Below are positions 1 to 32,272 of a stretch of 32,272 nt of DNA, piece by piece. The notes beneath the pieces are model-generated. The model had not been told where the DNA came from. It did no database searches and saw only the letters and a list, made by a program, of their open reading frames with translations. The stretch lies in the IMG/VR virus record IMGVR_UViG_3300025168_000354, positions 1 through 32,272 of that record; one strand, 5' to 3'. This DNA comes from a virus (taxonomy: Duplodnaviria > Caudoviricetes). The first letter of the stretch is position 1. Each line of letters starts with the position of its first letter. Both the position numbers and the translations under genes were made by a program.

Positions 1-27
1 CGATTGACCCCCCCCTTCAATGTGATT

Positions 28-480
28 TCAACATTCGTCCGCTGTTCTAGCGAGATATTCTGCTTGTGCTTCTTCAAGCACCGACAAAGCACGCTTGTTT
101 TCTTCATAGTGCCACTGCTTTGCTCGTCCAAACTTGACCACTGCTGCAGTATGGTCGCGGTCTGAGTTCTTCGTATTGATGTCATCAACAATGATTGTCG
201 CGGTCGCCTTGTTCATCGTGGTCGCGTGTTCAATGCACAACGTGAGATCGTTTTTTCCAGTACTTCGGAGTTCTTTTCCGACTACCTCAAACTTTGCAAA
301 CGGTCCTTCTTCGCCGTTGACGCTCACAAGGAAGTCGCCGTCAGAAATGCTAACGACGCCATTGTTTGGCCCGAACATGTCAAGCCACTCCGCTTGACGT
401 TCCAGGCTGGACTTGAGGTCAGCAATCATTACGTCAAAGTTGATGCCGTCAGTCGTGTTGTTGTTTGTTGCGTTGTTCAT
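28..480 (-). CDS. hypothetical phage early protein
   Basis: 150-aa ORF with a GAAAGGGG RBS and a near-consensus promoter upstream. No recognisable motif. Confidence 0.75.
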   Translation of the reverse strand: MNNATNNNTTDGINFDVMIADLKSSLERQAEWLDMFGPNNGVVSISDGDFLVSVNGEEGPFAKFEVVGKELRSTGKNDLTLCIEHATTMNKATATIIVDDINTKNSDRDHTAAVVKFGRAKQWHYEENKRALSVLEEAQAEYLARTADEC

Positions 481-500
481 TGTTGGCCCCTTTCAAGAGC
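471..500 (-). repeat. 30-bp inverted repeat, copy 1 (leader + RBS + first codons)
   Basis: Reverse complement reads GCTCTTGAAAGGGGCCAACAATGAACAACG, identical to 4562..4591 on +. Confidence 0.95.
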
Positions 501-522
501 AGTGTTTGACTTTATACGTCCC

Positions 523-550
523 ATTATAACTGTATTCGACCTTCTTGCAA
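523..550 (-). promoter_or_regulatory. sigma70-type promoter for ORF 28..480
   Basis: On -: TTGCAA (545-550), 16-nt spacer, TATAAT (523-528). Confidence 0.65.
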
Positions 551-603
551 CCTTTAGACCAGTCTATCTGGATATTATCTCACCTTTTTTGCACACCTTA
601 TAT

Positions 604-648
604 AAAGGAAGGAGCCTCCTTGAGCCGCATTTGGCCCTGAGAGGCTCC
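604..648 (-). terminator. putative intrinsic terminator after the replication module
   Basis: GGAGCCTC...GAGGCTCC stem (611-648) followed on - by TTCCTTT, just downstream of the DnaC-like gene. Confidence 0.5.
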
Positions 649-688
649 GTTCCCCCACCTTAGCACCTAAAGTCCCTCAGACGGCCTC

Positions 689-1351
689 CTAGCGGCTCCT
701 AAATGAGTCCCAAGAGCATTCGATGATCCCACCTGTCTCGTCTGCCCTCGAGATAATGCTAGGGCCAATCTTGTCCTTCAGTGCTGCTCCACGGTCGTTC
801 GTAATCAGGATCGTATCCAGCTTCGCCCCGTATCGGGCATCAACGATCTGATTCAACACCCGATCTTCCCACTCAGACCCACCCCTGTCGTGCATCTCAT
901 CCAGAACAAGCAGCCTGGGCAAACTCTCTGCATCCCATCGACCCCTTCCAGACAACTCGTTGATGATCTGACTCTCGCTGCCCTCGTTGTTGAACGTCGC
1001 CTTGATGACCATGTACAGGTCTGCAACCCTCATATACCTGGAGCAAGCAAGCTCGAGCGAGTACAGCCGACCCAAGCACGTTGCCATCTGAGTCTTCCCC
1101 GTTCCCCTTGAACCAGTCAGCAGAAACAGAGATCCGCTACCAAGCCTTCCCTTCAGATAGTTGTACGTCGCTGACCAGGCGGAATCATCCCCGCCAGAGT
1201 CGTGAACATCCTTAGCGGACTCTCGGTGCAAGGTCGGGAACCCTGACCGAATCCATAGGCCGCTGCAACGCTTCGCCTCTTCATCGGTGTACGTCGATGA
1301 CTTTCCCAATTCCAGTTTCTTCATGCTCGGTAATACGCTTTTGATCTCCAT
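689..1351 (-). CDS. DnaC/IstB-like AAA+ ATPase (helicase loader)
   Basis: Walker A GSRGTGKT, Walker B LLVLDE, ITN sensor and I.SR motif. Directly follows the initiator-like gene. Confidence 0.88.
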   Translation of the reverse strand: MEIKSVLPSMKKLELGKSSTYTDEEAKRCSGLWIRSGFPTLHRESAKDVHDSGGDDSAWSATYNYLKGRLGSGSLFLLTGSRGTGKTQMATCLGRLYSLELACSRYMRVADLYMVIKATFNNEGSESQIINELSGRGRWDAESLPRLLVLDEMHDRGGSEWEDRVLNQIVDARYGAKLDTILITNDRGAALKDKIGPSIISRADETGGIIECSWDSFRSR

Positions 1352-2012
1352 GATTCGACCCCTTCGTGTCGTTGGCTCGATTAAGCCATGATGTAATGAA
1401 CCTCGGCAATCCCTTTCTCGTCTTCCGGTTCGATGGGTTGGATACTAGCCACTGGTGCATCTTCCTCAACTCACCGCCAACGTCGGCATACGGGTAAGCC
1501 TCAGACCAACCCGCCTTCTGCTCGTCAGTGATGTGAAGAAAGCCCTCAGCTTCGTCCCAATCCAACACCTGCTTCTTAGTAGTATTTTCTCTTTTTACTT
1601 TTACCTTTTTACTTTTAGCATTGCCATCGCATTGCGGTCGCATGTTTTCCTTGTTCCAGCGTGCTTCAGCCCCCTTTTTACCAGCCTCCGACCTTTGAGC
1701 CAAAGTCTCACTGATTCCGGCGTGATCTCGAGCCATCCGCTCTTGAACCCACTCGCCACCGGGACACGATGGGTTGTAAGTGAACGGGAGCAGAACCTTG
1801 TCCTTGATCTGATTCCACCTGAGCGGCGACAGTCTCGTCCAGGCGGCAAGGTACTCGTCGTTATCTGGAACTGCTCCTGGTCTGTCTTGCTGCCACGCTC
1901 GACAAAGCAGTAGAATGTACGCCCCGACCTCTTCGGTAGACATCAAGGCAACCTTGTCGTCCGCCAAGAAGTCAGCGATGTTAAACGGTATGTACGGCAA
2001 ATTTGACGGCAT
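1281..2012 (-). CDS. DUF1376/YdaU-family phage replication initiator
   Basis: N-terminal PYIPFNIADFLAD...MSTEEVGAYILLLCRAW, QRSEAGKKGAEARW and C-terminal RFITSWLNR. ATG at 2012 has a GGAGA RBS (the ORF track starts at 2045). Confidence 0.82.
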   Translation of the reverse strand: MPSNLPYIPFNIADFLADDKVALMSTEEVGAYILLLCRAWQQDRPGAVPDNDEYLAAWTRLSPLRWNQIKDKVLLPFTYNPSCPGGEWVQERMARDHAGISETLAQRSEAGKKGAEARWNKENMRPQCDGNAKSKKVKVKRENTTKKQVLDWDEAEGFLHITDEQKAGWSEAYPYADVGGELRKMHQWLVSNPSNRKTRKGLPRFITSWLNRANDTKGSNHGDQKRITEHEETGIGKVIDVHR

Positions 2013-2064
2013 GAATTCTTCTCCGCAACGTCCCTCTCGCTCCAACCACGGGGGACGTTGTGTT

Positions 2065-2385
2065 TTACAGACAAGGCCACCACAACGACATGGCGGAACC
2101 CTTCACGGAACACTTCCTTTTCCCCTGCTTGTAAATCATGCCATCCCGTGCCAGATCGCTCAACCTCCGCTGACACTCAACATGAGATAAATCGGAAATC
2201 TCGGAAAGCTCACCAGCCGTCTTGCCTGGTCTGGATGTCACTGATCGAATCACACGTTCACGGTGGGATTCCAACTTTCCGCTTTCGGCAAACTTCTTGA
2301 ACGCCTGGGCGGATGTATCCGGGTTTTGGTTCCGACAGTTTAAGCCCGTAGGCTCAACTGGCCTAATTGGTTGAATCCTCATCAA
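2065..2385 (-). CDS. winged-HTH DNA-binding protein
   Basis: RNQNPDTS..A followed by PGKTAGELS...QRRLSDL...G.RKC, a common phage wHTH pattern. Confidence 0.7.
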   Translation of the reverse strand: MMRIQPIRPVEPTGLNCRNQNPDTSAQAFKKFAESGKLESHRERVIRSVTSRPGKTAGELSEISDLSHVECQRRLSDLARDGMIYKQGKRKCSVKGSAMSLWWPCL

Positions 2386-2566
2386 CTACCCCTTTCCGGC
2401 TGTTGATCCATTCCTTAATCACATCTTCGTCCCAACGTAGGGTACGACTGTTGATTTTAACTGGTGGCGGTATTGTCCCGTCCGCGATCCAATTTCGTAC
2501 CGTCTTGGGTTTTACCCCAAGCATGTCGGACACATCAGAGACTTTTAGCATTGTTGTATTTGCCAT
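2363..2566 (-). CDS. AlpA/excisionase-like HTH protein
   Basis: MLKVSDVSDMLGVKPKTVRNWIADGTIPPPVKI...RW....I.EWI. Probable start is the ATG at 2566 (the ORF track starts at 2602). Confidence 0.82.
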   Translation of the reverse strand: MANTTMLKVSDVSDMLGVKPKTVRNWIADGTIPPPVKINSRTLRWDEDVIKEWINSRKGVVDEDSTN

Positions 2567-2579
2567 GCGATGTGCTTTC

Positions 2580-2984
2580 TTAGAACGGGATTTCTGATTC
2601 ATTTACCTTGACGGGTGCGGGTGATGATTTGGATTTAGTCTTAGACCCACCTGATCCTTCTGAACCAAGCAGCTGCAAACCAAAGACACGAACAACAGGC
2701 TTCGACCTGGAGTTGCCTTCTTTGTCTTCCCACCTGTCAATTCGGATTGATCCGTTAATCGCCACTTGCTTACCCTTTTGGCAATACTTATCAATGATAG
2801 TTGCGGTGTGTCCCCACGCTTCACAGTCAAAGTATGAAACCTGATCTTCTCCGCTGACGTATTGATTGTTGGCAAGCGAGAACTTCGCCAACGCCGTATC
2901 GCCTGAGTTTGTGTTGATGTTCTTTACTTCCGGGTCGCGTGTAAATCGACCGACAAGTGTAATTGTACTGAGATCGTTAGCCAT
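2580..2984 (-). CDS. ssb: single-stranded DNA-binding protein
   Basis: LVGRFTRDPE, CEAWG, KGKQVAINGSI..DRWEDKEG and a C-terminal EIPF tip. Confidence 0.95.
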   Translation of the reverse strand: MANDLSTITLVGRFTRDPEVKNINTNSGDTALAKFSLANNQYVSGEDQVSYFDCEAWGHTATIIDKYCQKGKQVAINGSIRIDRWEDKEGNSRSKPVVRVFGLQLLGSEGSGGSKTKSKSSPAPVKVNESEIPF

Positions 2985-2988
2985 AGAT

Positions 2989-3663
2989 TTATTCCTTGCC
3001 GTCCAGGCGGTCTATTGATGATGTAAGAAAGTCAATCATAGAATCGTTATCTGCCTTTTTCGTTCGTTCTTCTCCAAGAAGCAAGGCGTCTGTAAAGGTG
3101 TGCTTCCCAGGCCAGCCGGAATGCGAAGCCAACTTCTCGGCAAGCTTCATAACCTCGTTTGAATAGATGCCTTTAACTTCAGTCTTCTTTGCCGACTTCC
3201 TGTTTTCCCTTGTTGTAGTCGGGCTTGTACCTGTGTCATCTCTTGAGCAAACTTCTTCGTCCACTCGAGGAATGAGAAGAAGACCGCGAAGGAAGTAACT
3301 AAGAAGAGTCGTTCCGCTTCCAAGTGCGGCTTTGTCTTCTGGCCTTCCCTTGCCTGGGCATGACGGAAGATCCCTTTTCATCTTTCTTGACTCTCCTGAT
3401 TCGGGATGCTCCACAACAAACACGGTGTCTACCAACATCAGACCAGAACCGTCTACCTTGGTCTGCTGCTCTTCTTCGTAAACAATAAGTCCGTTGTCAT
3501 TTAGTACCGCACTTGCTTCCTGAATCATGTGTTCAGCTGATGTGTAATCAAACTTCTGGTAATCGTTTGTGCTGTCTTTGGAGACGCTAACGATATCGCG
3601 TTGTGCCTGGAGCAATGACATGCCCCATGTTGTCTTACTCTTGGTTGTCTTTTTCTCAGTCAT
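2989..3663 (-). CDS. ERF-family single-strand annealing protein
   Basis: LLQAQ...V.KDSTN..QKFDY....GL and DKA..GS.TT..SYFL.GLL.IP. Adjacent to ssb. Confidence 0.78.
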   Translation of the reverse strand: MTEKKTTKSKTTWGMSLLQAQRDIVSVSKDSTNDYQKFDYTSAEHMIQEASAVLNDNGLIVYEEEQQTKVDGSGLMLVDTVFVVEHPESGESRKMKRDLPSCPGKGRPEDKAALGSGTTLLSYFLRGLLLIPRVDEEVCSRDDTGTSPTTTRENRKSAKKTEVKGIYSNEVMKLAEKLASHSGWPGKHTFTDALLLGEERTKKADNDSMIDFLTSSIDRLDGKE

Positions 3664-3769
3664 TTGCTTACCCCTTCAAGGTAAAGATGCGTTTGGTTTA
3701 CTGGTAGGTCCGCATCCATGCGCCTACCAGTTGCTTCAAGTCTGGGAGTCAGACTATCCGCTAGGCGAA
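3664..3769 (-). promoter_or_regulatory. structured intergenic leader upstream of the ERF gene
   Basis: Three hairpins on -: AGTCTG/CAGACT; ACTGGTAGG-CGCAT/ATGCG-CCTACCAGT (3700-3731); TTACCTT/GGGGTAA covering the RBS. Confidence 0.45.
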
Positions 3770-4102
3770 TCAATTATCATAACTACTACGCCGCCTGTGG
3801 TCGTCGTAGTCATCTTTTTCTGTTTCATAAGAATCTTCGCTAACTTCAGACAAGTCGATTTTAGAACTATCAAAAATGTTCTGAGCCTCCTTGCCACGAA
3901 GTTCTATGTTTGGATATTCCTTGTCACCGTCTGTAACGTCAGTCAAGAGAACATAAAATTCAGACGGCTCATAATCGTTTCCGCTGTATGGCGCGGCTGA
4001 TGTTACTTCAACATTGAAGACAAATTCAGCTTCGGCAAACAACTTCTTGCCCTGGTGTTCAAACTCGACGTACTCCACTTTCTTTGTTGCTGTCACTTCC
4101 AC
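3770..4102 (-). CDS. hypothetical acidic protein
   Basis: Protein-like ORF. Probable GTG start at 4102 behind AAGGGG (the ORF track starts at 4150). Confidence 0.65.
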   Translation of the reverse strand: MEVTATKKVEYVEFEHQGKKLFAEAEFVFNVEVTSAAPYSGNDYEPSEFYVLLTDVTDGDKEYPNIELRGKEAQNIFDSSKIDLSEVSEDSYETEKDDYDDHRRRSSYDN

Positions 4103-4244
4103 GAACGTACCCCTTCTTGATAATGCTTTCGATGTACAACATCGCATCAACCGGAAGACCGCACCCAGGCGGAGTAGTTTTCTTCAGGTGATCGCGTATC
4201 CAAATAAGTCCGGCAATCGTACCGGGAGTCGGTCTGCTTTCCAT
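4059..4244 (-). CDS. hypothetical protein
   Basis: 61-aa ORF whose ATG abuts the upstream TAA and whose end overlaps the next gene, as expected in an operon. Confidence 0.5.
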   Translation of the reverse strand: MESRPTPGTIAGLIWIRDHLKKTTPPGCGLPVDAMLYIESIIKKGYVRGSDSNKESGVRRV

Positions 4245-4346
4245 TTACCAATCCTGATGGGGGAAGTCTGAATCTGGCGGTGCTGGTCTCCCCAGAAACG
4301 AAAGCACCAACCACAAGCCCTTAAAGATGTCGATAATGATTCTCAC
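4245..4346 (-). CDS. small hypothetical protein (33 aa, not in the ORF track)
   Basis: GTG start behind TTGAAAGGGA; translates to MRIIIDIFKGLVVGAFVSGRPAPPDSDFPHQDW. Its stop abuts the next ATG. Confidence 0.45.
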   Translation of the reverse strand: MRIIIDIFKGLWLVLSFLGRPAPPDSDFPHQDW

Positions 4347-4422
4347 AACAATCCCTTTCAACAGAGAGCTGTCCTGGCCACCTCGTAACCAACGATGATT
4401 AGATATCTAGGCCAGAAAAGTA

Positions 4423-4451
4423 AACATATCATGAAGGCCAATATAGGTCAA
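4423..4451 (-). promoter_or_regulatory. leftward promoter of the early/replication operon
   Basis: On -: TTGACC (4446-4451), 17-nt spacer, TATGTT (4423-4428), in an AT-rich divergent intergenic region. Confidence 0.55.
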
Positions 4452-4513
4452 ACAAAGCCCACTTGTCCACAAAAAGACGAAAATCGTATATTTTGGGTCT
4501 TTTTAGGGTTTAC

Positions 4514-4545
4514 TTGACCCACAAGGAAAGAAAAGCCGATATTAT
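4514..4545 (+). promoter_or_regulatory. rightward promoter candidate for ORF 4582..5148
   Basis: TTGACC at 4514-4519 and GCCGATATTAT at 4535-4545. The spacing is non-canonical. Confidence 0.4.
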
Positions 4546-4561
4546 CTATGTAGTCAATAAC

Positions 4562-4591
4562 GCTCTTGAAAGGGGCCAACAATGAACAACG
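4562..4591 (+). repeat. 30-bp inverted repeat, copy 2
   Basis: GCTCTTGAAAGGGGCCAACAATGAACAACG, the reverse complement of 471..500. Confidence 0.95.
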
Positions 4592-5148
4592 AAATCAAGA
4601 ACTTCATCGCTGAGAACAACATCGAACTGAAGAAGGTCAACGTCCTAGCAGGGCCGATTCACGAAGGCCACGCATACAACGCCGAAGTGTGGCACGACGG
4701 TATGCGAATCGCTCACATCAGCGATGACGGCAACGGCGGGATGTTGATGATTGATGACCACGGTCACGAGGTTGAGTATGGCAAACTGGAAGACAAATTG
4801 CAGGATGCTAAAATTGTGTGGTTCACTTCAGGCCGTGACGGCAGCGATGTGATGGTTGACATGGAAGGCTTGTTTGGCGAAATGTTCGACGAACACATGG
4901 TTGCAAAGGAATGGAAGGCCAAGACCCGAACCAAGGTCTTTGTTCAAACCGATGACTGCGGCGATGGCGAATACTACATCTACAAGCGGCAGTTCAAAGT
5001 CAGCGACAAGGCGAACAATGGCCGTTGGGAAATCGGTCTGATGCAATCCGTTCAAGAACAATTCGGTGCAGACAATATCAAAGACATTAAAGGCATTCGC
5101 ACCTTGGAATGGACTTCGTTCAGGACAGCAGCCAAGGCGACTGCATGA
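4582..5148 (+). CDS. hypothetical phage early protein
   Basis: The only convincing + strand gene: 188 aa, strong RBS, contains a DDGNGG motif. Confidence 0.8.
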   Translation: MNNEIKNFIAENNIELKKVNVLAGPIHEGHAYNAEVWHDGMRIAHISDDGNGGMLMIDDHGHEVEYGKLEDKLQDAKIVWFTSGRDGSDVMVDMEGLFGEMFDEHMVAKEWKAKTRTKVFVQTDDCGDGEYYIYKRQFKVSDKANNGRWEIGLMQSVQEQFGADNIKDIKGIRTLEWTSFRTAAKATA

Positions 5149-5162
5149 TGACATCTATTTCG

Positions 5163-5186
5163 CGCTGACTCGTTGTCGGCGTTCTT
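5163..5186 (+). terminator. weak terminator candidate between convergent genes
   Basis: CGCTGAC-TCGTT-GTCGGCG hairpin followed by TTCTT. Confidence 0.3.
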
Positions 5187-5240
5187 CCCCACGCTCCGCT
5201 TTGCTTTGGCATGTAAGACGGGGCTTTATCTATGCGCCCA

Positions 5241-5600
5241 TCAAAGCACGTCGGCAAGCCACAGTTCGTCCGTTAGGATCTCTTGGCTACCCCACGCCTC
5301 CGGCTCACCGTCAATCAACCACTCGTTCCTTGCGTACTGCTTCACATGGATCATCTCATGCACCACGGTCATCACGAAGTTTCGGAGGCTCTGGTTGTTG
5401 GCTACGACGATCTGGAAGGCACGGTTGGAGTCGGCCACCGGCCTGCACCAGCCGCAACAATCGTCCAACGGCTTGATGACCACAGCCACCTTCAGGGTGT
5501 GCAGGGTGTTCAGCCCCAAGCGGCTCATGCACCAGGCCACAGACTTATCGACGTATTCGCGTTCGTGTGACTTGCCGCCCCGAATCGTGACATTCTTCAT
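5241..5600 (-). CDS. HExxH zinc metallopeptidase-like protein (SprT/zincin-like)
   Basis: TVVHEMIHVKQY motif with a downstream E.EA. Confidence 0.75.
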   Translation of the reverse strand: MKNVTIRGGKSHEREYVDKSVAWCMSRLGLNTLHTLKVAVVIKPLDDCCGWCRPVADSNRAFQIVVANNQSLRNFVMTVVHEMIHVKQYARNEWLIDGEPEAWGSQEILTDELWLADVL

Positions 5601-5619
5601 AGCTACACCTGGAGCTGTG

Positions 5620-5901
5620 CTAGATGTTGACCGGACGCACCGGGATGATTTCCATGATGGTCTTGCGGGGTATGCAGTTCACATCGCCAACAAGCTCTTC
5701 GTCCGTGTCGTAGGTGCTGGCAATTGTGATGTATTCAGGGGTTTCTTTGACAATCCAGCCAACCGACATCATTACAGCAGGCTTCATTTCCAAGGCATCA
5801 TCCAGCGACATCCACGGTTCTGATTGACTGGTGATGTCAAGCCACTTAAACAACTTGGGATCGTTGCATGAGTCGTTACTTTTAAACCTGTCATTGGTCA
5901 C
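5620..5901 (-). CDS. conserved hypothetical phage protein
   Basis: W.DI...W...P....SVGWIVKET..YITIAS...IPR..I pattern, which I recognise from small phage proteins. Overlaps the upstream stop. Confidence 0.7.
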   Translation of the reverse strand: MTNDRFKSNDSCNDPKLFKWLDITSQSEPWMSLDDALEMKPAVMMSVGWIVKETPEYITIASTYDTDEELVGDVNCIPRKTIMEIIPVRPVNI

Positions 5902-6709
5902 GAATCACCGTCCTGGCACTCCAGCATTTCCCGTTCATCCGCCCCACTCGTCCAAGCTTGGCTTCTCCAATAACCACGCCACAGTTCCATTGGTTCTGAT
6001 CTTTCCGCTGCATGTAGGGGACTTCCATGCCCATCGGTCCCGCCGTCCCCGCATTGGCGTACCAGTACGGAAGAAGCACGTTTGCACTCCGCTTGCACTG
6101 GGTAACGTGTTTCGGCCTGTGGGTGTGACCCCTGACCATCAACCTGTGGGCATTGCCACCCAAGGCGTAAGCAACCTGAAGCCCCTCGAGTTCGTCAGAG
6201 TTGCTACCGGCATCAAACCCGTGAAAGAACACCGCCTGGCCAAGCTCATAGCACCCCTTGCGATCATGGATAGATGGCTTCTGGTACGGAACCTGTCTCC
6301 ACTTGCGATACACCTTGCCATGCTCGGCATGGGCGTTCCAGTCACACAATGACCTTAGATCAGATTGAATCCGCCTAGCGTCCGCTACCAGGATGTTGGA
6401 ATCGTGATTACCCAAGCACCAGATAAGGTCACAGTTTTTTGGAAGCTCTCGCCTAATCGCCTCAAGATAGTCAGCTCCATCACGAAACTCGTCCTCGAGG
6501 GTATGCTCGATGTTGTCATCTCTTGGGTGAACCGACGCCGCCTGGGCATCCAACAGGTCGCCCAACATCACAAATGATTGTAATGGTCCGTTGTGCTTCT
6601 GATCATCCGTCAGGGTGCTAAGTATGAAATCCAGCGACCTAAAACGTTCTTTAGAAGCTGGGCCAACGTGAGCGCACGATATGGCCGCGAATCTTGCTGT
6701 ATCTGGCAT
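5891..6709 (-). CDS. calcineurin-like metallophosphoesterase
   Basis: Motifs SCAH (DxH variant), GDLLD, GNHD, FHG and GHTH. Confidence 0.85.
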   Translation of the reverse strand: MPDTARFAAISCAHVGPASKERFRSLDFILSTLTDDQKHNGPLQSFVMLGDLLDAQAASVHPRDDNIEHTLEDEFRDGADYLEAIRRELPKNCDLIWCLGNHDSNILVADARRIQSDLRSLCDWNAHAEHGKVYRKWRQVPYQKPSIHDRKGCYELGQAVFFHGFDAGSNSDELEGLQVAYALGGNAHRLMVRGHTHRPKHVTQCKRSANVLLPYWYANAGTAGPMGMEVPYMQRKDQNQWNCGVVIGEAKLGRVGRMNGKCWSARTVIRDQ

Positions 6710-6724
6710 CTGCGTATCCCTGCA

Positions 6725-7336
6725 TCACCAATGACCTTTCGGGCAAGACTCACCTTCTATTGTTACCTTGGACGCCAAGAAACAACCACACCCACCCCGC
6801 TCCTCGTCACACACTCCGAAGTTGTAAATACCTTCAGGGCAATTCAAACAGATAGATTTCCGTTTGTCAACCACCTCTAAGCTTGCCTGGTCAATGCCCA
6901 GTTCAGATTTGAGCAGCCCTGGAACGCCTTTGGCGAGTCGTTTAAGCATGCCCGCTTTCTTCTGCTTTGCTTTTTCTGCACACGATGAGCAACCCCCTTG
7001 AGATTCTGGGTCACTTTGCAACGCTTTTTTTTCCTGAAGATAATCGTGCTGTTTGGTGTTTGCAGGAATTTGATCTTTGAAGATAACGTCGTTCATGCCT
7101 GGGTTTGGACCCGTCACATTCTTAGGCATCCCATCAAACTGTTTGAAAGACACAGACGGATTTTCTAAATCAACTACAGGAACCTGCTCAATCGGGTTGT
7201 ATTTTTCCGACACATATACAAGTTGCATATCTTTATCGAGCAATACCTCAACACAATTCAAGTTTGTGCAACAAGTATGAACTGAAGTGTTAGATTGATT
7301 TTTTGGAAGTTCTGAACGACTGTTAAGTGTTGCCAT
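6725..7336 (-). CDS. Cys-rich protein with a C-terminal DUF6171-like metal-binding domain
   Basis: R..ICLNC...C.....CGCFL..K......CPKGHW, plus GGCSSC and TCCTNLNC. Confidence 0.7.
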   Translation of the reverse strand: MATLNSRSELPKNQSNTSVHTCCTNLNCVEVLLDKDMQLVYVSEKYNPIEQVPVVDLENPSVSFKQFDGMPKNVTGPNPGMNDVIFKDQIPANTKQHDYLQEKKALQSDPESQGGCSSCAEKAKQKKAGMLKRLAKGVPGLLKSELGIDQASLEVVDKRKSICLNCPEGIYNFGVCDEERGGCGCFLASKVTIEGESCPKGHW

Positions 7337-7351
7337 TATTTGTTTTTCTTA

Positions 7352-9304
7352 TTAGAAGTTGGGGAACAGTCTTATTCCAGTGCATTTAAACACCTTGCCG
7401 TAACAATGTTCATAATAACAAGGTGTGTTAGGAGGGAAGTTATCGTTTTCTTCTGGTTCCCGACATATTTCACACTTCCCGCCACATCTACCAGCTTCGT
7501 GTTCAAAGTGTATGTTTTCTGCCATTGGTTCCATTTGGCAACTTAGTCCGCCTGGACAATGTACGCATTGAGTGCCACCAAGATGAGCAGGACAAGTACC
7601 AAGTTCATACCTCATTTTTAATAGATGGCCACAAGCTCCATACGGTCCTTGTTGACACTTTTGATAACTTCCATCACCAGGCCACCAGCCGCAACAATGA
7701 CCTGTGTCACTAATACCATTGCCTTCACACCATTCATCTCCGTGTATAAGTTCAGGGCAACATGACCCACACGGACCCTTTTCAAACGGATAACAAAAGT
7801 ATGAAGTGCCATCATCTTCTTCATGACAAGGAAATGTTGCACCTTGAACACCTTGACCGCATGCGTCACAAGCGTCTGTAGATTTGCAAAACAATGGGTC
7901 ACAATCTTCATCTTCTCCTATTGTGCAATCTGCTCCTCCGTTTTGACAATGACAAAGACCACCACCCCCAAATCCAGTACAGCCGTCTCCGCACCCAGCT
8001 TTGTGATACAGCGTCCCTGGTGGGTCTGCGTCCAATTCACAACCTTGACATTGGCCAAATGCGGATCGAGATAACTCAACAGAAACTTCTAGCTCGTTAA
8101 TCGTTTTACTTCCTACCCACCTGTCGTTTTCTCTGCGTACAAACAAAGAAAAACTTTGACCACATTCTGGGCCTACTTCTTGCCAAGGACTTCCAACACA
8201 CACAATTGTAAATGAGATAATCCCATATTGCCTTACGCTTGGAATCCAACCAACGCCAGGCTGATATTCGCAATAACAATCTCGACAAGTTTTGCGGCAT
8301 TCAAGCTCTGGGGGTTCTACATATTCTTTACATCTGCCATCATTACATCCGTCATATTCTACGCCGCATGGTGGGTCACCTAAAAACAAGACAGGGTATT
8401 TAGGCTGACTGTTTCCAAACGCTGGATTTACTTTGTACAAGCCGCCAGATTTGTTGTAGCAGCATGTGCCTCGCTTTATTGTGTCTGGCATGCAACGCTG
8501 CGTGTACCCACCTGGACAACCATTTGGGCAACAAAAGTACGGAGATTCAGAATTATCCTCTTCTTCATCCGCTCCGCATTTACACAAAACAGACCAAGCA
8601 GGTCTATAAGACTGACACTCTTGAAAGTTGTCAGAACAAGCAATGTAATCTTGATACCAACAAACCTGTTTGCAACAATCAACACAAAGCTCGCTTACTT
8701 TGTTGCCTGGTGTATTCCAGTAACCACACTCATACCGACAGTTAGGATTGTTTTGCGGATCACACCCGTTGTTTTTTTCGTCAATAATTCTAGGCAAGCC
8801 CGATGTTGTAGAGCTACCTCTTGCCCATCCGCATTGATACCCGCAATATGGAGTTCCCAAAGGTTGACGAACAACGACTTGACCTAACGGAGACGAAGTG
8901 CCGTTTGGGTTGTCTGGATCTTCCGGTATTTGAATATCGGTTTTTCCGCTGTAACAACCAGACCCATTATGACCTTCTCCATCCCAAAAACGCACCCTAA
9001 ACCACCAGTCAGTAGGTTCAAAATCGCACTCTCTTCTTAGCCTGTCAAACTCATTGAACTGTCTTGTGCATATAGATATGTACTTTGGCATATCTTCCAT
9101 GCAAGGAGGGTCATCGTTTGGATCGTCACTTATGGAACAATGCCGAAAGTTATAGTATCGACAAGGTTCAGTGCAGCAATCGCACACTATCGAAAGATCA
9201 GCAGCTTCAGCAAGAACGTATTGTTTGTTTCTAACAACGTAAGAAGTAACTTGTGCTTCTTCGTCTCTTCTTGCTAGTTGTTTTCTTTCTTCTCCACTCG
9301 CCAC
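7352..9304 (-). CDS. very cysteine-rich protein, putative tail-tip/receptor-binding protein
   Basis: 650 aa with about 68 Cys by manual count. GAGGGG RBS; lies at the distal end of the tail module. Confidence 0.75.
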   Translation of the reverse strand: MASGEERKQLARRDEEAQVTSYVVRNKQYVLAEAADLSIVCDCCTEPCRYYNFRHCSISDDPNDDPPCMEDMPKYISICTRQFNEFDRLRRECDFEPTDWWFRVRFWDGEGHNGSGCYSGKTDIQIPEDPDNPNGTSSPLGQVVVRQPLGTPYCGYQCGWARGSSTTSGLPRIIDEKNNGCDPQNNPNCRYECGYWNTPGNKVSELCVDCCKQVCWYQDYIACSDNFQECQSYRPAWSVLCKCGADEEEDNSESPYFCCPNGCPGGYTQRCMPDTIKRGTCCYNKSGGLYKVNPAFGNSQPKYPVLFLGDPPCGVEYDGCNDGRCKEYVEPPELECRKTCRDCYCEYQPGVGWIPSVRQYGIISFTIVCVGSPWQEVGPECGQSFSLFVRRENDRWVGSKTINELEVSVELSRSAFGQCQGCELDADPPGTLYHKAGCGDGCTGFGGGGLCHCQNGGADCTIGEDEDCDPLFCKSTDACDACGQGVQGATFPCHEEDDGTSYFCYPFEKGPCGSCCPELIHGDEWCEGNGISDTGHCCGWWPGDGSYQKCQQGPYGACGHLLKMRYELGTCPAHLGGTQCVHCPGGLSCQMEPMAENIHFEHEAGRCGGKCEICREPEENDNFPPNTPCYYEHCYGKVFKCTGIRLFPNF

Positions 9305-9308
9305 TTGA

Positions 9309-9656
9309 TTACCCCTCGTAGTTCCACCCTACGGATTCAATCTCGTCACATGCCGAAGCACGGGAAGACGCTTTTCCGTCCCAGGCAACCGAATTGATTT
9401 GTTCCTCGAGTCCATTGCAATAATCTCGAACTGAATTGATCTTTGCCAAGAGAGATGTTTTTTCTGCCCCCTTGATAATGCCCATTGCAATGTTTCGTTG
9501 CTTGAACTCTGGAACAACTTCTTCGATGTGCCTGGCCGCTCGCTTACGAATACGAGACAGACGATAAGTACGGACAGCTTCAACCTCGCGCTCATCAATA
9601 ATCTCGATGATCGATCCATCCTGGCTACACCTCATTGTTGATTTGTAGTTGCTCAT
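9309..9656 (-). CDS. hypothetical protein, tail-fibre-assembly-like
   Basis: Helical 115-aa ORF (IRKRA..HI....P..KQRN) following a fibre-like gene. ATGA overlap. Confidence 0.6.
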   Translation of the reverse strand: MSNYKSTMRCSQDGSIIEIIDEREVEAVRTYRLSRIRKRAARHIEEVVPEFKQRNIAMGIIKGAEKTSLLAKINSVRDYCNGLEEQINSVAWDGKASSRASACDEIESVGWNYEG

Positions 9657-10282
9657 GCTGACGTAAACCTTATTCCGATTCTTGGGATATAACCAGCAGT
9701 CATTTTGCTATTAGCATTTGCGCTTGTTGGAAGATCAGAAGTTGAGTTGGTTTCCAGGTAACAACCAAAGTCGGCGTTAAATGTGGAGAGCGGTTGTGAA
9801 TAGAAAGATTTGCTGTTGTTTACCGCGCCTGAGTACGAATGCTCAATGTCGATTGCCCCAGATGCAATGTGAGACCCCATCCAATACCAACCTGCTGTGA
9901 GGGTAGGAGCCGATACAAATGCCACAGATGAATCGCCTGTTCCATTTCCAGTAATCGCCCCTTCAGTTGCCGCTATTTTGGATGACGGCAAACCATTTAC
10001 GTTTGTGTACATGGCAACCTTCAAGCTTCCAGTGTTTCCAGCATCGTCGCCATTAATCCCATACTGGGCAATAGCAATCGTGTAAGGGATGTACCACAAC
10101 TGGTAGGCCGTTGCTCCGTTGTGAGCAATACCGGCATCATTCCCAGTCGTTGTGTATCCAAGGTAAAACCCATCAGTTGTTTGATCGGTCCTGAAGCCTG
10201 GGTGACCCAACTGGTTGCTGTCAATAGTTGTAACAGAGTTAGTCTTTAACCTTCCGCTGCTGTCGTAGACTCTTACGCTCAT
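9653..10282 (-). CDS. putative virion structural / fibre-like protein
   Basis: G/S/T/A-rich and beta-like (L.AGWYW). The ATG at 10282 overlaps the upstream TGA (the ORF track starts at 10384). Confidence 0.65.
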   Translation of the reverse strand: MSVRVYDSSGRLKTNSVTTIDSNQLGHPGFRTDQTTDGFYLGYTTTGNDAGIAHNGATAYQLWYIPYTIAIAQYGINGDDAGNTGSLKVAMYTNVNGLPSSKIAATEGAITGNGTGDSSVAFVSAPTLTAGWYWMGSHIASGAIDIEHSYSGAVNNSKSFYSQPLSTFNADFGCYLETNSTSDLPTSANANSKMTAGYIPRIGIRFTSA

Positions 10283-10632
10283 CAATAAACCTCCCTGGCT
10301 ATTACTGTCATCCACTGCAATTCGCTGGTGGTGACGGTTGCTGACAGATAGCCTATCAACTTTTGATGTGCTTGAAGCACGCAAACAACTCCGTCTGCTT
10401 GCATGTATTCAGATGAAGCCAACTCTATGTCATTCATAATGTTGAGATATTCATCGTCTTCGTTCGTTTTTGTCGCGTCTTGAATGCGTATTTTGGGAGT
10501 AGCGGTTTCTGTGTCAGAATTTATGACTCTTAACATCGTCACAATCGTTAGACCACTGATCGGAGCAGGAACCAGCTCGATTTCTTCAGTCCCTTCAAAA
10601 AGACCTTTATGGGAGTTTGTGTAAACAGGCAT
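10282..10632 (-). CDS. putative small structural protein
   Basis: 116-aa beta-rich ORF tightly packed in the tail operon. Confidence 0.65.
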   Translation of the reverse strand: MPVYTNSHKGLFEGTEEIELVPAPISGLTIVTMLRVINSDTETATPKIRIQDATKTNEDDEYLNIMNDIELASSEYMQADGVVCVLQAHQKLIGYLSATVTTSELQWMTVIAREVY

Positions 10633-10634
10633 TG

Positions 10635-12788
10635 TTAATATCCGTGCATTCGAGAAATGTAACTACCAAAGAATCCCATGTCTGATCCTGCTGCTCGACC
10701 ATCGCCTGGCGGAGTTGCGCTGCATTGTACAACACTTGGATGCTCCCAAACAAACAAGACGTATTCTGGTTCTTTTGGATTAGAACCTCGTCTTCGGCTA
10801 CTTCTTTGATTTGCCGATCTTTGCGTGCCTGGGCTTACAGGATACGATTGAGAAAGACCACTGTTTACCGTTGACGATATCGGGCCAAACATTTGTGCCA
10901 TTACTTGTAACTGGTCAACCGAAGAATCTGAATAAGGCAAACTTGCAGAATCAATGTCTGTCGGGACCATTGGGGGGGGAATAGGCTCAGATGTTTGATC
11001 GCTGTATACAACGTCTGGATGAATACCAGAACCAGATTTTCCCAAACCCTCCAACCCACCTGGTGGTATGACTCCAATAATGCAGACTTGCCCTACTTGG
11101 GCTGCAACAATGTCAACCATCAAAGGGTCGTGCATTCTTTCCGGCTCGTAGTTGTTTATGACATCTGCTGTCAACTCTGAATTGTTGTAAGCAGCTGCTG
11201 AATATCCAACAATGTCCCAACCTTGGTCGGGACCAAACACTTCGGTTATCTCGCCCAAGTACAAATCTATTTGTGAAGCAACGCTTTTTCTTCCTTCAAT
11301 CAAAACCCCACCGGAGTTTTGGTAAAAGGTTCTAGCATCGCCTACAGAATGAATATCTGATTGTTTAAGCGGCTTGTTGTCAACAAAACCAAACAAAGGA
11401 TGATGGTAATCACCTTTGATTGTAGTTTTAGGTCCGTTCAATCCAATAGACCACACTACTTCTTGCGCTCCAGCCCAAAGAACCAAGAAATCGTCGTAAG
11501 TTGGACTTCCTAAAATGCCTCGTATCTCAAGATCGCAAGCTCCGCAACTAAACCTTGAATAGTAAATGCTAGAAATGTCATTAGCTATATTGTCTAGTTG
11601 TGATCCGTTTAGCAACGTGTATTGTTCTTGACCGTCTTCGTCTTCACCTTTACGAAACCTGGCCCACTTGTGCGAGTAAACAGATTTAGTCATTGGGATC
11701 GGGCTATGCAATCCTCCTCGACCAGTCATTTTTTCATACGAACGCCATCTGTCAGTAGTAAAGTTGTAAGGCCCAACATCTTCAAAATCTATGCCTTGCT
11801 CATCGGCGTCCATGAAATTCATATCTTTTTGATACTTGTTGTCTTCAACTGCAACAGGAAAGTGAACTTCTACTTTTGTGGGGATTTCGTTAATTGCTAG
11901 TTCTGCGCTTGTCGTTCCAAATCCTTGAAGATTGTTGCCGTTGAACTCTGCTTTGAATCCACCAGTAATCAACGCGGCATCTAGTCCAGAGCTGAATGCG
12001 TAAGAAGCTTTCAACGATCCATTCTTAATGAGTTGGATTTGATACCGTTTCCCAGATTCAGCAACGTCAATGTTAGGAAGTGCAACAAGAACACATCCGT
12101 ATGCCTGGAGAATGTAATCAATGACTTCTCCGAGGGGTTGTCCTGTAAAATGATACTCGCCTAAGAGACCGCTTCCTTCAATCAAATTCAAGCCTGCCCA
12201 CAGCTCTTCGTTAAATCCAAGAGCTAGGTTTTTCCATTCAATTATGTGTCTTAGAACTTCTGAACCTGACCAGGATGACACGTTTTCTGTTTGTGAATAC
12301 GTTGAAGTTTGAGCAAGAAGATCAACCCTGTCTTTTGGTTTTGTAATGTTGATTCCATATTTCAACACATCGGGTCGAACATCTTCTTCTCCTTCTTGAG
12401 TATTTGTTTTACCTGAATTTACGCTGTCGATATTCCAGTAGTATCTCTCGTCAACCAATTCAATTACATACAACTCAAGTACGCCGTTGTCAGATGGATA
12501 CAAAGGCGTAGGAGTCATCATAAACATTTGAAACTCAAGGCCATCAAACGAAAACAAAACCTTATTTTCGCCTGCTGCTGGATTCAACGCCGTCAAAGTT
12601 CTTTCGTGTACGACGAACCTGGCGACAGCATGATTGCTTGCTCCAATAGGCCAAAACACTTCATTGATTCCTGAAGTGTCTACTTTGTTGTTATTTAACA
12701 ACTGGACAACCTCGGGAGTCATCGAGACAACAGAGTTTATATTGTCTTCAAGTGAAGAAAACTTGATTTCTGAAAAGCCAGTTGTCAC
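10635..12788 (-). CDS. putative tail/baseplate hub protein
   Basis: 717 aa with LVDERYYW and GEVIDYIL..YG. Second large gene after the tape-measure-like gene. Confidence 0.6.
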   Translation of the reverse strand: MTTGFSEIKFSSLEDNINSVVSMTPEVVQLLNNNKVDTSGINEVFWPIGASNHAVARFVVHERTLTALNPAAGENKVLFSFDGLEFQMFMMTPTPLYPSDNGVLELYVIELVDERYYWNIDSVNSGKTNTQEGEEDVRPDVLKYGINITKPKDRVDLLAQTSTYSQTENVSSWSGSEVLRHIIEWKNLALGFNEELWAGLNLIEGSGLLGEYHFTGQPLGEVIDYILQAYGCVLVALPNIDVAESGKRYQIQLIKNGSLKASYAFSSGLDAALITGGFKAEFNGNNLQGFGTTSAELAINEIPTKVEVHFPVAVEDNKYQKDMNFMDADEQGIDFEDVGPYNFTTDRWRSYEKMTGRGGLHSPIPMTKSVYSHKWARFRKGEDEDGQEQYTLLNGSQLDNIANDISSIYYSRFSCGACDLEIRGILGSPTYDDFLVLWAGAQEVVWSIGLNGPKTTIKGDYHHPLFGFVDNKPLKQSDIHSVGDARTFYQNSGGVLIEGRKSVASQIDLYLGEITEVFGPDQGWDIVGYSAAAYNNSELTADVINNYEPERMHDPLMVDIVAAQVGQVCIIGVIPPGGLEGLGKSGSGIHPDVVYSDQTSEPIPPPMVPTDIDSASLPYSDSSVDQLQVMAQMFGPISSTVNSGLSQSYPVSPGTQRSANQRSSRRRGSNPKEPEYVLFVWEHPSVVQCSATPPGDGRAAGSDMGFFGSYISRMHGY

Positions 12789-12804
12789 AGGTTAAACCTT
12801 GTTA

Positions 12805-14823
12805 TTAATCTTCGCCATACAGTTTAGGCGAGTTTCCAAGTTTGTATTCTTTACTCGATTGTTCGCCAACGTTTTCACCAGACAAAAGCGTACGATTCAA
12901 CGAGCCTGTGGTTTCGTCCAAACCGCCTTCTACTCTTGGATCTACAGGCATTTGAATCGTTCCACCTTGCGGCCACCATGCTTTCATTTCTACAGTTCCC
13001 CACCCTGGCAAGTTGAAAGAAGAAGCGTAGAAACCTGTTGATGCAGTCGTGCCGTTATCAAGAAGCTGCACAACTCGTCTATATGAAGCCAAATAGTTTC
13101 TGTTGTTATTTGCGTCCACTTCGCCACGATTTACATTGAAGTTTTCTTCAAGAGTGACTCCGTTTTCAGGTTTAGAAAGCATAAATCGTTTAGGTGGCAA
13201 ACCAACCCTGGAAAACTTGTATTCAGAAACAATCTTTACGGTGGGCTTGCTTATTTGAAACGGCACGTCGTGTGCAGTCATGCTTTGACCTGGCATAACA
13301 ATTACATTCGTATCCATTTCAATGTGTTCGTCAGCAGATACTAGAACGTATGGGTTTTTGGAATGTTCTGTTTCGTCGATAGGTGCGTTTATATGCTCTC
13401 CGTCAGTCGCCTCAACAATAGCGTCAGACACCGTTTCGTCGTCTGCAACTAATGCAACGTCATCGCCATTCCACTCATTTGCGGTTCGCCAAGTTGCTTG
13501 CGGAAATGCTCGTTCATTGGCCCAAGCTGAGTTGTTATCTGGATCAAAAGGCAAGAATAGTTGTCTTTTGACAGAAGAAATCATTTGCGAACCATAAGCA
13601 TTTGGACGTTCTGCCAAACCCAACCCGTCTTTAGAGAAAAACGGGTCCATTAAGTTGAACCCTGTTCCCTGTCCTGCTCCACCAGTTGTTCCGAATGGAG
13701 ATGTGGTCTGCATGCCTTGAGCAATAATCTGAAGCTTGATTTTCTTCTTAGTAAATATGTCTTCTTCGCCAACAGTAATAGACATGATCCTATCTGGTGT
13801 CTTTCCTGTTTCGCCTCCGCCTGGGTCCATTACTGAGCCAAAGAATATGCGTGATGCCGCAATGCGAATAAGGCTGTTTAGCAACTCTCGAGGATCAGAA
13901 TTCGTGTCGCCTTCTAGTTCCCCAGTGAACACTTTTGTTCCAAGCATTGTCATGCCGCTATCAACAGATCGTTTGTAAACAAATGATCCGCTGCCACGTT
14001 TTGCAGGAAATGGCAAAGGTCTTGCGTATTCTTTGAGGGTAATTCTGTACAGAAGCTTGCTTCCAGATGTATCCGTCGCCCATCTCATTGAGTCAACGCG
14101 GAAGTTGTCGGGAACTGCTGGCATAACCAGTGTTCTCCACTTATCTGGATTAGTTCCTCTTGTAGTTCCTGTAGAGGCGTTTCTTCCATCGACGTAGTTT
14201 CTGGTTCTCAACTGACCGTCAACAACAAGAGTGGTCATTCCCGCTTCGTCAATGGTGTATTCTTGAGTCCAGGTGTGACTAATAACGTCGTATGTCAGAC
14301 CAGCAGCAGGTGGCTCGTATTTGTGCCAAGTAATCGTGAATGAAACAACGGCGGTTGATGTCCCAACGATTTCTTCAATGGAAAAATCACAAGTCGGCAA
14401 CCCGTAATCGTCTTCGTCCATTCCGTAATAAGTAACAACGTTGAACTCGCTACCCCCTGTGAACTCGTCTGTTTCGCCCTGCAATCCGTCTGTTTGCGTT
14501 GCGCTGTGAATACCGCTTGCAACGTCTGTCGCAACAGTTTCGGAGTCAAGATAGACCTTGACAGCCGTAGATGCGCCTTTCCTCGGATGCGCAGCTAACA
14601 ATGCACGGGCGTTCAAAACAGCCGATCTAAAATTCGCGTCAGTTGTTTTGGAAATCAATGCCGTGCCTGTAATCACATGCCTGGTTGTTTCGATTGATAT
14701 GCCGTCATCAGAAAACACTGGAGACGACTTCACGCTTTGGACGTTAACGTGACTCCAATCAAGGTGTTCTGCTGCATCTCCTGCTGAACCAAATCCGTTG
14801 TATGTGATTGCCCATTTAGCCAT
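12805..14823 (-). CDS. putative distal tail/baseplate protein
   Basis: About 672 aa, beta-rich. The ATG at 14823 follows the upstream stop directly (the ORF track starts at 14850). Confidence 0.6.
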   Translation of the reverse strand: MAKWAITYNGFGSAGDAAEHLDWSHVNVQSVKSSPVFSDDGISIETTRHVITGTALISKTTDANFRSAVLNARALLAAHPRKGASTAVKVYLDSETVATDVASGIHSATQTDGLQGETDEFTGGSEFNVVTYYGMDEDDYGLPTCDFSIEEIVGTSTAVVSFTITWHKYEPPAAGLTYDVISHTWTQEYTIDEAGMTTLVVDGQLRTRNYVDGRNASTGTTRGTNPDKWRTLVMPAVPDNFRVDSMRWATDTSGSKLLYRITLKEYARPLPFPAKRGSGSFVYKRSVDSGMTMLGTKVFTGELEGDTNSDPRELLNSLIRIAASRIFFGSVMDPGGGETGKTPDRIMSITVGEEDIFTKKKIKLQIIAQGMQTTSPFGTTGGAGQGTGFNLMDPFFSKDGLGLAERPNAYGSQMISSVKRQLFLPFDPDNNSAWANERAFPQATWRTANEWNGDDVALVADDETVSDAIVEATDGEHINAPIDETEHSKNPYVLVSADEHIEMDTNVIVMPGQSMTAHDVPFQISKPTVKIVSEYKFSRVGLPPKRFMLSKPENGVTLEENFNVNRGEVDANNNRNYLASYRRVVQLLDNGTTASTGFYASSFNLPGWGTVEMKAWWPQGGTIQMPVDPRVEGGLDETTGSLNRTLLSGENVGEQSSKEYKLGNSPKLYGED

Positions 14824-14824
14824 C

Positions 14825-15811
14825 TTATTTGCCCCAGTTTTGTTGTTCACGTTTAGACAAACGACTAAATCCAGACTGGTTTAGTTCTCTTCCAGACGCC
14901 AACGCTCCACGGACTTGAGTGTCGTGCCTCCACATGCCACTGGTCATATGCTCGAGCATTGCCATCATGTTTCCGTTTGCGTCTTGCAGTTGGGCAATCT
15001 CTTGCCTTAGCCCTTCTTCGTCGTTTCCGCGTTTGACTTCTGCAATTGCCTCGTCAATCTTCTTTGAGATGCTAATTCCAAGATCACCTACCATGCCGAC
15101 CGCAGGGCCAACACCTGGAATCATAGAAATAATCTTTACCAACCAACCACCTGCCCAAATAAAGTCGCTTGCTAGTTGAAGTACAGCAACCGTGCATAGC
15201 CTGGCGGCTTTCGCCAAACCATCTACACCGCCAAACGCGTCAACCAAAGGTTTAATCAGTTTTTCCATTGTCTTGAAGAAGACTTCAAGCACGGTAATCT
15301 TGATTGCTCCAAACACTGTATCAAGTGCATTCTTGACGTTGGCAAACCCTTCCCTTGCCTTTGTCATCTCGAGCAGCATCGGACCCAGTGCTTTGGCCTT
15401 TTCCATTTGCCTGTTAAAATCGCCGATGGCAGTGATCGCGGATGCCATTGCAGCCTGTCCGCTCAATGCTGCAAGCTGGGAAATCAGTTGTTGAGTCTCA
15501 GAATCCCAACGCTGCATTGTTGCAAAAAACTTCTTTATTGCATTTACAACTGTGTCAAACGCTTTTTTGGCTGCGAAAAGACCAACAGTAGCAACGCCCA
15601 AACCCGCCGCAAACTTGCCCATTTTGCCCATGGGAGCAGGTGCGACTCCACCTTCGCCGCCTTCTCTTCCTCCGCCGTCTGTTTGGCCTGGAATAATCGG
15701 CGGTATAAACCTGCCACCGCCTTCGCCCTCATTCCCACCTGCACCAGGCAATGGCAACGTCTGGTCATCAGATTGAATTACAACGTCGATTTGTCCAAGG
15801 TTTTCAGCCAT
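14825..15811 (-). CDS. short tape-measure-like protein
   Basis: MAENLGQIDVVI N-terminus, Ala/Gly-rich amphipathic helices with hydrophobic stretches, position in the tail operon. Confidence 0.6.
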   Translation of the reverse strand: MAENLGQIDVVIQSDDQTLPLPGAGGNEGEGGGRFIPPIIPGQTDGGGREGGEGGVAPAPMGKMGKFAAGLGVATVGLFAAKKAFDTVVNAIKKFFATMQRWDSETQQLISQLAALSGQAAMASAITAIGDFNRQMEKAKALGPMLLEMTKAREGFANVKNALDTVFGAIKITVLEVFFKTMEKLIKPLVDAFGGVDGLAKAARLCTVAVLQLASDFIWAGGWLVKIISMIPGVGPAVGMVGDLGISISKKIDEAIAEVKRGNDEEGLRQEIAQLQDANGNMMAMLEHMTSGMWRHDTQVRGALASGRELNQSGFSRLSKREQQNWGK

Positions 15812-16272
15812 CAGGCAATCTCATATCCAAACTTGTAGGTATCGGCCATGTAGCACCACCCTGGCTGCTCAGGAGACTCAAACAACCTGCTGCCACGCTC
15901 AAACGTAATTGGAATCGAAGCTTTGTTACTGCCATCGTAAGACAATATGTGATTGACCAGACCAGAACGGATTTCGGTCATCAACTTAAGAACGCCATAA
16001 GTCAGATTGGCAAACTTCTCCGTAGACCTGTTTCCTTGATCCAAGTACAAACGGCTCCACACAGCCACCTCAAACTCCTCCTGGATCAGGTAGTAGCCCG
16101 CCTGGGGAGTTACAGCAGTCGGAACGCCCGGAACGATCTGGATGTATTGATCGTCCTCCTGAGTAAACACAGGCTCGTGTGAGATGTAGATGAAATCATC
16201 GTGAACCAGGCTGACAACTGCCTTGGCTTTCGTCAAGAGAGCTTGATACATCTTGTCAGGCGTTGTACTCAT
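15811..16272 (-). CDS. putative tail terminator/completion protein
   Basis: 153-aa alpha/beta pattern resembling tail completion proteins. One-nt overlaps on both sides. Confidence 0.5.
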   Translation of the reverse strand: MSTTPDKMYQALLTKAKAVVSLVHDDFIYISHEPVFTQEDDQYIQIVPGVPTAVTPQAGYYLIQEEFEVAVWSRLYLDQGNRSTEKFANLTYGVLKLMTEIRSGLVNHILSYDGSNKASIPITFERGSRLFESPEQPGWCYMADTYKFGYEIA

Positions 16273-17642
16273 TAGGCGATCAGACTATCTGCGATGGTTT
16301 CGCTACCGCTAGTGTGTTCTGGAAGCTGTTTGCCACGACCGTGCATATCGAAGAACTTGTCAAAGTTTTCCTGCATGGTCCCAGTGCTGCTCTTAGCAAC
16401 CGCAATAACAAACTGATCGTCTTTGACGAAATCAGTAGCCCCGCGAAGGATTGACACATATGGTCCGCCTCTGCCAACTTGCAACGGTTTTGCCACGCAC
16501 AACTGGTCAATGTAAGCGTTTTTGGTGTTTGTCATTGCAGTAGTAAGCTCGAGAGTGAGCTGGTAAGGACCGTTAGTAGTCAATGCTTCAGGAGTCTTGA
16601 AGAACGTAGAAGACGTAACCCATTGGCTGTCCGCTGCTGCACCCAAACTAATAGTTGAAGAAGCGGTAAGTCCGTTGTTAGTTACTTCTGTTCCGCCTGC
16701 ATCTTCAATACTGATCTTGAGAACGCCAGCAGCAACGCCAGAATCAAGGTAATACTTGTACGTCAAAATGTACACGGTATCCGGCAAAAGTTTTCCGGCG
16801 GTTCCACCAGCAGTATTCAATGATTGAGTCAACTTAGTCAAGTTTGACCCATCTCCTGTAATCTGCAAGCTTGCGTCGCCTTGGAAAATCTTAGCGGATG
16901 TTGTGTTCTTAGAAACGTGAGTCCCCGCCGTCCCTGTAGCAATAGTCCAGTTGGAAGGCGTGTTTGTGCTAAACGAATTGAATGCAGAGTTAGTAAGCAG
17001 GTTTTTGCTTGTTTGAGAAGAGGCGTCTACCGAAGGATCTGTAACAACTATGGTATGGCTTGCCCCTGATCCGCCTGGCCAATCTGGGTCTCGAATATCC
17101 GTAATTGGCATTTCGCCCCTGATGGAAAAGGTTTCTCGTCCAGCAGTGCCAGAAACTTGAGAATCCTTAGTGCAAGTGATGACCAGGGACTCAGCTCGAA
17201 TGTTTGCGGTTCTTTTGCTCAACGCTGTTGTTGATGCAAGGATAGTACCGTTTCCGGTGTTGCCTGAATGAGCCGCATCGGGCGCGCCGTAGGAGGAAGC
17301 ATTGATTGAAGCACTAGCGTCTTCCATCTGCTTAATCAAACGGTCCAACGCTGAATTGATGTCTTTTGACGGCAACGGGTCATCATCGTCCACCATTTCA
17401 ATCAATGTCTTATGTGCTACAGAGCGGATATTTGAATACACCGCTGCCATAGACAACTGGGCTTGTTTCTTGATCCCAGTCAACGCCAGGGCATGGTCGT
17501 TGTCGCCCACATCAAACTCGTTTAGAGCATCTTGGATTTCGGTTGCGATTGTGCCTTGTGCGGTTTTGATCTGCACCGCAACTTGGAACAACTTACCCAA
17601 TCTGGTAAACAGGCCATTTGACCCGGTTAGTGTGACTGCCAT
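16272..17642 (-). CDS. virion structural protein with a CBM4/9-like carbohydrate-binding insert
   Basis: NLLTNSAF....P.NW...G..SLQI...L.PDTVY.L....YIDQL jelly-roll pattern inside helical termini. Confidence 0.65.
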   Translation of the reverse strand: MAVTLTGSNGLFTRLGKLFQVAVQIKTAQGTIATEIQDALNEFDVGDNDHALALTGIKKQAQLSMAAVYSNIRSVAHKTLIEMVDDDDPLPSKDINSALDRLIKQMEDASASINASSYGAPDAAHSGNTGNGTILASTTALSKRTANIRAESLVITCTKDSQVSGTAGRETFSIRGEMPITDIRDPDWPGGSGASHTIVVTDPSVDASSQTSKNLLTNSAFNSFSTNTPSNWTIATGTAGTHVSKNTTSAKIFQGDASLQITGDGSNLTKLTQSLNTAGGTAGKLLPDTVYILTYKYYLDSGVAAGVLKISIEDAGGTEVTNNGLTASSTISLGAAADSQWVTSSTFFKTPEALTTNGPYQLTLELTTAMTNTKNAYIDQLCVAKPLQVGRGGPYVSILRGATDFVKDDQFVIAVAKSSTGTMQENFDKFFDMHGRGKQLPEHTSGSETIADSLIA

Positions 17643-17923
17643 TACATGCTCCTAGACGCGCTTGCGTTCTTACTTCTGATTATCTGCAATTCTGCTGATT
17701 GCAGTTGTTTGTCTGATGCCCCTGCTGCCTGGAGAACAGATAAATACGATTCGCCGTCCAATGCCGCACCAATGCCCTGTGCGGACATAAGTATCTCGGA
17801 AGCGTTTATCTTGTTCATACATGCGAGCAGTCCAATGTTTACTTCGCCCTCAGATAAGCCTCTCACCTTTGGCTTGTAACCATACGTTCGGACGAACTTA
17901 GCGTATGGCAGTGTCAGTTTCCC
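17642..17923 (-). CDS. -1 frameshift extension (T part) of the tail assembly chaperone
   Basis: The -1 frame is open from the GGGAAAC site (LTLPYAKFVRTYGYKPKVRGLSEG...) and continuous with ORF 17642..17866. Confidence 0.72.
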   Translation of the reverse strand, partial: GKLTLPYAKFVRTYGYKPKVRGLSEGEVNIGLLACMNKINASEILMSAQGIGAALDGESYLSVLQAAGASDKQLQSAELQIIRSKNASASRSM

Positions 17924-18186
17924 AGTTGTTCCATCCTCATGATTGCTTTAGAGGCAACTGCAAACAACTCGTATTTGGTCACCTCATCCAGGCTATCGCC
18001 TTCGGGTGTCCAAGAAATGTCTCTCATAATCTCGTCTATTTGCGAGATAGTGGGATTCTCGCCCTCTTGAAGTCCGGCTTCCATAATCTTTCCAGACAAC
18101 TCAAAGGCGTCCACATACACCGTGCATTTGTCTTTGACCTGAACCTCAAAGGTATGGTCATCGTTCTCCGTGTTAATGATTGGCAT
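17914..18186 (-). CDS. tail assembly chaperone (lambda gpG-like)
   Basis: Acidic 90-aa ORF after the tail tube gene, GAAGGAGG RBS, ends in ...CTG GGA AAC TGA. Confidence 0.72.
   Translation of the reverse strand: MPIINTENDDHTFEVQVKDKCTVYVDAFELSGKIMEAGLQEGENPTISQIDEIMRDISWTPEGDSLDEVTKYELFAVASKAIMRMEQLGN
17917..17923 (-). promoter_or_regulatory. programmed -1 ribosomal frameshift slippery site G GGA AAC
   Basis: X XXY YYZ heptamer in the correct phase immediately before the stop codon. Confidence 0.78.
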
Positions 18187-18213
18187 CAGCCACCTCCTTC
18201 AAAGGTTTATGAA

Positions 18214-18735
18214 TTACGATTCAACGAACAGAATACCATTTGAATTCCTGACGGCTTTGAATGACACGATCAGCTTCTTCGGGGCATTCCCCCAGTTCGT
18301 CTCTTGAATCGAGTCAACGTAGCACTTTAGGAATTGATAAGAAGTACCAGTAAACCCAGTGCTACTTGTCGCAAGAACTCTTACTTGGAAATTCTGCACA
18401 TGAGTAAAAGTTGCATTGAACTGGTCTTGTCCGATTGTTCCCAGAGTGCCAGTACCGTTTGAGTGCATGGTTGTTCTGAGATTATCAACGATGGCTTCAT
18501 CCCATTTAATGAGAGTTGCCGAGATCGTAGCAATAGTGCCCTGGTAGATCATGGCCGCCGGTTCTCGGCCTTTTTCAGACGAGAAATACGGGTCCATTAG
18601 TTCTTCATAACTAATGCTAATCAGGTCACTGTTGTCTGTGATTCCAAGCTCAGCCGTAATTGCGCTTACACTTGTTTCTACTGCTTGTGCCAAACATAGT
18701 TTTGTAGGTCCAGCGATATTGATTGCGGTTGCCAT
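18214..18735 (-). CDS. major tail tube protein (putative)
   Basis: 173 aa, MATAINIAGP...ELG.T, beta-rich. Sits between the neck genes and the chaperone. Confidence 0.65.
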   Translation of the reverse strand: MATAINIAGPTKLCLAQAVETSVSAITAELGITDNSDLISISYEELMDPYFSSEKGREPAAMIYQGTIATISATLIKWDEAIVDNLRTTMHSNGTGTLGTIGQDQFNATFTHVQNFQVRVLATSSTGFTGTSYQFLKCYVDSIQETNWGNAPKKLIVSFKAVRNSNGILFVES

Positions 18736-18742
18736 GGTGTTT

Positions 18743-19300
18743 CTACCTTATCTTGTTTGCTATTGCATCACCAATTGCACGTTTCAACTCTTGAACGTCT
18801 TCTGGTGGAAGGTTAAAAATCTTGCGTTGCGGAACGGTCACGCCATTCCATGCCATAAAGTAATCCTTGCCTTCCACCAGTCCTTCTTCAGCCGGGTCAT
18901 TGCCCTTCTGATGAATCCTCCTGGCTTTCAGTGTCAAGGGAATGAAGTTCGGCCCCTCGGTCTTGTAACCGTACTGGTGGTAAACACCGTATCCAGCACC
19001 GTCCTTGAGTGACATCGTAAACTTGTCTGAGCTTGAAACGACTTCACCATGCAGCCCGGCCATAAGTTGACCGTTGTCCTGCAACGGGTTGCCTCCAGAC
19101 CTGTAGTGACCTGAAACCTTGTTTGCCCACAAGTCAGGATATTGATGCGTCGAATCGCCTTTGTTCTTGATCCGGCGAACGGCCTGGCCTCGAAGAATGC
19201 CTTTTAGACCTTCGTGATTGTTCAACGCACCAAGAGCCTTCTTTTTGAGAATGCTCTTCAGCCTGGGAAGCTCGTCGGCTCTGATGCGAATAGTCGCCAT
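18743..19300 (-). CDS. phage virion morphogenesis protein (Mu gpG / P2 gpS-like)
   Basis: Basic protein with PLQDNGQL, YGVYHQYG and VPQR.IF motifs. Confidence 0.78.
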   Translation of the reverse strand: MATIRIRADELPRLKSILKKKALGALNNHEGLKGILRGQAVRRIKNKGDSTHQYPDLWANKVSGHYRSGGNPLQDNGQLMAGLHGEVVSSSDKFTMSLKDGAGYGVYHQYGYKTEGPNFIPLTLKARRIHQKGNDPAEEGLVEGKDYFMAWNGVTVPQRKIFNLPPEDVQELKRAIGDAIANKIR

Positions 19301-19797
19301 TAATACGCTCTATCCTGGCGAGGCGGGAAATACTCAGAATCCGACACCATGTTGATCCGGCCACGGTTGGCGTTGCTTATCAACGAAATAGCAGCCTTGC
19401 CAGCCGAAGCTATGGTTCCAAGGTTGAATATACGCTCGCCTTTGCCCAACGCCTCACAGGTCGCTGTAGCCTCGTCAATCATCGCCTGAACGTCCGGAGG
19501 AGCTGAAGTAGCCTTACCCCGAAACAAATGCTTTACCGTCAGAGTGGCACACAGCCCCTTCAGGGACCAATCATCTGCTGCGTAAATCGTGTCTAGGTTT
19601 TCAGACGTATACCGCTCGCCTCGAAGTGCATAAGACTGGATTTCTCCAGAAGCCTTCTCGATAGCGTTCAAAGCCACCGCGTTTGTTTCGTCGCCAAGCG
19701 CAGATGGAGTACCTGAGTAGGAACACAACTGGCCGAGCATGCGAGTATCAAACGATTCTTTCAGTTCTGCGATTGTCACGTACTTGGTTTGTGCCAT
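19300..19797 (-). CDS. head-tail adaptor (Mu gp36/DUF1320-like)
   Basis: YVTIAEL...F....L.QL...AIEKASGEI.SY...RY pattern. First gene after the major capsid gene. Confidence 0.78.
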   Translation of the reverse strand: MAQTKYVTIAELKESFDTRMLGQLCSYSGTPSALGDETNAVALNAIEKASGEIQSYALRGERYTSENLDTIYAADDWSLKGLCATLTVKHLFRGKATSAPPDVQAMIDEATATCEALGKGERIFNLGTIASAGKAAISLISNANRGRINMVSDSEYFPPRQDRAY

Positions 19798-19815
19798 TTA
19801 TTACTTCTCCAACCC

Positions 19816-19850
19816 AAAGCGGGTAGAGGCCATTGCTGACCCCTACCCGC
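19816..19850 (-). terminator. intrinsic terminator/attenuator after the major capsid gene
   Basis: On -: GCGGGTAGGGGTCA-GCAA-TGGCCTCTACCCGC, a 14-bp stem with two G-U pairs and a GNRA loop, followed by a short TTT. Confidence 0.75.
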
Positions 19851-19893
19851 CGTGAAGGGGTGGGCTAATGCCCGATTGTGGAGGTCAGTCCAA

Positions 19894-20922
19894 TCAGTCA
19901 ACGCAATCTGTCAGGAGGAAGCCAGAGAGCGGAGCCGTGAGAACGATTGCCGAATCATCGACAACGCGACCACGGGTACGCCGGTTCCAGGTGTCATCCA
20001 TCGTCTCAACCGTCATGTCTTCATAAGCCATGCAAGTAATAGTTGAGAAATCGGGGACGCCTTCCTGGCCCAACAATCCGCCTGGGCGACTGACGAATGC
20101 AATGTCATCCTCGAAGATCGAGCTTCGAGCAGTGGTCACACCCTTGCGATTAGTAACCTTAGTGGTCGTGTCAACAACGATGCCACCGATTCCGAAGAAG
20201 CTCGAGAGCAATGAATACTCATCAAACTCACCAGCACCCTTAACGAATCCAGCCGCGAAAGGCGAACCGTTGAAGTAGGTGTGGTACTCTTCAGTTTCCG
20301 TGATCTGATGAGCGGTGTCTGCGCTCATGATTGCCACGATGTCACTGGGCTTGACGGCTTCGCCGGTGTTGCTAAGGATTCGCTCAACAACGCCGTTGAA
20401 TGCCTTCTGGATGAAGTAGTTCGTTCCAGAAGAAGCGTCCAGCTTGCCGCCACCAAAGTCAGCATGGTTACAAGCTGAAGTTGCCAGGGCAGGCCAGTTA
20501 CCTGAAGTGATCAGGGTCGTTGCTGCTCGCATGGAACGAAGACGCATAGCCTTTGAGGCTGCGATTCGTGCGTGTGCTGCAACAATGTCCCAATCAGCAT
20601 TGGATACCGAACGGTGTCCAAGGGTGAAAGGTTGAGCAAATCTTTCAGTGGTGAAAGATGTGAACTCGTGATCTACCGAACCGCCTTCAGGAGCGTCGTT
20701 GCCGTCACGCCAAACGAAGTCGTTTGTGCTTACGAGTCGGCTTGACTCTTCTTCGTCGATTGACAGGAAATATCCCGTACTCTTGGAAACTGGGACCAGC
20801 TTGCAATATTGAGTTACTGGGAACGAATTGGGGGAACGGGTGAATTCAACTTGAATCTGCCCCGTCGCCTCTGAAAATGTGGGGACGAATGTGTTTCCGC
20901 CACCTGGTGCGACTTCTGCCAT
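19894..20922 (-). CDS. major capsid protein
   Basis: 342 aa. Follows the protease/scaffold and decoration genes, has a GAGGA RBS and is followed by a strong hairpin. Confidence 0.82.
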   Translation of the reverse strand: MAEVAPGGGNTFVPTFSEATGQIQVEFTRSPNSFPVTQYCKLVPVSKSTGYFLSIDEEESSRLVSTNDFVWRDGNDAPEGGSVDHEFTSFTTERFAQPFTLGHRSVSNADWDIVAAHARIAASKAMRLRSMRAATTLITSGNWPALATSACNHADFGGGKLDASSGTNYFIQKAFNGVVERILSNTGEAVKPSDIVAIMSADTAHQITETEEYHTYFNGSPFAAGFVKGAGEFDEYSLLSSFFGIGGIVVDTTTKVTNRKGVTTARSSIFEDDIAFVSRPGGLLGQEGVPDFSTITCMAYEDMTVETMDDTWNRRTRGRVVDDSAIVLTAPLSGFLLTDCVD

Positions 20923-20955
20923 TGTTTTATTCCTCTAAATAGTGAAAGGGTCAGA

Positions 20956-21360
20956 TTAGGAAAGTGCTGGTCGGATAGCCTGGGGCATCCACAACATACG
21001 AATGATTGCGCCAGATGCTCCAGATTCCAAAGCAACCCCAATGTGGTATTGGAGAGTTGCGCCAGATGTTGCAGCTTCAACAGCCTTGCCATCACCGTCA
21101 GTCTTCAGACCGTTGCCGCGAGTTACAGAACCGCCGCATTCAATCAGAAGCACGTTTCCGGTTTGGAGAGAAACCTGATCATTTGCTTCAGCGTGATTTG
21201 CTGAGTCAAAGGACTTAGTGTCTCCGCCGACAACGCCCATGCTGAGATTGTTTGCGTTGGATTCGCCGCAAGCGTTGTCCGCGCTTCCGGTTGGTGCAAC
21301 TGCGCGATAGGGGCGAATGGTCCCTACTGCAACAAGGTTTGGTGTGTGTTGATTAGCCAT
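20956..21360 (-). CDS. capsid decoration/cement protein (DUF2190-like)
   Basis: G.I.PYRAV, IECGGSVTRG..L..DGDGKAV and GVALE.GA.G.II motifs. Confidence 0.78.
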   Translation of the reverse strand: MANQHTPNLVAVGTIRPYRAVAPTGSADNACGESNANNLSMGVVGGDTKSFDSANHAEANDQVSLQTGNVLLIECGGSVTRGNGLKTDGDGKAVEAATSGATLQYHIGVALESGASGAIIRMLWMPQAIRPALS

Positions 21361-21384
21361 TAGTTTGTCTCCTGTGTCGGGCTA

Positions 21385-22746
21385 TCAGCCGGACTTCAAT
21401 TCTTGTTCAAAGACCTGCTGGAACTTATCCGAGTCCAGGTTCTCTTTTGTCATACGGACTACAGCGCGGTCGGATGCCGCTTTACGATCTTCTGATGAAT
21501 ACTCAGATTTGCCGCTGACTCGAGCATTTGTCATATTCAAACGCTTGCCAATCGGGTTCTTCTTGAGGGTTGCACGCCAGAACTTGAGCTTAGCCTCAAC
21601 GTCCTTAGTAGCGAGCAGTTCATCCATCATGTGATTGCGATGCTCTCGGACTCGGTAGCCAGCAGCTTGCAGTGCGTCCAGTTCCTTAGAGAACTTGGCC
21701 TTGCGGAGCTTCATGCCCAGGCCACGCGCTACCTTGCGGTATGCGTTTCGCTGAACTTTGAGCTTCTTAAAACGAGCAATGACTTCTTTGCCATTCTTGG
21801 TTCGACGAATCTTCGAGTACATTTCTTTGTCCTCGTCTTCTTCGTCTTCCTCGTCATAATGAGCTTCTTCGGCTTCCTCGTCATAATGGGATTTGCCGGA
21901 CATCATTTCGTCGTCTTCGTCCTCGTCCATTCCCATCATCATTTCTTCGTCATCTTCGTCATCGCCATTGAGCTGCATTTTGAGCTGCTCCAGGTCTTCA
22001 CGAAGGGTGTCATTCTCAGCACGAAGCTTGGCGATGAGATCCTTGTCATCACCGTCATGCTCGATCGTCATGCGACCGTCATTTTCTTCAGGCATGTCAT
22101 GTTCCTTCTTTTCACAGTCCGCCATACCGGGGACAAAAGTGTTAGACCCGCCTGGAGCAACCTCAGAAAAGGTAACAGGACGGGTATACGTTGATTTTTC
22201 GCCAGTCTTGGCGAACCGTGTGTCTCGTAGGGGACGGGCTGGCGTTTCCCGGCCAAGCAAAGCAACTTCGCTCATGTGGCCGTCTTTCCAAATCTCAGCA
22301 GAACGACGAGGGAAACGGTTGGAGGAAATGTACTCCTCGAAGTCAGACTTCGACATTACAACATCACCAACGATACCAGGCCCGCTGTAATTCTCCCCGT
22401 CGCCGGTATTGATGTAGATATCCTTGCGACCAATGTTGACGATATCGCCAAGAGCTTCAGGAGGGCAATCTTTGCCTTCTTCCTGATGAAGCATAACCAG
22501 CTTAGGGTTGCTTCCTGCGCTCATGTGAGCTTTGGTGCGAGTAATGATCTTCTCAATAGCCTCATCGTCCAAATCATCCATACCCGAATCATCCGCATCG
22601 AAGCCAGGGATGTGGCCTACAAATAGTTCGAGGTCGTGGATCGTGACCTTATCCCCGTTTTCGGATACTTGATGAGACGGATTAGAAATAGTTGCTTCTG
22701 CGGCCTGCATTTCAGCGTTCATACTAGATATTTCGTCCTTTGTCAC
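21385..22746 (-). CDS. prohead protease / scaffold fusion (Mu I/Z-like)
   Basis: N-terminal protease-like H...G.I...FPRRSAEI...VALLG..PA motifs; acidic coiled-coil C-terminal half. Confidence 0.75.
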   Translation of the reverse strand: MTKDEISSMNAEMQAAEATISNPSHQVSENGDKVTIHDLELFVGHIPGFDADDSGMDDLDDEAIEKIITRTKAHMSAGSNPKLVMLHQEEGKDCPPEALGDIVNIGRKDIYINTGDGENYSGPGIVGDVVMSKSDFEEYISSNRFPRRSAEIWKDGHMSEVALLGRETPARPLRDTRFAKTGEKSTYTRPVTFSEVAPGGSNTFVPGMADCEKKEHDMPEENDGRMTIEHDGDDKDLIAKLRAENDTLREDLEQLKMQLNGDDEDDEEMMMGMDEDEDDEMMSGKSHYDEEAEEAHYDEEDEEDEDKEMYSKIRRTKNGKEVIARFKKLKVQRNAYRKVARGLGMKLRKAKFSKELDALQAAGYRVREHRNHMMDELLATKDVEAKLKFWRATLKKNPIGKRLNMTNARVSGKSEYSSEDRKAASDRAVVRMTKENLDSDKFQQVFEQELKSG

Positions 22747-22764
22747 CGTTTTTGTGGAAGGTTC

Positions 22765-22968
22765 TTACCAGTTTGCGGTCGTTGCCGATTGCTGTCGGTT
22801 GTTGCTCATGGCGAACATAAACCGATCTAGCTCGCTCTGTTTGATGCGCCATTGAAGCCCAACCTTGTAACCAGCAAGCACGCCCTTCTTTAAGAGGCGA
22901 TAAATCGTATCGTCCGACACTCTCATGCGGGACGCGACTTCTTGAAGTGTTAGTTGCTTGTCTTCCAT
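22765..22968 (-). CDS. excisionase-like HTH (HTH_17) DNA-binding protein
   Basis: LTLQEVASRMRVSDDTIYRLLKKG.L.GYKVG.QWRI...ELDRF. ATG at 22968, just after the MuF stop. Confidence 0.85.
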   Translation of the reverse strand: MEDKQLTLQEVASRMRVSDDTIYRLLKKGVLAGYKVGLQWRIKQSELDRFMFAMSNNRQQSATTANW

Positions 22969-22970
22969 GA

Positions 22971-24848
22971 CTACGCTGCCTGGACGGAGTTTGTGAATCC
23001 TGGATCGGGATATTCCCCGCGATCTATGTAGCCCTGGCGATTGCCGTTGTACCGCTCGAGAGCTTTCCAATTGATTTCCCCGTCATCGCCCACCAGGCCA
23101 AGGTTTTCCGCCTCGGTCCAAGATACGACACGAACGGTCCCCCTGCAATTGAAGCCGTTAGGGGGAGCCAGCTGCAAGCGGTCGAAATACTCAACCGTAT
23201 TGATGTATCCATCCATTGCCGCGTGGTGATCTCGAGAACGAGGATCTTGTATTTCTACGATCATTGCAAGGGGTGCAACGCTTTTGACCTCCGGCGACCG
23301 CATAGAGGACATATGTCCTTCATTGAAGGCACTTTGCAGGTTTGTACGGTAGATGGTTTCAAGTCGTGCAGCCGTAAGATTTTGCGCGCCCTCAAGCCAT
23401 GCCCGGCTAATAAACTCTGGCAAGGTCATACGGTCATCTGGCATGACACCGCGCATCGCCTGGGCAATCATGTCTTGCATATTGATCGTAATTGTCTTCT
23501 TCTCTTCTTTTGTACCTTTAAGATCAGAAACCCAAAAACCATGCCCTAAAGACTTTGATATCGCATTCGTTTGGGCATCAAGCTTGGCGACCACGCCCAT
23601 GCGTTCAGCCATGGCAATATCGGCGGCTTGCTGCTTGGCAATAGCAGCGATGTGCGGGACGTTGTGAGCCAGCATCGGAACGCGATCTTCAAACAGGTCA
23701 ATCGCCTCCTGGAACGGCTCTGGAGCGAACTCCTCGAATCCAACCTCCATCGGCCAATCTTCCTTGGCGTAGGTTTCCTTGGCGTGCGTGATCTTGGGAT
23801 TGTCGGGGTCAAACTCGCCTGTGTTGCCAATGGATGACTTGATTTGAGTAGGTTTAAATACGGCTATCGTATCTAACGACGATCCTTCAGAACCGCTTTC
23901 GGAAAGCCAAATTCCATCAAACCCCATGCCTTTGATTTGCTGTATTACCTCTTCTTGTTCATACGCAACCCAGTTACCACGATTTGCGGCCTCTTCCATC
24001 GCTTTAGATTTCCAAGAAATCAAGTCTTTGTGTTTTCTGGGATCAAACGGATTTTGTGCTGACAGATGAACTGGAATTACTCGAATGTCCGCCATGCTTT
24101 CAAACTCAAGATAAGAATCAAAGCCATATCTGCTTGTCATTCGTCTTCCTACTTCTTTTCGCATTTCGTCGTACTTTTTTAATCCTTCTTCTGATGAAAG
24201 GTCAATGTTTTCAATTCCCAATTCATTAAATATTTCGTCTTCATATGTCCGCATTTCTTTTTTCTTATCGCGGACTTCTTGGGATGGTTCACGCATAAAC
24301 CCACCCGATCCTTGAATCCAGTTTGAAGCAAATAAAGGATCAACGGAAAAGAAATACATCTCATCCATTCCGGGTCGTGGTTTAAACTCATCAAACGTTT
24401 TTTTTGTCCCGTGGTAGACCACCAACGGCTCGCCGTCATCGTCCACCACCTTCGAGTCACCAAACCACGCCTTGAACTCTGGCGTTGAAGTCTTGTGCCG
24501 TGATTCGCCTGGTTCAGCCTTACCGTCACCATCGCCAGAACAGGTGTTCCCTGGCTGGAAGCCGCCGCCGCCCTCGGCGTTAGCACCGCATCCGGGTTTA
24601 GCGTAGGTCGCCTTGTCGGAGAAGAAATCAGCACCAGCTATTTCAGCGTCCTCAATGACCTGAGACAAACCCAACAGGTAGGAAAGCAGAATAGCGCGAG
24701 CCGTGACAAGCTCGAAGTCGTGCCAGGCTCGGCCATCTGCCCTTCCTTCAATAGTCGATGCGACCGCCTCAATGTATGGAACGACGCTTTCCTCGAAAGC
24801 AGCCGCCATAAGGTCATCAAACTCTTTGTCTGTATGAACCTTTGCCAA
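22971..24848 (-). CDS. MuF (Mu gp30/SPP1 gp7-like) minor head protein with an internal ART-PolyVal-like ADP-ribosyltransferase domain
   Basis: C-terminal MuF motifs RLETIYRTNLQSAFNEG, D.RSR..H..MDG, PPNGFNCR. Internal TPEFKAWFGDSKVVD..GEPLVVYHGT...FFS...PVHL...NP...GFDGI...VF.PTQIKS.IGN.G.FD. Confidence 0.85.
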   Translation of the reverse strand: MAKVHTDKEFDDLMAAAFEESVVPYIEAVASTIEGRADGRAWHDFELVTARAILLSYLLGLSQVIEDAEIAGADFFSDKATYAKPGCGANAEGGGGFQPGNTCSGDGDGKAEPGESRHKTSTPEFKAWFGDSKVVDDDGEPLVVYHGTKKTFDEFKPRPGMDEMYFFSVDPLFASNWIQGSGGFMREPSQEVRDKKKEMRTYEDEIFNELGIENIDLSSEEGLKKYDEMRKEVGRRMTSRYGFDSYLEFESMADIRVIPVHLSAQNPFDPRKHKDLISWKSKAMEEAANRGNWVAYEQEEVIQQIKGMGFDGIWLSESGSEGSSLDTIAVFKPTQIKSSIGNTGEFDPDNPKITHAKETYAKEDWPMEVGFEEFAPEPFQEAIDLFEDRVPMLAHNVPHIAAIAKQQAADIAMAERMGVVAKLDAQTNAISKSLGHGFWVSDLKGTKEEKKTITINMQDMIAQAMRGVMPDDRMTLPEFISRAWLEGAQNLTAARLETIYRTNLQSAFNEGHMSSMRSPEVKSVAPLAMIVEIQDPRSRDHHAAMDGYINTVEYFDRLQLAPPNGFNCRGTVRVVSWTEAENLGLVGDDGEINWKALERYNGNRQGYIDRGEYPDPGFTNSVQAA

Positions 24849-24851
24849 TCG

Positions 24852-25136
24852 CTAATCCTTGCGCTTGTCTTCGTCGTCCAGTTTACCCAGGCGTTCCCAG
24901 TCCGGGTTCATGTCGTTCAACAGTCGTATCATCGTCTCGAGGCGGATAATCGAGTTATCCAATGCCCTGGTGCGGTCGATCAGCTTCGTGATCATATTCC
25001 ACTGGGCATCCATCTTGTGCATCAGCGTATTCATCATCCACCGTCCCAACAGGTAGATGCCACCCATCAGGGCAATCGCTATGAATACGGGGAAGCCAAG
25101 AGTCTCGATAACTTTGATGATTTCAGAACCTTGCAC
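24852..25136 (-). CDS. small membrane protein, holin-like
   Basis: IETLGFPVFIAIALMGGIYLL transmembrane helix followed by a coiled coil. Confidence 0.6.
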   Translation of the reverse strand: MQGSEIIKVIETLGFPVFIAIALMGGIYLLGRWMMNTLMHKMDAQWNMITKLIDRTRALDNSIIRLETMIRLLNDMNPDWERLGKLDDEDKRKD

Positions 25137-25139
25137 TGT

Positions 25140-26411
25140 TTATCCCATTTCAAGTTCGTCATGACGTATATCCAAATCTCTAGGGTTGATCCCCGTACTG
25201 TCGTAAACGTAGCGCAACGTATTGCCCTCTTCGATTAGTTCATCTGCATACGCTTGAACGTCAGGATCAGCATCTTTGTAATCAACCGAATTTTTCACCA
25301 TTTCCATCATTTGTTCGATGCCTCCGGGTTTTCCCGCCAGGCCGAATGAAGAGGCTAGTTCTTCCGCTGCGGGTGCGTCGAATGCTGCGGGTGCGTCGGC
25401 CTGGGTTTCAAAGTATTCTTCTGCGGCAACTACGTCTTCCCAAGCCTGACTTGTGCTTTCACCCTTTTCGTTGGCCTTCAAGAACGATCTAGCGGCTGCA
25501 AATACGGGATCATCTGTAATTCCGGCCACTGGACCGACATTCAAAGCGCGGTTAGTGTTTGCTTCAGACCAACCCTTATCACTGGCATAAGCCATCAAGG
25601 CGGCAACTGCTGCTGATTTGTATTCTTCGTTGCTAGGTTCAGTTTGAAGATTACCCAGGCTTGAGGTCAAAGAATAAACCGAATCTGATGCAGAGCCACT
25701 TTGGTCGCCCGCTGCGGGTGCGTCGGCCTGGGCTTCTTGTGCTTGTGCAACCCAACCGCGCATTTCCTCGGCTTCTGCTGCTGTAATATCCTTTTCGTCC
25801 AGCATGTCTTGGATGTCTTCTTCAGTTACATCCTTGTAAGCCTCCGCGATTTCAGCGTCAGCAGCCGCCTTTTGTTCGGCAAGCTGTTGCTTCATCTCTG
25901 CGATTTCTGCATCCATTTTGGCTTGCTCTGAAGCAATGTCATCCGATGCGGGTGCGTCGGCGGCTGCGGGTGCGTCGGCTGCTTCATCAACATCCATTAG
26001 CTCCAAAAGAGCTGCTTCCATTGATTCACGATCACTCAAATTATCGGAGCCTTCTTCAATTCCATATTCCATCAGCTCTTCTTTAAGAAGTTCGTCTGAT
26101 ATATGACTCATATCGGTGTTATGAATTGTTGCGCCGTCTCGAACCGCCTCGTCAGTTAGTTGAATTTCAATCTTTCCTGAGCCTGTTGACATGACCGGAT
26201 TACTACTGGATTTATCACCACCACCTTGGTCGCCAGCGTCGTTAGAACCGTCGCCGTCGCCGCCACAGGTGTTACCAGGCTGGAAGCCCTTGCTACCTTG
26301 ATCGCCTGCACCACAACCCGACCCGAAGTTGTACTTGTGTCGGTGCTTGGGGTGAATCTGGTGCTGATACTTTGCGGCTTCCGCCTTGGCTCGTCTGCTA
26401 AAGGTACTCAT
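25140..26411 (-). CDS. acidic modular protein, putative internal head (ejected) protein
   Basis: The ATG at 26411 overlaps the portal TGA (the ORF track starts at 26507). Basic N-terminus, CG..GFQPGNTC tag and DAPAA linkers. Confidence 0.72.
   Translation of the reverse strand: MSTFSRRAKAEAAKYQHQIHPKHRHKYNFGSGCGAGDQGSKGFQPGNTCGGDGDGSNDAGDQGGGDKSSSNPVMSTGSGKIEIQLTDEAVRDGATIHNTDMSHISDELLKEELMEYGIEEGSDNLSDRESMEAALLELMDVDEAADAPAAADAPASDDIASEQAKMDAEIAEMKQQLAEQKAAADAEIAEAYKDVTEEDIQDMLDEKDITAAEAEEMRGWVAQAQEAQADAPAAGDQSGSASDSVYSLTSSLGNLQTEPSNEEYKSAAVAALMAYASDKGWSEANTNRALNVGPVAGITDDPVFAAARSFLKANEKGESTSQAWEDVVAAEEYFETQADAPAAFDAPAAEELASSFGLAGKPGGIEQMMEMVKNSVDYKDADPDVQAYADELIEEGNTLRYVYDSTGINPRDLDIRHDELEMG
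25364..25979. repeat. dispersed direct repeats TGCGGGTGCGTCG x5 (DAPA linkers)
   Basis: Copies start at 25368, 25386, 25713, 25947 and 25965. 25384-25405 and 25711-25732 are identical over 22 nt. Confidence 0.92.
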
Positions 26412-28234
26412 TTGGTGTTGTCCTTCTTGGTTTCGTCTAGTTTTTCTGCGTGTCGTTCTGCCCAGGCGGCTCCAGCGCCATCTGGGTCTGAAGGATCTCC
26501 ACCCCAAAGCATCCAGGCGATTACACCCGCCGAAGGATAATCTTCATGTCCCCGCTTTGCTGCTGGTGCGTCAAGGTCTACCCGATGTCTCGAGAAGAAT
26601 GAATGCATACGCTTTACCGTGTCAGCAGACAGGTTATCTTTATTCTTGATGTTTCTAGCTCTTGCTACGCCTATAGATGTGCCGCCTCGGCCATGCTCCT
26701 CTCGAAGCTCAAGACCCCGTTCGGCAAGTGAAGCCATCTCGTCCGTTGGCTTGTAATCATCTTCCTTCTGCATCTCTGTCTTAAGAGCGTAGGTGTATTT
26801 CTTGAATGCCTCGCTTCGGGGCTGTCCGCCGCCAAGCAACGCTTCCAATGGGTTCTGTTCCTCTTGGCCTGGTGCAGCCATTTGCTCTTGCTGCTGTTGA
26901 CTCGAGAGAACCGGCTCCCCCTCTTCGGGTTCAGTCAGTCCAAGGATCTCGCGTGCTTGTCGCTGCGATACCTCGCCGCCCATCTCAACGAATCCGCGCA
27001 CAGCTTCCATGAACTCATGCGGATCGTTCTTCTCGAGCGAGAACTCGAATCGGGGCTTGTAGGCCGTTTCCCCGAAGTTCATTTCGTGGTACTTCCAGAC
27101 CAGTTCCCGCGTGAGGGTGTCGGCAAGGTTCATAGCGTCGGCACGAACCATCCGCTTGAACGTCTCGGCGTGCTGATCGCCTACCGATGATCCAAGCCCG
27201 GTCGATGTGGCTTCGGTCGTTGCCGTCTGCCCAATAATCAGTTCCTTGATCTGACCGGCCAAGTAGCCTTCGATCAGGTCCGCAAACGTCTTGGCGTTCC
27301 CTGCGTTCGGCTCCTGAACCTCAATTGAGTAGGCATCTCGGCTCTCGCCTGGTTGCCGTGGAATAACCACCGACACATCGCCAACGAGGTTCTGCAAGAC
27401 CTCTTCCATCACGTCCTTGGCAGCGTTGTTGCCGTCCGGGTAGGTTCCGACTCGGATACCCATGCCATACCGCTCAATCCAAGTCATCCAGAACTGGAGA
27501 GCGGTTTGCTTCATCATCCAGTAGAACCAGACCGTATCCCTGATGCCACGGCCTGAATAGACGTATGCGGCTTCTTCTGGTTCTTCGTAATCCGGTCCTT
27601 GGCGCCCATGAGTGTGAAGAACGACCAATTCGCGTTCCTCATCGTCGAGGGTGTGAACCATGCCGTAAGGCCCGGTTTCCTTGTCCCCCTCGTATTTCAG
27701 GCCGACGTACATGGTCAGATCGCCGTATGTGGTGAACGCCAGCGTGTCAGAGTGAATAGGCATCCACTCGCCTGGTACAACGAATCCCTCTCTCATTTCC
27801 GGCGTCACCTGGACAGCAGCAGGTCCGTACCAAACAGCGTCAAGCAACGCCATGAAGAACTCAAACGGCTTGTACAGGTTGGTCTTGAGCAGCTTCTCGA
27901 GGGTAGCCGCCTGTTCGACCTGTACCGGATCGTTCTCGTCTTCTGGCTTGATCTCGTATTCGAGCAGGGCTACCGCTGATTGTCGCTGGTAAAGCGGTCC
28001 CATCACGTCCGGGTCACGTCGCATCTGTCGCTGAAGCTTGCGATCCTTGCGCAAAGCCATGTCAGAACGGCGAAGTACCTTGGTGAAGTGACTGATGTAG
28101 GAGCGTTGAAGCTCAACTACGGACGCGAATGGCGGTTCAACCACTGCGCGGGGATTTTCGTTTGGGACGATCTCGCCGTCTTCTGTCTTGGCGAACCGCC
28201 CCTTATCATTACGCGCTTGTTTTGGGTTTGCCAT
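26408..28234 (-). CDS. portal protein (DUF935 / Mu gp29-like) with an extra C-terminal domain
   Basis: M.RDP.V...L.QR..AV, LLDAVWYG, W..WIERYG, I.ELIIGQT.T, GLGS.VG..H and D...L..TL...LV motifs. Confidence 0.9.
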   Translation of the reverse strand: MANPKQARNDKGRFAKTEDGEIVPNENPRAVVEPPFASVVELQRSYISHFTKVLRRSDMALRKDRKLQRQMRRDPDVMGPLYQRQSAVALLEYEIKPEDENDPVQVEQAATLEKLLKTNLYKPFEFFMALLDAVWYGPAAVQVTPEMREGFVVPGEWMPIHSDTLAFTTYGDLTMYVGLKYEGDKETGPYGMVHTLDDEERELVVLHTHGRQGPDYEEPEEAAYVYSGRGIRDTVWFYWMMKQTALQFWMTWIERYGMGIRVGTYPDGNNAAKDVMEEVLQNLVGDVSVVIPRQPGESRDAYSIEVQEPNAGNAKTFADLIEGYLAGQIKELIIGQTATTEATSTGLGSSVGDQHAETFKRMVRADAMNLADTLTRELVWKYHEMNFGETAYKPRFEFSLEKNDPHEFMEAVRGFVEMGGEVSQRQAREILGLTEPEEGEPVLSSQQQQEQMAAPGQEEQNPLEALLGGGQPRSEAFKKYTYALKTEMQKEDDYKPTDEMASLAERGLELREEHGRGGTSIGVARARNIKNKDNLSADTVKRMHSFFSRHRVDLDAPAAKRGHEDYPSAGVIAWMLWGGDPSDPDGAGAAWAERHAEKLDETKKDNTK

Positions 28235-28241
28235 ACGAGAG

Positions 28242-28251
28242 ACTATATCGG
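28242..28251 (-). promoter_or_regulatory. -10 element of a putative leaderless portal transcript
   Basis: CCGATATAGT on -, with TATAGT 7 nt before the ATG and no SD sequence. Confidence 0.45.
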
Positions 28252-28319
28252 GCTACGGCTCCGATTGCATCCCGATTTTTTACCGTAAAAGTCCGCCTGC
28301 CAACCGTTGCCGGTCGCTG

Positions 28320-29726
28320 CTAGGCTCCGTATATCTTGCCAAGCCCAACACTTCGTTCAATTCGGTTTGGTTTCGCTGGAGGTTTGGAAGATGAAGCCAG
28401 GTCCATCAAGTCAATACAGGCGTCAACACTATCGTCGTGAGCTGCAATCGGAAAGGTAGTCATTTCGTCAAACAACGCATCAAAGGTTGGCATTCTTTGT
28501 CCTTCGCTTTCCGGGAAGTGAAGACGCCCCCCCTCCACAAACGCTTGCCTGGACGCCGCTCGAGTGACCTTATCCGTAGTTCGTTTAGCTGGCATGATCG
28601 GAAACCTCGATGTTTCGTTCATTTGCTGTACAAGCCCCTTTTGAGGCCCGTTAGCCTCTCCTATGGCCCTAACAACGCCGTGATGGTTGCATAGCCCCAA
28701 AGCTCGCCTGGAGAAGTCTGGGAACGTCGCCCGGACCCTGAGCATGTCAACCAAGTACAGATGATTGTTGGAGCTAAGCCAGGCCACCAGGCAAACGCTG
28801 TAATCGGGGTCGCCTCCAGCTCGTCTATCGCTAAATGCGAAGTCAAAGGCAGCTACCATCTCCCCATTGTCTGGTTTAGCCTGGTGATCGTAGTAGCTCG
28901 AGACGATCCAATCTCCGCTGAAGATCATAGTTTCAGCACTAATCGGAGACAGCTCGAACGCTCGACCGAACGCAACAGGGCCGATTTCCTTCCTAATGTC
29001 CTCTAGCAGCTCTTCTGTGATCTCTTCAGGCCAGGGAGATACAACGCCCTGGACCGGCACTCGAAGCAATGAATCGTCCTCTTCGTGCTGCTTTCGCCAA
29101 TCTGCGGTGATATCGTCAACGTGGTAGCAAGTGCCGATTTTCCACGTTTTTGGCCTCTTACCCTGCGTAAAGTCCCGCATGGGAAGCCAGTTGTTGTTCC
29201 AGAACTCCTTGACCTGTTCGCGCAATGACGGCTGCTGAATAGAGTTTCTAAGGTCACAAATATCGTCAGCCAGGAGGATGTCAGCTCGTCCACCAGCTCG
29301 ACCGAAGATGCCCTTAGCTTCCATCGTGCTGTCACGCTGCCAGGAATCGCAATGCACCTTGAAGTCGGTATTGCCCCAAAAGTCCTTAACTGGCTTGATC
29401 TCGGGGAATACTGCCTGGAACTTCGGCGATTCTATGATGTTCTTGACCAGAGCCGTTGTCTTGGAAGCGTCCCGGTCTGACTGCTGGATGTACTTGATCC
29501 GCACGTTCGGGTTCTTACCGATCTCCCAGGCACACCGTGCGGCCATCTGAGACGTTTTACCGTGTCCACGGGGCAACTCGATGTAGCAATTGTCAAACTG
29601 CTCTAGGTGGTCGTGTAGGCGTTTGTGGAGCCTAGCCTGGTCAAAGCCCAGAACGTAGGTACAGAACCAAGTAGGGGAGATCCTACACAGGGCTAGTACG
29701 TCGTTCTCGTCGAGCTGCTTAGTCAC
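28320..29726 (-). CDS. terL: terminase large subunit
   Basis: Walker A PRGHGKT, Walker B ILLADD, nuclease motifs AFDFA, DYS and HDDSVDA. Probable GTG start at 29726 (the ORF track starts at 29771). Confidence 0.93.
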   Translation of the reverse strand: MTKQLDENDVLALCRISPTWFCTYVLGFDQARLHKRLHDHLEQFDNCYIELPRGHGKTSQMAARCAWEIGKNPNVRIKYIQQSDRDASKTTALVKNIIESPKFQAVFPEIKPVKDFWGNTDFKVHCDSWQRDSTMEAKGIFGRAGGRADILLADDICDLRNSIQQPSLREQVKEFWNNNWLPMRDFTQGKRPKTWKIGTCYHVDDITADWRKQHEEDDSLLRVPVQGVVSPWPEEITEELLEDIRKEIGPVAFGRAFELSPISAETMIFSGDWIVSSYYDHQAKPDNGEMVAAFDFAFSDRRAGGDPDYSVCLVAWLSSNNHLYLVDMLRVRATFPDFSRRALGLCNHHGVVRAIGEANGPQKGLVQQMNETSRFPIMPAKRTTDKVTRAASRQAFVEGGRLHFPESEGQRMPTFDALFDEMTTFPIAAHDDSVDACIDLMDLASSSKPPAKPNRIERSVGLGKIYGA

Positions 29727-30282
29727 ATTCGTTTCCCCAAACGCTCCAGCCGTCACATTTATTTCTTGCAAACAACTCTATTCTTGGCCTGTCCCCGTAC
29801 AAAGATACAATTCGATCCCTCGTCTCATCTGGCTTTTTGCTGTGTTTTCCTCTTGGTGCAAGTATGACCTGAGAAACTTTTGCGCTCTGAAGCGTAAATG
29901 GGCGACCCCTTTTATTTGTCGAAGCAAACAAGCATAACTCTGTTATTGGCTTTGTTGATGTTGGCGGGACGCCTTGCGCTCCAATAATACCGCCGTCTTT
30001 TCTTGTCTTGACCCAAACAAACGCAACACCCCGGTAGTGCAGTCCCCAAGCGGATATTGCTTCAAGTGCTAAATCTAACCTTGGGCATGTTGCCCACACA
30101 AAGAACGCTCCTTGCTTTGAGTCTTGCAAAAGCGTCTTTGGATTCATCTTGCAAATTTGTTCCATTGTCATCAAATCGTAATGCTTGCCAGCAGCAGCAT
30201 TTTTGTTTGGATCGCCGTACATAGGCCACGGAGGGTCTGCGTACACAACATCATATTTTCCAAGATGATTGCTACCAAACAC
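29719..30282 (-). CDS. MT-A70 family N6-adenine methyltransferase
   Basis: YDVVYADPPW, HY..M....I, FVW.T, AWG..Y....FVWVK, TE.CL, HSKKP and RIELFAR....GW.VWGNE. Confidence 0.92.
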   Translation of the reverse strand: MFGSNHLGKYDVVYADPPWPMYGDPNKNAAAGKHYDLMTMEQICKMNPKTLLQDSKQGAFFVWATCPRLDLALEAISAWGLHYRGVAFVWVKTRKDGGIIGAQGVPPTSTKPITELCLFASTNKRGRPFTLQSAKVSQVILAPRGKHSKKPDETRDRIVSLYGDRPRIELFARNKCDGWSVWGNECD

Positions 30283-30284
30283 GA

Positions 30285-30560
30285 TTAGTCATCCAGATCG
30301 TCCATGAACATCGGATTGCCTGTTTCAGCGTACCAGGCGACCGTGTTCGTGTAGAACCAGTCCAACGCCTCTTGGTACTCCATGCCGTCACGATCCATCA
30401 AGATACGAATGATCTTGGCCGTCGAGTAGATCGCCGCATATCCGTAACCAGGATCATGGGCCGTGCCAATAAGCGCGTCCTCGAGATCCGGGAAAACAAC
30501 TATGTCAGCGTCTTCAACTGATTTTTTCATGCTCCACACCTTTCGGCGCTGTAGCGCCAC
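30285..30560 (-). CDS. conserved hypothetical phage protein
   Basis: EDALIG...AIYS..KII.ILM.RDGM...EA..WF..N......NPMF pattern. Alternative ATG at 30530. Confidence 0.72.
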   Translation of the reverse strand: MALQRRKVWSMKKSVEDADIVVFPDLEDALIGTAHDPGYGYAAIYSTAKIIRILMDRDGMEYQEALDWFYTNTVAWYAETGNPMFMDDLDD

Positions 30561-30567
30561 CCCTGGC

Positions 30568-30921
30568 TTAAGCTCGTCGCTTTCTCCTGCGTATCGGCAG
30601 TAAGGCTACCCCAAATACAGCCAAAGTGCCGGGAGCTGGTGCGATCACTTCAGTCAGGTTTGAAGCACCTGATTTGAAGGCGTTAATCGAGTCCAGCCAA
30701 TCGACCAGGCTGTCCAATGTTTCTTTGCCAAAAATGACCCCTATCGCCACCGCAATGATGGTCAGCGTAAATACACGCTTGTCCAGCTCTCGAATCTTCT
30801 TATCCTTGGCCTGGGTGCTTTTCTTGCAGTTAAACAGGTCTGATTTGAGCTGGTCAACCTCTTTGTTTTGGCAGTTCGGACAATCGCCCCTGGCTGCGTT
30901 CTTTGTTCCCCCGGATTCCAT
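30568..30921 (-). CDS. membrane protein with a PEP-CTERM-like (PAP) C-terminal sorting signal
   Basis: CPNC, coiled coil, TM helix, then IAPAPGTLAVFGVALLPIRRRKRRA. Confidence 0.75.
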   Translation of the reverse strand: MESGGTKNAARGDCPNCQNKEVDQLKSDLFNCKKSTQAKDKKIRELDKRVFTLTIIAVAIGVIFGKETLDSLVDWLDSINAFKSGASNLTEVIAPAPGTLAVFGVALLPIRRRKRRA

Positions 30922-30924
30922 TGT

Positions 30925-31314
30925 CTAATCTCGCCATTCGTCGGTTTGCTTCGCCAGGCGGGTCAAACGCTCCATATCGTCTTCGGTGAATAGTGGGCCT
31001 CCATCATGACCAGCTAGACGGTCGGCAACCCTTCCGTCAATTCGCTCGAGGATCATATTGAAGAACTTGTAATCGCCGTCCAGAGCTTGAGCTAGTGCCT
31101 GGGATACTAGCTGCTGTACGATGTCGTCCCCACTCTCCCCATCAGCTAATCGACGCTTCAGCTCGGTTTCGATACTGACCGTCCCTTTTGGCCTACCACC
31201 TGGATTCCCCGATTCGCCTGGCTTGAATCTGTACGGCTGTAGCCAGGGCTGCTTATCGGTTTTCTCGAGGTCGCCGTTTGTACTGTTGTTTTTGTGTTCT
31301 TCAGTATTGCTCAT
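30925..31314 (-). CDS. terminase small subunit-like protein (DUF5681)
   Basis: L.PYRFKPGESGNPGGRPKG, A..GD......ILERIDGRV and G.DGGPL. ATG at 31314 (the ORF track starts at 31323). Confidence 0.78.
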   Translation of the reverse strand: MSNTEEHKNNSTNGDLEKTDKQPWLQPYRFKPGESGNPGGRPKGTVSIETELKRRLADGESGDDIVQQLVSQALAQALDGDYKFFNMILERIDGRVADRLAGHDGGPLFTEDDMERLTRLAKQTDEWRD

Positions 31315-31321
31315 AGCTGCC

Positions 31322-31327
31322 ACTATA
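31322..31327 (-). promoter_or_regulatory. -10 element of a putative leaderless TerS transcript
   Basis: TATAGT on -, exactly 7 nt before the ATG at 31314, with no SD sequence. Confidence 0.45.
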
Positions 31328-31335
31328 ACGTCCGA

Positions 31336-31623
31336 TTAGCCGTTTTCACCCTTTTTTGGGTCATCAAGCTTTGGTACGTCTTTGATGGTTTCAATGACTG
31401 CCCCGCCTTCAATTGCAATAACAGCATAGACGCTCCTGGCGACCTGCTCCCATATGTCCTGATATCCGTCTTTCAGGTCTTTCCAGTCGGTAAATTCTGC
31501 GCCGTACCTAACCTGCATATTCGTAGCGAATGCAAGGTAGGACGCTTTTGCCGATGTCCGTATCAGGCTGTTTGATGGCCCCGGAAGATGGGCGTTGTGA
31601 TGCAGAATCCGTCTAGGTTCCAC
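31336..31623 (-). CDS. hypothetical protein
   Basis: 95-aa ORF packed between its neighbours; W..L....Q..WE..AR motif. Confidence 0.65.
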   Translation of the reverse strand: MEPRRILHHNAHLPGPSNSLIRTSAKASYLAFATNMQVRYGAEFTDWKDLKDGYQDIWEQVARSVYAVIAIEGGAVIETIKDVPKLDDPKKGENG

Positions 31624-31626
31624 TCA

Positions 31627-31764
31627 TTACCCTTTGCCGCCCTCTTTAGGGCATTTATCTTTGCAGTTGCGTCGAAGCTTGCACATGATCCATTTGAAAT
31701 AGCCAAGTTCGCTAACAGCAATACCACCGGCAACGCTAATCAGAATCATCCAAATATCGCTCAT
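31627..31764 (-). CDS. small membrane protein (45 aa, not in the ORF track)
   Basis: MSDIWMILISVAGGIAVSELGYFKWIMCKLRRNCKDKCPKEGGKG. ATGA overlap with the upstream stop; GGAGTG RBS. Confidence 0.6.
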   Translation of the reverse strand: MSDIWMILISVAGGIAVSELGYFKWIMCKLRRNCKDKCPKEGGKG

Positions 31765-32272
31765 TTGATTTCACTCCGTTTGAGTTTCTTCCGTGCAGCT
31801 TCGTAGGCTGGATCGGATGTACGTCGAATTGCGACGGCTTCACGTTGAGCCATCTCATTGTTGTTATCTAACATTTTCAGGTCGGCTTCGGCTGACCGCA
31901 TCGTAGCCTTGGGGATAAACATGCCCAACGACCACACGACGCGCTTAATCAGCATTCCCAGGCCAGTTTGCCACAGGAGTACGATTACCCCGATGACGAT
32001 ACCGGCAATAGCCAGGTTGCTCATCAGACGCGCCCACCAGGGGGTCGAATCCTCTACCCGGTGCAATGACGATTGAATTTTGATCGTAGCGGCCTGGATC
32101 TGGTCTTGTTCCGCGATGATTGAGCTACCCAGCGTGACTATCTGGCTTTGAGCTTCCATAGCCACAGAATCGGCTTTTACTGACTCGAGAGCCTGGGTAG
32201 CCTGGGCAAGCTCAATTATCTGCGTAGCAGATCGTTTTGAATTTGCAGCCTGGACGTTGACGCTTTGGGCTG
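31761..32272 (-). CDS. membrane/coiled-coil protein, possibly lysis-related (5'-truncated by the window edge)
   Basis: The frame appears open to the window end. Coiled coil, then PWW and a TM segment. Confidence 0.6.
   Translation of the reverse strand, partial: AQSVNVQAANSKRSATQIIELAQATQALESVKADSVAMEAQSQIVTLGSSIIAEQDQIQAATIKIQSSLHRVEDSTPWWARLMSNLAIAGIVIGVIVLLWQTGLGMLIKRVVWSLGMFIPKATMRSAEADLKMLDNNNEMAQREAVAIRRTSDPAYEAARKKLKRSEIK

Follow-up and report, generated by a model that had tools for sequence, protein, structure and literature searches.

How does one short peptide come to stand before unrelated modules in two head-operon proteins of the same phage, and what does it do there? The DNA that raises the question (the window, a stretch of 32,272 nucleotides that was analysed whole) belongs to a marine tailed phage. 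The sequence-only reading of it proposed, by analogy with T4, that a two-Cys peptide loads interchangeable effectors into the prohead. We arrive at a different assignment, to which we give an even chance: the tag would be a portable two-Cys header, placed behind a predicted prohead-protease site, that acts after loading as a handle keeping each released module alongside the packaged genome so that it can be ejected. The features concerned are the following.

19894..20922, minus strand: likely major capsid protein, with TF↓SE (↓, predicted cut) at residues 15-18 (conserved, and encoded after the cement gene)
21385..22746, minus strand: predicted prohead protease-scaffold, 453 residues (conserved residues, model and an internal TF↓SE junction)
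22971..24848, minus strand: MuF minor head protein carrying the cassette, 625 residues, Phage_Mu_F at residues 490-572
23763..23780, minus strand: second K-x-TYAK site, KETYAK, residues 357-362, end of the cassette (predicted protease site)
23781..24521, minus strand: payload 1, ART-PolyVal ADP-ribosyltransferase-family module (domain match and allele comparison)
24522..24596, minus strand: tag copy 1 and start of its Gly/Asp linker, Cys-to-Cys core 24590..24540 (sequence)
24597..24614, minus strand: first K-x-TYAK site, KATYAK, residues 79-84, before tag 1 (predicted protease site)
25140..26411, minus strand: 423-residue protein, a constant 67 residues (leader, tag and linker), then an acidic mosaic payload (homologue comparison)
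26247..26321, minus strand: tag copy 2 and start of its linker, Cys-to-Cys core 26315..26265 (sequence)
26325..26411, minus strand: basic 29-residue leader of the 423-residue protein, with a putative YNF↓G-like site at its end
26408..28234, minus strand: Mu-type portal (domain and family matches)
28320..29771, minus strand: terminase large subunit, with neither tag nor site pattern (context)

Both peptides quoted in the sequence-only reading are present letter for letter, on the minus strand, which had not been stated. Copy 1 (24596..24522) is residues 85-109 of the MuF ORF and copy 2 (26321..26247) residues 31-55 of the 423-residue ORF; the range originally given, 24522..26318, has the boundary of copy 1 right and stops 3 bases short of the end of copy 2 (26321). 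The window holds no third copy. Cys-Cys spacing is equal in the two copies, as described, and 18 of 25 residues are identical, against a best ungapped 25-residue identity of 8-11 in 300 residue shuffles of both proteins. Since the codons differ at 8 of the 18 shared residues, the tag is conserved at the protein level, in agreement with the original claim.

The ART-like domain that had been read behind copy 1 was recovered as ART-PolyVal (PF18760, E 1.1e-17; residues 239-346), N-terminal of Phage_Mu_F (E 2.8e-11). Tag 1 and this domain form a cassette flanked by the two K-x-TYAK sites. In an allele comparison that set aside runs with small word shares, one relative (L264) has an empty allele, lacking the cassette and keeping only the first K-x-TYAK site, and payload 1 is swapped for another module in L009, L048 and runs X3 and X6. 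In both kinds of allele, empty and swapped, the break falls at the site or just after the tag. The 423-residue ORF begins with an ATG at 26411 that overlaps the portal stop; its acidic payload matched no known family and is replaced by ArdA in 3 of 28 homologues.

These breakpoints, together with the ending of DNA homology with relatives just past the tag, could mean that the tag is a recombination joint, kept as shared homology for module swapping; alternatively, it could be a host-side address, recognised by a factor of the host once inside the cell, which would suit the lean of named hosts to Planctomycetota (of the 8 genome contigs on which the tag is complete, 5 are labelled Planctomycetota and 1 Verrucomicrobiota). 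We give either very little credence, because it is the protein sequence that is conserved (8 synonymous differences), the empty allele breaks at the site and not at the tag, and related RDxxG[RK]F forms (below) occur in structural tail proteins.

A metagenome pattern search with tabulation of downstream domains, as originally suggested, placed the tag in 427 protein clusters, with up to 7 copies per chain and more than one copy in 37 of 155 tagged ORFs; 28 of 619 matches were filtered out as chance-like, one of which (L156) may be real. The carriers are portals of three families, MuF proteins and stand-alone head-operon proteins, and the modules behind the tag include ART, ArdA and kinase domains among others. 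A portal or MuF domain was found on 30 of 63 tagged proteins in a first domain scan (of 80, with 17 short fragments left out) and on 14 of 45 in a second (45 of 150 proteins scanned). Head genes lie at 112 of 123 non-redundant tag loci versus 5 of 12 chance-match loci, a comparison in which test loci were scored by our own clusters and the 12 control loci by PHROGs. No tag was seen in 58 terminase or 53 capsid ORFs, and 18 of 27 genome loci are without the full tag. Comparison of these sequences establishes portability, head-operon location and cassette swapping at the tag. Two findings that the sequence-only reading had named as telling against it, a lack of head-operon enrichment and an invariable downstream domain, are therefore not what the data contain: the same peptide precedes many unrelated, interchangeable payloads.

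The originally proposed consensus holds for its two-Cys core, but the 7-residue spacer is only one of several lengths: among 287 unique contexts before noise filtering, 163 have 4 residues, 119 have 7, 4 have 10 and 1 has 8. The GDGDG part is conserved in close relatives only. In a 66-sequence alignment C, G, F, G, N and C are invariant, partly as a result of the search patterns; in two checks not prompted by the patterns, an upstream CG was found in 92 of 93 unique GF[QK]PGNTC contexts and the second Cys in 59 of 64 CG-RDxxGxFxxGN contexts. Pfam, PHROGs and NCBIfam gave no family over the tag, a tag profile had no PDB match at E<=10, the ESM Atlas gave no usable match for tag or acidic payload, and tblastn with one 30-residue tag (a short, low-complexity query) against 50,697 GenBank phage records returned nothing at E<=10. 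Literature searches by motif strings found no published description of the tag. AlphaFold2 modelling of a 33-residue tag from a 66-row alignment gave no defined structure (pLDDT 55.7).

The residues preceding the tag vary with the type of head protease. With head classes assigned without using the tag, we found (i) R at -3 to -1 in 22 of 30 cases of HK97-protease type a (background 0.20), (ii) K at -5 to -1 in 19 of 19 of type b (background 0.28), (iii) K in 12 of 12 of type c (background 0.36), (iv) F/Y in 45 of 51 of the Mu-portal class (background 0.28) and (v) F/L in 17 of 19 of the lambda-portal class (background 0.31); E- and N-type patterns are also visible by eye. One and the same spacer, CGTGAG, is shared by four head classes, and the residue upstream of it is in most cases the one typical of the class. 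By-eye tallies of the predicted capsid site point the same way: K precedes the tag in 11 of the 12 loci with Lys there, the remaining 1 having neither residue, and the 20 with Arg divide into 13 with R, 2 with K and 5 with neither (Fisher p=2e-5 for called cases only, a value that overstates independence because the head classes represent few lineages). One Arg-site lineage (L120, L132, L139, L142 and L149) has no Arg adjoining the tag, and L167, L173 and L055 are further mismatches. Within proteins of an independent set (143 of the 150 top proteins), site classes agreed in 278 of 433 pairs (64%), versus a mean of 27% and a maximum of 34% in 2000 shuffles. Copies inside one protein may share ancestry, which bears on this agreement. 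The sequences thus show that the upstream residue follows the class of the local protease. For the Mu class, the bond that would be cut can be placed only approximately, since K is often the nearest marked residue (18 of 51, as in Y-A-K).

ORF 21385..22746 is predicted to encode the corresponding serine protease of prohead type (HK97/assemblin fold). His75, Ser137 and Ser147 (numbering of the aligned fragment) are invariant in 23 sequences, and a model of moderate quality (pLDDT 66.8) matched a Gordonia phage capsid maturation protease (Foldseek E 2.6e-7); against the PDB it gave nothing at E<=0.001, only weak herpes-protease rows. The ORF has no match in Pfam, PHROG or NCBIfam, and a profile search of PDB sequences returned only armadillo rows, judged spurious. 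The part downstream of its internal TF↓SE junction copies the N-terminus of the likely capsid protein, itself without a family match. A site pattern defined post hoc occurs in 5 of 5 window head proteins and in none of TerL and three downstream structural ORFs. The portal carries both a Cys-free form of the related motif, the N-terminal RNDKGRF (28213..28193), and a C-terminal phrog_2859 module that follows a KYTY↓AL site and is untagged.

We consider this cut-and-tag architecture quite probable. It could be that the tag is no more than a prime-side recognition element, whose loop exposes the neighbouring cut site or promotes cleavage there and does nothing afterwards, since in most classes it lies only 1-5 residues from the predicted site. 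Such a role is quite improbable: predicted sites without a tag are found in capsid, scaffold, empty MuF and portal tail, the same tag accompanies proteases of different predicted specificities, and it is retained directly after the start Met (in three ORFs the tag follows an initial Met-x(3-4), and no site precedes it).

The original proposal was that the tag loads cargo, by analogy with T4. The capsid-targeting sequences of T4 IPI-III are N-terminal propeptides of 10-19 residues removed by gp21 (PMC9026906). The tag resembles them in being short, in adjoining a prohead-protease site and in occurring on various internal head proteins; it differs in standing behind the predicted cut, in being often internal and repeated, and in being common to unrelated head types. 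Only 5 of 216 copies lie within 12 residues of the ORF start (the window copies lie at residues 87 and 33), 176 lie beyond residue 60, and the tag is repeated in 37 of 155 ORFs and sits on proteins already anchored through portal or MuF in 30 of 63. Because the predicted cut precedes it, the tag would stay on the mature cargo, unlike T4's. The T4 analogy, in the form originally put, thus lacks support. A loading signal that binds the assembling prohead, with copies on fused modules as passengers or added avidity, would still account for the 40 of 216 copies within 60 residues of the start, for proteins such as a leaderless 2466-residue one (L288) that starts with the tag, and for the constant N-terminal 67 residues of the 423-residue family before varying payloads. 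We think it unlikely, given also that the tag is conserved on portal and MuF fusions, that one peptide spans HK97-, lambda- and Mu-portal heads, whose capsids differ, and that it is the leaders, not the tags, that are lineage-specific. The 29-residue basic leader of the 423-residue protein may be the closer analogue of a removable T4-type targeting sequence.

Placement just behind the predicted site suggests that the peptide acts after loading and, granted the cut-and-tag architecture, a post-cleavage function is rather probable. Hybrid CG-RDxxG[KR]F-xxGNxC forms tie the tag to the RDxxG[RK]F motif. Among 51 scanned proteins with RDARGRF (of 66 ORFs; 15 near-duplicates left out), 12 were tape-measure-like, 3 neck or tail-completion and 2 scaffold proteins, and 27 had no family; in phage 80alpha the tail-completion protein caps the DNA end beside the tape-measure N-termini (PMC11661146). 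Cys-free RDxxG[RK][FW] peptides stand at equivalent positions four times in L174 and once in L238. These argue against a disulfide or metal hook, in which tags would connect freed modules with each other or with a protein of the virion, through Zn-Cys4 pairs or intermolecular disulfides, as an ejection chain. Near-invariable co-occurrence of both Cys residues and the many multi-copy chains would suit a hook, but variable loop length around an invariant F-x-x-G-N better suits an intramolecular staple around a binding face, and we hold the hook to be very improbable.

Given a post-cleavage function, DNA as the partner is about an even bet. The GXGGRF minor-groove motif of NF-YA (PMC11802806) has a similar Gly-rich loop ending in G-G/R-F, clearest in hybrid tags; the likeness is an analogy only, the window tags are without the Arg, and NF-YA was not retrieved from the PDB at E<=10 by tag, RD or hybrid profiles. 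The hybrid profile gave chance-level PDB rows only; the RD profile gave two weak tail or baseplate-hub matches (E 0.11 and 2), which we do not use as evidence, and the excerpted Milano paper (PMC10811340) contains nothing about that loop. Charge is largely absent from the Cys-loop core: of 207, 135 have a net 0 or -1 and 50 are positive, a poor fit to DNA binding. Patience gp4 was considered and dropped; it bridges capsid hexamers, and the excerpted description mentions no such motif (PMC11965321). Against the handle reading, the tags of fused modules could have been carried along passively from an earlier stand-alone form, the portal's phrog_2859 module follows a site yet is untagged, and 7 of 16 ART modules have no tag within 60 residues.

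Polyvalent head proteins are multi-domain fusions of portal or MuF with ART, 2H, RelA/SpoT, ParB, GNAT and metallopeptidase modules; packaging and injection have been proposed for them and the need for processing into units recognised (PMC5512222, PMC9503650). The window's ART-PolyVal and Phage_Mu_F ORF, inside a portal-terminase head module, shares this architecture, as do many relatives. Processing by a built-in metallopeptidase has been proposed (Iyer et al. 2017, 2022), and the excerpted texts (PMC5512222, PMC9503650) are silent on a header peptide for each module and on prohead-protease sites; we found no literature on ejection-protein polyproteins. MuF polymorphic toxins likewise join MuF to a variable enzymatic module near the portal gene, EFV being MuF-ART (Jamet et al. 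2017, PMC5576092). Their module is C-terminal, whereas the window's ART precedes MuF, between duplicated sites; the small ORF downstream, the place of the immunity gene in MuF toxins, matches HTH_17 and excisionase families and is not a recognised immunity gene.

For the tag as a post-loading handle, we propose that cargo would enter the prohead through a portal or MuF anchor or a removable lineage-specific leader. The head protease would cut after F/Y in the window phage (after R, K or L/F in the further classes examined), leaving the tag at the N-terminus of the freed module. The Cys pair would close a loop that displays F-x-x-G-N as the stapled counterpart of RDxxG[RK]F, and the loop would bind a partner common to all the unrelated heads, most likely DNA. 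Cargo would thus be kept while scaffold leaves, then be co-ejected with the genome, and ART, ArdA and similar modules would act in the host.

By sequence, hundreds of unrelated uncultured phages and this marine one place the same two-Cys peptide before interchangeable head-protein modules. The motif bears on how modules of polyvalent proteins separate, stay in the head and are ejected, and yields residue-level predictions: the cut positions, the protease responsible and the 14-17 residues that would matter afterwards. It can also serve to search for unidentified anti-defence modules (Pfam finds no domain in 21 of the 45 tagged proteins sampled), and it may be testable by prophage induction because Planctomycetota records, including Singulisphaera acidiphila DSM 18658, carry the tag. 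More tentatively, and on balance doubtfully, tailed phages might share a general addressing grammar of a local prohead-protease site, a Cys-stapled loop or RDxxG[RK]F header and an effector, the header being a minimal DNA-hitching peptide common to tape-measure, neck and small-terminase proteins that gives any cut-free enzyme a ride with the genome, whatever the capsid type. If true, this would account for both the retention and the ejection of internal head proteins, and would give a portable delivery handle of 14-17 residues.

The head operon of the window lies on the minus strand and encodes, in order, a DUF5681 small terminase, a methylase, TerL, a Mu-type portal, a 423-aa orphan, a 94-aa ORF, MuF with ART-PolyVal, an HTH gene, a 453-aa ORF, a cement protein and a 342-aa likely capsid protein. 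The window spans an entire assembly, and marine metagenome runs contain DNA near-identical to the window; the best-matching run may be the sample of origin. MuF and the 423-aa protein share a two-Cys peptide (CG-spacer-GF.PGN.C), hereafter the tag:

24596..24522, minus strand, tag copy 1, in MuF
26321..26247, minus strand, tag copy 2, in the 423-aa protein

The sequence-only reading had reported both peptides, with conservation at the protein level, and this was confirmed: the copies have 18 of 25 residues in common (at most 11 in 300 shuffles), equal Cys spacing and 8 synonymous codon differences.

The tag is real and widespread. Scanning viral sequences for GF[QK]PGNTC returned 118 stretches, and the upstream CG, which is not part of that pattern, was present in 92 of 93 unique contexts. 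Scans with a 4-residue and a 7-residue spacer gave at least 134 (about 620 estimated) and 117 stretches, respectively. A 28-position tag profile matched 427 clusters (E ≤ 0.001) among 1.84 billion representatives, and every one of the best 150 of these had 2–7 matched stretches. As predicted, the tag is enriched in head operons (head genes in 112/123 tag loci versus 5/12 chance-match loci) and is not tied to one domain. Scanning 63 out of 80 non-redundant tagged proteins identified 17 as portals, which fall into three Pfam families, and 13 as MuF; 45 further tagged proteins comprised 14 portal/MuF fusions, 9 with payload domains only, 21 without a Pfam match and 1 that looked cellular. The payloads include ART-PolyVal, other ARTs, ArdA, zeta-like kinase, ParB, 2H phosphoesterase, DddA-like deaminase, topoisomerase IB, GNAT, RelA/SpoT and a zincin-like domain. 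None of 58 terminase ORFs and 53 capsid ORFs showed a tag.

In named genomes, the full tag occurred in 9 of 27 loci on 8 contigs, of which five are Planctomycetota and one is Opitutaceae; the other two are MAG contigs with archaeon and Proteobacteria labels and may be misbinned. A MAG contig with an archaeon label (L345/L356) encodes a Mu-portal fusion of 2419 aa that ends with topoisomerase IB, together with a tagged protein containing six ART-PolyVal stretches. In the window, a 117-aa ORF (30568-30921, minus strand) has a sorting-signal-like tail, with weak CTERM-family matches all below cut-off (E 0.04-0.2), which may hint at a host of the Planctomycetota type. The tagged cargo proteins correspond to the polyvalent and MuF-portal effector fusions described in the relevant parts of earlier reports (PMC5512222, PMC9503650, PMC5576092). 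No family model for the tag was found in Pfam, PHROGs or NCBIfam, and no paper on it in the open-licence literature; the 2017 polyvalent-protein supplementary alignments may include it, and the tag is apparently undescribed in print.

Payloads are exchanged next to the tag. The window MuF runs from a KATYAK site through tag and ART to KETYAK, whereas the nearly identical MuF of locus L264 has one KATYAK site and no insert; DNA identity between the two breaks at 24598 and 23784. Loci L009 and L048 have a different payload at the ART position, with breaks at 24527 or 24541 and at 23785, and contigs from two other studies (4 runs) have 731 other bases in place of 23786-24540. In the 423-aa family, the N-terminal 67 residues (leader, tag and linker) are constant and payloads vary (ArdA in 3 of 28); leaders vary between head groups. 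Acidic sub-modules, separated in the 423-aa protein by repeated (A/D)-D-A-P-A-A linkers (25140-26000, minus strand), are shuffled among its relatives. That the tag is itself a recombination joint, or a host address, is highly improbable.

When loci were grouped according to their terminase, portal and protease clusters, the residues just before the tag differed between groups: R in 22/30, K in 19/19 and K in 12/12 for HK97-protease types a, b and c, F/Y in 45/51 for the Mu-portal group (which includes the window) and F/L in 17/19 for the lambda-portal group, against backgrounds of 0.20-0.36 and with residue windows picked after data inspection. For 32 loci whose capsid is HK97-like, a capsid maturation site was predicted by analogy to HK97; its basic residue matched the pre-tag residue in 24, mismatched in 2 and had no counterpart in 6 (counted by eye; p=2e-5 for the called cases, lineage-confounded). 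Five of these six are one lineage, in which an E-x-R-like site lies ~20-30 residues upstream of the tag, across a Lys/Arg-rich stretch (post hoc). In one lineage (L120, L132, L139, L142, L149, L173) the stretch between the predicted Arg site and the tag is strongly Lys/Arg-rich, which would give the mature protein a basic N-terminus. An identical CGTGAG spacer occurs in four head groups, mostly with each group's own upstream residue, which argues that the site was retuned per head group rather than inherited with the tag. In independent profile matches, site classes agreed within proteins in 64% of pairs versus 27% in shuffles, and E- and N-type patterns were also visible by eye.

The window's 453-aa ORF (21385..22746), which has invariant His and Ser residues in alignment with relatives, models as a capsid maturation protease, with weak PDB support. 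An F/Y-site pattern (post hoc) occurs in portal, 423-aa protein, MuF (twice), this protease-scaffold (twice) and capsid, and is absent from TerL and three downstream structural ORFs. Directly after a TF|SE site, the protease-scaffold (22134-22173, minus strand) has a copy of the capsid N-terminal ~14 residues (20880-20922, minus strand), kept in all aligned c1 relatives; the freed scaffold would thus begin like the capsid protein. The portal C-terminal module phrog_2859 (26408-26790, minus strand) follows a KYTY|AL site without a tag; in related loci it is also attached to many portals and to some proteases. We consider it quite unlikely that the tag is a protease exosite.

The tag resembles RDxxG[RK]F, whose form RDARGRF is known from tape-measure proteins. 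Hybrid CG-RDxxG[KR]F-xxGNxC forms numbered 83 stretches, with the second Cys in 59 of 64 contexts and R just upstream in 53 of those 59. Cys-free RDxxG[RK][FW] peptides occupy tag-equivalent positions in L174 and L238 and occur at the window portal N-terminus and in likely small-terminase ORFs. The DUF5681 small-terminase-like ORF (30925-31323, minus strand) has F-K-P-G-E-S-G-N, resembling the tag's F-x-P-G-N, and the ORF in the equivalent place in L276/L256 has RNGDGKFSKGN. An RDARGRF scan gave at least 120 stretches (about 560 estimated); 51 ORFs scanned comprised 12 of tape-measure families, 4 long transglycosylase proteins, 3 neck/tail-completion proteins, 2 scaffolds, 1 polymerase, 2 of unknown families and 27 without a match. 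Two tail/baseplate-hub sequences (PDB 8fqc_C1, 9rku_Af) have Q-x-RDASGRF (weak, E 0.11 and 2). Several RDARGRF-bearing protein classes contact packaged DNA, according to the relevant part of PMC11661146, and a section of PMC11802806 describes a GXGGRF loop of NF-YA that reads the minor groove; tag, RD and hybrid profiles gave no match to NF-YA in a PDB sequence search. The Cys core of the tag is mostly uncharged. A disulfide or metal chain is a very unlikely role for the tag. An extremely Cys-rich 650-aa ORF without a family match, followed by a 203-aa ORF whose C-terminus is Cys-rich (phrog_13558), closes the tail region (6725-9304, minus strand).

T4 is known to process internal proteins in the prohead and to remove their targeting peptide (PMC9026906). 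The sequence-only reading had likened the tag to that peptide, as a portable capsid-loading signal; we regard this as unlikely, since several loading signals would be superfluous on anchored, multi-tagged chains. Each module cut free would need a tag of its own, which favors a post-cleavage handle. Because capsids, portals and proteases vary widely among the phages that use this one peptide, a partner common to all of them is more likely. Judged from these sequence patterns, there is about an even chance that the tag is a post-cleavage handle, with DNA as the leading candidate partner, through which cargo modules would be retained and co-ejected.
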